Shown: piece after piece, positions 1-5,004 of the stretch
Layout of the letters: the number at the start of each line of letters is the position of its first letter
Numbering within the stretch: the stretch's first letter is position 1
IMG/VR virus record: IMGVR_UViG_3300014523_000031
Strand: one strand, 5' to 3'
DNA from: a virus
Lineage: Duplodnaviria > Heunggongvirae > Uroviricota > Caudoviricetes
Length of the DNA: 5,004 bases
Notes under the pieces: generated by a model
Told to the model about the DNA's origin: nothing
The model's database searches: none
The model's input: only the letters and a program-made list of their open reading frames with translations
Made by a program: the position numbers and the translations under genes

Positions 1-77
1 ATATCTCCTTCGTTACCGATTAATTCTTTCATCTGACGAATGAATTCTTCGTCTGACCAGTTATCTGTAAAACTCAT
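1..77 (-). CDS. Hypothetical protein, N-terminal part only (MSFTDNWSDEEFIRQMKELIGNEGD...); continues past window start
   Basis: ATG at 77-75 on minus, open to position 1. Its start overlaps the stop of the upstream cIII-like ORF (ATGA, plus 74-77), suggesting translational coupling. Absent from the ORF track because it is truncated. Product not recognised. Confidence 0.45.
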   Translation of the reverse strand, partial: MSFTDNWSDEEFIRQMKELIGNEGD

Positions 78-244
78 GGACGGCCTTGTTGTTTCAAAAT
101 ATCCCAAAGCTTTTCGAGCAAACTTTTCATTCTTGGTTGTTTAAAGTCTGCTCCGGTTAAAATGTTTTTTCGTGAATGCTGTACCGATAAAATCGGGTTG
201 AAAGGGCGAACCGATGCCGCCCCTGCAATAGCGAACTGTTGCAT
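74..244 (-). CDS. cIII: CIII-like protein (lambda CIII family, FtsH inhibitor that stabilises CII), 56 aa
   Basis: Hand translation gives MQQFAIAGAASVRPFNPILSVQHSRKNILTGADFKQPRMKSLLEKLWDILKQQGRP. The N-terminus (MQ.FAIAG) and C-terminal SLLE...DIL.Q.G segment resemble lambda CIII as I recall it. AAGGAG Shine-Dalgarno 6 nt upstream of ATG 244. Reading frame stays open upstream into the N gap, so the true start is not certain. Below the ORF-track size cutoff. Confidence 0.6.
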   Translation of the reverse strand: MQQFAIAGAASVRPFNPILSVQHSRKNILTGADFKQPRMKSLLEKLWDILKQQGRP

Positions 245-298
245 AGGATGCTCCTTCTGTTTGATTGCATAACGAAAACGCCTCGAATGAAGCGTTAT

Positions 299-414
299 NN
301 NNNNNNNNNNNNNNNNNNNNNNNNNNNNNNNNNNNNNNNNNNNNNNNNNNNNNNNNNNNNNNNNNNNNNNNNNNNNNNNNNNNNNNNNNNNNNNNNNNNN
401 NNNNNNNNNNNNNN
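299..414. other. Assembly gap (116 consecutive N)
   Basis: Direct observation of an N run; true length and content unknown. Confidence 0.99.
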
Positions 415-441
415 CAGTGCAGTGTTTATTCTGTTGTTAGT

Positions 442-457
442 GCCAAAAATAAAGGCC
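442..457. repeat. 16-bp exact direct repeat gccaaaaataaaggcc, copy 1 (copy 2 at 968-983)
   Basis: Identical 16-mers at 442-457 and 968-983, each forming the U-tract and proximal stem of the terminator just 3' of a minus-strand accessory gene. Confidence 0.8.
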
Positions 458-470
458 GACTATGCGGCCT
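442..470 (-). terminator. Rho-independent terminator downstream of the 151-aa ORF
   Basis: On the minus strand: 6-bp GC-rich stem (plus 453-458 aggccg / 465-470 cggcct), 6-nt loop, then TTATTTTTGG (complement of plus 442-452). Sits 5 nt after the stop at 475. Confidence 0.6.
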
Positions 471-474
471 GAAA

Positions 475-930
475 TTACTTAACCAATGATGCTGCATATT
501 CGATAAGGTAAAGCTTTGGGGCCAGCCAAATTTTTAACCAAGTCATATTGGTTACTACACCAATAATAAAAAATCCCCACAGAGTCAAAACTCCAACCAA
601 TGGCATGATAAGAAGATTAATATCACCTTTGCTATCCCAAACCATTGTCGGCCTGTATTTGGGATTTCCTTTCTCCCATGAATATCCTTCATCACCGATT
701 TTACCTGTCTCAACTCTTTGGCACTGCTTCTTCATAAACCAGAAAACCAGTGGGATTGTTAGAATGGCGATGGCCATTAATGTTTTAATCAGACTGTCAA
801 CCATATTCCATAGCAGCAACTGATGAACAACATCAGGAATCTGTGCCTGGCTAAATGAAACAGCCGCGTCTATTCCATTACTGGCTTTTTGCAGTAGTTC
901 TACGAGAATCTTGTTTGCTTGTTCTTCCAT
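475..930 (-). CDS. Hypothetical small membrane protein, 151 aa, two predicted transmembrane segments; function unknown
   Basis: ATG 930 with AAGGTGA Shine-Dalgarno (complement of plus 934-940). Hydrophobic stretches LMAIAILTIPLVFWFM and LLIMPLVGVLTLWGFFIIGVV flank a charged loop. Has its own downstream terminator. The antisense ORF 548-823 looks compositionally junk-like. Confidence 0.75.
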   Translation of the reverse strand: MEEQANKILVELLQKASNGIDAAVSFSQAQIPDVVHQLLLWNMVDSLIKTLMAIAILTIPLVFWFMKKQCQRVETGKIGDEGYSWEKGNPKYRPTMVWDSKGDINLLIMPLVGVLTLWGFFIIGVVTNMTWLKIWLAPKLYLIEYAASLVK

Positions 931-970
931 ATATCACCTTGATTTTAATAAGCATGAAATTATTTACGGC
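921..970. repeat. About 50-bp imperfect direct repeat at the 5' boundary of the accessory genes, copy 1 (copy 2 at 1231-1280)
   Basis: Ungapped hand alignment of 921-970 against 1231-1280 gives 36 of 50 identical positions, in the same register relative to the two start codons (930 and 1240). Covers the first codons, the SD and about 40 nt upstream. Confidence 0.6.
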
Positions 971-999
971 CAAAAATAAAGGCCACCATCAGGCAGCCT
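968..999 (-). terminator. Probable rho-independent terminator downstream of the 83-aa ORF
   Basis: Minus-strand hairpin AAGGCUGCC-UGAU-GGUGGCCUU (9-bp stem with two G-U pairs) followed by UAUUUUUGG. Contains copy 2 of the 16-bp repeat and overlaps the stop codon at 989-991. Confidence 0.45.
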
Positions 1000-1240
1000 T
1001 GTTGTAAATGTTGCAGGTATCAAGTAAGTAATTAGATGGAGCGCCATAAATTATGAATTCATCGTTTGTCGGGTCCATCTCCATCTCTTGGCCTATTGCC
1101 ATTCTTGCGTCAGTGTCATCAGAGGCGAAGCATAAAACAGCCCACGCACCCATTGTTTTAAAAAGAACTGCAATTGGCTGTGGTTTTACTGAATTTGCGT
1201 TAGCGCGAAAATCACAAATCGCACTTTCATGAAATTCCAT
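989..1240 (-). CDS. Hypothetical soluble protein, 83 aa; function unknown
   Basis: ATG 1240 with GAGGTGAG Shine-Dalgarno (complement of plus 1244-1251). No hydrophobic segments. Sits between the tL1-like terminator and the 151-aa membrane protein gene. Confidence 0.65.
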   Translation of the reverse strand: MEFHESAICDFRANANSVKPQPIAVLFKTMGAWAVLCFASDDTDARMAIGQEMEMDPTNDEFIIYGAPSNYLLDTCNIYNKAA

Positions 1241-1280
1241 ATCTCACCTCAATCGTAATAAGCTGGAATTGATTTTCCGC
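1231..1280. repeat. Copy 2 of the 5'-boundary repeat (see 921-970)
   Basis: See copy 1; 36 of 50 identities by hand alignment. Confidence 0.6.
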
Positions 1281-1356
1281 GTTGCTTCTGGCGAGCAACA
1301 CAAGTCACACCCATTTCACTGCGTGGCTTGCTGTAATAAATTAGGTTAGTTCAGAC

Positions 1357-1379
1357 AATAAAAAACCCACCGAAGTGGG
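1357..1379 (-). terminator. Rho-independent terminator (tL1-like) in the leftward operon
   Basis: Minus-strand hairpin CCCAC-UUCG-GUGGG (plus 1366-1379) followed immediately by UUUUUUAUU (complement of plus 1357-1365). On the plus strand the T-run is displaced about 9 nt from the stem, so the minus orientation is favoured. Confidence 0.7.
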
Positions 1380-1435
1380 CTATGACCATTTTTTATTTGG
1401 ATTTCGTTGGTGAGCGTGATTAACAACTCTGTGCA

Positions 1436-1717
1436 TTACATCCTCATATTTTTCATCTTCAATTTTTCGACATTGCGAGGAAATGGTGTTGCTAATGCTT
1501 TGTCAACTTTGTCCATTGGTTCTTCATTAATCTTATATTCAGGACCGTCATCTATAGCATTAAATCCAGGTGTTACACCGTTTTTTAATGCATATGCTAT
1601 CCTTTTTTCCCATCTCGCTATTCTCCTCCTGTCTCGAGATGTAAGACCTCTATCAGATACTTTTCTGTTTTGTCCGCGGTCAGGATTAACATAAATAGTC
1701 TTTTTCACCATAAGCAT
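1436..1717 (-). CDS. Hypothetical basic protein, about 93 aa, immediately downstream of and coupled to N
   Basis: The ORF-track start at 1723 is a TTG codon. The first ATG (1717-1715) lies 2 nt after the N stop codon (1722-1720). Charged, arginine-rich composition (SRDRRRIARWEKR). Stop TAA 1436-1438. The antisense plus ORF 1407-1694 is low-complexity hydrophobic and rejected. Not recognised. Confidence 0.5.
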   Translation of the reverse strand: MLMVKKTIYVNPDRGQNRKVSDRGLTSRDRRRIARWEKRIAYALKNGVTPGFNAIDDGPEYKINEEPMDKVDKALATPFPRNVEKLKMKNMRM

Positions 1718-1719
1718 AC

Positions 1720-2025
1720 TCAATAAGCACCGTACGGTAGTTTACTGTACAATTTTATTTTTTGGACTGCATGTATTTTGTTTCCTAACGGGTTTGAATC
1801 TTTGTAATAAATACTTCTATTTTTTCGAACGACTTCTTCTTTCTTCTTGCAGCAAAGGCTTCCTAGTGATGCTGCTTTGTCTGCTCTGACGCAACCAGAG
1901 AGCTTTAGCGCAATTTTTCGCGCCAGTGCTTCATTACTGCGTCGATCGGCAATAAGTTCTGCTCTGCGAGCTTTGTAGCGGCTTTTTGCCGTACCTTTGG
2001 ATTCTTTCCAGACAATGGTTACCAT
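1720..2025 (-). CDS. N: Transcription antitermination protein N, phage-21-type arginine-rich motif
   Basis: Product MVTIVWKESKGTAKSRYKARRAELIADRR... carries the boxB-binding motif GTAKSRYKARRAELIA known from phage 21 N. AAGGAG Shine-Dalgarno 6 nt upstream of ATG 2025. The ORF-track start at 2055 adds 10 residues with no SD, so I place the start at 2025. Lies directly downstream of PL and nutL. Confidence 0.9.
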   Translation of the reverse strand: MVTIVWKESKGTAKSRYKARRAELIADRRSNEALARKIALKLSGCVRADKAASLGSLCCKKKEEVVRKNRSIYYKDSNPLGNKIHAVQKIKLYSKLPYGAY

Positions 2026-2135
2026 GATGGTCTCCTTTAAGTGGCTTTGGCGCATGACGCGTCGAGGTGCTTATCTTCTCGATCGCTGTCTTGCAGCTGC
2101 AATTCGCGCCATCCCCAAAACCACTCAAGTTCTGG

Positions 2136-2175
2136 TCTCAACGGTTAGGTTGAGAGTCCGTCGATGTTAAAGAGC
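2136..2175 (-). promoter_or_regulatory. nutL: nutL: boxA plus phage-21-type boxB hairpin
   Basis: Minus-strand boxA GCTCTTTAACA (complement of plus 2165-2175), then boxB UCUCAAC-CUAACC-GUUGAGA (plus 2136-2155; 7-bp perfect stem, 6-nt loop). Same boxA 11-mer and same CUAACC loop as nutR. Confidence 0.85.
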
Positions 2176-2221
2176 CTGCCAATCTGTTCCGTTTGGCTTC
2201 CAGCGTCCTGCTGATGGCTTA

Positions 2222-2275
2222 AATTTAAGACTTCTTAATTTATTGGTCAAGTGCATTTTTGAAGAAAACTTAATT
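2222..2275 (-). promoter_or_regulatory. PL promoter with OL operators (P22-type operator sequences)
   Basis: Minus-strand -35 TTGACC (plus 2245-2250), 17-nt spacer, -10 TAAATT (plus 2222-2227). 18-bp operator-like sites at 2223-2240 (ATTTAAGACTTCTTAATT) and 2258-2275 (TTTGAAGAAAACTTAATT) fit the A.T.AAG....CTT.A.T pattern shared with the OR sites. Confidence 0.6.
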
Positions 2276-2311
2276 TTATGGGCGTGAATTTAGTTTGTCT
2301 TTGATTTTTAA

Positions 2312-2340
2312 CGGGAAATAAAAAAGGGGCGAAAGCCCCT
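2312..2340 (-). terminator. Rho-independent terminator ending the cI transcript
   Basis: Minus-strand hairpin AGGGGC-UUUC-GCCCCU (plus 2325-2340) followed by UUUUUAUUU (complement of plus 2312-2324). Begins at the cI stop codon. No rex-like genes lie between cI and PL. Confidence 0.7.
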
Positions 2341-2990
2341 TAAGGAAGGTTTGCTAGCTTGGCATCAACGACAACGCCAATGATTTTACAGTTCCCATTG
2401 ATTTCAATCATTGGGTATTGTGGATTGAGTGGTTTCAGGAATTTTCTACCGGCATCAATAACTAACTTTTTGAATGTCGCCTCGTTTTCTCCTTCAAGTT
2501 TGGCGACTACCAGCTTTCCATTACGTGGTTCGACTTCTGGGTCGACGAGAATAATCATCCCCTCAGGAATACTCAGTCCTGCCGGGGCAGTCATTGAATC
2601 GCCTTTAACGTCGAGCCAAAAAGAGTCTTCAGAACAATCTACCGTTGTGTCGTACCAGTTATCTATTGCACGCCTATGATATGGCTCTACAGCTTCCATC
2701 CAACATCCTGCGCTTACCCAACTAATTAGAGGATACGAACCTCTTGGATCATGCCTGCTGTGATAGGCAATGTTTGAAAGACTATCCTCTCCTTTCAACA
2801 GGTAATCAGGGGAGCACTGCAAAGCCTTGGCTAAGGCCAATAGGTTTTCGCCATTGGGCTCAGTTTCAGATCGCTCCCATTGGGAAATAGCAACATTAGA
2901 CACGCCAACCATCTTGCCAAGGGCAGCCTGCCTAATCTTGAGTTCTTTTCTGCGAGCGCGAATACGCTCACCCATCAGTTGTGTATTCAT
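2340..2990 (-). CDS. cI: Phage repressor CI (P22 C2-type): N-terminal HTH domain plus C-terminal S24/LexA-like autopeptidase domain
   Basis: 216 aa. HTH segment QAALGKMVGVSNVAISQWERS; Ala-Gly cleavage site in WVSAGCW; catalytic Ser in GDSM and Lys in VVAKL. Sequence matches my recollection of the P22 c2 repressor along its length. Transcribed divergently from cro across the operator region. Confidence 0.96.
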   Translation of the reverse strand: MNTQLMGERIRARRKELKIRQAALGKMVGVSNVAISQWERSETEPNGENLLALAKALQCSPDYLLKGEDSLSNIAYHSRHDPRGSYPLISWVSAGCWMEAVEPYHRRAIDNWYDTTVDCSEDSFWLDVKGDSMTAPAGLSIPEGMIILVDPEVEPRNGKLVVAKLEGENEATFKKLVIDAGRKFLKPLNPQYPMIEINGNCKIIGVVVDAKLANLP

Positions 2991-3056
2991 AGTTAAGACA
3001 TCTTAAATAAACTTGACTTAAGATTCCTTTGGTAGATAATTTAAGTGTTCTTTAAT
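2991..3056. promoter_or_regulatory. OR operator region: three 18-bp P22-type operator sites (OR3, OR2, OR1); PRM expected here on the minus strand
   Basis: Sites at 2991-3008 (AGTTAAGACATCTTAAAT), 3016-3033 (ACTTAAGATTCCTTTGGT) and 3039-3056 (ATTTAAGTGTTCTTTAAT) share the A.T.AAG....CTT.A.T pattern with 7 and 5 bp between them. PRM -10/-35 elements were not resolved confidently. Confidence 0.8.
3013..3040 (+). promoter_or_regulatory. PR promoter
   Basis: -35 TTGACT (3013-3018), 16-nt spacer, -10 GATAAT (3035-3040). Overlaps OR2 and OR1 and sits about 30 nt upstream of cro. Confidence 0.75.
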
Positions 3057-3070
3057 TTCGGAGCGAGTCT

Positions 3071-3256
3071 ATGTACAAAAAAGATGTTATTGACCACTTC
3101 GGAACCCAGCGTGCTGTTGCTAAAGCACTAGGCATTAGCGATGCAGCAGTCTCTCAGTGGAAAGAAGTTATCCCAGAGAAAGACGCCTATCGATTGGAAA
3201 TCGTTACAGCTGGCGCCCTGAAGTATCAAGAAAGTGCTTACCGCCAAGCGGCATAA
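3071..3256 (+). CDS. cro: Cro repressor (P22 Cro-type), 61 aa
   Basis: GGAG Shine-Dalgarno at 3060-3063, ATG 3071. HTH segment QRAVAKALGISDAAVSQW. Sequence matches my recollection of P22 Cro. First gene after PR. Confidence 0.95.
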   Translation: MYKKDVIDHFGTQRAVAKALGISDAAVSQWKEVIPEKDAYRLEIVTAGALKYQESAYRQAA

Positions 3257-3263
3257 GCAAATT

Positions 3264-3303
3264 GCTCTTTAACAGTTCTGGCCTTTCACCTCTAACCGGG
3301 TGA
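3264..3303 (+). promoter_or_regulatory. nutR: nutR: boxA plus phage-21-type boxB hairpin
   Basis: boxA GCTCTTTAACA at 3264-3274 (identical to the nutL boxA), then boxB UCACCU-CUAACC-GGGUGA at 3286-3303 (6-bp stem including one U-G pair, same loop as nutL). Confidence 0.85.
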
Positions 3304-3349
3304 GCAAACATCAGCGGCAAATCCATTGGGTGTGCCGCTATAACTCAAT

Positions 3350-3394
3350 ATCAATATAGGAAAATTAACAAATGGCACAAGCAAGCTACAGCAA
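3350..3394 (-). promoter_or_regulatory. Candidate PRE (establishment promoter) with a CII-binding direct repeat TTGC-N6-TTGC
   Basis: Minus strand reads TTGCTGTAGCTTGC (complement of plus 3381-3394), the canonical CII recognition geometry. It lies within the first codons of cII and points leftward toward cro and cI, as in lambda. The -10 element is not well defined. Confidence 0.55.
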
Positions 3395-3668
3395 GCCAAC
3401 ACAGCGAGAAATTGATCGCGCTGAAACTGATTTACTCATCAACCTGTCAACGCTTACCCAGCGCGGTCTGGCAAAGATGATTGGCTGTCATGAATCGAAG
3501 ATAAGCAGAACGGACTGGAGATTTATTGCTTCGGTCTTGTGTGCTTTCGGAATGGCATCAGACATCAGTCCGATTAGCAGGGCTTTTAAGTATGCGCTTG
3601 ATGAAATCACAAAGAAAAAATCCCCGGCCGCCACCGAGGATTTTAAGCAAATTGATATGCAATTCTGA
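3372..3668 (+). CDS. cII: CII-family transcriptional activator (lambda CII / P22 C1 analog), 98 aa
   Basis: C-terminal KKKSPAATEDFKQIDMQF parallels the lambda CII C-terminus (NKKRPAATERSEQIQMEF as I recall it). HTH-like segment TQRGLAKMIGCHESKISR. AGGA Shine-Dalgarno upstream of ATG 3372. Located after cro and nutR. Confidence 0.9.
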   Translation: MAQASYSKPTQREIDRAETDLLINLSTLTQRGLAKMIGCHESKISRTDWRFIASVLCAFGMASDISPISRAFKYALDEITKKKSPAATEDFKQIDMQF

Positions 3669-3700
3669 GGGAATTACTGGATCAATCCACAGGAGTAATT

Positions 3701-3862
3701 ATGACAAAACGTCGTAAGAAATACCAGGAAAAAGAAGAGATTCGACACCCTGATTCACCTGAGGGATTAGTGGTAGCCGCAGCAAATAACAGGGCGTTCG
3801 CAGAGCGCCTTGTTGGTGTTTACAGACTAGCCAAAGCAGGGGTGAAACATGGGCGTCGTTAA
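3701..3862 (+). CDS. Possible small ORF, 53 aa, basic N-terminus ([53 protein letters not shown])
   Basis: AGGAG Shine-Dalgarno at 3691-3695 with 5-nt spacing to ATG 3701. Stop TAA 3860-3862 overlaps the start of the O-like gene by 14 nt in another frame. Absent from the ORF track because of size. Not recognised. Confidence 0.4.
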   Translation: MTKRRKKYQEKEEIRHPDSPEGLVVAAANNRAFAERLVGVYRLAKAGVKHGRR

Positions 3863-4670
3863 GTTAGCTGATTACAGGCCTCAACTGGAGGTCGTGGAGC
3901 ATCGCGTGGCAGATACCGAAGATGGTTTCATGCGCGTTGCTAACGAGATTATCGACAGTCTGCTGATGGCTGATTTAACCGTCCGGCAGTTGAAGGTGAT
4001 GCTCGCTATCATGCGCAAGACATACGGATTCAATAAGCCGATGGATCGACTCACAAACACGCAGATAGCAGCCATGACAGGTATTCATCACACTCATGTT
4101 TGCGCTGCCAAGCGCCAGCTTATCGAGCGTAAATTCCTCATTGCTGATGGCGTGAAAATCGGAGTGAACAAGGTGGTTTCTCAGTGGATTAGCCAGGACA
4201 GCTTAACATTAGCTAAAACAGCTAATAAAACATTAGCCAAGTCGGCTAATGGGTATAAGCCAAGTCAGCTAAACACAAAAGACAATATACAAAAGACAAT
4301 AAATACAAATACCCCCTTACCCCCTAACGGGGGCGGCGATGGGCAGGTTAAACCTGAACGTCGCAAGGCAGAACGAATCGACTACGAATCCTTCCTGAGC
4401 GCCTACAACGCCGAAGTCGGTGACAGACTTCCACACGCTGTTGCGGTCAACGAGAAACGCAAACGCCGCCTGAAGAAAATCATCCCGCAACTGAAAACGC
4501 CAAACGTGGACGGTTTCAGAGCGTATGTCAGGGCGTTTGTACATCAGGCCAAGCCGTTTTACTTCGGAGACAACGACACTGGCTGGACGGCAGATTTTGA
4601 TTACCTGCTGAGGGAAGATTCGTTAACGGGAGTACGGGAAGGGAAGTTTGCAGACAGGGGGATTGCATGA
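3849..4670 (+). CDS. Replication initiation protein, lambda O / P22 gp18 type
   Basis: 273 aa. N-terminal region ([56 protein letters not shown]...) has the hallmarks of the phage O N-terminal DNA-binding domain. Low-complexity linker ([13 protein letters not shown]) coincides with ori-like iterons in the DNA. Stop TGA overlaps the ATG of the downstream helicase (ATGA at 4667-4670). Confidence 0.9.
4187..4273. repeat. ori-like iterons: four copies of an approximately 20-bp repeat with internal dyad symmetry, inside the O-like gene
   Basis: Copies start at about 4187, 4207, 4231 and 4254, with a core near ATTAGCCAAGTCGGCTAA. The best copy is TTAGCC-AAGTC-GGCTAA at 4233-4249, whose two arms are reverse complements. 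Copies 3 and 4 share 16 of 20 positions by hand alignment. Confidence 0.7.
4274..4333. promoter_or_regulatory. A-rich tract and GC palindrome following the iterons (putative origin unwinding region)
   Basis: 4274-4312 is strongly A-rich on the plus strand and contains a 12-bp direct repeat caaaagacaata (4276-4287 and 4290-4301). It is followed by the palindrome CCCCC-TAAC-GGGGG at 4320-4333. This mirrors the iteron / AT-rich / palindrome layout of lambda ori. Confidence 0.6.
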
Positions 4671-5004
4671 GACAGGATATCGAAGCGAGCGTTATCGGTG
4701 GCCTGCTGATTGGTGGATTAACACCAACCGCCAGCGACGTTCTGGCAACGCTAGAGCCGGAAGCGTTTTCAATTCCGCTCTACCGGAAAGCCTTCGAGGC
4801 TATCCGCAAGCAGGCGAGAAACAGAAACCTAATCGACGCGCTGATGGTTGCCGAGGCGTGCGGAGAGGAGCATTTCACGTCAATCCTGATGACCAGCAAG
4901 AACTGCCCGAGTGCCGCAAACCTGAAGGGATATGCCGGAATGGTCGCGGATAACTATCACCGCCGTCTGGTGCTGGAAATCATGGATGAAATGCGTGAAC
5001 CAAT
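4667..5004 (+). CDS. Replicative DNA helicase, DnaB family (P22 gp12-like), N-terminal part; continues past window end
   Basis: Hand translation from ATG 4667 gives [18 protein letters not shown]...[20 protein letters not shown]...[30 protein letters not shown], which matches the DnaB N-terminal domain pattern (compare E. coli DnaB ...SVLGGLML...NTPSAANISAYADIV...). The track ORF 4648-4953 is in a different frame, Arg/Trp-rich, and rejected. Confidence 0.88.

What the first reader, a model, noticed from the sequence alone, without database searches (positions are those of the whole stretch)
442..1280. Two tandem accessory gene cassettes with matching 5' and 3' boundary sequences
The 83-aa gene (989-1240) and the 151-aa membrane-protein gene (475-930) are each preceded by the same roughly 50-bp upstream/RBS/start segment (921-970 vs 1231-1280, 36 of 50 identical by hand). 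Each is followed by a terminator built on an identical 16-mer gccaaaaataaaggcc (442-457 and 968-983). This region also looks more AT-rich by eye than the replication module. They lie between tL1 and cIII, the slot where lambda and P22 carry ral/sieB-type exclusion genes, yet I recognise neither protein. Shared boundaries suggest modular acquisition or duplication of gene cassettes, possibly a two-component exclusion or lysogenic-conversion module. A possible internal promoter for the 151-aa gene (minus -35 TTGGCC at plus 967-972, -10 TATTAA at plus 945-950) is weak, because the predicted start would fall inside the SD.
Basis: partly seen in the sequence, partly recalled or inferred. Interest (0 to 1): 0.7.

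Follow-up and report, generated by a model that had tools for sequence, protein, structure and literature searches.

The report
Swappable phage genes with shared boundaries
Two small genes of unknown function sit in the well-known variable "ral" slot of a lambda-like prophage, each bracketed by short conserved boundary sequences that many related phages use as joints for swapping different genes; this is a clear but ordinary example of known phage mosaicism.

Summary
The upstream segments 925-970 and 1235-1280 match at 35 of 46 positions (best of 200 shuffles: 30). Both 16-mers are the 3' arm and U-run of terminator-like hairpins.

This is homology, not RBS or terminator convergence. The same boundaries flank at least ten unrelated genes in other lambdoid phages, including Ral, a 207-aa Nmad5-family protein and a 107-aa protein identical to "orf184" of Silas et al. 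Homology breakpoints fall exactly on the boundaries. The boundary upstream of the 83-aa gene is an orphaned 3' end of an N antiterminator gene. The linker before the 151-aa gene is a decayed copy of it.

Each repeat pair collapses to one copy in phages lacking that cassette: HF4s for the 83-aa gene, lambda and mEp234 for the 151-aa gene.

The two genes are not a pair. They co-occur in 4 loci, against 16 and 29 loci in total. The 83-aa gene is an alternative to ral.

Both proteins remain unknown. Homologues were in a published accessory-gene screen, and neither paper's text mentions them. This is the known "Ral accessory region" with boundary-sequence mosaicism, so interest is low to moderate.

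The parts
1720..2025 (-). N antiterminator, with a phage-21-type arginine-rich motif (101 aa). Its C-terminus has been replaced relative to phage 21 N.
   Evidence: PHROG 271. 306-nt N annotated in mEp235 at 99.5% DNA identity. Protein comparison.
1436..1723 (-). Nun-like transcription termination factor gene, frameshifted here. The A-run at 1463-1467 is one base shorter than in relatives. The intact form is 112 aa and runs to about 1383.
   Evidence: PHROG 5632. Alignment to mEp235 and E. coli SC418. Translations.
1356..1381 (-). Intrinsic-terminator-like hairpin and U-run after nun.
   Evidence: stem 1381-1364. -11 kcal/mol, z = -3.0.
1241..1335 (-). Orphaned 3' end of an Sf6/HF4s-type N gene (reads ..IYYSKPRSEMGVTCVARQKQRGKSIPAYYD*). 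Its TGA stop lies inside the Shine-Dalgarno sequence of the 83-aa gene. It contains 5' boundary copy 1 (1235-1280).
   Evidence: Translation compared with Sf6 and HF4s N C-termini. Homology to 66-70 of 129 loci at 1290-1345. HSPs to HF4s, Sf6, Gally and phage 21 N ends.
989..1240 (-). 83-aa acidic protein (pI 4.2, net charge -7), PHROG 2471, function unknown. It occupies the same slot position as ral.
   Evidence: Never co-occurs with ral. 98% identical to mEp234 gp34, which is orf60 of Silas et al..
969..1000 (-). Terminator-like element T1, with stem 1000-979 and a U-run. The 5' stem arm encodes the last codons (..KAA*) of the 83-aa gene. Includes 16-mer copy 2 (969-984).
   Evidence: Same element after ral in lambda, Sf6, N7 and CUS-3. 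Annotated as a rho-independent terminator in mEp234.
925..970 (-). 5' boundary copy 2. A non-coding linker with the Shine-Dalgarno sequence, ATG and GAA of the 151-aa gene. It is 76% identical to the N-gene 3' end at 1235-1280.
   Evidence: About 95% conserved across 7 phages whichever gene lies upstream.
475..930 (-). 151-aa predicted two-pass membrane protein, PHROG 3054, function unknown. N- and C-termini are conserved and the centre is variable.
   Evidence: Internal mosaicism. A 121-aa variant is orf47 of Silas et al., with 2 TMHMM segments.
442..470 (-). Terminator-like element T2, with stem 470-453 and a U-run. Includes 16-mer copy 1 (442-457).
   Evidence: Follows six or more unrelated genes in other phages.
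299..441 (-). Conserved block downstream of T2. 415-441 is readable and 299-414 is masked (N). In relatives this holds an inverted repeat plus a tL2A-type terminator, the stretch annotated 'bsq4; boundary sequence' in phage Sf6.
   Evidence: Sf6 annotation. Sequence of the equivalent stretch in E. coli BY63. 79 loci match both flanks. The content inside the window itself cannot be read.

Best explanation
The two genes are independent, interchangeable accessory genes in the hypervariable slot between N and cIII of a lambdoid early-left (PL) operon.

The matching boundaries are conserved linker sequences with two roles. The first role is expression signals:
- The 5' boundary is a translation-initiation region (..GAGGTGA(T/G)ATATGGAA) that descends from the 3' end of the N gene.
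- The 3' boundary is a hairpin plus U-run terminator whose upstream arm can reach into the last codons of the cargo gene.

The second role is as short patches of homology shared by many lambdoid phages. Homologous recombination (phage Red, RecT or Erf, or host RecA) joins modules at these patches. Cargo genes are thereby swapped, gained or lost in register.

In this window each cassette is bracketed by a direct repeat of a boundary:
- N-tail/SD repeat around the 83-aa gene plus T1.
- 16-mer terminator repeat around the linker, the 151-aa gene and the T2 hairpin.

Unequal exchange at either repeat would add or remove exactly one cassette.

Shown here: the repeats, their homology across phages, the diversity of cargo, breakpoints lying on the boundaries, and natural one-copy variants. 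Inferred: that homologous recombination is the agent, that the hairpins terminate transcription and are read through by N-modified polymerase, and that both genes are expressed early after infection or induction rather than from the repressed prophage.

Most likely protein roles (inference only): early-expressed host or defence-interaction factors. The 83-aa acidic protein may be an alternative to the anti-restriction protein Ral. The 151-aa protein acts at the inner membrane.
For: (1) Same boundaries, different cargo. A scan of IMG/VR for the 16-mer gave 120 loci. The gene ending just upstream of the 16-mer falls into at least 10 unrelated families:
- Ral: 59
- 151-aa family: 23
- 207-aa protein, annotated Nmad5 family in RefSeq: 17
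- 83-aa: 11
- 107-aa: 6
- 156-aa: 3
- 62-aa: 2
- 55-, 60- and 210-aa: one each

With strict motifs (2 or fewer mismatches), six unrelated families carry both boundaries.

(2) The 5' motif is locus-specific and is not a general RBS. Of 148 hits in 1.25 Mb, 128 are followed by the 3' motif within 1.5 kb.

(3) Breakpoints lie on the boundaries.
- Against E. coli OZ197100, homology runs 415-1005 and 1243-2340 at 97-98.5%, with a ral block in place of the 83-aa gene.
- Against BY63 and mEp235, it runs 415-470 and 1286-2340 at 98-99.5%, with the 207-aa gene in place of both (annotations).
- The junction alignment shows about 95% identity from AACAAGGCTGCCTGA (..NKAA*) onward, whether ral or the 83-aa gene lies upstream.
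- The number of loci sharing homology is 123 at 435-470, 90 at 965-1005 and 66-70 at 1290-1345. It is only 12-27 inside the 151-aa gene and 13-14 inside the 83-aa gene.

(4) The repeats collapse to one copy elsewhere.
- HF4s 2005-2045 aligns to both 925-965 and 1235-1275 of the window. In HF4s, N is followed directly by the 151-aa gene.
- Single terminators in lambda and mEp234 align to both 415-463 and 960-1005.

(5) Window 1241-1335 encodes the C-terminus of an N protein.

(6) Combinatorial slot order across 135 loci.

(7) In E. coli, 1713 of 5426 complete genomes carry parts of 415-2330, but only 4 carry 80% or more of it.

(8) Literature.
[quoted passage not shown] 2001 and Susskind & Botstein 1978, as cited in PMC3029335).
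- Sf6 and CUS-3 GenBank records annotate 'bsq; boundary sequence' features.
- A 'Ral' accessory region ranks second by score among the manually inspected accessory regions listed in Silas et al. (bioRxiv 10.1101/2023.04.06.535777, Supplementary File 2).
Against: - Ascertainment. The IMG/VR loci were chosen because they contain the 16-mer, so counts for the 3' boundary are partly by construction. Independent support comes from the BLAST hits in GenBank phages and E. coli genomes and from the co-located 5' motif.
- The relaxed 3' motif is not fully locus-specific. A lambda tR2-type terminator 2-7 kb away on the other strand matches it with 2 mismatches. Part of the similarity (GGCC followed by a T-run) is therefore generic terminator grammar.
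- A 16-21-nt exact patch is short for efficient homologous recombination.
- The two 5' copies in this window are only 76% identical, so exchange between the copies within this genome would be rare.
- Some relatives carry weakened hairpins. 156 of 207 instances keep a hairpin of -5 kcal/mol or better abutting the U-run.
- No recombination, termination or expression experiment is available.
- Protein functions are unknown. There are no Pfam, NCBIfam, PADLOC or PDB matches. Structure models are of low confidence.
Confidence: 0.8

Rival explanations
1. Ordinary convergence. The similar upstream segments are just strong ribosome-binding sites and the 16-mers are just terminator grammar, with no common descent and no role in exchange.
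For: A different terminator (lambda tR2 type) elsewhere in these phages matches the 3' 15-mer within 2 mismatches. The SD-ATG core is functionally constrained.
Against: - Similarity extends about 40 nt upstream of the Shine-Dalgarno sequence and exceeds every shuffle.
- The same linker is about 95% identical across phages with unrelated neighbouring genes.
- 128 of 148 hits of the 5' motif lie in this one locus.
- One copy is demonstrably the coding 3' end of N.
- Homology breakpoints coincide with the boundaries.
Confidence: 0.04
2. A two-component functional module, for exclusion or lysogenic conversion, in which the 83-aa and 151-aa proteins act together and were acquired together.
For: The two genes are adjacent and co-oriented here and in Gally, E. 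coli SC418 and ETEC1720. A membrane protein next to a small soluble protein is a plausible pair.
Against: - They co-occur in 4 loci, against 16 and 29 loci in total. The 151-aa family pairs with ral in 14 loci.
- HF4s carries only the 151-aa gene, and mEp234, HK106 and about 100 Stx phages carry only the 83-aa gene.
- There is no promoter for prophage expression.
- There are no PADLOC hits.
- Homologues orf60 and orf47 are not mentioned in the text of the two papers from the Silas et al. screen. The experiment notes read (part 1 of the log) name other genes as superinfection-exclusion hits.
Confidence: 0.06
3. Site-specific cassette system. The hairpin boundaries would be recombination sites for a dedicated recombinase, as with integron attC sites.
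For: Cassette-like anatomy, with a single gene followed by an imperfect hairpin. There are many alternative cargos at one locus, and direct repeats flank each cassette.
Against: - No integron-type integrase or other extra recombinase lies in the locus.
- Joint positions vary between cargos. Shared sequence starts at ..AACAAGGCTGCC.., at ..GGCCGCATAGTCGGCC.. or only at ..TCGGCCTTT... This fits homology-driven exchange rather than cleavage at a fixed site.
- The 5' boundary is a gene end plus RBS, not a hairpin.
Confidence: 0.03
4. Recent tandem duplication within this genome followed by divergence.
For: Direct repeats lie at both ends of each unit.
Against: The proteins are unrelated (best BLASTP E = 0.15 over 11 residues). 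Within-genome boundary identity (76%) is far below between-phage identity of the same boundary (about 95%). Each unit exists alone in other phages.
Confidence: 0.02

Closest known systems
Lambdoid 'boundary sequences' (bsq) of Clark et al. 2001 (HK620), also annotated in the phage Sf6 and CUS-3 GenBank records, and the linker idea of Susskind & Botstein 1978
   Same: Short sequences conserved among lambdoid phages at module boundaries and proposed as foci of homologous recombination that generate mosaicism. Sf6 bsq4 lies immediately downstream of the homologue of the 151-aa gene, which corresponds to the masked stretch of this window.
   Different: The two repeats found here are not themselves annotated as bsq in the records I could read. 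These are the N-tail/SD segment and the terminator 16-mer. Here they bracket single genes rather than large functional modules. I could not read the 2001 or 2004 papers, so overlap with their seven bsq is untested.
The 'Ral' accessory region of enterobacterial phages (Silas et al. 2023, bioRxiv 10.1101/2023.04.06.535777)
   Same: The same locus. It is a hotspot of variable accessory genes next to ral and ranks second by score among the regions listed. Their library included ral (orf87), the 107-aa cargo (orf184, which triggers the gop-beta-cII abortive-infection system), a near-identical 83-aa protein (orf60) and a 121-aa variant of the membrane protein (orf47).
   Different: That work defines the hotspot by gene content and does not discuss the boundaries. 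The word 'terminator' does not occur in the text. The text mentions neither orf47 nor orf60.
Morons (Juhala et al. 2000, HK97/HK022)
   Same: A single extra gene with its own terminator, inserted between genes of a lambdoid phage, slightly more AT-rich than its surroundings.
   Different: No promoter of its own was detected. The genes lie inside the PL operon on its strand, so expression from the repressed prophage, the hallmark of morons, is not expected.
Lambda ral / orf28 and its downstream terminator
   Same: The 83-aa gene uses the same start context as lambda orf28 (aaggtgatatATGGAA). It also has the same last four codons, stop and terminator as ral (..NKAA* then GGCCTTTATTTTTGGC), and it replaces ral in the slot.
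   Different: There is no sequence similarity to Ral apart from the shared terminal codons and no hit to the Ral Pfam family. Anti-restriction activity is untested.

Membership tests
Lambdoid boundary sequences (bsq) | Short sequence conserved among lambdoid phages while the adjacent sequence is unrelated | tested here: met
   Linker about 95% identical in 7 phages with either ral or the 83-aa gene upstream. Coverage profile.
Lambdoid boundary sequences (bsq) | Mosaic breakpoints coincide with the sequence | tested here: met
   HSP ends at about 470, 1005, 1243 and 1286 against E. coli OZ197100, BY63 and mEp235. End-point histogram.
Lambdoid boundary sequences (bsq) | Is one of the seven published bsq elements | tested here: inconclusive
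   Sf6 bsq4 (24156-24268) abuts but does not include the 16-mer. The HK620 record carries no bsq features. The original papers are not in the library.
Lambdoid boundary sequences (bsq) | Recombination actually occurs there | not testable with these tools
   Needs phage crosses or a population-scale recombination analysis.
Moron | Own promoter allowing expression from the repressed prophage | tested here: not met
   No promoter-like site upstream of either gene. The scan found 4 sites in 1-2400 against 4.6 expected, none at the proposed place. The proposed hexamers are not conserved.
Moron | Own terminator | tested here: met
   Terminator-like hairpins at 1000-979 and 470-453.
Integron-type gene cassette | Dedicated integrase and a fixed crossover point in an attC-like hairpin | tested here: not met
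   No such gene in the locus. Joint positions differ between cargos.
Ral (antirestriction, Pfam PF11058) | Sequence membership of the 83-aa protein | tested here: not met
   No Pfam or NCBIfam hit. Only the last four codons are shared, because they form the terminator stem.
SieB-type superinfection exclusion | Sequence similarity to SieB, and a gene on the opposite strand with its own promoter | tested here: not met
   Neither gene received a SieB or any other family assignment, with no Pfam, NCBIfam or PADLOC hit. No direct comparison to SieB was run. Both genes are on the PL strand, whereas lambda sieB is on the opposite strand.
Phage accessory region (hotspot) in the sense of Silas et al. 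| Highly variable gene content between conserved flanks in related phages | tested here: met
   78 gene orders in 135 loci, although some of that count comes from truncated loci. Only 4 of 1713 E. coli genomes with partial matches share 80% or more of the stretch.

The most novel reading that the evidence does not exclude
The boundaries might be more than passive homology. The nested direct repeats (an N-gene tail with start site, and a terminator half-site) could form a selected 'plug-and-play' cassette system. It would let lambdoid phages exchange single early genes at high frequency while keeping translation and termination in register. Separately, the 83-aa acidic protein (alternative to Ral) and the 151-aa membrane protein (variable centre between conserved ends) could be undescribed counter-defence or exclusion factors.
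Probability: 0.15. Interest if true: 0.6.

Novelty: new member of a known kind. Interest (0 to 1): 0.3.

Why it matters
It gives a clean, base-level example of how lambdoid phages shuffle single accessory genes. Each cassette is bracketed by a repeat that exists as a single copy in phages lacking that cassette. One of those repeats is the tail of the N gene.

This makes the old boundary-sequence hypothesis directly testable at a defined locus. It also marks the 83-aa and 151-aa proteins, and about ten alternative cargos, as candidates for early host- or defence-directed functions. The principle is already established and the locus is already recognised as a hotspot, so the gain is incremental.

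Tried and rejected
Protein function:
- Pfam, NCBIfam, PADLOC and PDB sequence searches gave nothing for either protein.
- PHROGs gave only families of unknown function.
- AlphaFold2 models were of low confidence, with pLDDT of 65.8 and 52.6.
- A Foldseek search of the 151-aa model against viral structures gave no match below E = 1. I ran no fold search on the weaker 83-aa model.
- A full-library profile search for the 83-aa family found only its own narrow family. The remaining hits were additive matches to giant repeat proteins (SprB, PKD), which I reject as spurious.

RNA: an Rfam scan of the whole window found nothing relevant.

Readings rejected:
- The two-component reading.
- Duplication of the genes.
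- An integron-like mechanism, because joint positions vary.

Literature:
- I looked for published phenotypes of the two proteins. Homologues were synthesised and screened by Silas et al., but neither is mentioned in the text of the two papers.
- I did not find per-gene fitness tables in the part of the supplement I read.
- The lambda GenBank records carry no terminator annotation for the hairpin after ral.
Full report
**Setting**

The window is the immunity and early region of a lambdoid prophage. On the minus strand, read in the direction of leftward (PL) transcription, the order is as follows.

| Feature | Coordinates | Notes |
|---|---|---|
| P22-C2-type repressor | 2340-2990 | |
| N antiterminator | 1720-2025 | Phage-21-type arginine-rich motif, 101 aa |
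| Nun-like gene | 1436-1723 | |
| Terminator-like hairpin | 1381-1364 | |
| 83-aa gene | 989-1240 | |
| 151-aa gene | 475-930 | |
| Masked run of N | 299-414 | |
| cIII | 74-244 | |

The plus strand carries cro, a cII/C1 homologue and replication genes.

**Checking the observation**

Both repeats are real and exceed chance.

- The upstream segments 925-970 and 1235-1280 form a 46-nt direct repeat with 35 matches. The best 46-mer pair in 200 dinucleotide-preserving shuffles averaged 26.2 matches and never exceeded 30.
- The 16-mer GCCAAAAATAAAGGCC occurs exactly twice, at 442-457 and 969-984. Chance expectation is 0.01.
- Each 16-mer is the 3' stem arm and U-run of a terminator-like hairpin on the minus strand, with folding energies of -13.9 and -9.7 kcal/mol. 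The other halves of the two hairpins differ.
- The region is modestly AT-rich, at 39-41% GC against 45-56% in the replication module.
- The suggested internal promoter matches 8 of 12 consensus positions, did not pass the scan and is not conserved in relatives.

**Same boundaries, different cargo**

A megablast of 415-1450 against GenBank phages found 220 records with parts of the stretch. Only one, phage Gally, had 80% or more of it. Reading nine annotated loci side by side showed the pattern.

The start context ..GAGGTGA(T/G)ATATGGAA precedes:

- the 83-aa gene;
- the 151-aa gene;
- lambda orf28, which overlaps ral;
- Sf6 gene 34;
- the other homologues of the two genes in mEp234, HK633 and APC_JM3.2.

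The end context (..NKAA)TGAtgGTGGCCTTTATTTTTGGC follows:

- the 83-aa gene;
- Ral in lambda, Sf6, N7 and CUS-3.

The gene ending just upstream belongs to at least ten unrelated families.

| Cargo family | Loci |
|---|---|
| Ral | 59 |
| 151-aa family | 23 |
| 207-aa protein (RefSeq: Nmad5 family) | 17 |
| 83-aa protein | 11 |
| 107-aa acidic protein | 6 |
| 156-aa protein | 3 |
| 62-aa protein | 2 |
| 55-, 60- and 210-aa proteins | 1 each |

With strict motifs, six unrelated families carry both boundaries. The 5' motif is not a general ribosome-binding site in these phages. Of 148 hits in 1.25 Mb, 128 are followed by the 3' motif within 1.5 kb.

One caution is that the loci were selected for the 16-mer, so counts for the 3' boundary are partly by construction. 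The BLAST results from GenBank and E. coli genomes and the co-located 5' motif are independent of that selection.

**Breakpoints**

Natural variants with the same backbone (same repressor, N and Nun at 97-99.5% identity) differ only between the boundaries.

| Relative | Homology to the window | Content between the boundaries |
|---|---|---|
| E. coli OZ197100 | 415-1005 and 1243-2340 | A ral block in place of the 83-aa gene |
| E. coli BY63 and phage mEp235 | 415-470 and 1286-2340 | The 207-aa gene in place of both |
| ETEC1720 | 415-540 and 820-2340 | Only the centre of the membrane protein exchanged |

The junction alignment is about 95% identical from AACAAGGCTGCCTGA onward, whether ral or the 83-aa gene lies upstream. 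It diverges completely before that point. The 83-aa protein and Ral share their last four residues (NKAA) only because those codons form the 5' arm of the terminator stem.

The number of loci sharing homology with the window varies sharply along the stretch:

- 123 at 435-470;
- 90 at 965-1005;
- 66-70 at 1290-1345;
- 12-27 inside the 151-aa gene;
- 13-14 inside the 83-aa gene.

**Origin of the 5' boundary**

Window 1241-1335 translates to ..IYYSKPRSEMGVTCVARQKQRGKSIPAYYD*. This is the C-terminus of the N proteins of Sf6 and HF4s. It is an orphaned N-gene tail whose stop codon lies inside the Shine-Dalgarno sequence of the next gene (TGAGGTGAGATATG). Relative to phage 21, the nun-plus-terminator block is an insertion inside N.

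The non-coding linker before the 151-aa gene is 76% identical to this tail, so it is best read as a decayed second copy.

**Each cassette is bracketed by a direct repeat**

The repeats collapse to one copy in phages that lack the cassette.

- HF4s has N followed directly by the 151-aa gene. Its positions 2005-2045 align to both window copies (925-965 and 1235-1275).
- Lambda and mEp234 have a single terminator that aligns to both 415-463 and 960-1005.

Unequal exchange at either repeat would therefore add or remove exactly one cassette, and the predicted products exist in nature.

**Independence of the two genes**

The two genes are not a pair.

- The 83-aa gene is in 16 of my loci and the 151-aa family is in 29. 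Both are present in only 4.
- The 151-aa family pairs with ral in 14 loci.
- The 83-aa gene and ral never co-occur.

Gene orders across 135 loci suggest positional slots: N - [Nun] - [Sf6 gene 36] - {ral | 83-aa | 107-aa | others} - {151-aa forms | 207-aa | 156-aa} - {ea10 | Sf6 gp33} - cIII.

In 5426 complete E. coli genomes, 1713 carry parts of 415-2330, but only 4 carry 80% or more of it.

**The proteins**

Neither protein matches Pfam, NCBIfam, PADLOC or PDB sequences.

The 151-aa protein:

- belongs to a family of more than 500 sequence clusters in Enterobacteriaceae, all unnamed;
- has a conserved N-terminal helix, two hydrophobic segments and a conserved C-terminus (..WLKIWLAPKLYLIEYAASL);
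- has a variable centre, with forms of 149-151, 141 and 121 aa.

The 83-aa protein:

- is acidic, with pI 4.2;
- belongs to a narrow family, with no remote relatives in a full-library profile search.

Structure models were too weak to use.

**Literature**

[quoted passage not shown] 2001 and Susskind & Botstein 1978, as cited in PMC3029335).
- GenBank records of Sf6 and CUS-3 annotate 'bsq' features. Sf6 bsq4 lies next to the homologue of the 151-aa gene. It corresponds to the masked part of this window.
- A 'Ral' accessory region ranks second by score among the manually inspected accessory regions listed by Silas et al..
- Their library contained ral (orf87) and the 107-aa cargo (orf184, which triggers the gop-beta-cII abortive-infection system). 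It also contained a 98%-identical 83-aa protein (orf60) and the 121-aa membrane variant (orf47).
- Neither orf47 nor orf60 appears in the text of that preprint or of the follow-up paper PMC12373910. This is weak negative evidence against an exclusion phenotype.

**Verdict**

However, it is an instance of a known phenomenon at a known hotspot.

The best explanation is that the boundaries are conserved expression signals that also serve as homology patches for exchange of single accessory genes.

- The 5' boundary is an N-gene tail with a start site.
- The 3' boundary is half of a terminator.

The two-component, exclusion, lysogenic-conversion and internal-promoter ideas are not supported. The role of homologous recombination, the function of the terminators, early expression and the protein functions are all inferred rather than shown.

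Noticed in passing
window 1436-1723 (-), frameshift at 1463-1467: The Nun-like gene is frameshifted. An A-run is one base shorter than in mEp235 and E. coli SC418, so the ORF ends at 95 aa instead of 112 aa and loses the C-terminal ..HQRNPNKKWS. This could be a pseudogene or a homopolymer sequencing error.
   Followed up: yes
window 1241-1335 (-) and 1348-1802: An orphaned 3' end of an Sf6/HF4s-type N gene lies downstream of nun. Relative to phage 21, the nun-plus-terminator block is an insertion inside N that gave the resident N a different C-terminus (..KDSNPLGNKIHAVQKIKLYSKLPYGAY). The same arrangement is annotated in phages mEp235 and mEpX1.
   Followed up: partly
window 299-414 (run of N): The masked stretch cannot be read. 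In relatives with the same flanks it holds an inverted repeat (tgtgtattcattccaacgagtgaataca) and a tL2A-type terminator. That is the 113-nt stretch annotated 'bsq4; boundary sequence' in phage Sf6. Relatives have 125 nt there against 116 masked positions.
   Followed up: partly
window 475-930 (-): The 151-aa gene is itself mosaic. Codons 1-38 and 128-151 are shared by about 26 loci, and the centre with both hydrophobic segments by about 12. Forms of 149-151, 141 and 121 aa exist. The window copy has two extra residues (MA, 52-53) compared with the 149-aa homologues.
   Followed up: partly
L132 846-1469, L134 835-1458, L007 1531-2154: A 207-aa gene is a frequent alternative cargo in the same slot. 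RefSeq names it 'Nmad5 family putative nucleotide modification protein' and one phage record names it 'Smchd1'. It uses the same 3' boundary but a different start context.
   Followed up: no
L025, L112 and four other IMG/VR loci: A 107-aa acidic cargo with both boundaries belongs to the same family as orf184 of Silas et al. (near-identical sequence), which they report triggers the gop-beta-cII abortive-infection system of P4-like satellites.
   Followed up: partly
44 of the IMG/VR loci, 2-7 kb from the slot on the other strand: A lambda tR2-type terminator (GGTAATCGCAGGCCTTTTTATTTGGGGG) matches the 3' boundary 15-mer with two mismatches. The relaxed motif is therefore not specific to this locus.
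   Followed up: yes
L004 (phage HK633) 1560-2235: HK633 annotates a 129-aa ORF that begins like the 83-aa gene and runs into the start of the membrane-protein gene. A 121-aa membrane-protein ORF overlaps it. This looks like a frameshift, a fusion or an annotation problem in that record.
   Followed up: no

What the first reader, a model, noticed from the sequence alone, without database searches (positions are those of the whole stretch)
475..930. 151-aa two-transmembrane protein of unknown function at the sieB-equivalent position
Predicted topology is a soluble N-terminal region of about 35 aa, a first transmembrane segment, a charged loop of about 38 aa (KKQCQRVETGKIGDEGYSWEKGNPKYRPTMVWDSKGD), a second transmembrane segment and an amphipathic C-terminal tail. 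Small membrane proteins in the PL operon of lambdoid phages are typically superinfection-exclusion or abortive-infection effectors (SieB, RexB, Kil-like). This one has its own strong RBS and terminator. I cannot match it to a named family from memory.
Basis: inference. Interest (0 to 1): 0.6.

Follow-up and report, generated by a model that had tools for sequence, protein, structure and literature searches.

The report
Uncharacterised phage two-helix membrane protein
The finding is a real phage gene for a small two-helix membrane protein from a very large, unstudied family (Shigella phage Sf6 gene 34 type) with constant ends and a swappable membrane core; it is unrelated to SieB, RexB or SieA, and its function, most likely in competition between phages at the cell envelope, is untested.

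Summary
The ORF is real: window 475-930, minus strand, 151 aa. It has two hydrophobic helices (about residues 46-66 and 105-128), a ribosome-binding site (RBS) and a terminator-like hairpin. It is under purifying selection (dN/dS 0.35).

It matches PHROG family phrog_3054 over its full length (E 7.6e-62, function unknown). It has no Pfam, NCBIfam or PADLOC match. Profile comparison shows no similarity to SieB, RexB or SieA, and fold searches gave nothing useful.

The family is large: 2,525 clusters at 50% identity. It occurs in temperate and virulent phages of Escherichia, Salmonella, Vibrio, Pseudomonas and Ralstonia. Its position varies: early-left operon, directly after the lysis genes, or as an opposite-strand insert among structural genes.

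"sieB-equivalent position" is inexact. Real sieB genes sit next to it on the opposite strand in 10 of 80 related loci.

The architecture is unusual. A constant 42-aa N-terminus and 23-aa C-terminus flank an unrelated, exchangeable two-helix core. At the same slot, Sf6 shares 97% of N-terminal bases but 14% of core residues. A jumbo phage carries three tandem paralogs.

Published RNA-seq of a 98% ortholog (prophage Gally) shows expression independent of the early-left promoter PL, in some conditions only.

Best guess, unproven: a stand-alone envelope-level exclusion protein.

The parts
475..930 (-). Coding sequence of the 151-aa membrane protein (stop codon TAA at 475-477), a member of PHROG 3054 / the Sf6 gene 34 family.
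   Evidence: ORF and translation. (phrog_3054, E 7.6e-62, full length). (homologs). (dN/dS 0.345).
805..930 (-). Constant N-terminal segment, residues 1-42: acidic and helical, with the motif GIDAAVxFSQAQIPDVxxQLLxW; F26 and P32 are invariant.
   Evidence: alignments A1, A2. (96.8% nt identity to Sf6 gene 34 and 91.3% to HK633 over these codons). (dN/dS 0.17).
733..795 (-). First transmembrane helix, about residues 46-66. It contains the 6-nt insertion (Met52-Ala53, window 772-777) seen in no ortholog I retrieved.
   Evidence: hydropathy. (the aligned homologs lack these two residues; E. coli matches are 450 nt and viral-contig matches 447 nt, against 456 nt here). (exact protein seen once).
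619..732 (-). Loop, residues 67-104. It is rich in Lys/Arg just after helix 1 and in Asp/Glu just before helix 2. The model predicts a small beta-hairpin.
   Evidence: (AlphaFold2 strands at 74-79 and 89-92). (loop length 10-76 aa across the family; charge statistics).
547..618 (-). Second transmembrane helix, about residues 105-128; the fastest-evolving part of the protein.
   Evidence: (dN/dS 0.76).
478..546 (-). Constant C-terminal amphipathic segment, residues 129-151, with the motif WLKIWLAPKLYLIEYAASLVK; K139 and Y145 are invariant.
   Evidence: (75-86% nt and 83-91% aa identity to Sf6 and HK633). (dN/dS 0.27).
931..953 (-). Translation-initiation junction CTTATTAAAATCAAGGTGATAT directly before the ATG (RBS AAGGTGA at 934-940). 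The motif TTATTxxAGGTGA(T/G)AT-ATG recurs before orthologs whose upstream DNA is unrelated, and before the neighbouring 83-aa gene.
   Evidence: sequence. (clusters of upstream sequences in 74 loci).
445..470 (-). Terminator-like hairpin AGGCCG-CAUAGU-CGGCCU followed by UUUAUUUUU, directly after the stop codon.
   Evidence: (-9.7 kcal/mol, z = -1.97). Conserved in Gally.
970..1000 (-). Terminator-like hairpin at the end of the upstream 83-aa gene. Without N antitermination it should limit read-through from PL into the gene.
   Evidence: (-13.9 kcal/mol).

Best explanation
**What it is.** Window 475-930 (minus strand) encodes a stand-alone inner-membrane hairpin protein. It belongs to a large, uncharacterised, phage-restricted family (PHROG 3054; Shigella phage Sf6 gene 34 is a member).

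**Build (shown).** A constant, acidic, helical N-terminal segment (about 42 aa) and a constant amphipathic C-terminal helix (about 23 aa) flank an exchangeable core. The core is two transmembrane helices plus a loop. It is unrelated between alleles that occupy the same genomic slot.

**Topology (inferred).** The positive-inside rule puts the loop in the cytoplasm. Both constant ends would then lie on the periplasmic face.

**Expression.**
- Inferred from anatomy: the gene lies in the PL early-left operon, behind terminators that N antitermination would read through.
- Shown for a 98% ortholog in prophage Gally: in some conditions transcript levels are about 8-fold above background while the N transcript stays at background.

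**Function (inferred, untested).** The protein acts alone at the cell envelope in competition between phages. It would block productive genome entry by superinfecting phages, using the same logic as T4 Imm, P22 SieA or HK97 gp15. The constant ends would hold a conserved envelope or entry component, and the variable core would set which competitors are affected. It is not a homolog of any of those proteins.
For: **Real gene, membrane protein.**

**Acts alone, moves as a single-gene cassette.** There is no conserved neighbour.
- The upstream DNA differs between orthologs right up to the RBS junction.
- Positions include the PL operon; directly after the spanin or lysis genes; after Q; an opposite-strand insert between head-closure and tail-completion genes in a Vibrio myophage; and regions next to phage RNA polymerase, dUTPase or thymidylate synthase genes in N4-like virulent phages. 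phi92 also carries a copy.

**Present in both temperate and virulent phages**, as are known entry-exclusion proteins.

**Signs of an arms race in the core.**
- Sf6 and HK633 alleles at the same slot share 97% and 91% of N-terminal bases but only 14-18% of core residues.
- dN/dS reaches 0.76 in helix 2, against 0.17 in the N-terminus.
- Ralstonia jumbo phage RsoM2USA has three tandem paralogs with different cores.

**Some expression from a repressed prophage.** LF82_104 (GALLYPH_30) reaches log2 7.0-7.1 in conditions B6, MB1 and MB6. In B6 the N gene is at 3.9-4.1 and portal and terminase are near 3.5 (PMC9928086, S1 Table).

**Topology statistic.** In 115 of 127 diverse members the loop flanks carry more Lys/Arg than the outer flanks. 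The N-tail averages 2.4 Lys/Arg against 6.1 Asp/Glu.
Against: - No phenotype data exist for any member. Literature searches found none.
- There is no sequence or fold similarity to any characterised exclusion protein.
- No convincing promoter lies in front of the gene.
- In LB overnight cultures the Gally ortholog is at background, and the authors call Gally 'devoid of any moron'.
- Five of six non-PL contexts in enterobacterial prophages lie right after the lysis cassette. Two of these overlap the end of the spanin gene. That hints at a role linked to lysis instead.
- The fast-evolving core could simply be a weakly constrained membrane anchor. The topology is a statistical prediction only.
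Confidence: 0.35

Rival explanations
1. Lysis-associated membrane protein. It would modulate the timing or completeness of envelope disruption, for example as an antiholin-like or spanin- or endolysin-modulating factor. It would be made with, or ahead of, the lysis proteins.
For: - In Pantoea prophages the start codon overlaps the stop of the LysC-family (Rz1-type, o-spanin) gene as ATGA, and a strong terminator follows.
- In a JGI contig the gene overlaps the end of a DUF2514 (Rz-like) gene by 20 nt.
- In E. coli prophages, in PhiR46_1 and in Enterobacteriaceae BIT-l23 it lies between the lysis cassette and the terminase genes.
- In another prophage it lies in the late operon after Q.
- If the constant ends are periplasmic, they could meet the periplasmic domains of lysis proteins.
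Against: - In P22-like phages the gene sits in the early-left operon, about 10 kb from the lysis genes. In N4-like virulent phages it lies among phage RNA polymerase and nucleotide-metabolism genes, with no lysis gene annotated in the stretch read.
- The core does not follow the phage's own holin. Gally, Sf6 and HK633 carry three unrelated cores but holins that are 99-100% identical. The window-type core also occurs with holins only 22-30% identical and with a Phage_holin_2_1 holin.
- Three tandem paralogs in a jumbo phage and expression in a repressed prophage while holin transcripts stay at background are hard to fit.
- The region between Rz and the terminase is also a classical slot for accessory genes (general knowledge of lambdoid genomes).
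Confidence: 0.2
2. Counter-defence or host-takeover factor. An early membrane protein would neutralise a membrane-embedded host or prophage defence effector, or another inner-membrane host protein. The variable helices would pair with the target's helices.
For: - The neighbourhood in lambdoid PL operons is rich in such functions: ral, abc/gam, P22 gene 17, kil.
- It lies among phage RNA polymerase and nucleotide-metabolism genes in N4-like virulent phages.
- The core is hypervariable, and tandem paralogs exist.
Against: - Late-operon positions in many prophages.
- PL-independent expression in a repressed prophage.
- An opposite-strand, moron-like insertion among structural genes.
- The most conserved parts are the ends, which are predicted to face the periplasm rather than the cytoplasm.
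- No match in PADLOC or to any annotated family.
Confidence: 0.2
3. Abortive-infection or toxic membrane effector of the SieB, RexB or Kil type. This is the sharper form of the first reader's suggestion.
For: It is a small membrane protein in the same general region as sieB and kil. It lies between terminator-like hairpins.
Against: - No homology: hhalign probability <= 0.4% to SieB, RexB and SieA.
- It coexists with sieB in 10 of 80 loci.
- It is co-oriented with PL, unlike sieB.
- It has no partner gene comparable to RexA.
- It is carried by virulent phages, which gain nothing from aborting their own infection.
Confidence: 0.08

Closest known systems
Shigella phage Sf6 gene 34 protein and PHROG family phrog_3054 (function unknown)
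   Same: - The window protein matches the family profile over its full length (E 7.6e-62), and all 84 aligned members match it.
- Sf6 gene 34 occupies the same slot: the last gene of the N-ral segment, before a tL2A-like terminator.
- The N-terminal 42 codons are 96.8% identical at the DNA level.
   Different: The two-helix core is unrelated (14% aa identity, and of different length). The window allele is the 149-aa 'Gally type' plus a 2-aa insertion.
P22 SieA (inner-membrane superinfection-exclusion protein; PMC10883804)
   Same: It is a small phage-encoded inner-membrane protein that acts without other phage proteins. It occurs in several very divergent sequence types. This is the mode of action proposed here.
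   Different: SieA has three predicted transmembrane helices, a conserved FxRYPxEAxxFNK motif and its own promoter, and it lies between gene 16 and mnt. There is no sequence relationship (hhalign probability 0.1%).
P22 and lambda SieB, and lambda RexB (abortive-infection membrane proteins)
   Same: They are membrane proteins encoded in the immunity or early-left region of lambdoid phages.
   Different: - sieB lies on the strand opposite to PL, and the P22 record annotates its own promoter.
- rexB lies directly next to rexA and cI in lambda.
- Neither is related to this protein.
- sieB coexists with this gene in 10 of 80 loci.
T4 Imm and HK97 gp15 (small membrane proteins that block genome entry; recalled from memory, not tested here)
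   Same: - They are small, stand-alone inner-membrane proteins.
- Imm is made early by a virulent phage.
- gp15 is a moron inserted among tail genes, much like the Vibrio-phage copy of this family.
   Different: No Pfam family is matched by the window protein even at E <= 1. I did not retrieve the sequences of Imm or gp15, so no direct comparison was made.

Membership tests
PHROG phrog_3054 (Sf6 gene 34 family) | Full-length match to the family profile. | tested here: met
   E 7.6e-62, residues 1-151 against profile positions 1-137 of 137. All 84 aligned relatives match the same PHROG.
PHROG phrog_3054 (Sf6 gene 34 family) | Family signature as I derived it: an N-terminal FSQAQIPDVxxQLLxW motif, two hydrophobic helices, and a C-terminal WLKIWxAPKLYLIEYA motif. 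| tested here: met
   F26, P32, K139 and Y145 are invariant in 84 sequences and present in the window protein.
SieB (P22 and lambda) | Sequence homology to SieB. | tested here: not met
   hhalign probability 0.39% (P22 SieB) and 0.11% (lambda SieB). No Pfam family at E <= 1.
SieB (P22 and lambda) | The gene lies on the strand opposite to PL, between N/24 and ral, with its own promoter (annotated in the P22 record). | tested here: not met
   The window gene is co-oriented with PL. The P22 and lambda annotations show sieB on the other strand. Real sieB genes lie next to orthologs in 10 of 80 loci.
SieB (P22 and lambda) | Abortive-infection phenotype with self-protection by an internal Esc product. 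| not testable with these tools
   This needs infection assays.
RexB (lambda) | Sequence homology to RexB. | tested here: not met
   hhalign probability 0.14%.
RexB (lambda) | A four-helix protein. | tested here: not met
   Only two hydrophobic helices here. The four-helix count for RexB is recalled, not tested here.
RexB (lambda) | Encoded directly next to rexA and cI. | tested here: not met
   The lambda record shows rexB adjacent to rexA and cI. Here there is no conserved partner gene.
SieA (P22) | Three predicted transmembrane helices, the conserved motif FxRYPxEAxxFNK, and a location between gene 16 and mnt with its own promoter. | tested here: not met
   hhalign probability 0.11%. The motif is absent from the sequence. 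The SieA features come from PMC10883804 and the P22 record.
Holin or cognate antiholin | Membership of a holin family, or a specificity region that follows the phage's own holin. | tested here: not met
   No holin Pfam match. Three unrelated cores occur with holins that are 99-100% identical, and one core type occurs with holins 22-30% identical.
Moron (autonomous accessory transcription unit expressed from the prophage) | Own promoter and terminator, and transcription in the repressed prophage. | tested here: inconclusive
   - A terminator is present.
- No conserved or convincing promoter was found.
- The Gally ortholog is at background in LB overnight culture. It is about 8-fold above background, independently of N, in three other conditions.
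Entry-blocking superinfection-exclusion proteins (functional class) | Blocks genome entry of superinfecting phages without killing the cell. | not testable with these tools
   This needs plating-efficiency, adsorption and DNA-entry assays.

The most novel reading that the evidence does not exclude
PHROG 3054 is a widespread modular system of specificity cassettes. Two constant periplasm-facing ends form a common effector or docking module. A hypervariable two-helix membrane core is exchanged by recombination inside the gene and multiplied as tandem paralogs in jumbo phages. The core decides which competitor phages are shut out, or which membrane-embedded defence effectors are neutralised. This would be a new and very common family of phage-phage or phage-defence interference proteins, shared by temperate and virulent phages of Gammaproteobacteria and at least one Ralstonia (betaproteobacterial) phage.
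Probability: 0.2. Interest if true: 0.7.

Novelty: new variant of a known kind. Interest (0 to 1): 0.45.

Why it matters
Small phage membrane proteins are a large blind spot in phage annotation.

- **Scale.** This family has at least 2,525 clusters at 50% identity, no Pfam entry and no studied member. At the DNA level it is present in 244 of 5,426 complete E. coli genomes. It also occurs in model phages that can be manipulated genetically: Sf6, HK633, phi92 relatives and N4-like phages.
- **Design.** The constant-variable-constant build, with sharp recombination joints inside the gene, is the kind of pattern seen in specificity determinants under an arms race.
- **If it excludes phages or disarms defences.** It would affect phage host range, prophage competition in gut E. 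coli and Salmonella, and the design of phage cocktails.
- **If it is only a weakly constrained anchor carrying a small conserved domain.** It still defines a new conserved phage domain with an unknown envelope target.

Tried and rejected
1. **Protein family libraries.** Pfam, NCBIfam and PADLOC scans of the window protein found nothing. A Pfam scan of 84 relatives found no consistent family, only scattered single hits.
2. **Solved structures by sequence.** The only hit was a chance match at E 1.6.
3. **Structure prediction and fold search.** Mean pLDDT was 63.9 with 23 sequences and 76.8 with 84. The model is one long helix (2-70), a small hairpin in the loop, then helices 108-127 and 130-150.
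   - Foldseek against PDB and BFVD gave nothing below E 3.
   - The afdb50 library was unavailable.
4. **Profile comparison.** hhalign against P22 SieA, P22 SieB, lambda SieB and lambda RexB was negative in every case.
5. **'Cognate antiholin' idea.** I asked whether the variable core pairs with the phage's own holin. I rejected this because three unrelated cores accompany essentially identical holins.
6. **Promoter search.** I looked for a promoter belonging to the cassette. Upstream DNA is unrelated between orthologs beyond the RBS junction. The best local candidates are weak: TGGACC-16-CATAAT at 1077-1050 inside the 83-aa gene, and TTGGCC-17-TATTAA at 973-945.
7. **Rfam search of the Gally region equivalent to the masked N-run.** No match.
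8. **Literature.** Searches for the PHROG id, Sf6 gene 34, and inner-membrane exclusion proteins of lambdoid phages found no study of any member. A CRISPRi study of strain LF82 does not mention this gene.
9. **Plasmids.** All 23 hits are in Escherichia, Salmonella or Shigella plasmid records. 22 of them are non-mobilizable and most are about 46-48 kb, which I take to be phage-plasmids. There is no sign of a life outside phages.

Full report
**Setting**

The window is a 5,004-nt JGI metagenome contig. It carries the immunity region of a P22-type lambdoid phage:

| Gene | Window coordinates | Strand |
|---|---|---|
| c2 repressor | 2340-2990 | - |
| cro | 3071-3256 | + |
| cII/c1-like | 3372-3668 | + |
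| O-like replication protein | 3849-4670 | + |
| N-like antiterminator (PL operon) | 1720-2055 | - |
| Nun-like gene (PL operon) | 1385-1723 | - |
| 83-aa gene, phrog_2471 (PL operon) | 989-1240 | - |
| ORF of the finding (PL operon) | 475-930 | - |

The PL operon runs leftward on the minus strand. Terminator-like hairpins on the minus strand follow c2, the Nun-like gene, the 83-aa gene and the target gene: nine sites were found, against 2.0 expected. The closest sequenced phage is Escherichia phage Gally, a P22-like prophage of strain LF82. It has the same 83-aa and membrane-protein gene pair (97% DNA identity; the protein is 98% identical).

**Observation**

- The ORF encodes the quoted 151-aa sequence.
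- Hydropathy peaks lie at residues 47-65 and 108-126.
- A hydrophilic loop spans residues 67-104.
- The C-terminal tail is amphipathic and fairly hydrophobic.
- The soluble N-terminal part is about 45 aa rather than 35.
- The RBS AAGGTGA sits three bases before the ATG.
- The hairpin after the stop codon folds at -9.7 kcal/mol and is followed by a U-run.

The gene is real.
- 526 homologs have E <= 0.001 in the word-indexed search. Those that carry a name are called 'hypothetical protein'.
- 2,525 representative clusters (1,164 at E <= 1e-10) appear in the exhaustive profile search.
- Pooled pairwise dN/dS among 55 distinct close orthologs is 0.345.

The window copy has a 6-nt insertion (Met52-Ala53). 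The aligned homologs lack these two residues, and the DNA matches in E. coli genomes (450 nt) and viral contigs (447 nt) are correspondingly shorter.

**Family and architecture**

The protein is a full-length member of PHROG 3054, function unknown. It matches no Pfam, NCBIfam or PADLOC model and no solved structure by sequence.

Alignments show an unusual pattern:
- Residues 1-42 are nearly invariant.
- The last 23 residues (WLKIWLAPKLYLIEYAASLVK) are nearly invariant.
- The two helices and the loop vary freely. Loop length ranges from 10 to 76 aa.

At the same genomic slot in related phages the ends are close to identical in DNA sequence, but the core is unrelated:

| Compared with the window | N-terminal 42 codons, nt identity | Core, nt identity | Core, aa identity | C-terminal 23 codons, nt identity |
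|---|---|---|---|---|
| Sf6 gene 34 | 96.8% | 35% | 14% | 75% |
| HK633 | 91.3% | 40% | 18% | 85.5% |

The same break shows up in E. coli genomes. Some matches cover only the first 116-124 nt, at about 98% identity.

Regional dN/dS among close orthologs:

| Region | dN/dS |
|---|---|
| N-terminus | 0.17 |
| Helix 1 | 0.39 |
| Loop | 0.35 |
| Helix 2 | 0.76 |
| C-terminus | 0.27 |

Ralstonia jumbo phage RsoM2USA carries three tandem paralogs with the conserved end motifs and different cores.

**Topology**

In 127 diverse representatives the 10 residues after helix 1 average 2.6 Lys/Arg. The 10 before helix 1 average 0.6. The 46-aa N-tail has 2.4 Lys/Arg against 6.1 Asp/Glu.

Counting 15-residue flanks, the loop is the more positive side in 115 of 127 proteins. 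The positive-inside rule therefore favours a cytoplasmic loop with both constant ends in the periplasm. This is a prediction only. The C-tail carries two to three lysines, and no topology predictor or experiment was available.

The AlphaFold2 model (mean pLDDT 76.8) shows a long N-terminal helix continuous with helix 1, a small beta-hairpin in the loop, and two helices after residue 108. Fold searches returned only generic helical hairpins.

**Where the gene sits**

It behaves as a single-gene cassette.
- Upstream DNA differs between orthologs up to a short junction, TTATTxxAGGTGA(T/G)AT-ATG. The same junction precedes the 83-aa gene.
- Upstream and downstream neighbours fall into many unrelated clusters.

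Positions found:
- The PL operon in P22-like and HK97-like phages. In Sf6 it is the last gene before a tL2A-like terminator and a mapped mosaic 'boundary sequence'.
- Directly after the lysis cassette in E. coli, Pantoea and other enterobacterial prophages. In two cases it overlaps the end of the spanin gene.
- After Q in another prophage.
- As a lone opposite-strand insert between head-closure and tail-completion genes in a Vibrio myophage.
- Next to phage RNA polymerase, dUTPase or thymidylate synthase genes in virulent N4-like Salmonella and Vibrio phages.
- In phi92, and in a Pseudomonas phage whose annotators noted the likeness to Sf6 gene 34.

About 178 of 50,697 phage records carry it, sporadically within each lineage. 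Plasmid hits are mostly non-mobilizable E. coli replicons of about 46-48 kb, which I take to be phage-plasmids.

**Relation to sieB, rexB and sieA**

- In P22 and lambda, sieB lies on the strand opposite to PL. The P22 record annotates a promoter of its own for it.
- In 10 of 80 related viral contigs a true sieB sits directly upstream of an ortholog of the window gene, on the opposite strand.
- The window gene is therefore a neighbour of the sieB slot, not its equivalent.
- Profile comparisons with P22 SieB, lambda SieB, lambda RexB and P22 SieA are all negative.
- The features that define SieA are absent: three helices, the FxRYPxEAxxFNK motif, and a location in the immI region.

**Expression**

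There is no convincing promoter in front of the gene. By anatomy it is part of the N-antiterminated PL transcript.

Published RNA-seq of LF82 lysogenic for Gally adds direct data on the 98% ortholog, LF82_104 (PMC9928086, S1 Table).
- In LB overnight culture it is at background: 18.6 against a median of 15.6. The authors call Gally devoid of morons.
- In conditions B6, MB1 and MB6 it reaches log2 7.0-7.1.
- In B6 the N gene stays at 3.9-4.1, the portal and terminase genes near 3.5, and the holin gene near 3.7.
- This is about 8-fold above the local background. It cannot be explained by PL activity or by a lytic subpopulation.
- The text I read does not define the medium of B1 and B6. The source of this transcript is unresolved.

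**What it most likely does**

No member has been studied, so this part is inference.

The facts to explain are:
- It is a stand-alone, horizontally mobile gene.
- It is carried by both virulent and temperate phages.
- It is expressed early, late or autonomously, depending on the phage.
- It is expressed at a low level from at least one repressed prophage.
- It has strongly conserved ends, probably on one face of the inner membrane.
- Its core shows allelic replacement, relaxed or diversifying evolution, and paralog expansion.

An envelope-level interference function in phage-phage competition fits all of these. Such a protein would block productive genome entry, as T4 Imm, P22 SieA or HK97 gp15 do. 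I give this a confidence of 0.35.

A role linked to lysis is the main rival (0.2) because of the repeated position after, and overlap with, spanin genes. Three observations argue against it: the core does not follow the phage's holin; the PL-operon location in P22-like phages and the location among RNA polymerase and nucleotide-metabolism genes in N4-like phages; and the prophage expression.

A counter-defence or host-takeover role (0.2) fits the neighbourhood (ral, abc/gam, gene 17). It fits poorly with late-operon and prophage expression.

An abortive-infection effector of the SieB or RexB type (0.08) is disfavoured by the lack of homology, the coexistence with sieB and the presence in virulent phages.

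**Novelty and score**

- The gene itself is ordinary in the sense that hundreds of near-identical copies are already deposited as 'hypothetical protein'.
- The family is large, has no Pfam entry and is unstudied.
- Its constant-variable-constant cassette design was not described in anything I could find.
- I rate it as a new variant of a known kind (small phage accessory inner-membrane proteins), with interest 0.45. It is a good experimental target rather than a surprise.

Noticed in passing
window 1385-1723 (minus strand); frameshift at the A-run 1465-1469: A Nun-like gene (phrog_5632, HK022 Nun type) lies directly after an N-like antiterminator gene (1720-2055). Compared with an intact 112-aa homolog (L022 3523-3861), the window has A5 instead of A6. 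The frameshift removes the last 24 residues (...HRVVNHAHQRNPNKKWS). This could be a pseudogene or a homopolymer sequencing error. Finding N-like and Nun-like genes in tandem in a P22-immunity phage is itself unusual.
   Followed up: partly
window 299-414: A run of N masks about 125 nt just downstream of the gene's terminator. In Gally the equivalent DNA (around L001 3880-4000) contains another terminator-like hairpin (minus-strand CTTTGCCCTCCAGTGTGAGGGCCTTTTT). It lies where Sf6 has its tL2A terminator and boundary sequence bsq4. It has no Rfam match.
   Followed up: partly
window 74-244 (minus strand): A 56-aa ORF has the RBS AGGAGCATCCT-ATG, and its stop overlaps the start of the next gene (ATGA at 74-77). 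The corresponding DNA is unannotated in Gally.
   Followed up: no
window 931-953 and 1241-1262 (minus strand); L021-L100: A conserved junction, TTATTxxAGGTGA(T/G)AT-ATG, precedes both the 83-aa and the 151-aa genes. It also precedes orthologs whose upstream DNA is otherwise unrelated. It looks like a recombination or translation 'linker' that joins cassettes in the early-left operon.
   Followed up: partly
window 989-1240 (minus strand): The 83-aa protein of phrog_2471 (function unknown) is very common: the exact sequence is on at least 1,000 contigs. It occurs without the membrane-protein gene in Stx phages such as VT2-Sakai, so the two genes are independent cassettes.
   Followed up: partly
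window 772-777 (minus-strand codons 52-53): An in-frame 6-nt insertion (ATGGCC, next to ATCGCC) lengthens the first transmembrane helix by Met-Ala. It also creates the palindrome AATGGCGATGGCCATT (763-778). It is absent from every ortholog I retrieved.
   Followed up: yes
Gally prophage in LF82 (PMC9928086, S1 Table): Several Gally genes in classical accessory slots rise together in the bacteria-only conditions B1 or B6, while lytic genes stay at background: GALLYPH_13-17, 20-22, 30, and 52 (the gene right after Rz). The 'no morons in Gally' conclusion drawn from LB overnight cultures may therefore depend on the condition.
   Followed up: partly
L014 (Ralstonia phage RsoM2USA) 2169-2648, 2896-3360, 3373-3903: Three tandem paralogs of the family (159, 154 and 176 aa) have longer N-terminal tails and different cores. 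The record also annotates overlapping ORFs on the opposite strand, which are probably spurious.
   Followed up: partly
L016 (HK633) 2560-2925, minus strand: HK633 encodes an intact 121-aa family member (short-loop allele). The GenBank record annotates only a 58-aa C-terminal fragment (HK633_044).
   Followed up: yes

What the first reader, a model, noticed from the sequence alone, without database searches (positions are those of the whole stretch)
989..1240. 83-aa soluble protein of unknown function next to the membrane protein
Acidic and Cys-containing (MEFHESAICDFRANANSVKPQPIAVLFKTMGAWAVLCFASDDTDARMAIGQEMEMDPTNDEFIIYGAPSNYLLDTCNIYNKAA), with strong RBS and its own terminator. It is the first gene after tL1, the position of ral-like restriction-alleviation genes in lambda. 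It could be a partner or regulator of the downstream membrane protein, or an independent anti-restriction factor.
Basis: inference. Interest (0 to 1): 0.5.

Follow-up and report, generated by a model that had tools for sequence, protein, structure and literature searches.

The report
Uncharacterised phage gene in ral slot
This is a real, conserved 83-residue early gene of lambda-like prophages that sits exactly where phage lambda keeps its anti-restriction gene ral, but its function is still unknown, it has already been catalogued and screened without a reported effect, and it is not a partner of the neighbouring membrane protein.

Summary
The ORF at 989-1240 (minus strand) is a genuine protein-coding gene. 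dN/dS is 0.06-0.25 in its own frame only. It has a strong ribosome-binding site, and its terminator overlaps the stop codon. It belongs to PHROG 2471 (VT2-Sakai orf20, mEp234 gp34). This is a tiny enterobacterial lambdoid family with no Pfam, NCBIfam, PADLOC, PDB or fold match.

DNA alignments show the cassette replaces lambda's orf28-ral exactly. It keeps the same 5' linker (a relic of the N gene's 3' end, the RBS and ATG GAA) and the same last codons plus terminator. Every homologue examined lies directly after N.

The partner idea fails: the downstream gene varies, and both genes lie together in only 5 of 5,426 E. coli genomes.

Published RNA-seq of the Gally prophage shows the gene is low in lysogens and rises with N. 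That fits a pL early gene rather than a moron.

A 99%-identical orthologue (orf60) was among 200 accessory genes screened by Silas et al. No phenotype was reported for it. In the lambda/EcoKI assay only ral, ocr and ardA scored.

My best guess is a narrow-specificity early accessory protein involved in phage-host conflict. This is ordinary and already catalogued.

The parts
989..1240 (-). 83-aa CDS (ORF83); PHROG 2471; orthologue of VT2-Sakai orf20 (NP_050519), mEp234 gp34 (AFM76313.1, orf60 of Silas et al.) and Gally GALLYPH_31 (LF82_105)
   Evidence: ORF list. PHROG full-length match, E=2.9e-61. 98.8% identity in 54 phage records. Purifying selection in this frame only.
1241..1280 (-). 5' cassette linker: leader plus ribosome-binding site (GAGGTGA). 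Together with the first two codons (ATG GAA) it is shared with the orf28-ral and orf184 cassettes, and it is repeated upstream of the neighbouring 151-aa gene.
   Evidence: Alignments. Direct repeat D1, 1235-1280 vs 925-970, 76% over 46 nt.
1249..1347 (-). Relic of the last ~32 codons plus stop of a lambdoid N gene (NLIYYSKPRSEMGVTCVARQKQRGKSIPAYYD*). Its stop codon overlaps the ORF83 RBS. In Gally and EC100 the same sequence is the live 3' end of N.
   Evidence: Translation. Alignment with the N proteins of EC100 and Gally. DNA alignment.
969..1000 (-). Intrinsic terminator overlapping the ORF83 stop codon (AAGGCTGCCTGATGGTGGCCTT + TATTTTTGG). It is the same terminator, with the same last four codons (NKAA*), that ends lambda ral.
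   Evidence: Terminator scan. Alignments with lambda and EC100. Repeat D2, 964-984 vs 437-457.
1364..1381 (-). N-modified transcription from pL would have to read through it to reach ORF83.
   Evidence: Terminator scan. No promoter-like site between it and the ORF.
1436..1723 (-). Nun-like transcription termination factor gene, between N and ORF83 (context, not part of the cassette)
   Evidence: PHROG 5632, E=5.4e-49. The same N-Nun arrangement is annotated in mEp235 and mEpX1.
1720..2055 (-). N-like antiterminator gene whose C-terminus diverges after '...IYY' (context)
   Evidence: PHROG 271, E=1.8e-31. Weak Pfam N_peptide match. Alignment.
475..930 (-). 151-aa two-TM protein (PHROG 3054, Sf6 gp34 family). 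It is a separate cassette with the same type of boundaries, not an obligate partner.
453..470 (-). Terminator of the 151-aa cassette (variant AGGCCGCATAGTCGGCCT + TTATTTTTGG). The same variant ends the orf184 cassette of mEp213.

Best explanation
ORF83 is a non-essential accessory cassette of the leftward early (pL) operon of lambdoid phages. It occupies the hypervariable slot directly behind the antiterminator gene N.

Shown:
- It is a real gene under purifying selection.
- It has no promoter-like site of its own, so it would be transcribed from pL once N allows read-through of the upstream terminator.
- It is an allelic alternative to lambda's orf28-ral, and to orf184 of mEp213. The cassettes are exchanged between unrelated lambdoid lineages by recombination in two short shared linkers: the relic 3' end of N with the RBS and ATG GAA, and the last codons plus terminator.
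- It assorts independently of the downstream membrane-protein gene.

Inferred:
- The product is a 9-kDa acidic alpha/beta protein with no catalytic motif. It most likely acts early in the lytic cycle by binding and neutralising, or otherwise modulating, one host or competitor-phage factor.
- That would make it a narrow-specificity 'conflict' protein of the same functional class as its slot-mates Ral (which modulates type I R-M) and orf184 (which is sensed by the gop-beta-cII abortive system).
- It is not a Ral homologue and probably does not alleviate EcoKI restriction.
For: - Coding and selected: dN/dS 0.06-0.26 in frame only.
- Family: PHROG 2471 over the full length. It is in 56 phage records spanning Sepvirinae (Stx phages), Hendrixvirinae (mEp234, HK633) and Lederbergvirus (Gally), and in roughly 350 of 5,426 complete E. 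coli genomes.
- Always directly after N, including the 70-84%-identical homologues from Enterobacter and metagenomes.
- Exact replacement of orf28-ral with shared 5' and 3' linkers. orf184 uses the same 5' linker and a sister terminator.
- ORF83, orf28-ral and orf184 are mutually exclusive across the 19 loci held.
- No promoter-like site upstream.
- In LF82, the Gally orthologue LF82_105 is near prophage background in LB (about 17 normalised, against 727 for the repressor). It rises with N and the rest of the left operon in macrophages (log2FC 2.1, q=2.7e-4). The authors found no morons in Gally (PMC9928086).
- Silas et al. treat the region that holds ral as an accessory region rich in counter-defence genes and abortive-infection triggers, and picked this very gene (orf60) as one of their 200 accessory genes (bioRxiv 10.1101/2023.04.06.535777).
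- Small acidic soluble protein, pI 4.24.
Against: - There is no direct functional evidence.
- In the Silas et al. pooled screens (about 20 E. coli hosts; lambda, P1 and T phages) orf60 is not among the genes listed as giving any phenotype. In the MG1655/lambda assay the noted hits were ardA, ral and ocr.
- The structure model is only moderately confident: the best model has pLDDT 71.6, the other four 45-56.
- Guilt by position is weak here, because the same N-to-cIII region also holds exclusion genes (sieB, nun) and genes of unrelated roles (ea10, cIII).
Confidence: 0.45

Rival explanations
1. A functional analogue of Ral: it alleviates restriction by type I R-M systems, either by enhancing methylation of unmodified DNA or by blocking the nuclease.
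For: Exactly the same slot, RBS, terminal codons and terminator as orf28-ral. Mutually exclusive with ral in the loci held. Expressed early from pL. Acidic, like the DNA-mimic anti-restriction proteins.
Against: No Ral Pfam match. hhalign probability against Ral is 0.08%. Ral is basic with four clustered Cys, whereas ORF83 is acidic with two distant invariant Cys. In the pooled MG1655 + lambda screen that included orf60, the notes record ardA, ral and ocr as the hits, and orf60 is absent from the phenotype list. Net charge is only about -7, and the predicted alpha/beta sandwich is unlike Ocr or ArdA.
Confidence: 0.08
2. A partner or regulator of the adjacent 151-aa membrane protein (a two-gene module).
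For: Adjacent and co-oriented here and in Gally. A 48%-identical member of the membrane family follows ORF83 in HK633 and ETEC1720. Both genes rise together in macrophages.
Against: Each gene has its own RBS and its own terminator. Only 5 of 5,426 genomes carry both contiguously, while about 19 of 40 evenly spaced listing rows are ORF83 alone. ORF83 is followed by ea10, an Sf6 gp33-like gene, a P22_Y8K6 gene or small ORFs elsewhere. The membrane gene pairs with ral instead (H152, H153), and its family is in 181 phage records, including Vibrio, Klebsiella and Pseudomonas phages that lack ORF83.
Confidence: 0.04
3. A moron: a lysogen-expressed exclusion or defence gene that protects the host against other phages, like sieB or nun in the same region.
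For: Bracketed by terminators on both sides, as morons often are. The same region holds sieB in lambda and a Nun-like gene here.
Against: No promoter-like site between the upstream terminator and the ORF. In most phages the ORF starts 8-60 nt after N, which leaves little or no room for a promoter. RNA-seq of LF82 found no morons in Gally, and LF82_105 is at prophage background in LB. No superinfection-exclusion hit was reported for orf60. No PADLOC match.
Confidence: 0.1
4. A phage-internal or host-physiology modulator unrelated to immunity. Examples would be tuning the lysis-lysogeny decision, N or CII stability, host proteases, or cell division, in the way of cIII and kil further down the same operon.
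For: Tight linkage to N across divergent homologues. Same operon as cIII, kil and gam. The absence of any counter-defence phenotype in the published screen fits this reading.
Against: It is combined with at least four unrelated N alleles and with different immunity regions, so it is not N-specific. It is interchangeable with ral and orf184, which are not regulators of the phage programme. It is absent from many lambdoid phages, so it is dispensable.
Confidence: 0.25

Closest known systems
VT2-Sakai orf20 (NP_050519) / mEp234 gp34 (AFM76313.1, 'orf60' of Silas et al. 2023) / PHROG 2471
   Same: The same protein family. Identity is 98.8% over all 83 residues, the position is the same (directly after N) and so are the linkers.
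   Different: Essentially nothing. The window copy has S40 where most have A40, and it is separated from N by an inserted Nun-like gene and its terminator.
Lambda orf28-ral cassette (Ral, Pfam PF11058: restriction alleviation and modification enhancement for type IA R-M)
   Same: The same genomic slot. Shared RBS plus ATG GAA at the 5' end, and shared codons N-K-A-A-stop plus terminator at the 3' end. Both are early pL genes and both are dispensable accessory cassettes.
   Different: No sequence or profile similarity. One 83-aa acidic protein replaces a 28-aa acidic peptide plus a 66-aa basic Cys-rich protein. No EcoKI phenotype was reported for the orthologue in a screen where ral scored.
orf184 of Silas et al. 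(mEp213_045, AFM76385.1): an accessory gene in the ral accessory region that triggers the gop-beta-cII abortive-infection system
   Same: The same N-to-cIII accessory region, the same 5' linker (CCACTTATTTGAGGTGATATATGGAA) and a sister terminator. It is also acidic and also starts ME... and ends ...KAA.
   Different: Unrelated sequence (hhalign probability 1.9%). It is 107 aa and has a reported phenotype, whereas orf60/ORF83 has none.
Small acidic anti-defence proteins (Ocr, ArdA and many Acr proteins)
   Same: Small, acidic, expressed early, no enzymatic motifs, narrow taxonomic range.

Membership tests
PHROG 2471 / VT2-Sakai orf20 family | Full-length match to the family profile | tested here: met
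   E=2.9e-61, residues 1-83 on profile positions 1-83 of 83. 98.8% identity to NP_050519 and others.
PHROG 2471 / VT2-Sakai orf20 family | Location directly downstream of the N antiterminator in a lambdoid early-left operon | tested here: met
   In the window a Nun-like gene intervenes, but a relic of the N 3' end still abuts the ORF.
Ral (Pfam PF11058, antirestriction protein Ral) | Sequence match to the Ral family model | tested here: not met
   No Pfam family at E<=1. No NCBIfam match. hhalign against lambda Ral gives probability 0.08%.
Ral (Pfam PF11058, antirestriction protein Ral) | Alleviation of type IA (EcoKI/EcoBI) restriction, or enhancement of modification | not testable with these tools
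   Published pooled screen with the 99%-identical orf60: the hits noted for lambda on MG1655 were ardA, ral and ocr (bioRxiv 10.1101/2023.04.06.535777), and orf60 is not in the phenotype list. This is negative but not a dedicated assay.
Ral (Pfam PF11058, antirestriction protein Ral) | Genomic position: early pL operon after N, ending at the ral terminator | tested here: met
   Alignments with lambda and with the EC100 prophage.
Moron (autonomously expressed prophage cargo gene) | Own promoter upstream and own terminator downstream | tested here: not met
   A terminator is present, but there is no promoter-like site between 1241 and 1364. In most relatives the ORF starts 8-60 nt after N.
Moron (autonomously expressed prophage cargo gene) | Expression in the lysogen above prophage background | not testable with these tools
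Two-gene module with the 151-aa membrane protein (PHROG 3054) | Consistent co-occurrence and adjacency of the two genes | tested here: not met
   Contiguous in 5 of 5,426 E. coli genomes. ORF83 is alone in about half of the evenly spaced listing rows. The membrane gene also sits next to ral, and occurs in phages without ORF83.
Known anti-phage defence proteins (PADLOC-DB) | Match to any defence-system protein model | tested here: not met
   No family at E<=1.

The most novel reading that the evidence does not exclude
ORF83 is a specific inhibitor, or a sensed trigger, of a host immune system that was not represented in the hosts and phages screened so far. One candidate would be a system typical of the EHEC and other strains that carry these prophages. 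It would act by direct binding through a previously undescribed small alpha/beta fold. The ral slot would then be a reusable 'plug-in socket' for counter-defence cassettes with standardised linkers.
Probability: 0.25. Interest if true: 0.55.

Novelty: already known. Interest (0 to 1): 0.28.

Why it matters
The gene sits in the Stx2 prophages of E. coli O157:H7, in the Gally prophage of the Crohn's-associated strain LF82, and in roughly 7% of complete E. coli genomes, yet it has no assigned function. Showing that it is a precise allelic substitute for orf28-ral, bounded by reusable linkers, turns a vague 'hypothetical protein' into a concrete swap experiment. It also documents how accessory cassettes are shuffled behind N. 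If it proved to be a counter-defence factor, it would add a new small-protein inhibitor and possibly reveal its target. As things stand it is an ordinary, already catalogued accessory gene with a negative first screen.

Tried and rejected
- Profile libraries. Pfam, NCBIfam and PADLOC gave nothing. PHROGs gave only an unknown-function family.
- Word-indexed protein search. It returned 16 hits, all enterobacterial, and the full-length ones are >=70% identical.
- Exhaustive HMMER search of 1.8 billion representatives with a family profile. It found only two real 50%-identity clusters plus fragments. Three giant repetitive proteins (P0017, P0020, P0021) scored only by summing many weak repeat matches, so I rejected them as artefacts.
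- PDB sequence search. Best E=0.055 to 0.5, including a MAP3K2 PB1 domain; not significant.
- AlphaFold2. With 7 sequences pLDDT was 52. With 11 sequences the best model reached 71.6 and pTM 0.60, but the other four models stayed at 45-56.
- hhalign against Ral and against orf184: no relationship.
- Rfam on the whole window: nothing credible.
- Literature searches by accession, by VT2-Sap20 and by peptide string in main texts found nothing. The peptide string did turn up in a supplement of Silas et al.. The Nat Commun follow-up (PMC12373910) mentions neither orf60 nor its sequence.
- I considered a HicB-like or PB1-like fold from the beta-hairpin-helix pattern, and dropped both for lack of any significant score.

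Full report
**Context.** The window is the immunity and early region of a lambdoid prophage. On the plus strand lie a P22-type cro (3071-3256), cII (3372-3668), a replication protein O (3849-4670) and the start of a DnaB-type helicase (4667 onward). On the minus strand lies a LexA-type repressor (2990-2340). Leftward from the repressor come:
- an N-like antiterminator (2055-1720; PHROG 271, E=1.8e-31);
- a Nun-like termination factor (1723-1436; PHROG 5632, E=5.4e-49);
- an intrinsic terminator (1381-1364);
- the 83-aa ORF (1240-989) and a terminator (1000-979);
- a 151-aa protein (930-475; PHROG 3054) and a terminator (470-453);
- a masked run of N (299-414);
- cIII (244-74).

The ORF, its translation, the GAGGTGA ribosome-binding site and the hairpin plus T-run overlapping the stop codon are all as described. 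The protein is 9.2 kDa, has pI 4.24 and has no hydrophobic segment long enough to span a membrane. It is a real gene. Against homologues of 70-84% identity from an Enterobacter genome and from metagenomes, dN/dS is 0.06-0.26 in the annotated frame and about 0.7-5 in the other two. Differences concentrate at third codon positions (for example 16, 10 and 41 at positions 1, 2 and 3).

**What family it is.** It matches PHROG 2471 (function unknown) end to end, with E=2.9e-61. Nothing matches in Pfam, NCBIfam or PADLOC. tblastn finds it in 56 phage records, 54 of them at 95-99% identity. These include:
- VT2-Sakai (orf20, NP_050519) and many Stx1/Stx2 phages of O157:H7;
- HK106, HK633 and mEp234;
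- the P22-like phage Gally of strain LF82.

The family is very small. The 5.8-billion-protein search gave 16 hits. An exhaustive profile search of 1.8 billion representatives gave only two genuine 50%-identity clusters plus fragments. Three giant repetitive proteins scored only through many summed weak repeat matches, and I disregard them. About 19 of 40 evenly spaced rows of a megablast listing of 762 matching records carry the ORF alone. This extrapolates to roughly 350 of 5,426 complete E. coli genomes.

**Anatomy of the slot: the main result.** When only the flanks of the ORF matched in E. coli genomes, the gene lying between them was annotated 'antirestriction Ral family protein'. I aligned the window with lambda itself, the EC100 prophage, VT2-Sakai and mEp234. 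The alignments show that the ORF83 cassette and the lambda orf28-ral cassette share two boundaries:
- a 5' boundary, ...CCACTTATTTGAGGTGA(G/T)ATATGGAA, which is the RBS plus the first two codons;
- a 3' boundary, ACAACAAGGCTGCCTGATGGTGGCCTTTATTTTTGGC, which is the last four codons N-K-A-A, the stop and the terminator.

Between these boundaries the sequences are unrelated.

The 5' boundary is the 3' end of an N gene. In EC100 and Gally it encodes the live C-terminus of N (...YSKPRSEMGVTCVGRQKMKLGSKPLI*), whose stop codon overlaps the RBS. In the window the same stretch (1347-1249) survives as a relic, NLIYYSKPRSEMGVTCVARQKQRGKSIPAYYD*. It lies downstream of the Nun terminator, and the resident N diverges right after '...IYY'.

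A third cassette uses the same 5' linker and a sister terminator. [quoted passage not shown] Within the window, the 151-aa gene has the same kind of boundaries. Direct repeats link 925-970 with 1235-1280 (76% over 46 nt) and 437-457 with 964-984 (90% over 21 nt).

**Linkage.** In every locus examined the ORF is the first gene after N. N alleles of at least four kinds and different immunity regions are involved. The gene downstream varies:
- orf19/ea10 in VT2-Sakai;
- an Sf6 gp33-like gene in mEp234;
- a P22_Y8K6-family gene or small ORFs in the divergent loci;
- the 151-aa membrane protein only here and in Gally, with a 48%-identical family member in HK633 and ETEC1720.

Only 5 of 5,426 genomes carry ORF83 and this membrane gene contiguously. 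The membrane gene is also found right after ral (H152, H153). Its family is present in 181 phage records, including Vibrio, Klebsiella and Pseudomonas phages. The 'partner' hypothesis is therefore not supported.

**Expression.** No promoter-like site lies between the upstream terminator and the ORF. In most relatives the ORF begins 8-60 nt after N, so transcription must come from pL with N-mediated read-through. Published RNA-seq supports this for the Gally prophage of LF82, which carries N, then ORF83, then the membrane gene, at 98% identity. The authors found no moron in Gally. LF82_105 (GALLYPH_31) is at about 17 normalised units in LB against 727 for the repressor. In macrophages it rises together with N and the membrane gene: log2FC 2.11, 3.27 and 3.04 (PMC9928086).

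**Function.** Sequence and structure give no handle.
- The profile search against PDB sequences is non-significant.
- AlphaFold2 gives a beta-alpha-beta-beta-alpha-beta-alpha model. The best model has pLDDT 71.6, but the other four are poor.
- hhalign finds no relationship to Ral or to orf184.

The most relevant external evidence comes from Silas et al. (bioRxiv 10.1101/2023.04.06.535777). Their Supplementary File 3 lists AFM76313.1 of mEp234, which is 82/83 identical to the window protein, as UDP0060, one of the 200 synthesised accessory genes. The paper's list of 'all AGs that produced phenotypes' does not contain orf60. The experimental notes for lambda on MG1655 (EcoKI+) record 'ardA, ral, ocr are hits'. 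This is negative evidence against a Ral-like EcoKI alleviator. It comes from pooled screens in about 20 hosts, so it does not exclude a narrower target.

**Best explanation.**
- Shown: ORF83 is an N-dependent early accessory cassette, interchangeable with orf28-ral and orf184 through standard linkers. It is under purifying selection, dispensable, and independent of the neighbouring membrane gene.
- Inferred (about 0.45): it is a small binding protein that neutralises or modulates one host or competitor factor during early lytic growth. That would make it a narrow-specificity conflict protein like its slot-mates.
- Rivals: a non-immune modulator of the phage programme or of host physiology (0.25); a lysogen-expressed exclusion gene (0.10); a true Ral analogue (0.08); a partner of the membrane protein (0.04).

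**Novelty and interest.** The family, its position and its status as an accessory gene are already in the databases and in a published screen, and only its function is open. The precise cassette architecture is a tidy example of linker-mediated mosaicism rather than a new principle. Interest is low to moderate.

Noticed in passing
window 1249-1347 (minus strand): A relic of the last ~32 codons and stop of a lambdoid N gene (NLIYYSKPRSEMGVTCVARQKQRGKSIPAYYD*) lies after the Nun terminator and directly abuts the ORF83 RBS. The resident N (2055-1720) diverges from other N proteins right after '...IYY'. This suggests the Nun module was recombined into the 3' end of N.
   Followed up: yes
window 1436-1723 (minus strand): A Nun-like transcription termination factor gene (PHROG 5632, profile positions 1-88 of 112) sits immediately downstream of, and overlaps by 4 nt, an N-like antiterminator gene. 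The same N + Nun pair is annotated in mEp235 and mEpX1. Whether one phage uses both an N and a Nun was not examined.
   Followed up: partly
window 925-970 vs 1235-1280, and 437-457 vs 964-984: The two adjacent cassettes (ORF83 and the 151-aa gene) are bracketed by the same boundary sequences. The leader, RBS and ATG GAA are 76% identical over 46 nt, and the terminator T-run is 90% identical over 21 nt. The terminator variant after the 151-aa gene is the one that ends orf184 in mEp213.
   Followed up: yes
window 475-930 (minus strand): The 151-aa protein has two hydrophobic segments (about 44-66 and 104-130) and belongs to PHROG 3054 (Sf6 gene 34 family). The family reaches Vibrio, Klebsiella, Pseudomonas and Campylobacter phages. 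In the 48-49%-identical variants (for example SPN9CC AEW47744.1, orf47 of the Silas screen) the first ~34 and last ~21 residues are nearly identical to the window protein, while the middle is replaced.
   Followed up: partly
window 299-414: A run of 116 N between the terminator region of the 151-aa gene and cIII. This looks like masked or unresolved sequence, so whatever lies there (in relatives, ea10-like or other small genes) cannot be read.
   Followed up: no
L005 2524-2618 and L015 1524-1609 (E. coli ACN001 and PSS-04 prophages): In these two prophages ral is internally deleted: only residues ~1-16 and 46-66 remain, next to an intact orf28. The ral slot can therefore also decay in place.
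   Followed up: partly
L003 3001-3390 (phage HK633): The HK633 copy of ORF83 has lost its stop codon (...NKAADGGLYFLAV...). It reads through the terminator into the next cassette and is annotated as a 129-aa protein.
   Followed up: partly
proteins P0017, P0020, P0021: Three giant repetitive proteins (1,357-3,126 aa, with 3-44 matched stretches) reached E-values as low as 3e-50 against the ORF83 profile. They did so only by accumulating weak hits to a hydrophobic beta-hairpin-like repeat. This is a caution for profile searches with short queries.
   Followed up: yes
window 3701-3862 (plus strand): A 53-aa basic ORF between cII and the O gene, overlapping the start of O by 14 nt, has no Pfam match.
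   Followed up: no

What the first reader, a model, noticed from the sequence alone, without database searches (positions are those of the whole stretch)
1436..1723. Uncharacterised basic ORF coupled to N, upstream of tL1
A 93-aa arginine-rich ORF begins 2 nt after the N stop codon and ends 57 nt before the tL1-like terminator hairpin. The ORF-track start is TTG; the first ATG is at 1717. I do not recognise the protein. In lambda, tL1 lies much closer to N, so this looks like an inserted or lineage-specific gene co-expressed with N. Its basic character would suit a nucleic-acid-binding role.
Basis: seen in the sequence. Interest (0 to 1): 0.4.

Follow-up and report, generated by a model that had tools for sequence, protein, structure and literature searches.

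The report
Frameshifted nun exclusion gene after N
The "unknown basic ORF" after N is the well-studied phage HK022 nun gene, which blocks superinfecting lambda by arresting its transcription, carried here as a rare natural allele in which a one-base deletion cuts off the part of the protein that stops RNA polymerase.

Summary
It is nun, the transcription-arrest (lambda-exclusion) gene of phage HK022: PHROG 5632 at E=5e-49, PDB 6ALG and 1HJI, 96-99% DNA identity to HK022, mEp235 and mEpX1. The N-then-nun layout is already annotated in mEp235 and mEpX1 and occurs in about 220 of 5,426 complete E. coli genomes. Phage 21 itself lacks nun.

One A is missing from an A6 run (window 1463-1467). The product is therefore Nun residues 1-82 (109-aa numbering) plus LKMKNMRM, and the last 27 codons sit out of frame, ending at TAG 1383-1381, which abuts the terminator stem. 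The boxB-binding arginine-rich motif is kept. The RNA-polymerase-arresting segment (residues 87-109) is lost.

The allele is real, not a read error. The exact 91-aa product is on 7-14 contigs from several sequencing projects (WP_225996954.1, Escherichia marmotae). It is rare: none of 219 E. coli genomes and none of 67 phage or viral copies has it.

Most likely this is a recent loss of arrest function in one prophage lineage. Interest is low.

The parts
1436..1717 (-). Open part of nun: Nun residues 1-82 (109-aa numbering; alternative starts ATG 1711 and GTG 1708, the latter being residue 1 of the literature and PDB numbering), then the frameshift tail LKMKNMRM and stop TAA 1438-1436. It contains the intact arginine-rich motif DRGLTSRDRRRIARWEKRIAYALKNG.
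1463..1467 (-). A5 run (T5 on the + strand). All relatives have A6 here. This 1-nt deletion shifts the nun frame after K82.
1472..1474 (-). Codon AAT (Asn) where every other copy has GAT (Asp79). This is a second private change, 5 nt upstream of the A-run.
1381..1462 (-). Out-of-frame 3' remnant of nun: codons for I83 to S109 (IEDEKYEDVMHRVVNHAHQRNPNKKWS) and TAG 1383-1381. It encodes the whole RNA-polymerase-arrest segment (residues 87-109). An ATG at 1436-1434 (Nun M92) overlaps the new stop as TAATG and has GAGGA 4-5 nt upstream.
1357..1381 (-). Intrinsic-terminator-like hairpin (7-bp stem, TTCG loop) plus T-run. It starts at the last base of the native nun stop codon.
1744..1772 (-). Counterpart of the annotated HK022 nun-gene promoter (-35 ATGCAG 1772-1767, -10 TACAGT 1749-1744), inside the 3' end of N. 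It is identical to HK022/O276.
1720..2025 (-). N antiterminator gene (101 aa). The 5' two-thirds are phage-21 type (ARM GTAKSRYKARRAELIADRR). The 3' third (1720 to about 1837) travels with nun and survives as a remnant upstream of nun in HK022.
2136..2175 (-). nutL of phage-21 type (boxA GCTCTTTA 2175-2168; boxB stem-loop 2155-2136). It is not the lambda-type boxB that Nun recognises.

Best explanation
The ORF is the nun gene of the HK022 family, sitting directly behind a phage-21-type N gene in an mEp235-like lambdoid prophage, most likely of Escherichia marmotae. In intact relatives the 109-112-aa Nun protein is made by the repressed prophage. [quoted passage not shown] Its C-terminal 23 residues thread into the RNA polymerase cleft and block translocation, which aborts early transcription of a superinfecting lambda. 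In this window a 1-nt deletion in an A6 run shifts the frame after residue 82. The predicted product therefore keeps the RNA-binding motif but has lost every known arrest determinant (H93, H98, H100, R102, K106, K107, W108). The best-supported reading is a recent, genuine loss-of-arrest (pseudogene-like) allele fixed in one prophage lineage. Shown here: the identity of the gene, the frameshift, its rarity and recurrence across samples, and conservation of the promoter and terminator. Inferred: loss of lambda exclusion, and expression from the internal promoter.
For: Identity: PHROG 5632 'Nun-like transcription termination factor' at E=5.4e-49; 96-99% DNA identity to HK022, mEp235 and mEpX1, where the gene is annotated Nun; the intact orthologue matches PDB 6ALG chain N over 109/109 residues and the 1HJI boxB-binding peptide 26/26. 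Frameshift: the alignment shows GTCGAAAAAATT in four phages against GTCGAAAAATT here. All 67 copies caught in the fetched loci have A6. It is the only indel in 2.4-3.8 kb against the closest relatives, which are 99.3-99.6% identical. Not an artefact: the exact 91-aa product is on 14 contigs from NCBI, ENA and Logan samples that are 99.7-100% identical to the window but not all identical to each other, and it is WP_225996954.1 of E. marmotae, including a 4.70-Mb contig. Rare: 0 of 219 nun-bearing complete E. coli genomes carry it. Four of the five commonest intact forms are on >=1000 contigs each (the counting cap) and the fifth on 860. [quoted passage not shown] Own nut sites are 21-type and no lambda boxB occurs in the window, so Nun would not target its own phage.
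Against: No experiment here shows that the truncated protein is inactive. At saturating concentrations single C-terminal substitutions keep 59% to over 70% arrest in vitro (PMC5386594), though that does not apply to loss of the whole segment. The 3' remnant is still identical to mEp235, which is expected for a recent event but does not exclude residual use. RefSeq annotates the ORF as a normal 'transcriptional regulator', not a pseudogene. Some of the 14 contigs may be the same isolates counted as both reads and assembly.
Confidence: 0.85

Rival explanations
1. Truncated Nun has a new or residual function. The ARM-only fragment (1-82 plus 8 aa) may still bind lambda boxB and act as a non-toxic competitor of lambda N. 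Alternatively, termination-reinitiation at the TAATG overlap (GAGGA 4-5 nt upstream) may also make the 18-residue peptide MHRVVNHAHQRNPNKKWS, giving a 'split Nun'.
For: The ARM is 100% intact. Nun is described as 'blocking access by lambda N' through boxB binding (PMC4124055). Nun overproduction is toxic through its arrest activity (PMC4496710), so losing the C-terminus could be advantageous. The stop/start overlap TAATG and the SD-like GAGGA are visible in the sequence. The allele persists in several samples.
Against: This is one rare lineage against thousands of intact copies. Other C-terminal lesions are scattered and different, as expected for random decay. An untethered 18-mer would lack the boxB targeting that gives Nun its potency at physiological levels (PMC5386594). 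There is no direct evidence for either product.
Confidence: 0.09
2. Recoding. A -1 ribosomal slip of tRNA-Lys on GAA-AAA-T, or transcriptional slippage on the A-run, restores the frame, so that full-length Nun (the sequence VEKIED would be restored exactly) is still made at a useful level.
For: A -1 slip at the AAA codon would regenerate the wild-type amino-acid sequence (read directly from the sequence). Nun acts at low concentration.
Against: A5 is not a canonical X XXY YYZ heptamer and is too short for efficient RNA polymerase slippage (established knowledge). The 68-76 nt downstream fold no better than shuffles (z = 0.13 and 0.65). Every other copy encodes the protein in one frame with A6.
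Confidence: 0.03
3. Sequencing or assembly error in a homopolymer, with the real gene intact.
For: The lesion is a single-base change in a homopolymer, the classic error type. One other homopolymer-length difference exists at about 976, against one relative.
Against: The same product, with the adjacent D79N change, recurs in at least 7-14 contigs from different projects and platforms, including metagenomes. There is no other indel in 2.4-3.8 kb against the closest relatives, and all other genes are intact.
Confidence: 0.03

Closest known systems
Phage HK022 Nun transcription termination/arrest factor (PDB 6ALG; ARM-boxB complex 1HJI)
   Same: About 98% amino-acid identity over residues 1-82, with an identical boxB-binding ARM. 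The downstream terminator arrangement and the annotated nun promoter hexamers are the same. The lost C-terminal codons are still present out of frame, and their reading MHRVVNHAHQRNPNKKWS is identical in amino acids to HK022 Nun 92-109.
   Different: A frameshift after K82 removes the arrest segment from the product, and there is a D79N change. The gene follows an intact N gene, whereas in HK022 only about 115 nt of the N 3' end remain behind putL.
nun of phages mEp235 and mEpX1 (GenBank JQ182731, JQ182727), annotated 'transcription termination factor Nun' directly after 'antitermination protein N'
   Same: 99.3% DNA identity over N-3'end/nun/terminator, with the same N-nun-terminator layout. 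mEp235 also shares the cI/cro/cII immunity region (99.6% over 2.4 kb).
   Different: Those copies are intact (A6, Asp79). The window has the 1-nt deletion and D79N, and different genes downstream of the terminator.
Lambda N / phage 21 N antiterminators
   Same: [quoted passage not shown]
   Different: There is no sequence homology beyond the ARM type. Nun arrests rather than antiterminates. Here both coexist, with N matched to the phage's own 21-type nut sites and Nun's ARM matched to lambda-type boxB.
Phage 'morons' (independent promoter-gene-terminator units expressed from prophages)
   Same: It has a promoter just upstream (inside N), a single small gene and an intrinsic terminator immediately after the stop. 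It is absent from the otherwise homologous phage 21.
   Different: It is embedded in the early pL operon rather than the late region, and is also transcribed through from pL.

Membership tests
HK022 Nun family (PHROG 5632) | Significant full-length sequence similarity to Nun | tested here: met
   PHROG 5632 at E=5.4e-49, covering residues 3-90 of the ORF. DNA is 96-99% identical to nun of HK022, mEp235 and mEpX1 over the whole gene including the out-of-frame 3' part.
HK022 Nun family (PHROG 5632) | N-terminal arginine-rich motif that binds lambda boxB RNA | tested here: met
   DRGLTSRDRRRIARWEKRIAYALKNG is present in the window's ORF. The same 26 residues in the intact mEp235 orthologue match the 1HJI_B peptide 26/26. 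RNA binding itself was not assayed.
HK022 Nun family (PHROG 5632) | C-terminal arrest segment (residues 87-109: H93, H98, H100, R102, K106, K107, W108) in frame with the ARM | tested here: not met
   The frame shifts after K82 and the product ends LKMKNMRM*. The arrest codons lie in the -1 frame at 1462-1381. So this is a member by descent but a truncated allele.
HK022 Nun family (PHROG 5632) | Located at the start of the pL operon with its own promoter active in the lysogen and a terminator after the gene | tested here: met
   The position after pL-nutL-N, conserved copies of the annotated nun -35/-10 and the terminator-like hairpin. Promoter activity was not measured.
HK022 Nun family (PHROG 5632) | Excludes lambda by nut-dependent transcription arrest | not testable with these tools
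   Needs plating or reporter assays.
Programmed ribosomal frameshift gene | Slippery heptamer plus downstream stimulatory structure, with both conserved among homologues | tested here: not met
   GAAAAAT is not X XXY YYZ in the zero frame. The downstream RNA is no more stable than shuffles. All homologues are single-frame.
Lambda-type N antiterminator | Homology to N family profiles | tested here: not met
   The ORF has no Pfam N_peptide or PHROG 271 hit, while the neighbouring gene 1720-2025 has both.

The most novel reading that the evidence does not exclude
The truncation is not mere decay but a tolerated or selected 'disarmed Nun'. An ARM-only protein would still occupy lambda-type boxB RNA and weaken N-dependent antitermination of superinfecting phages without the host toxicity of the arrest domain. 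It might be accompanied by an 18-residue arrest peptide made by reinitiation at the TAATG overlap.
Probability: 0.08. Interest if true: 0.45.

Novelty: already known. Interest (0 to 1): 0.18.

Why it matters
Mostly this is a correction. The ORF should be labelled nun (frameshifted), not a new N-coupled nucleic-acid-binding gene.

Two modest points of wider use follow. First, Nun has no model in Pfam, NCBIfam or PADLOC, so about 4% of complete E. coli genomes carry it labelled 'hypothetical protein' or 'transcriptional regulator'. Second, in most copies fetched here nun sits directly behind an N gene of non-lambda specificity and shares that gene's 3' end, and HK022, the textbook case without N, retains only a remnant of that end.

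The natural ARM-only allele could serve as a ready-made separation-of-function variant for testing how much of lambda exclusion is due to boxB competition alone.

Tried and rejected
- Pfam, NCBIfam and PADLOC scans of the ORF and of intact Nun found nothing. Only PHROGs names it.
The third positions of nun and of the antisense 95-aa ORF 1407-1694(+) coincide (26 of 42 variable sites fall at position 3 in the sense frame, and 22 of the 37 sites 5' of the deletion at position 3 in the antisense frame). The strand is settled by identity to a purified, structurally solved protein.
- Exact look-ups of the 93-aa (ATG 1717) and 95-aa (TTG) versions found nothing. The 91-aa version (ATG 1711) did.
- The primary papers on the nun promoters (PMC94296), the Nun C-terminus (PMC316458), NusA and RNA binding (PMC19084) and toxicity (PMC2597491) are not held. 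Promoter positions are therefore taken from the GenBank annotation of O276 (MH547045), and the statements on toxicity and the C-terminus from PMC5386594, PMC4124055 and PMC4496710.
- Programmed frameshifting was considered and rejected.
- The literature search found no paper discussing Nun in mEp235-type phages.

Full report
**1. What is in the window**

The window is the immunity and early region of a lambdoid prophage.
- cI (LexA-like, 216 aa) lies at 2340-2990 on the minus strand.
- cro is at 3071-3256, cII at 3372-3668 and O at 3849-4670, followed by a DnaB-type helicase gene.
- Leftward from pL comes a phage-21-type nutL (boxA 2175-2168, boxB 2155-2136), mapped from the phage 21 annotation.
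- The N gene is at 2025-1720 and has the phage-21 arginine-rich motif. It matches PHROG 271 at E=8e-31 and gives a weak Pfam N_peptide hit.
- The finding is the next ORF on the same strand.

**2.

- The minus-strand ORF runs 1723-1436. Its mechanical start is TTG and its first ATG is 1717, which gives 93 aa.
- N's TGA is at 1722-1720, so the ATG starts 2 nt after it.
- The ORF stops at TAA 1438-1436, 54-57 nt before a terminator-like hairpin at 1381-1364 with a T-run.
- The hairpin folds at -11 kcal/mol with z = -2.4.

**3. Identity of the ORF**

The ORF matches PHROG 5632, 'Nun-like transcription termination factor', at E=5.4e-49.
- Its DNA is 99.3% identical to phages mEp235 and mEpX1, where the gene is annotated 'transcription termination factor Nun' directly after 'antitermination protein N'. 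It is 96.2% identical to nun of HK022.
- The intact mEp235 orthologue matches PDB 6ALG chain N ('Transcription termination factor nun') over all 109 residues. It also matches the 26-residue boxB-binding peptide of 1HJI exactly. The window encodes that peptide unchanged.
- So the protein is one of the best-characterised phage transcription factors, not an unknown.
- It has no model in Pfam, NCBIfam or PADLOC. That explains why RefSeq calls it 'hypothetical protein' or 'transcriptional regulator'.

**4. This copy is frameshifted**

- The five-way alignment shows GTC GAA AAA ATT GAA GAT in mEp235, mEpX1, HK022 and PA28. The window reads GTC GAA AAA TTG AAG, so one A is missing from the A6 run (window 1463-1467).
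- Using the 109-residue numbering of the literature (residue 1 is the GTG at 1708), the product is Nun 1-82 followed by LKMKNMRM*.
- The remaining codons, I83 to S109 plus TAG 1383-1381, are still there in the -1 frame. The tail reads MHRVVNHAHQRNPNKKWS*.
- In the native gene the stop codon abuts the terminator stem.
- A second private change, Asp79 to Asn (codon 1474-1472), lies 5 nt upstream of the A-run.

**5. Real mutation or read error?**

The allele is absent from the reference collections searched.
- All 67 copies that the pattern caught in the fetched phage and IMG/VR loci have A6.
- None of the 219 complete E. coli genomes that carry this segment has the window's allele. Their best identity is 97.6% over 81 nt, which is exactly the two private changes.

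The assembly is not generally error-prone.
- Against its closest relatives (99.3-99.6% identity over 2.4-3.8 kb) this is the only indel.
- All other genes in the window are intact.

The allele recurs in independent data.
- The exact 91-aa product (ATG 1711 start), including D79N and the shifted tail, is on 14 contigs. These come from two NCBI assemblies, four Logan SRA assemblies and two ENA metagenome assemblies, and two of the contigs exceed 1 Mb.
- The contigs are 99.7-100% identical to the window over their whole overlap, with small differences among themselves.
- The protein is WP_225996954.1, 'transcriptional regulator [Escherichia marmotae]', and its longest contig is 4.70 Mb.

I conclude that this is a genuine allele fixed in one prophage lineage, probably of E. 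marmotae. It is rare beside the intact forms. Four of the five commonest intact forms are on at least 1000 contigs each (the counting cap) and the fifth is on 860.

Other C-terminal lesions occur sporadically and differ from one another: a stop at Q101, and fusions after V99 or E86. That is the pattern of occasional decay.

**6. What the loss means**

According to the cryo-EM paper (PMC5386594):
- Nun is targeted to lambda transcripts by its N-terminal ARM binding boxB.
- Only residues 87-109 are ordered in the elongation complex. [quoted passage not shown]
- This segment threads between the beta' zipper, lid and rudder and contacts the hybrid and the downstream DNA.
- H98, K106/K107 and W108 substitutions are defective in vivo.

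These last 26 residues are invariant in nearly all intact homologues, including the divergent copy at about 60% identity. Within codons 86-112 there are 4 synonymous changes against 1 non-synonymous.

The window's product keeps the ARM and lacks all of this segment. It should therefore still bind lambda boxB but should not arrest RNA polymerase. That is an inference. No assay was possible.

**7. How the intact unit works in this kind of phage**

- The phage's own nut sites are 21-type, and no lambda-type boxB occurs in the window even at 3 mismatches. N serves the phage's own operons, while Nun is aimed at foreign, lambda-type phages.
- The HK022-derived record MH547045 annotates a nun-gene promoter: -35 ATGCAG and -10 TACAGT, with the -10 27-32 nt upstream of the ATG. 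Both hexamers are identical in the window, at 1772-1767 and 1749-1744, inside the 3' end of N.
- With the terminator at the native stop, nun is a promoter-gene-terminator unit embedded in the pL operon. It can be expressed from the repressed prophage (title of King et al. 2000, cited) and can also be read through from pL.
- nun mutations do not affect HK022 growth or lysogeny, and overproduced Nun is toxic through its arrest activity (PMC4124055, PMC4496710). Loss of the C-terminus would therefore cost the prophage nothing in its own life cycle and could even relieve a burden.

**8. Distribution and mosaic structure**

- Phage 21 itself has no nun. Its N gene is followed by ral.
- Homology of the window to phage 21 spans 1803-3708. 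Homology to HK022 spans 1363-1837.
- The 3' third of this N gene therefore travels with nun. HK022, which has putL instead of N, retains about 115 nt of the N 3' end upstream of nun.
- In about 65 of 80 fetched loci nun is directly preceded by an N ORF ending ...NPLGNKIHAVQKIKLYSKLPYGAY, including copies about 10% diverged. The six HK022-type loci have no such ORF.
- About 220 of 5,426 complete E. coli genomes carry the segment.

**9. Rival readings**

- Programmed frameshifting is unsupported. There is no canonical heptamer, the downstream RNA is no more stable than shuffles (z = 0.13 and 0.65), and every homologue is single-frame.
- A sequencing artefact is very unlikely, given the recurrence described in section 5.
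- A residual or new function cannot be excluded. The ARM-only fragment could compete with lambda N. Reinitiation at the TAATG overlap, which has GAGGA 4-5 nt upstream, could also produce the 18-residue C-terminal peptide. There is no evidence for either beyond what the sequence permits.

**10. Verdict**

This is a known gene in a known arrangement, carried as a rare, recent, naturally truncated allele. Its interpretation is partly right: the gene is lineage-specific, basic and binds nucleic acid. It missed both the identity of the gene and the frameshift. Interest is low.

Noticed in passing
window 299-414 (run of N); counterpart L080:6292-6416: The window has a masked stretch. In the near-identical contig L080 the corresponding ~125 nt hold an inverted repeat (tgtgtattca...tgaatacac) and a terminator-like hairpin gccctccagtgtgagggc followed by a T-run, in the pL-operon sense direction. 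A permissive Rfam scan of L080 3600-6800 gave only a spurious miRNA hit (E=0.85).
   Followed up: partly
window 1720-1837 (-) and L079:1125-1243: The N gene is mosaic. Its 5' two-thirds are phage-21-like, and its 3' third is shared with the DNA upstream of nun in HK022. HK022 therefore looks like an N-nun phage in which the 5' part of N was replaced by putL. The N 3' end and nun stay linked in copies about 10% diverged (L005, L067, L071).
   Followed up: partly
window 989-1240 (-) and 475-930 (-): Two ORFs of unknown function lie downstream of the nun terminator, where lambda has ral and sieB. One is 83 aa (PHROG 2471, E=3e-61). The other is 151 aa with hydrophobic stretches that look like membrane segments (PHROG 3054, E=8e-62). 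Neither hits Pfam, NCBIfam or PADLOC. Each is followed by an 'aaaaataaaggcc...' hairpin-like sequence (about 985-960 and 470-440).
   Followed up: partly
window 1407-1694 (+): There is an antisense 95-aa shadow ORF opposite nun. An antisense open stretch of at least 90 aa is present in 20 of 23 distinct nun alleles. Its third codon positions coincide with those of nun, so codon-position statistics cannot tell the strands apart here.
   Followed up: yes
L003:2070-2410 (phage PA28, KP682381) and the Stx1a-converting phage records: The original PA28 GenBank record annotates only a 45-aa 'hypothetical protein' inside nun, and several Stx1a phage records annotate nothing there, although PA28-type copies translate to an intact 112-aa Nun. 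In these phages N ends a few codons earlier because of a 1-nt difference near its 3' end.
   Followed up: partly
window ~972-976 (+): There is a second homopolymer-length difference (A5 here, A6 in E. coli ETEC1720) in an intergenic, terminator-like region. The closer relative L078 aligns across this stretch without gaps.
   Followed up: no
window 2026-2055 (-): The mechanical N ORF extends 10 codons upstream to ATG 2055 (MRQSHLKETI-). The annotated start in mEp235 corresponds to ATG 2025, which has AAGGAG 7 nt upstream. mEpX1's record uses the longer form.
   Followed up: no

What the first reader, a model, noticed from the sequence alone, without database searches (positions are those of the whole stretch)
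1720..3303. Mosaic early region: P22-type immunity cassette combined with phage-21-type N and nut sites
cI, cro and the operator sequences match P22 (c2, cro, operator pattern A.T.AAG....CTT.A.T). The N protein carries the phage-21 arginine-rich motif, and both nutL and nutR boxB hairpins carry the same CUAACC hexaloop rather than a P22-type boxB. So the N/boxB pair is internally consistent but of different ancestry from the flanked immunity genes. The recombination joints should lie between nutL and OL, and between cro and nutR. Unlike lambda, cI is followed directly by a terminator and PL, with no rex-type genes.
Basis: partly seen in the sequence, partly recalled or inferred. Interest (0 to 1): 0.45.

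Follow-up and report, generated by a model that had tools for sequence, protein, structure and literature searches.

The report
Ordinary phage 21 immunity region
This stretch is the long-known immunity and antitermination region of coliphage 21 sitting in a lambdoid prophage, so the supposed new P22/phage-21 mosaic is phage 21's own native arrangement and is ordinary.

Summary
There is a P22-like repressor and Cro, 18-bp operators, an N protein with the phage-21 arginine-rich motif, two boxB hairpins with CUAACC loops, and a terminator directly after cI.

Coliphage 21 (OL657228) carries the whole block contiguously. cI (651/651 nt), cro (186/186), OL/PL, nutL and nutR are identical, and only 4 differences occur between window 1880 and 3603. 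Phage mEp235 matches all of 1720-3303 at 99.7%, and 438 of 5426 complete E. coli genomes hold at least 80% of it.

The "P22-type" cassette is therefore imm21, which is a close homologue of P22 immC (C2 93.5% aa, Cro 98.4% aa, 83.7% nt). P22 homology runs only from 2161 to 3274. It stops between boxA and boxB inside each nut site, not between nutL and OL.

Relative to phage 21, the real joints in this window lie inside N (about 1838-1879) and inside cII (about 3604). To the left, an HK022-type block (N 3' end plus nun) is fused onto the 21-type N, and nun carries a private frameshift.

Verdict: already known, low interest.

The parts
1720..2025 (-). N antitermination gene, 101 aa. The 5' two-thirds are phage-21 type, including the arginine-rich motif (with E27D). 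The last ~38 codons are HK022/mEp235 type.
   Evidence: ORF. An AAGGAG sequence lies 6 nt upstream of the ATG (read). Identity is 74.5% to phage 21 N and 98% to mEp235 N. The motif matches PDB 1NYB at 21/22 positions. There is a weak Pfam N_peptide hit. Window 1363-1837 matches HK022 at 96.4%.
2136..2155 (-). nutL boxB hairpin: UCUCAAC-CUAACC-GUUGAGA.
   Evidence: Folds at -9.5 kcal/mol, z = -3.1. Identical to phage 21, where the corresponding position is annotated as the nutL stem-loop.
2166..2175 (-). nutL boxA (GCTCTTTAAC). This is the last element conserved with P22 on the left side.
   Evidence: Alignment. P22 homology starts at 2161. Phage 21 annotates boxA-L at the equivalent position.
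2222..2250 (-). PL promoter: TTGACC, 17-nt spacer, TAAATT. The transcription start is near 2215, placed by the phage 21 annotation.
   Evidence: Promoter scan. Phage 21 annotates the pL start at L001 2913, which corresponds to window 2215.
2223..2304 (.). OL operators. OL1 is at 2223-2240 (exact consensus) and OL2 at 2258-2275 (1 mismatch). OL3 at ~2287-2304 is degenerate and is placed by the phage 21 annotation only.
   Evidence: Pattern search. Phage 21 annotation. OL1 and OL2 are identical in P22.
2324..2341 (-). Intrinsic terminator immediately after the cI stop codon: AAGGGGC-UUUC-GCCCCUU followed by a U-run.
   Evidence: Terminator scan. Fold at -12.3 kcal/mol, z = -2.9. Phage 21 annotates a terminator at the same place. 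P22 has an equivalent hairpin.
2340..2990 (-). cI repressor of phage 21, 216 aa, LexA-like (HTH_3 plus S24 peptidase domains).
   Evidence: 651/651 nt identical to phage 21 and 81.1% nt to P22 c2. At protein level 100% to phage 21 and 93.5% to P22 C2. Pfam domains.
2991..3056 (.). OR operators with the divergent promoters. OR3 is at 2991-3008, OR2 at 3016-3033 and OR1 at 3039-3056. PR has its -35 TTGACT at 3013-3018 and its -10 GATAAT at 3035-3040.
   Evidence: Pattern search and promoter scan. The alignment shows 1 difference from phage 21 (at 3034) and 3 from P22.
3071..3256 (+). cro, 61 aa.
   Evidence: 186/186 nt identical to phage 21 and 90.3% nt to P22. 60/61 aa identical to P22 Cro. Pfam P22_Cro.
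3264..3273 (+). nutR boxA (GCTCTTTAAC). This is the last element conserved with P22 on the right side.
   Evidence: Alignment. P22 homology ends at 3274.
3285..3304 (+). nutR boxB hairpin: UUCACCU-CUAACC-GGGUGAG.
   Evidence: Folds at -7.6 kcal/mol, z = -2.0. Identical to the annotated phage 21 nutR stem-loop.
3372..3668 (+). cII. It is phage-21 type up to ~3603 and HK97 type beyond. The CII box TTGC-N6-TTGC for pRE lies at 3381-3394 (-). This gene holds the right-hand joint of the imm21 block.
   Evidence: Pfam Phage_CII. The mismatch map shows differences from phage 21 clustering from 3604 onward. HK97 matches 3342-5004 at 98.1%. The pRE and CII-site positions come from the phage 21 annotation and were read.
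1436..1717 (-). nun-like gene (HK022 Nun, ~98% identical) just downstream of N, truncated here by a -1 frameshift near 1462. Context only, not part of imm21.
   Evidence: Annotated as Nun in mEp235. The 1-nt deletion is seen against mEp235. Protein alignment. tblastn against HK022.
1286..1347 (-). Untranslated remnant of the phage-21-type 3' end of N, displaced by the HK022-type block.
   Evidence: 93.5% identical to phage 21 N codons at L001 2455-2516. Sequence and translation IYYSKPRSEMGVTCVARQK.

Best explanation
Window 1720-3303 is the immunity and early-control region of coliphage 21 (imm21), resident in a lambdoid prophage, and it works as the textbook lambdoid switch.

- The LexA-like CI repressor binds three 18-bp operators in each of OL and OR. 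This shuts off PL and PR and autoregulates PRM.
- Cro binds the same operators during lytic growth.
- Transcripts from PL and PR carry nutL and nutR, each made of boxA plus a boxB hairpin with a CUAACC loop.
- N is translated from the PL transcript. Its arginine-rich motif binds boxB and, with the host Nus factors, makes RNA polymerase resistant to downstream terminators.

The cI, cro and operator part is a close homologue of P22 immC. The N and boxB part is unrelated to P22 gene 24 and its boxB. That contrast is a property of phage 21 itself, not of a new recombinant.

Shown here: sequence identity, ORFs, motifs and hairpins. Inferred from established phage 21, P22 and lambda biology: binding, repression and antitermination.
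For: - Phage 21 (OL657228) matches window 1803-3708 as one contiguous alignment at 97.7%.
- cI, cro, OL/PL, the terminator, nutL and nutR are 100% identical to phage 21. Only 4 differences occur between 1880 and 3603.
- mEp235 matches 1286-3710 at 99.63%. mEp235, Kapi1, DE3, lambda imm21, HK629 and phiv205-1 all hold the block.
- 438 of 5426 complete E. coli genomes hold at least 80% of it, 184 of them at 99% identity or more.
- The phage 21 record annotates OL1-3, the OR sites, boxA-L and boxA-R, the nutL and nutR stem-loops, the pL start and the terminator at the equivalent positions.
- The N motif matches the solved phi21 N peptide/boxB complex 1NYB at 21/22 positions.
- The operator pattern is strongly enriched, and both boxB hairpins fold with the CUAACC loop.
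- Similarity to P22 is confined to 2161-3274 at 83.7%. P22 gp24 is 20% identical to N, and P22 C1 is 21% identical to cII.
Against: - The last ~27 codons of N (1720-1802) do not match phage 21 N. They match the mEp235/HK022 type, so N is not strictly the phage 21 allele.
- The N arginine-rich motif carries E27D, whose effect on boxB binding is untested.
- No function was tested experimentally here.
Confidence: 0.97

Rival explanations
1. One reading: a novel, fairly recent recombinant in which a P22-derived immunity cassette was placed between phage-21-derived N/nutL and nutR, with joints between nutL and OL and between cro and nutR.
For: P22 similarity is limited to 2161-3274, with N and boxB unalignable to P22.
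Against: - The immunity genes are 100% identical to phage 21 and only 81-90% nt identical to P22.
- There is no identity step against phage 21 anywhere from 1880 to 3603.
- The same arrangement occurs in phage 21, mEp235, Kapi1, DE3 and hundreds of E. coli genomes.
- The breaks against P22 lie inside the nut sites, not where predicted.
Confidence: 0.02
2. An ancient module exchange. Somewhere in the ancestry of phage 21 or of P22, a block running boxA-PL/OL-cI-OR-cro-boxA was exchanged between lineages that had unrelated N/boxB and cII modules. The conserved boxA sequences served as the homology for crossing over. This complements the best explanation rather than competing with it, and it concerns phage 21 versus P22, not this window in particular.
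For: - Nucleotide identity to P22 steps from unalignable (about 25-45% in the forced alignment) to about 80-98% exactly at boxA of nutL, and back down just after boxA of nutR.
- N versus gp24 is 20% identical and cII versus C1 is 21%, whereas cI versus C2 is 93.5%.
Against: - The direction and timing of the exchange cannot be inferred from three genomes.
- Strong selection for N-boxB specificity divergence could in principle sharpen an apparent boundary without any exchange.
- From my own recollection (papers not held, not read here), the comparison is old: Poteete et al. 1980 and Franklin 1985. The Poteete reference appears in the reference lists seen.
Confidence: 0.75
3. Laboratory contamination: the sequence derives from lambda DE3 or lambda imm21 constructs (for example BL21(DE3) DNA) rather than from a natural prophage.
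For: DE3 and lambda imm21 match 1803-3303 at 98.9%.
Against: - The flanks are not lambda/DE3. On the left are the HK022-type nun block and accessory ORFs. On the right are an HK97-type O gene and a DnaB-type helicase at 98.1%.
- Natural E. coli isolates carry near-identical prophages covering up to 88% of the window.
Confidence: 0.01

Closest known systems
Coliphage 21 immunity region (imm21; GenBank OL657228, also carried by lambda imm21, DE3 and HK629)
   Same: The order is identical: N, nutL, PL/OL, terminator, cI, OR, cro, nutR, cII. cI, cro, the operators and both nut sites are 100% identical, and only 4 differences occur in 1724 bp.
   Different: - The last ~38 codons of N are replaced by an HK022/mEp235-type end followed by nun.
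- The cII 3' end and the replication genes are HK97 type rather than lambda type.
- There are single-base differences at 1945 (E27D in N), 2094, 3034 and 3361.
Enterobacteria phage mEp235 (JQ182731), and likewise Kapi1 and the E. coli HS prophage
   Same: All of window 1286-3710 matches at 99.63%, including the N variant, the nun block and the displaced N remnant. The finding region matches at 99.7-99.8%.
   Different: - nun is intact in mEp235 and frameshifted in the window.
- Window 415-1285 (two accessory ORFs) and the replication genes differ.
Salmonella phage P22 immC region (c2, cro, OL, OR; BK000583)
   Same: - The repressor and Cro are homologous (93.5% and 98.4% aa).
- OL1, OL2 and OR1 are identical, and OR2 and OR3 are nearly so.
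- boxA is the same, and a terminator follows the repressor gene directly with no rex genes.
   Different: - Nucleotide identity is only 83.7%.
- P22 gene 24 and its GACAA-loop boxB hairpins are unrelated to N and the CUAACC boxB here.
- c1 is unrelated to cII at sequence level.
- P22 also has sieB/esc next to gene 24.
Phage lambda N/nut antitermination system
   Same: The logic is the same: an N protein with an arginine-rich motif, boxA plus boxB nut sites just downstream of PL and of cro, and Nus-dependent terminator read-through (established knowledge).
   Different: boxB has a hexaloop (CUAACC) rather than lambda's GAAAA pentaloop. The N sequence differs, and lambda has rexA and rexB after cI.

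Membership tests
imm21 (immunity/early control region of coliphage 21) | cI and cro of phage 21 sequence | tested here: met
   cI is 651/651 nt and 216/216 aa identical. cro is 186/186 nt and 61/61 aa identical to OL657228.
imm21 (immunity/early control region of coliphage 21) | Phage 21 operators in OL and OR (18-bp sites) with PL, PR and PRM in the same layout | tested here: met
   The OL/PL segment is 145/145 identical and OR is 79/80. There are 5 consensus sites against 0.34 expected. Positions coincide with the OL657228 annotation.
imm21 (immunity/early control region of coliphage 21) | N with the phi21 arginine-rich motif, and cognate boxB hairpins (CUAACC loop) in nutL and nutR | tested here: met
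   The motif matches PDB 1NYB at 21/22 positions. nutL and nutR are identical to phage 21. Caveat: the C-terminal quarter of N is not phage-21 type.
imm21 (immunity/early control region of coliphage 21) | Immunity specificity: homoimmune with phage 21 / lambda imm21 | not testable with these tools
   This needs a plating test. It is expected to be met because the repressor and operators are identical.
P22 immC plus gene 24 early region | c2, cro and operators homologous to P22 | tested here: met
   93.5% and 98.4% aa identity. OR is 77/80 identical. OL1 and OL2 are identical.
P22 immC plus gene 24 early region | Gene 24 antiterminator and GACAA-loop boxB | tested here: not met
   N is 20% identical to gp24. 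The boxB hairpins differ in stem and loop.
P22 immC plus gene 24 early region | c1 activator of P22 type | tested here: not met
   cII is 20.8% identical to P22 C1 and 88.9% identical to phage 21 cII.
Novel mosaic (a combination not present in any known phage) | No known genome carries the N/nut and cI/cro combination contiguously with uniform identity | tested here: not met
   Phage 21, mEp235, Kapi1, DE3, lambda imm21, HK629 and phiv205-1 carry it, as do 438 complete E. coli genomes. There is no identity step against phage 21.
LexA-like (S24) phage repressors | N-terminal HTH domain plus C-terminal S24 autopeptidase domain | tested here: met
   Pfam HTH_3 at 6.4e-17 (residues 10-64) and Peptidase_S24 at 1.2e-30 (residues 87-208).

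The most novel reading that the evidence does not exclude
The only possibly undescribed point lies just left of the finding. An HK022-type block (last ~38 codons of an N gene, then nun, then a terminator; window 1363-1837) is fused in frame onto a phage-21-type N. The displaced 21-type N 3' end survives as a remnant at 1286-1347.

HK022, which has no N, retains the same N 3' remnant upstream of nun. This suggests that nun travels as a cassette attached to an N 3' end and that HK022 descends from an ancestor carrying both N and Nun.

In this window nun carries a private -1 frameshift. If that is real, the prophage has lost Nun-mediated exclusion of lambda. I could not establish whether this has been described before.
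Probability: 0.3. Interest if true: 0.2.

Novelty: already known. Interest (0 to 1): 0.05.

Why it matters
It matters very little beyond correct annotation. The region is the classical imm21 module, used in lambda imm21 hybrids and in the DE3 prophage of BL21(DE3), and it is common in E. coli prophages.

The case does illustrate a trap for a sequence-only reader. Phage 21's repressor, Cro and operators are so close to P22's that they read as "P22", while its N and boxB are distinctive. The native phage 21 arrangement therefore looks like a chimera.

The step-like loss of P22 similarity exactly at boxA on both sides is a clean textbook example of lambdoid module boundaries, but it is not new.

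Tried and rejected
- Rfam gathering-threshold scan of the window and the mEp235 locus found no family hits. There is no curated model for nut or boxB here.
- Hairpin z-scores on long flanks were uninformative. A 61-nt nutL piece gave z = 0.08 and an alternative stem. My first nutL boxB coordinates (2126-2145) were 10 nt off, and a fold of 2122-2149 showed no hairpin. The corrected position is 2136-2155. As a result, the feature rows labelled "nutL boxB" and "spacer" are mislabelled. Identity to phage 21 is 100% across the whole interval regardless.
- I searched the literature for an open-access statement that phage 21 and P22 share operator and immunity specificity. This confirmed only that the reference Poteete et al. 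[quoted passage not shown] The paper itself is not held. The co-specificity statement therefore rests on my recollection plus the near-identity of the operators and repressors shown here.
- A whole-window search found no complete E. coli genome or phage record covering the full 5 kb. The best were 88% coverage at 98.1% and 62% at 98.4%. The exact source prophage was not identified, and this does not affect the finding.
- A tblastn hit of N residues 22-101 on the HK022 putL region at 58.8% is driven by the near-identical C-terminal ~38 codons. I do not claim that putL derives from N.
- The large protein, structure and metagenome searches were not run, because DNA identity to annotated phages was decisive.
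Full report
**What is in the window**

The 5004-base window is the early region of a lambdoid prophage. Read left to right on the + strand it contains:
- a cIII-like ORF at 74-244 (-);
- a masked run of N at 299-414;
- two accessory ORFs, at 475-930 and 989-1240 (-);
- a nun-like gene at 1436-1717 (-);
- N at 1720-2025 (-), then nutL and PL/OL;
- a terminator, then cI at 2340-2990 (-);
- OR with PRM and PR, then cro at 3071-3256 (+) and nutR;
- cII at 3372-3668 (+);
- a small ORF, an O-type replication gene at 3849-4670, and the start of a DnaB-type helicase.

**Checking the observation**

- cI is a 216-aa protein with HTH_3 and Peptidase_S24 domains. Cro hits Pfam P22_Cro.
- They are 93.5% and 98.4% identical to P22 C2 and Cro.
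- The operator pattern ANTNAAGNNNNCTTNANT occurs 5 times with at most 1 mismatch, only in the two control regions, against 0.34 expected by chance.
- N residues 8-29 match the phi21 N peptide of PDB entry 1NYB at 21 of 22 positions.
- nutL boxB (2136-2155, - strand) and nutR boxB (3285-3304) each fold into a 7-bp stem closing a CUAACC hexaloop. Each is preceded by boxA, GCTCTTTAAC.
- P22's boxB hairpins carry GACAA loops and do not align.
- A terminator hairpin with a T-run (2324-2341, - strand) abuts the cI stop codon, and there is no rex-like ORF.

**What it is**

A megablast of 1720-3303 against 50,697 phage records returned phage mEp235 at 99.7% over the full length and Kapi1 at 99.6%. It also returned coliphage 21 itself, lambda imm21, DE3 and HK629 at about 99% over 93-95% of the query.

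A direct comparison with phage 21 (OL657228) gives one contiguous alignment, window 1803-3708, at 97.7%. Broken down by feature:
- cI is 651/651 identical and cro is 186/186.
- The OL/PL segment, the terminator and both nut sites are 100% identical.
- OR is 79/80.

The mismatch map shows only four differences between 1880 and 3603, at 1945, 2094, 3034 and 3361. Differences cluster at 1803-1879 and from 3604 onward.

The OL657228 annotation places OL1-3, the OR sites, boxA-L and boxA-R, the nutL and nutR stem-loops, the pL start and the post-cI terminator at positions that map exactly onto the window. The region is therefore the imm21 module.

It is also common. Of 5426 complete E. coli genomes, 438 hold at least 80% of it, 184 of them at 99% identity or more. 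The E. coli HS prophage matches at 99.8%.

**Relation to P22**

P22 (BK000583) aligns only with window 2161-3274, at 83.7%. By feature, identity to P22 is 81% for cI, 96% for OR, 90% for cro and 81% for the PL/OL segment. Left of 2161 and right of 3274 the sequences are unalignable.

The alignments show where similarity ends. On the left it ends a few bases beyond boxA of nutL, on the boxB side. On the right it ends just after boxA of nutR. The discontinuity against P22 is real, but it sits between boxA and boxB inside each nut site, not between nutL and OL.

OL1, OL2 and OR1 are identical in P22 and in the window. OR2 and OR3 differ by 2 and 1 bases. P22 also has a terminator directly after c2, so the "no rex" layout is common to P22 and phage 21.

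From my own knowledge, the similarity of the P22 and phage 21 operators and repressors is classical (Poteete, Ptashne, Ballivet and Eisen 1980). I could verify only that this reference exists; the paper is not held. The complete phage 21 and lambda imm21 genomes were published in 2022 (PMC9119081).

**Verdict on the interpretation**

That is what was found. The immunity genes are phage 21's own: 100% identity to phage 21 against 81-90% to P22. There is no P22-derived cassette and no new mosaic.

What survives is narrower:
- the correct identification of the parts;
- the old observation that, compared with P22, phage 21 shares the segment from boxA to boxA but not N/boxB or cII.

An ancient exchange bounded by boxA is a reasonable evolutionary reading of that contrast. 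I rate it about 0.75, with the direction unknown. It concerns phage 21 versus P22 in general.

**How it works**

This is inferred from the established biology of lambda, phage 21 and P22. CI(21) dimers bind OL1-3 and OR1-3, repressing PL and PR and regulating PRM. RecA-stimulated self-cleavage through the S24 domain induces the prophage. Cro then occupies the same sites. N is made from the PL transcript. Its arginine-rich helix binds the CUAACC boxB hairpins in the nutL and nutR RNAs and, together with boxA and the Nus factors, converts RNA polymerase to a terminator-resistant form. cII acts at pRE, where a TTGC-N6-TTGC box lies at 3381-3394. None of these activities was tested here; only sequence identity to the characterised system was.

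**Real module joints in this window, relative to phage 21**

Right joint: inside cII at about 3604. Beyond it the sequence is HK97 type, with 3342-5004 matching at 98.1%.

Left joint: inside N.
- Window 1363-1837 matches HK022 at 96.4%. That block holds the last ~38 codons of an N gene, then nun, then a terminator at 1364-1381.
- It is fused in frame to the phage-21-type 5' part of N, with the crossover at about 1838-1879.
- The displaced 21-type 3' end of N persists as an untranslated remnant at 1286-1347. It is 93.5% identical to the phage 21 N codons encoding IYYSKPRSEMGVTCV.
- HK022, which has no N, keeps the same N 3' remnant upstream of nun.
- The N-nun tandem also occurs in mEp235, mEpX1, Kapi1, PA28 and Stx1a phages.

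nun frameshift: in the window nun lacks one A of an A-run (near 1462) relative to mEp235. This truncates the protein and removes the C-terminal ~30 residues. None of the 219 E. coli genomes holding the block gave a perfect match, and all 12 listed hits are 518 nt against 517 in the window. The frameshift therefore appears private to this sequence, although only the listed rows were inspected. It may be a homopolymer sequencing error.

**Conclusion**

The object is the already-known imm21 region. Interest is low.

Noticed in passing
window 1436-1717 (-), deletion near 1458-1462: A nun gene about 98% identical to HK022 Nun sits immediately downstream of N. Relative to mEp235 and HK022 it has lost one A of an A-run. 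This frameshifts the ORF (91 aa from the ATG at 1711, against 112 aa annotated in mEp235) and removes the C-terminal ~30 residues ending in KKWS. No perfect match was found in complete E. coli genomes, and all 12 listed hits are one base longer. It may be a homopolymer sequencing error or a genuine pseudogene.
   Followed up: partly
window 1286-1347 (-) and 1363-1837: An HK022-type block (N 3' end, nun, terminator) is fused in frame to the phage-21-type N. The displaced 21-type N 3' end remains as a remnant encoding IYYSKPRSEMGVTCVARQK. Both N 3' ends begin at the same GTAATAAAT (IYY codons).
   Followed up: partly
L006 (HK022 AF069308) 2381-2506: HK022, which lacks N and uses put sites, retains an in-frame remnant of the last ~38 codons of an N gene directly upstream of nun. 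It is 96% identical to the window's N 3' end. This suggests descent from an ancestor with both N and nun. I did not check whether this has been described.
   Followed up: no
window 1945 (N codon 27): The arginine-rich motif of N reads AELIADRR instead of AELIAERR (E27D). It differs in this from phage 21, from mEp235 and from the 1NYB peptide.
   Followed up: no
window 3034: There is a single-base difference one nucleotide upstream of the PR -10 hexamer, just outside OR2. The window has A, as P22 does, while phage 21 and mEp235 have G.
   Followed up: no
window 299-414: A 116-base run of N (masked or unresolved sequence) lies between the cIII-like ORF and the 151-aa membrane-protein ORF. The flanks align to mEp235 L005 1202-1249 and 1375-1430, an intergenic stretch there. 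Rfam found nothing in that locus.
   Followed up: partly
L001 (phage 21 OL657228) 3038-3688 (-): The phage 21 record annotates cI as 573 nt (190 aa) from an internal Met, which would cut off part of the HTH domain. The full ORF is 651 nt (216 aa), the same length as P22 c2 and identical to the window's cI.
   Followed up: partly
window 475-930 (-) and 989-1240 (-): Two accessory ORFs in the PL operon have no Pfam hit: a 151-aa ORF whose translation has hydrophobic stretches, so probably a membrane protein, and an 83-aa ORF. This segment is absent from mEp235 and phage 21 and is present in only some related prophages. It is the most variable part of the window.
   Followed up: no

What the first reader, a model, noticed from the sequence alone, without database searches (positions are those of the whole stretch)
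3691..3862. Possible 53-aa ORF between cII and the O-like gene
There is a near-consensus AGGAG Shine-Dalgarno with ideal spacing and an ATG at 3701. The product has a highly basic N-terminus (MTKRRKKYQEKEE) and its stop overlaps the O-like start by 14 nt. In lambda this interval holds the oop/Po region rather than a protein gene. A small basic protein here could be a regulator, or the ORF could be spurious and the region could encode an antisense RNA element.
Basis: seen in the sequence. Interest (0 to 1): 0.5.

Follow-up and report, generated by a model that had tools for sequence, protein, structure and literature searches.

The report
Known small gene before replication gene O
The 53-codon reading frame is a real, conserved gene, identical to gene 53 of phage HK97 and already annotated in about a hundred phages, though nobody knows what its protein does; it sits next to a lambda-like antisense RNA rather than replacing it.

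Summary
In detail: AGGAG at 3691-3695, ATG at 3701, a 53-aa basic product, and a 14-nt overlap with the O-like gene at 3849.

The ORF is a genuine gene. It is 100% identical in protein to HK97 gp53 (Sf6 gene 42, ES18 gp58; PHROG 1331, function unknown). Across 19 distinct alleles from about 10 enterobacterial genera, pN/pS is 0.19-0.23 in this frame. Four of the other five frames give 1.4-5; the exception is the antisense frame that shares its wobble positions (0.26-0.30) and holds no ORF. All indels are in frame, and the SD and ATG are always kept.

An oop-like antisense RNA lies at 3690->3614, and its promoter's extended -10 overlaps the ORF's start codon. This "cII-oop-orf-O-P" layout is already published (Hayes 2012).

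Function is unknown. The protein has a disordered Lys/Arg-rich N-terminus and one conserved helix. New clue: in lambdoid loci sharing the conserved junction sequence, gp53 or the unrelated P22 orf48 (DUF2740) occurs only where O is followed by a phage-encoded helicase. It never occurs with lambda P or a DnaC-like loader. I infer a replication-accessory protein made together with O. The ORF itself is ordinary and already known.

The parts
3372..3668 (+). cII-type transcriptional activator gene (98 aa), upstream neighbour
   Evidence: Pfam Phage_CII E=2.7e-33; 97.6% nt identity to HK97 cII-gp53-O
3614..3690 (-). oop-like antisense RNA (about 77 nt), placed by homology to lambda oop; overlaps the last 55 nt of cII and ends 1 nt before the ORF53 SD
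   Evidence: Alignment to the lambda/P22/HK97 oop regions. Folds into two hairpins, dG -30.4 kcal/mol, z=-4.1. HK629 and P22 records annotate oop at the same place. Coordinates relative to the ATG follow PMC3349717. Expression not shown.
3617..3644 (-). intrinsic terminator hairpin of the oop-like RNA (t_oop equivalent), followed by a T-run
   Evidence: Terminator scan: 12-bp stem, 5 G-C pairs, loop of 4, then TTCTTTGTGA
3678..3703 (.). conserved lambdoid junction sequence TGGATCAATCCACAGGAGTAATTATG ('sequence 5' / Sf6 bsq5); carries the oop 5' end, the pO -10, the SD and the ATG
   Evidence: Exact degenerate pattern found in at least 120 viral contigs, followed there by different genes. Sf6 record annotates bsq5 at this position. 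PMC3349717 describes a 33-bp conserved region.
3691..3695 (+). Shine-Dalgarno AGGAG of ORF53 (the same element serves gene O in lambda)
   Evidence: Sequence; alignment with lambda; an SD-like motif is kept in 12 divergent loci
3698..3706 (-). pO promoter extended -10 (TGTCATAAT on the minus strand), overlapping the ATG and codon 2 of ORF53; the -35 equivalent (about 3721-3726, TGGTAT) is weak
   Evidence: CATAAT is invariant in lambda/P22/HK97/window. P22 record annotates the oop promoter at the orf48 start. The consensus scan did not call it because of the weak -35. Assignment is by homology, not by experiment.
3701..3862 (+). ORF53 = HK97 gp53-family gene (53 aa): disordered basic N-terminus (residues 1-20) plus a conserved helix (21-46)
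   Evidence: PHROG 1331 E=1.4e-37. 100% protein identity to HK97 gp53, Sf6 gene 42 and others. pN/pS 0.19-0.23. AF2 model pLDDT 68.
3838..3842 (+). SD (AGGGG) of the O-like gene, embedded in codons 46-48 (A-G-V) of ORF53
   Evidence: GGAG/GGGG/GGAGG is kept 6-7 nt before the O ATG in all 13 divergent loci
3849..4670 (+). O-like replication initiator (273 aa); its start overlaps the ORF53 stop by 14 nt
   Evidence: Pfam Phage_rep_O; TIGR01610; 98.5% identity to HK97 gp54; 51% to P22 gp18. The overlap is 14 nt at every one of the 92 loci where the downstream O start could be read.
4667..5004 (+). 5' part of the DnaB-like replicative helicase gene (runs off the window)
   Evidence: 98% identity to HK97 gp55, which has the Pfam domains DnaB + DnaB_C; PHROG 19

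Best explanation
Window 3701-3862 is a genuine protein-coding gene of the HK97 gp53 family.

Shown:
- It is the cistron between cII and the O-like initiator on the rightward early transcript.
- It uses the very SD and ATG that serve gene O in lambda.
- Its last 14 nt overlap the O start, and its codons 46-48 carry the SD of O.
- On the other strand its first ~30 nt hold the pO promoter region. The oop-like antisense RNA made from there (3690->3614) covers the cII 3' end.
- The product is a 6-kDa, pI 10.7 protein. It has a disordered Lys/Arg-rich N-terminus and one conserved helix (HPDSPEGLVVAA..N.AFAERL.GV.RLA).

Inferred:
- Ribosomes that finish gp53 re-initiate on O, so the two proteins are made together.
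- The protein is an accessory factor of O-dependent replication initiation in modules that bring their own replicative helicase.
- It acts on something common to those modules (O itself or its turnover, or the host DnaB/DnaC machinery) rather than on one particular helicase. The reason is that the identical gp53 is paired with three unrelated helicase types and four O types.

Confidence by layer:
- Real gene with this operon and overlap architecture: about 0.9.
- Replication-accessory role: about 0.4.
- Any specific molecular target: below 0.2.
For: Coding status:
- pN/pS is 0.23 over the whole ORF and 0.19 in the core, which excludes the pO and O overlaps.
- Four of the other five frames give 1.4-5.2. 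The fifth, the wobble-sharing antisense frame, gives 0.26-0.30 and holds no ORF.
- Third codon positions vary at 50 of 56 codons.
- All 7 nucleotide differences among 8 alleles encoding the identical protein are third-position changes.
- Homologues are 51-55 aa and differ only by in-frame indels.
- The ATG and SD are kept in 12 species of about 10 genera.

Family and spread:
- PHROG 1331, E=1.4e-37.
- Present in 97 phage records, including HK97, Sf6, ES18, epsilon34 and Stx phages.
- Present in about 561 of 5426 complete E. coli genomes, called 'hypothetical protein' by PGAP.

Architecture:
- The 14-nt overlap with an O gene starting [10 protein letters not shown] is seen at all 92 loci where the O start could be read.
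- 114 of 116 contigs holding that O start have an intact gp53 ORF immediately upstream.
- The oop/pO homology is shown.

Association with helicase type:
- Among loci sharing the junction sequence, 141 loci with gp53 or DUF2740 have O followed by a DnaB-like helicase (two clades only 31% identical) or a Toprim-DnaB_C primase-helicase.
- 35 loci without a small ORF have lambda P or an IstB/DnaC-like loader.
- No locus is discordant.
- 11 of 12 divergent genome loci also have a DnaB-like helicase after O.
- L124 has gp53, an O with a lambda-type N-domain (92% identical) but a non-lambda C-domain, and a primase-helicase.
Against: - No experiment on expression or function was found.
- There is no match in Pfam, NCBIfam, PADLOC or PDB.
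- Only 26 clusters turned up among 1.84 billion representatives, all of them small proteins apart from two spurious repeat hits.
- The structure model is of modest confidence and is a single helix, so it is uninformative.
- No mRNA structure sequesters the O start (z=+0.3 and +0.9), and O has its own SD. Coupling is therefore plausible but not required.
- The helicase association weakens in a broader random sample of O-like genes. The cluster-level Fisher p is 1e-4 to 2e-2 depending on the clustering threshold. A few loader-type modules have possible small ORFs, and two distant helicase-type modules have none.
- The sequences are phylogenetically non-independent.
- A ClpX-zinc-finger small protein in the same slot occurs with a DnaB-like helicase in L358 but with an IstB/DnaC-like loader in L385.
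- Two null alleles exist, so the gene is not indispensable for prophage persistence.
Confidence: 0.85

Rival explanations
1. gp53 is a moron-type accessory gene unrelated to replication, for example an anti-defence, host-takeover or lysis-lysogeny modulator. On this view it merely occupies a recombination-prone, well-expressed slot just after the conserved junction sequence. Its link to helicase-type modules would then be historical linkage.
For: - The slot accepts unrelated cargo: gp53, DUF2740 (P22 orf48), a 214-aa T5orf172/MUG113 protein, a ClpX zinc-finger protein and several orphan small ORFs.
- Mosaic breakpoints fall at both ends of the ORF.
- The family is narrow and fast-evolving in its N-terminus.
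- Null alleles occur.
Against: - The 14-nt overlap with O is invariant, and the O SD lies inside the ORF.
- There is no discordance with helicase/loader type among 176 junction-sharing loci, despite shuffling of O N-domains.
- No PADLOC hit.
- A cIII homologue is already present in the window (74-244), so a CIII-like role is not vacant.
Confidence: 0.3
2. The ORF is translated, but only the act of translation matters. It would be a leader cistron that delivers ribosomes to O and/or keeps the O start away from the oop:cII duplex, and the peptide itself would have no function.
For: - The overlap geometry is invariant.
- Non-homologous small ORFs of similar length occupy the same place upstream of related O genes.
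- Lambda manages without one.
Against: - The amino-acid sequence is under purifying selection in the core, away from the overlapping signals (pN/pS 0.19).
- 14 residues are invariant across 27 sequences, mostly on the predicted helix.
- O has its own conserved SD, and no occluding mRNA structure was found.
Confidence: 0.1
3. The ORF is spurious and the region is non-coding. It would serve only as the promoter and flank of the oop-like antisense RNA, or as a spacer.
For: - pO overlaps the first ~30 nt.
- Chance ORFs of this size are common in the window.
- Two of 116 relatives have disrupted frames.
Against: - Substitutions are frame-specific and third-position, indels are in frame only, and the start and SD are conserved.
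- The oop RNA itself lies outside the ORF at 3614-3690.
- About 130 nt of the ORF have no role in pO.
Confidence: 0.02

Closest known systems
HK97 gp53 family (Sf6 gene 42, ES18 gp58, epsilon34 gp49, g341c gp44; PHROG 1331, 'unknown function')
   Same: The protein is 100% identical. Position (cII - gp53 - O), length and the 14-nt overlap with O are the same. The region is 97.6% identical in nucleotide sequence to HK97.
   Different: Nothing of substance. Only the neighbouring immunity region differs: it is P22 c2/cro-type here, as in HK629.
P22 orf48 / Pfam DUF2740 (PF10872)
   Same: It occupies the same slot after the same junction sequence. It has a similar size (48 aa), a stop that overlaps the O-like gene (8 nt), the same kinds of downstream helicase modules, and pO overlapping its start.
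   Different: There is no detectable homology (hhalign probability 0.1%). It has a Pfam family whereas gp53 has none. RefSeq and PHROG 1913 label it 'tail protein', which its location makes implausible.
Lambda oop RNA / pO promoter / cII-O junction
   Same: Shared features are the 32-nt cII-to-ATG spacer, the SD and ATG, the -10 CATAAT with upstream TG, and a 77-nt two-hairpin antisense RNA with an intrinsic terminator inside the cII 3' end.
   Different: In lambda the ATG opens gene O directly. Here it opens ORF53, and O follows 148 nt later. The pO -35 region is not conserved (TGGTAT versus TTGAGT). Expression of the RNA in this phage is not shown. Rfam has no family that matched.
Staphylococcus phage 77 ORF104 (52 aa), which binds the host helicase loader DnaI while the phage supplies its own replication factor. 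This is from my own knowledge (Liu 2004; Hood & Berger 2016) and was not retrieved here.
   Same: It is a very small phage protein encoded in the replication operon of a phage that carries its own helicase-related function. This is an analogy for how gp53 might work.
   Different: There is no sequence relationship, the host clade is different, and no evidence exists that gp53 binds DnaB or DnaC. It is purely a lead.
Stand-alone ClpX zinc-finger proteins in the same slot (L358, L385)
   Same: A 64-aa protein sits between a cII-like gene and a Phage_rep_O gene and overlaps the O start by about 17 nt.
   Different: It has a clear Pfam domain (PF06689, E=1.3e-14) that gp53 lacks. It is rare (one 90% cluster). 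It occurs with either a helicase or a DnaC-like loader.

Membership tests
HK97 gp53 family (PHROG 1331) | Full-length sequence match to the family profile | tested here: met
   phrog_1331 E=1.4e-37, residues 1-53 against profile positions 1-53 of 53; 100% identity to HK97 gp53 by tblastn
HK97 gp53 family (PHROG 1331) | Small size (51-55 aa) with the conserved core HPDSP[ED]GLV..A..N..FAER..G and a C-terminal GRR | tested here: met
   Alignment A2: 14 invariant columns, all present in the window protein
HK97 gp53 family (PHROG 1331) | Located directly upstream of an O-like initiator gene, with its stop overlapping the O start by 14 nt | tested here: met
   Window 3849-3862. The same overlap is seen at all 92 related loci where the O start could be read.
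HK97 gp53 family (PHROG 1331) | The protein is expressed | not testable with these tools
   No expression data were found in the literature searches. Purifying selection is indirect evidence only.
P22 orf48 / Pfam DUF2740 | Match to PF10872 | tested here: not met
   No Pfam hit for ORF53 even at E<=1, whereas P22 orf48 hits PF10872 at 2e-28. hhalign of A2 against orf48 gives probability 0.1%.
P22 orf48 / Pfam DUF2740 | Slot between the cII-like and O-like genes, overlapping the O start | tested here: met
   Same slot and same junction sequence. This is positional analogy only.
Lambda-type oop antisense RNA with pO | Short leftward transcript region antisense to the cII 3' end, homologous to lambda oop | tested here: met
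   Alignment A3; overlaps cII by 55 nt, as stated for lambda in PMC3349717
Lambda-type oop antisense RNA with pO | Intrinsic terminator and two-hairpin fold | tested here: met
   Terminator scan hit 3644->3617; MFE -30.4 kcal/mol, z=-4.1, same architecture as lambda oop
Lambda-type oop antisense RNA with pO | Promoter pO with a -10 CATAAT | tested here: inconclusive
   The -10 plus upstream TG is conserved, but the -35 is poor and the consensus scan reported no promoter
Lambda-type oop antisense RNA with pO | The RNA is actually made and down-regulates cII | not testable with these tools
   Needs Northern blotting or 5'-RACE
Translationally coupled overlapping gene pair | Stop of the upstream gene overlaps the start of the downstream gene; the downstream SD lies inside the upstream ORF | tested here: met
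   ATGGGCGTCGTTAA overlap; AGGGG at 3838-3842; both conserved in 13 divergent loci
Translationally coupled overlapping gene pair | The downstream start is occluded by mRNA structure unless the upstream gene is translated | tested here: not met
   Folds of 3800-3885 and 3815-3870 are no more stable than shuffles (z=+0.31, +0.91)
Translationally coupled overlapping gene pair | O synthesis depends on gp53 translation | not testable with these tools
   Needs reporter fusions with and without a premature stop
Anti-phage defence proteins (PADLOC) | Match to any PADLOC model | tested here: not met
   0 families at E<=1

The most novel reading that the evidence does not exclude
The cII-O slot of lambdoid phages holds a class of tiny, non-homologous proteins (gp53, DUF2740 and others) that are made together with the initiator O. 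These proteins are specifically needed by, or advantageous to, replication modules that bring their own replicative helicase instead of hijacking host DnaB through lambda P or a DnaC-like loader.

Two possible modes of action:
- They could neutralise the host DnaB-DnaC machinery.
- They could control O turnover by ClpXP. The occasional presence of a free ClpX zinc-finger domain in the same slot hints at this.

That would make them an unrecognised third component of the P22/HK97-type replication initiation system.
Probability: 0.25. Interest if true: 0.6.

Novelty: already known. Interest (0 to 1): 0.22.

Why it matters
As a finding it mainly confirms existing annotation. The ORF is HK97 gene 53, carried by about 10% of complete E. 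coli genomes and by many Salmonella, Shigella and Stx phages, and the cII-oop-orf-O-P layout is already in the literature.

Its residual value is that a widespread gene at the head of a textbook replication operon still has no known function. The co-occurrence pattern found here offers a concrete, cheap experimental handle: small-ORF families are present only with phage-encoded helicases among junction-sharing lambdoids. If confirmed, this would add a component to the P22/HK97-type initiation pathway. It might also reveal a new way for phages to interfere with host helicase loading or with ClpXP.

Tried and rejected
- Rfam over the whole window gave only a chance sR44 hit (E=0.37) and no oop family.
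- The consensus promoter scan found nothing at 3300-4100 because the pO -35 is weak.
- Pfam, NCBIfam, PADLOC and PDB-sequence searches of ORF53 all came back empty.
- The profile search of 1.84 billion representatives found only small enterobacterial family members, plus two spurious repeat-protein hits (TPR-like P0080 and Ig-like P0081). No larger protein contains the domain.
- The AF2 model is a single helix at pLDDT 68. I did not run fold searches, because a lone helix of modest confidence gives meaningless matches.
- hhalign of the family against P22 orf48, lambda P and the 43-aa basic ORF of L318 showed no significant similarity.
- I looked for an mRNA hairpin that would enforce coupling and found none.
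- I considered a programmed frameshift fusing gp53 to O (O is in the +1 frame). No slippery motif is evident, and O has its own conserved SD and ATG, so I did not pursue it.
- I considered a CIII-like protease-inhibitor role. A cIII homologue is already present at 74-244 and there is no similarity, so this remains only a remote possibility.
- Literature searches for gp53, orf48 and DUF2740 function returned no functional study.
- My first fetch of the P22 record took the wrong region.
- The first version of the context script mis-called the gene after O by picking an alternative-frame TTG ORF. It also flagged 49-aa 'MRLM...' ORFs that are out-of-frame artefacts across the cII 3' end. Both errors were corrected.

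Full report
**What the window is**

The window is the immunity/replication region of a lambdoid prophage. Its genes, in order:
- a cIII homologue at 74-244 (-);
- a Nun-like ORF at 1436-1723 (-) and an N-like ORF at 1720-2055 (-);
- a P22 c2-type repressor at 2340-2990 (-) and a P22-type cro at 3071-3256 (+);
- a lambda-type cII at 3372-3668;
- the ORF in question at 3701-3862;
- an O-like initiator at 3849-4670;
- the start of a DnaB-like helicase at 4667.

The stretch 3342-4000 is 97.6% identical to HK97 cII-gp53-O.

**Check of the observation**

- AGGAG lies at 3691-3695, five bases before the ATG at 3701.
- The product is 53 aa and begins MTKRRKKYQEKEE.
- The stop overlaps the O-like ATG (3849) by 14 nt.

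A 53-codon ORF alone means little, because the window has 50 ORFs of 30 aa or more. The case therefore rests on comparison with other sequences.

**Is it a gene?**

Yes. The evidence is as follows.
- The protein matches PHROG 1331 end to end (E=1.4e-37).
- It is 100% identical to HK97 gp53, Sf6 gene 42 and many others. In all, 97 phage records hold it.
- It is found in about 561 of 5426 complete E. coli genomes, where PGAP calls it a hypothetical protein.
- 68 protein clusters were recovered from Escherichia, Salmonella, Cronobacter, Enterobacter, Citrobacter, Lelliottia and others.
- Twelve further species from the genome collection carry it.
- Lengths are 51-55 aa and differ only by in-frame indels.
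- Every divergent locus keeps an ATG preceded by an SD.
- On 19 distinct alleles, pN/pS is 0.23. It is 0.19 in the core, after removing the first 10 and last 5 codons that overlap other signals.
- Four of the other five frames give 1.4-5.2. The exception is the antisense frame that shares wobble positions (0.26-0.30), and no ORF exists there.
- 50 of 56 third positions vary.
- All seven differences among eight alleles encoding the identical protein are third-position changes.
- Of 116 viral contigs carrying the downstream O start, 114 have an intact ORF. One has a 1-nt deletion in an A5 run and one has a GGA->TGA nonsense codon.

**The antisense element**

Lambda's cII stop to O ATG spacer is 32 nt. 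The window's cII stop to ORF53 ATG spacer is also 32 nt, and the sequence through ATGAC is shared. ORF53 therefore begins exactly where lambda O begins.

The minus strand from 3690 to about 3614 aligns with lambda oop. It has an intrinsic terminator at 3644->3617. It folds into the same two hairpins (dG -30.4 kcal/mol, z=-4.1). It overlaps the last 55 nt of cII, as described for lambda in PMC3349717.

The pO -10 (CATAAT, with TG upstream) is the reverse complement of 3698-3706. It thus overlaps the ATG and codon 2 of ORF53. The -35 is not conserved, and the consensus scan did not call a promoter.

The P22 record annotates the oop terminator and promoter in the same relation to its orf48, and HK629 annotates oop likewise. 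Rfam has no matching family.

Hayes et al. [quoted passage not shown] They note that lambda lacks the orf. They name P22 orf48 and HK97 gp53 homologues as its occupants, and they describe the 33-bp conserved sequence spanning the oop 5' end and pO. The finding is therefore already known as an annotated gene of unknown function.

**Anatomy of the protein**

The protein is 6.1 kDa with pI 10.7 and a net charge of about +8. AlphaFold2 with the family alignment gives a disordered N-terminus (residues 1-20) and a helix at 21-46 with a kink at N30 (mean pLDDT 68).

The invariant residues (Q9, E12, P20, G22, L23, V24, A27, F33, A34, R36, G39, A44, R52, R53) lie mostly on that helix. The C-terminal AGVKHGRR is doubly constrained, because it encodes the SD (AGGGG, 3838-3842) and the first four codons of O.

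No Pfam, NCBIfam, PADLOC or PDB relative exists. A profile search of 1.84 billion representatives found only 26 clusters. All but two spurious repeat-protein hits are small proteins.

**Context and mosaicism**

In the 95 loci analysed, the upstream gene varies (lambda-type cII, P22 c1-type, others). The downstream gene is an O-like gene beginning [10 protein letters not shown] with a 14-nt overlap at all 92 loci where its start could be read.

P22 has, in the same slot, an unrelated 48-aa orf48. This belongs to Pfam DUF2740 (E=2e-28), shows no similarity to gp53 by hhalign (probability 0.1%), and overlaps gene 18 by 8 nt. The window's O is 51% identical to P22 gp18 from residue 10 onward. The small ORF plus the first ~10 O codons therefore behave as an exchangeable cassette.

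**A functional clue: the downstream partner**

I took all loci that contain the conserved junction sequence TGGATCWATCMACAGGAGTMATTATG (plus earlier loci). I classified what follows the ATG and what follows O, and confirmed the classes by Pfam.

| Slot content | Downstream of O | Loci |
|---|---|---|
| gp53 or DUF2740 | DnaB-like helicase (two clades, 31% identical) or 626-aa Toprim+DnaB_C primase-helicase | 141 |
| No small ORF (O starts at the junction ATG) | lambda P (33) or IstB/DnaC-like loader (2) | 35 |
| Discordant combinations | - | 0 |

Further points:
- L124 is telling. It has gp53, an O whose N-domain is 92% identical to lambda O but whose C-domain is non-lambda, and the primase-helicase.
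- Eleven of the twelve divergent genome loci also have a DnaB-like helicase after O.
- The identical gp53 is found with three helicase types and four O types. This argues against a specific fit to one helicase. It favours a target common to these modules or belonging to the host.

**Limits of that clue**

A random sample of O-like genes, taken by the motif RKTYG[FWY]NK, shows the pattern is a tendency rather than a rule outside the junction-sharing lambdoids.
- Other helicase-type modules carry other orphan small ORFs in the slot (L318, L312, L346, L328). L358 carries a stand-alone ClpX zinc finger (PF06689, E=1.3e-14).
- At least one distant helicase-type module (L350) has no small ORF. A few loader-type modules have possible small ORFs.
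- After clustering, Fisher p values are 1e-4 (95% clusters), 1e-3 (90%) and 2e-2 (80%). The sequences are not independent.
- The ClpX-zinc-finger protein occurs with a DnaB-like helicase in L358 but with an IstB/DnaC-like loader in L385, each time overlapping O. That ties this slot family to O rather than to the helicase.
- From my own knowledge, lambda O is a ClpXP substrate recognised through that very domain. The MGVVKL N-terminus of HK97-type O fits the ClpX N-motif-1 pattern. Both points are leads, not results.

**Coupling**

The overlap and the embedded SD allow termination-reinitiation. However, no mRNA structure hides the O start (z=+0.3 and +0.9). O can probably also initiate independently.

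**Verdict**

What it most likely is: the first cistron of the replication segment of the pR operon. It encodes a small basic helical protein made together with O, and pO/oop lies on the opposite strand at its 5' end.

My best functional inference, at about 0.4, is an accessory factor of O-dependent initiation in own-helicase modules. The main rival, at about 0.3, is an unrelated accessory gene sitting in a permissive slot.

The finding itself is already known and ordinary. The helicase-type association is the only part that may be new, and it needs a phylogeny-aware census and a deletion experiment.

Noticed in passing
window 299-414: A run of 116 N (masked or unsequenced stretch) lies between the cIII-like gene and the next leftward ORF. 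Two listed ORFs (239-472, 265-489) are artefacts that run through it.
   Followed up: no
window 1436-1723 (-) and 1720-2055 (-): An N-like antiterminator (PHROG 271, E=2e-31) is immediately followed by a Nun-like ORF (PHROG 5632, E=5e-49). The Nun-like ORF matches only profile positions 1-88 of 112, so it may be C-terminally truncated. Having both N-like and Nun-like genes side by side is unusual relative to HK022, where (from my own knowledge) nun replaces N.
   Followed up: no
window 475-930 (-) and 989-1240 (-): Two leftward genes of unknown function (PHROG 3054, 151 aa, hydrophobic; PHROG 2471, 83 aa) lie between cIII and the N region. Each is followed by a hairpin-plus-T-run-like sequence that I read by eye from the sequence (around 455-470 and 970-990).
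   Followed up: no
window 3526-3717 (+): A 63-aa TTG ORF lies out of frame across the cII 3' end and the ORF53 start. The same alternative-frame ORF ('MRLM...') recurs in lambda-type loci and is an artefact of the conserved oop region, not a gene.
   Followed up: yes
L242, L268, L281 (slot after the junction ATG): In three viral contigs the cII-O slot holds a 214-aa T5orf172/MUG113 (GIY-YIG-related) protein instead of a small ORF, followed by an O-like gene. The slot evidently accepts foreign cargo.
   Followed up: partly
L358 (64-aa ORF ending 154 nt before the O motif); L385 3501-3695: A stand-alone ClpX C4 zinc-finger protein (PF06689, E=1.3e-14) is encoded immediately upstream of and overlapping a Phage_rep_O gene. 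It occurs once with a DnaB-like helicase and once with an IstB/DnaC-like loader. It is rare, with only one 90% cluster in 5.8 billion proteins. It may compete with ClpX for the O protein.
   Followed up: partly
L124, L110, L169, L271: These loci have a chimeric O protein. It starts [10 protein letters not shown], has a lambda-type iteron-binding N-domain (92% identical to lambda O) and a non-lambda C-domain. It is preceded by gp53 and followed by a 626-aa Toprim+DnaB_C primase-helicase.
   Followed up: partly
L266 (968-aa protein after O): The primase-helicase is 968 aa instead of 626 aa. It has a ~340-aa insertion right after the Walker A GVNGHGK that starts with Cys and ends ...HNT. It looks like an intein in the P-loop (judged by eye only). 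In L254 a 164-aa HNH-like ORF sits between O and the helicase position.
   Followed up: no
L098 2850-2996 (P22 orf48): RefSeq calls P22 orf48 a 'tail protein', and PHROG 1913 inherits the category 'tail'. Its position between c1 and gene 18 in the early-right replication operon makes that label very likely an annotation error.
   Followed up: partly
L139 and L204: These are the only two disrupted gp53 alleles among 116 contigs. One is a 1-nt deletion in the A5 run at codons 10-12, and one is a Gly22 GGA->TGA change. O remains intact in both. They could be sequencing errors or show that the gene is dispensable in a prophage.
   Followed up: yes
13 divergent gp53 loci, start-codon region: As read by eye from the output, the minus strand opposite the gp53 start carries a -10-like hexamer in 12 of the 13 loci (CATAAT, TATAAT, TAGAAT or TAAAAT); L010 (CATTAT) is doubtful. 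This holds even where the upstream gene is not lambda-type cII. It suggests that a leftward promoter at this spot is conserved beyond the lambda-like oop sequence.
   Followed up: no
L036: Here gp53 and an HK97-type O truncated at 265 aa are followed by a 192-aa non-helicase protein instead of the DnaB-like gene. This is probably a deleted or rearranged prophage.
   Followed up: no

What the first reader, a model, noticed from the sequence alone, without database searches (positions are those of the whole stretch)
4187..4333. Lambda-like origin architecture inside the O-type initiator gene
Four dyad-symmetric iterons of about 20 bp (core TTAGCC-AAGTC-GGCTAA), then an A-rich tract with a 12-bp direct repeat, then a GC palindrome. 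All lie in the DNA encoding the low-complexity interdomain linker of the initiator. This is the classic O-binding / unwinding-element layout and pinpoints the prophage ori.
Basis: partly seen in the sequence, partly recalled or inferred. Interest (0 to 1): 0.4.

Follow-up and report, generated by a model that had tools for sequence, protein, structure and literature searches.

The report
Phage replication origin inside initiator gene
This is the ordinary lambda-style replication origin of an HK97/P22-family prophage, sitting inside the phage's own initiator gene: real and well conserved, but a textbook layout and nearly identical to sequences in HK97 and hundreds of E. coli genomes.

Summary
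Four 18-19 nt repeats (4188, 4208, 4232, 4255) are the only direct-repeat array in the window, and no shuffle reproduces them. An A-rich tract (4270-4312) with a 13-nt duplicate follows, then a 5-bp C5/G5 inverted repeat (4320-4333).

They lie in the initiator gene (3849-4670), directly after its Phage_rep_O domain. A DnaB-family helicase gene follows.

The repeat spacing (20/24/23 nt), the position in the gene and the distance to the A-tract equal those of the annotated lambda iterons and of P22 gene 18, whose origin is annotated.

The repeats fall in three codon phases. Synonymous sites are conserved more there than in the folded domain (80% vs 49%). The array recurs at the same place in more than 20 homologues whose N-domains are 58-81% identical. 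Lambda and P22 have different iterons and a different candidate recognition segment.

Two caveats. Only the two inner iterons are good palindromes. The GC palindrome is not beyond chance on its own.

The DNA is 98-100% identical to HK97 O/P, ST104 gene 18 and about 8% of complete E. coli genomes.

Verdict: interpretation supported, already known in kind, low interest. Binding and origin firing have not been shown experimentally for this iteron type in the literature I could search.

The parts
3013..3040 (+). pR-like sigma-70 promoter (TTGACT-16-GATAAT). Rightward transcription from here runs through cro, cII, the initiator gene and the origin.
   Evidence: 10 of 12 consensus positions. A role in activating the origin is inferred from lambda (PMC5043065).
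3849..4670 (+). O-type replication initiator gene (273 aa). It is 98-99% identical to HK97 gp54 and ST104 gene 18.
3903..4187 (+). Coding region of the N-terminal Phage_rep_O domain (aa 19-113), the presumed iteron-binding domain.
   Evidence: Pfam PF04492 E = 3.2e-33. TIGR01610 E = 4.5e-28.
4188..4206 (.). Iteron 1, ATTAGCCAGGACAGCTTAA. The left arm is good and the right arm degenerate.
4208..4226 (.). Iteron 2, ATTAGCTAAAACAGCTAAT, with perfect 7-nt dyad arms.
4232..4250 (.). Iteron 3, ATTAGCCAAGTCGGCTAAT, with perfect dyad arms (8-nt arms over 4231-4251).
4255..4273 (.). Iteron 4, ATAAGCCAAGTCAGCTAAA. The left arm is degenerate and the right arm good.
4270..4312 (.). A-rich, easily melted tract (28 A of 43), the presumed DNA-unwinding element. 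It contains the duplicate ACAAAAGACAATA at 4275 and 4289. It begins with ACACAAAAGA, a motif shared with lambda and P22.
   Evidence: (least stable duplex within 3849-5004 at window sizes 30, 40 and 50)
4310..4333 (.). C-run direct repeat TACCCCCT x2, then the inverted repeat CCCCC-TAAC-GGGGG (4320-4333). Its role is unknown.
   Evidence: Not significant alone. Short inverted repeats of unrelated sequence occupy the same position in other variants, including lambda.
4341..4667 (+). Coding region of the C-terminal domain of the initiator (from about aa 165). It is shared with P22 gp18. It is presumed to recruit the helicase.
   Evidence: The type of C-terminal domain changes with the type of partner gene in relatives.
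4667..5004 (+). Start of the DnaB-family replicative helicase gene (of the HK97 gp55 / P22 gp12 type), cut by the end of the window.
   Evidence: Pfam DnaB N-terminal domain E = 1.2e-14..

Best explanation
Positions 4188-4333 are the theta-replication origin of a lambdoid prophage whose replication module is of the HK97 / ST104 / 'Eru2' type.

The proposed mechanism has five steps:
1. Dimers of the initiator bind the four dyad iterons through the N-terminal Phage_rep_O domain. That domain is encoded immediately upstream.
2. The four bound dimers, held in a fixed 20/24/23-nt geometry, form a bent nucleoprotein complex like the lambda O-some.
3. On supercoiled DNA this complex melts the adjacent A-rich tract (4270-4312).
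4. The initiator's C-terminal domain brings in the phage's own DnaB-family helicase, encoded from 4667. This differs from lambda, which uses lambda P plus host DnaB.
5. Transcription from the pR-like promoter (3013-3040) both expresses the two genes and passes through the origin.

Shown here: the anatomy; its register with the lambda and P22 origins; selection at the DNA level; and the co-variation of iteron type with N-domain type. Inferred from lambda and P22: binding, bending, melting, helicase recruitment and activation by transcription.
For: 1. The repeat array is real and unique in the window.

2. The geometry is identical in three specificity classes. Spacing is 20/24/23 in the window, in lambda's annotated iterons (39034, 39054, 39078, 39101) and in P22. 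The last iteron starts 17-18 nt before ACACAAAAGA. The offset in the gene is 340, 349 and 353. The P22 record annotates rep_origin starting at its first repeat.

3. Selection acts on the DNA, not the peptide. The four repeats start in codon phases 1, 3, 3 and 2, so only two of them encode the same peptide. Among codons for identical residues, 69 of 86 (80%) are the same codon in the iteron segment, against 119 of 242 (49%) in the folded N-domain. This pools four homologues; Fisher p = 5e-7, and each homologue alone gives p < 0.03.

4. Conservation. The same TTAGCC..GGCTAA array sits directly after the N-domain in phages of Yersinia, Klebsiella, Providencia, Cronobacter and Salmonella. It also appears in 22 divergent IMG/VR loci with N-domains 58-81% identical. 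Most keep the 20/24/23 spacing, and some have 5-6 iterons.

5. Co-variation. Every gene with these iterons shares the segment TGIHHTH(V/I)CxAK. P22 has TGMAPTKCSTAK with TTTACC..GGTAAA iterons. Lambda has TKLPVKRCNEAK with ATCCCTC..GAGGGAT iterons.

6. The A-tract is the least stable duplex in the O/helicase coding DNA, and its first 10-25 nt are conserved as far as lambda.

7. Modularity. The same N-domain/iteron block is joined to different C-domains. The gene that follows is then a DnaB-like helicase, lambda P or a DnaC/IstB-like loader.

8. Literature. The lambda origin lies in O, with four inverted repeats that bind O dimers and a 40-bp A+T-rich region that opens (PMC5043065). In-frame deletions in the lambda A+T region destroy the origin, yet the O alleles still complement (PMC6022878). 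P22 gene 18 contains four ~20-bp repeats. Lambda hybrids carrying P22 genes 18 and 12 replicate with P22 specificity (PMC3349717). HK97 is listed as a separate predicted origin-recognition specificity, and ST104 is 98% identical to it (PMC2629481).
Against: No experiment on this iteron type was found in the searchable literature. Binding, melting and the start site are extrapolated from lambda.

The two outer iterons are poor palindromes. The GC palindrome is not significant on its own.

The A-tract is not the least stable stretch of the whole window; intergenic regions are equally weak.

The window is a prophage fragment with a masked stretch and a truncated helicase gene. Whether this copy is functional cannot be judged.

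The single-sequence structure model was too poor to confirm a winged-helix fold.
Confidence: 0.9

Rival explanations
1. The repeats are only a by-product of a low-complexity, repetitive linker peptide (TLAKTAN / TLAKSAN) and have no function as DNA.
For: Iterons 2 and 3 are in the same reading frame and encode TLAKTAN and TLAKSAN. The segment lies between two domains.
Against: Iterons 1 and 4 are in other frames and encode ISQDSL and YKPSQLN. A peptide repeat has no need for dyad symmetry. Synonymous sites are more conserved here than in the folded domain. The spacing is identical to lambda and P22, whose linker peptides are different.
Confidence: 0.03
2. The repeats are initiator-binding sites used mainly for control (titration, autoregulation, incompatibility or pairing of copies). 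Strand opening and the start of synthesis occur elsewhere in the phage.
For: Iterons have control roles of this kind in plasmids (PMC5043065). Ectopic lambda origin copies inhibit lambda (PMC3349717).
Against: The A-rich tract is directly attached, conserved and easily melted. The window has no other repeat array. In lambda the same layout is the origin itself. P22 genes 18-12 carry the replication specificity as a unit.
Confidence: 0.04
3. An additional role, not an exclusive rival. The conserved ACACAAAAGA... stretch between the iterons and the C-domain coding region serves as a homologous-recombination joint. Origin-recognition modules are shuffled there against helicase-recruitment modules.
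For: P22 DNA matches the window only from 4265 onward, while ST415_1NRH and BTP1 carry the P22 N-half plus this window's C-half. The same N-domain/iteron block is joined to at least three kinds of C-domain and partner gene. Stx2_PV12-16 joins an unrelated N-half to this C-half near the C-run.
Against: Conservation of the tract is explained just as well by its function as an unwinding element.
Confidence: 0.3
4. The hairpin-forming repeats act in RNA or as transcription terminators for leftward (antisense) transcription.
For: Iteron 3 followed by TTTTATTAG on the minus strand is flagged as terminator-like.
Against: Two such sites in 1.1 kb is what shuffles give (mean 1.2). No Rfam family matches. 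The repeat arms are conserved, rather than changing through compensatory substitutions as paired RNA positions would.
Confidence: 0.02

Closest known systems
Bacteriophage lambda ori (four iterons plus an A+T-rich region inside gene O)
   Same: The origin lies inside the initiator gene, right after the Phage_rep_O domain. There are four ~19-bp dyad iterons spaced 20/24/23 nt. The last iteron starts 18 nt before ACACAAAAGA. An A-rich tract of about 40 nt follows, then a short inverted repeat about 44-47 nt further on.
   Different: The iteron sequence differs (ATCCCTCAAAACGAGGGAT in lambda, ATTAGCCAAGTCGGCTAAT here). The N-domain is only ~40% identical. The C-terminal domain is unrelated. The partner here is a phage DnaB-family helicase, not lambda P with host DnaB.
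P22 ori inside gene 18 (rep_origin 32840-32984 in BK000583)
   Same: The geometry is the same. The A-rich tract and C5/G5 palindrome are about 95% identical. The C-terminal domain and the DnaB-type helicase partner (gene 12) are the same.
   Different: The iterons (TTTACCAGATCGGTAAA) and the N-domain (40% identity) are different. Origin specificity is therefore predicted to differ. The literature lists P22 and HK97 as separate specificities.
HK97 gene O/P (gp54/gp55), ST104 gene 18/12, and the 'Eru2' replication module of Stx phages
   Same: The DNA is 98.4% identical over 1156 nt. The origin segment is 99-100% identical. The initiator is 273 aa and is followed by a DnaB helicase, as described for Eru2A/B (PMC8044961).
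   Different: Essentially nothing differs: this window is another copy of that module. The HK97 record and the other matching records listed annotate no origin feature under the match. The Eru paper does not mention repeats.
Six-iteron origins of Stx phages 933W and P27
   Same: The number of iterons varies on a common plan. Relatives of this module with 5-6 iterons exist: L074, L077 and Cronobacter phiES15.
   Different: Those phages have lambda-type iterons and lambda-type O/P (PMC7466680). This window has four iterons.
Iteron origins of theta plasmids (P1, RK2, R6K, pPS10)
   Same: An array of initiator-binding repeats lies next to an A+T-rich opening region.
   Different: [quoted passage not shown] Here the sites are inverted repeats inside the initiator gene, and DnaA-box matches are not enriched.

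Membership tests
Lambdoid O-type origin (origin inside the initiator gene) | The initiator has the Phage_rep_O N-terminal domain. | tested here: met
   PF04492 E = 3.2e-33 over aa 19-113. TIGR01610 E = 4.5e-28.
Lambdoid O-type origin (origin inside the initiator gene) | An array of at least four ~19-bp iterons with hyphenated dyad symmetry lies in the middle of the gene. | tested here: met
   Four copies; 0 of 200 shuffles reach this. Two have perfect dyad arms and two have 4/7. The array starts at codon 114.
Lambdoid O-type origin (origin inside the initiator gene) | The iterons are in register with those of lambda. | tested here: met
   Spacing is 20/24/23 in the window, lambda and P22. The distance to ACACAAAAGA is 17-18 nt in all three.
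Lambdoid O-type origin (origin inside the initiator gene) | An A+T-rich, easily melted region of about 40 bp lies to the right of the iterons. | tested here: met
   G+C is 0.32 and A is 28 of 43. It is the least stable duplex of 3849-5004. It aligns with the lambda A+T-rich region.
Lambdoid O-type origin (origin inside the initiator gene) | The repeats are conserved as DNA in homologous genes, and their type co-varies with the N-domain. | tested here: met
Lambdoid O-type origin (origin inside the initiator gene) | The initiator binds the iterons and opens the A+T-rich region. | not testable with these tools
   This needs EMSA or footprinting and permanganate probing. It is shown only for lambda.
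Lambdoid O-type origin (origin inside the initiator gene) | The segment supports autonomous, initiator-dependent replication. | not testable with these tools
   The matches in the plasmid collection are either records of 0.4-4.9 Mb or ~35-48 kb circles the size of phage genomes. They are not evidence.
HK97 / ST104 / Eru2 replication module | The initiator gene, origin and start of the helicase gene are near-identical. | tested here: met
   98.4% over 1156 nt to HK97. 99.6% over the origin to ST104 and HK446. 100% over 161 nt in E. coli genomes.
HK97 / ST104 / Eru2 replication module | The partner gene encodes a DnaB-family helicase rather than lambda P. | tested here: met
   DnaB N-terminal domain E = 1.2e-14. 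The gene is cut by the end of the window.
P22 origin specificity | P22-type iterons (TTTACC-N5-GGTAAA) and a P22-type N-domain. | tested here: not met
   The iterons differ. The N-domain is 40% identical. P22 DNA matches only from 4265 onward.
Lambda origin specificity | Lambda-type iterons (ATCCCTC-N5-GAGGGAT). | tested here: not met
Plasmid-type iteron origin with DnaA boxes | Direct repeats bound by monomers, with DnaA boxes nearby. | tested here: not met
   The sites are inverted repeats. DnaA-box-like matches number 3 against 4.9 expected.

The most novel reading that the evidence does not exclude
The origin plan may be more rigid than usually described.

Three or more specificity classes share exactly the same iteron spacing and the same distance to the A-tract. 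A short inverted repeat of unrelated sequence starts 43-47 nt after the A-tract begins in most variants examined:
- C5/G5 in this window
- GTCATC/GATGAC in L085
- CCCAC/GTGGG in L086
- TCTGC/GCAGA in L074
- GTCAGAG/CTCTGAC in lambda

This palindrome could be a third functional origin element, such as a helicase entry or priming mark. Separately, the hairpin-prone iterons could be the structures that the Lamassu and OLD defence systems sense in HK97-type phages.
Probability: 0.2. Interest if true: 0.35.

Novelty: already known. Interest (0 to 1): 0.15.

Why it matters
As a discovery it matters little. The layout is textbook (lambda, P22), and the sequence is a near-identical copy of the HK97/ST104 module.

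It has three practical uses:
- It gives exact coordinates and a consensus (ATTAGCCAAGTCAGCTAAT x4, spacing 20/24/23) for an origin type present in about 8% of complete E. coli genomes and in many Stx-converting and P22-like phages. The phage records I inspected (HK97) or saw listed under the match do not annotate it.
- It shows that the 'Eru2' module of Stx phages, described as non-lambdoid, has a lambda-plan origin.
- Palindromic lambda iterons have recently been reported as the site where the Lamassu and OLD defence proteins accumulate, and HK97 is OLD-sensitive. These iterons are therefore candidate triggers that can now be mutated on purpose.

Tried and rejected
- Structure. A single-sequence AlphaFold2 model of the initiator had mean pLDDT 38 and pTM 0.21, so it was unusable and no fold search was run.
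- Solved structures. A sequence search of the PDB found no relative at E <= 1.
- RNA families. Rfam gave no match at gathering score anywhere in the window.
- Literature. A search for the iteron sequence itself returned only chance hits in unrelated papers. Searches for HK97 with iterons or ori found no description of this iteron type. Tsurimoto & Matsubara 1981 is not held.
- DnaA boxes are not enriched.
- Plasmid collection. The matches are records of 0.4-4.9 Mb or ~35-48 kb circles the size of phage genomes. They are not evidence of plasmid replication.
- GC palindrome. It is not significant alone. A position test across variants is suggestive only: the position window was chosen after seeing the data, and several variants are related.
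- Terminator reading of iteron 3. Rejected, because the number of such sites equals the shuffle expectation.

Full report
**Context.** The window is the immunity and replication region of a lambdoid prophage. On the minus strand lies a P22-type repressor gene (2340-2990; Peptidase_S24 plus HTH_3). On the plus strand, in order, lie:
- a P22_Cro gene (3071-3256)
- a CII gene (3372-3668)
- a 53-codon ORF (3701-3862)
- a 273-codon initiator gene (3849-4670), whose residues 19-113 match Pfam Phage_rep_O (E = 3e-33) and TIGR01610 phage_O_Nterm
- the first 112 codons of a DnaB-family helicase gene, from 4667

The initiator-helicase DNA is 98.4% identical over 1156 nt to HK97 genes O/P (gp54/gp55), HK446, HK544, Nil2 and many Stx-converting phages. 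The origin segment is 99.6% identical to Salmonella phage ST104 gene 18. It is 100% identical over 161 nt to several E. coli chromosomes. It occurs in 443 of 5426 complete E. coli genomes.

**The observation.** The tools find four copies of an 18-nt unit at 4188, 4208, 4232 and 4255, with spacing 20, 24, 23.
- The consensus at up to 3 mismatches hits only these four places. The chance expectation is 0.01, and no shuffle out of 200 reaches four.
- These repeats and the A-tract duplicate are the only direct-repeat families in the window.
- As 19-mers, the inner two have perfect 7-nt complementary arms around a 5-nt centre. The outer two have 4 of 7.
- Across 42 distinct homologous arrays, the degenerate halves are always the right arm of iteron 1 and the left arm of iteron 4, that is, the outer edges of the array.
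- The A-rich tract (4270-4312, 28 A of 43) holds the G+C minimum of the region (0.32). It is the least stable duplex of the initiator/helicase coding DNA at window sizes 30, 40 and 50.
- The tract contains an exact 13-nt duplicate, ACAAAAGACAATA, with period 14.
- The GC palindrome is CCCCC-TAAC-GGGGG (4320-4333), preceded by TACCCCCT x2. Its fold energy is no better than that of shuffles (z = +0.5 and -0.06).
- Everything lies between the end of the Phage_rep_O domain (codon 113) and the start of the conserved C-terminal domain (about codon 165).

**Is it DNA or peptide that is conserved?** The four repeats begin in codon phases 1, 3, 3 and 2. They encode [20 protein letters not shown] and YKPSQLN. 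A peptide repeat could explain at most the middle pair.

I compared codon use with homologues from Yersinia, Klebsiella, Providencia and Cronobacter phages. Among codons that specify the same residue, 74-86% are the identical codon in the iteron segment, against 37-54% in the folded N-domain. Pooled, this is 69/86 against 119/242, Fisher p = 5e-7. The four comparisons are not phylogenetically independent, but each alone gives p < 0.03. Selection therefore acts on the nucleotide sequence.

**Comparison with known origins.** The lambda reference record annotates iterons at 39034, 39054, 39078 and 39101. That is spacing 20, 24, 23, starting at nucleotide 349 of gene O. The window's array has the same spacing and starts at nucleotide 340 of its gene.

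P22 gene 18 has four TTTACC-N5-GGTAAA repeats with the same spacing, starting at nucleotide 353. This is exactly where the curated P22 record places rep_origin.

In all three phages the last iteron starts 17-18 nt before the motif ACACAAAAGA, which opens the A-rich tract. The three arrays align without gaps.

The literature supports the lambda and P22 side:
- The lambda origin maps within O. It has four inverted repeats that bind O dimers and a 40-bp A+T-rich region that opens on supercoiled DNA. It also needs transcription from pR (PMC5043065).
- In-frame deletions in the lambda A+T-rich region destroy the origin, yet those O alleles still complement O amber mutants. The DNA rather than the linker peptide is what matters there (PMC6022878).
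- P22 gene 18 is stated to contain four ~20-bp repeats different from lambda's.
- A lambda hybrid carrying P22 genes 18 and 12 replicates with P22 specificity (PMC3349717).

I collected homologues in three ways: DNA search, protein search, and a pattern scan of IMG/VR.

Every gene whose N-domain is of the window's type has the TTAGCC..GGCTAA array directly after the domain, followed by ACACAAAAGA. These N-domains are 53-81% identical to the window's and share the invariant segment TGIHHTH(V/I)CxAK. Most keep the 20/24/23 spacing.

Variants exist. L074 and L077 have an inserted extra pair of repeats, and Cronobacter phiES15 has five.

Genes with another N-domain type carry other iterons at the same place. 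Lambda has TKLPVKRCNEAK with ATCCCTC..GAGGGAT. P22 has TGMAPTKCSTAK with TTTACC..GGTAAA. This co-variation is what an initiator and its binding sites should show. It also nominates that segment as the recognition element; this is an inference, because I have no usable structure.

**Modularity.** P22 DNA matches the window only from 4265 rightward. Phages ST415_1NRH and BTP1 combine the P22 N-half and P22 iterons with this window's C-half.

Conversely, the window's N-domain/iteron block is found joined to several unrelated C-terminal domains. The next gene is then a DnaB-family helicase (most loci), a lambda-P homologue (L072, phiES15) or a DnaC/IstB-like ATPase (L073).

So the N-half plus iterons is the origin-recognition module. 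The C-half goes with the helicase or loader, as is established for lambda O and P. The joint lies in the origin's A-rich tract.

**The GC palindrome.** It is weak alone. However, in a set of origin variants whose sequence after the A-tract is unrelated, the best short inverted repeat starts 43-47 nt after ACACAAAAGA:
- GTCATC/GATGAC in L085
- CCCAC/GTGGG in L086
- TCTGC/GCAGA in L074
- CGAGAA/TTCTCG in L072
- GTCAGAG/CTCTGAC in lambda

L073 lacks it, and in MS2 LVA the repeat starts later (offset 51, centre 61), outside this range.

The encoded peptides differ, which argues for a feature of the DNA. But the stems are short, several variants are related, and I chose the position window after seeing the data. 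I treat this as suggestive only. From memory, unverified here, early lambda papers described a palindrome to the right of the A+T-rich region.

**Mechanism.** The best-supported reading (confidence 0.9) is the lambda plan with a P22-type partner:
1. Initiator dimers bind the four iterons.
2. They form a bent complex.
3. The complex opens the A-tract.
4. The C-terminal domain recruits the phage DnaB-type helicase.

A pR-like promoter (3013-3040, 10 of 12 consensus positions) supplies transcription through the origin.

Rivals are weak. A pure peptide repeat, control-only binding sites and an antisense terminator are addressed. A role of the conserved A-tract as a recombination joint is compatible with the main reading and plausible.

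**Novelty.** The kind of element is textbook. The sequence is an almost exact copy of one sequenced in HK97 in 2000. HK97 is already listed as its own predicted origin-recognition specificity, and ST104 is 98% identical to it (PMC2629481).

Two gaps remain in the sources I could search:
- I found no explicit description or annotation of these particular iterons. The HK97 record annotates no origin. The 'Eru2' description of the same 273-aa protein in Stx phages mentions no repeats and calls the module non-lambdoid (PMC8044961).
- I found no experimental test of this iteron type.

Recent work places the Lamassu and OLD defence proteins at the palindromic lambda iterons during replication, and HK97 is OLD-sensitive. 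The iteron array here folds as single-stranded DNA far better than shuffles (z = -5.1). It is therefore a reasonable candidate trigger. That is a modest practical reason to have the coordinates.

**Verdict.** The element is already known in kind. Interest is 0.15.

Noticed in passing
window 3610-3700, minus strand (terminator stem 3644-3617): An oop-like antisense element overlaps the 3' end of cII. It has a 12-pair GC-rich hairpin followed by TTTTTTCTTTG. The two-hairpin RNA fold has z = -4.1. The P22 record annotates an oop terminator and promoter at the equivalent place. The simple scan found no promoter, and Rfam found no family.
   Followed up: partly
window 3264-3303 (+) and 2175-2136 (-): Candidate nutR and nutL sites. 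Both have the same boxA-like GCTCTTTAACA followed by a hairpin: TCACCT-CTAACC-GGGTGA on the right and CTCAAC-CTAACC-GTTGAG on the left. The folds alone are not significant (z = -0.65 and -1.7).
   Followed up: partly
window 1720-2055 (-): A 111-aa ORF upstream of the repressor gives only a sub-threshold match to the Pfam N_peptide antiterminator family (E = 0.009). Its arginine-rich start (GTAKSRYKARRAELIA) resembles the phage 21 N protein, from memory and unverified.
   Followed up: partly
window 299-414: A run of 116 N (masked or unresolved sequence) lies in the leftmost part of the window. The ORFs listed across it are artefacts.
   Followed up: no
window 2990-3057: The operator region between the repressor gene and cro has several overlapping imperfect inverted repeats built on TTAAG/CTTAA. 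They lie around the pR-like promoter at 3013-3040. This fits P22-type operators, from memory.
   Followed up: partly
L074 1828-1952, L077 1813-1937, L010 (Cronobacter phiES15) 1340-1460: Relatives with more than four iterons of the same type: an inserted extra pair in L074 and L077, and five in phiES15. This parallels the six-iteron origins of Stx phages relative to lambda.
   Followed up: partly
L011 (Stx2_PV12-16) 1070-1200: An initiator with an unrelated N-terminal half carries at least five CCGCACATGA repeats in its middle. It is fused to the same C-terminal half as this window's initiator (93.8% identical); its own C-run/G-run palindrome is slightly different (CCCCCC-AAT-GGGGG). This looks like another origin type recombined onto the same helicase-recruiting module.
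   Followed up: partly
L008 (Providencia phage PSTCR7lys) 853-2025: This initiator has the same iterons but roughly 110 extra residues inserted between the A-rich tract and the C-terminal domain. It lacks the C5/G5 palindrome.
   Followed up: no
L072, L073, L010 versus the other loci: The same N-domain/iteron module is followed by three different partner genes: a DnaB-like helicase, a lambda-P homologue or a DnaC/IstB-like ATPase. The C-terminal domain of the initiator changes with the partner.
   Followed up: yes
window 475-930, 989-1240, 1436-1723 (all minus strand): Three ORFs in the early-left region (151, 83 and 95 aa) match no Pfam family; only the 151-aa ORF was also scanned against NCBIfam, without a match. 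The 151-aa product looks membrane-associated by eye.
   Followed up: no
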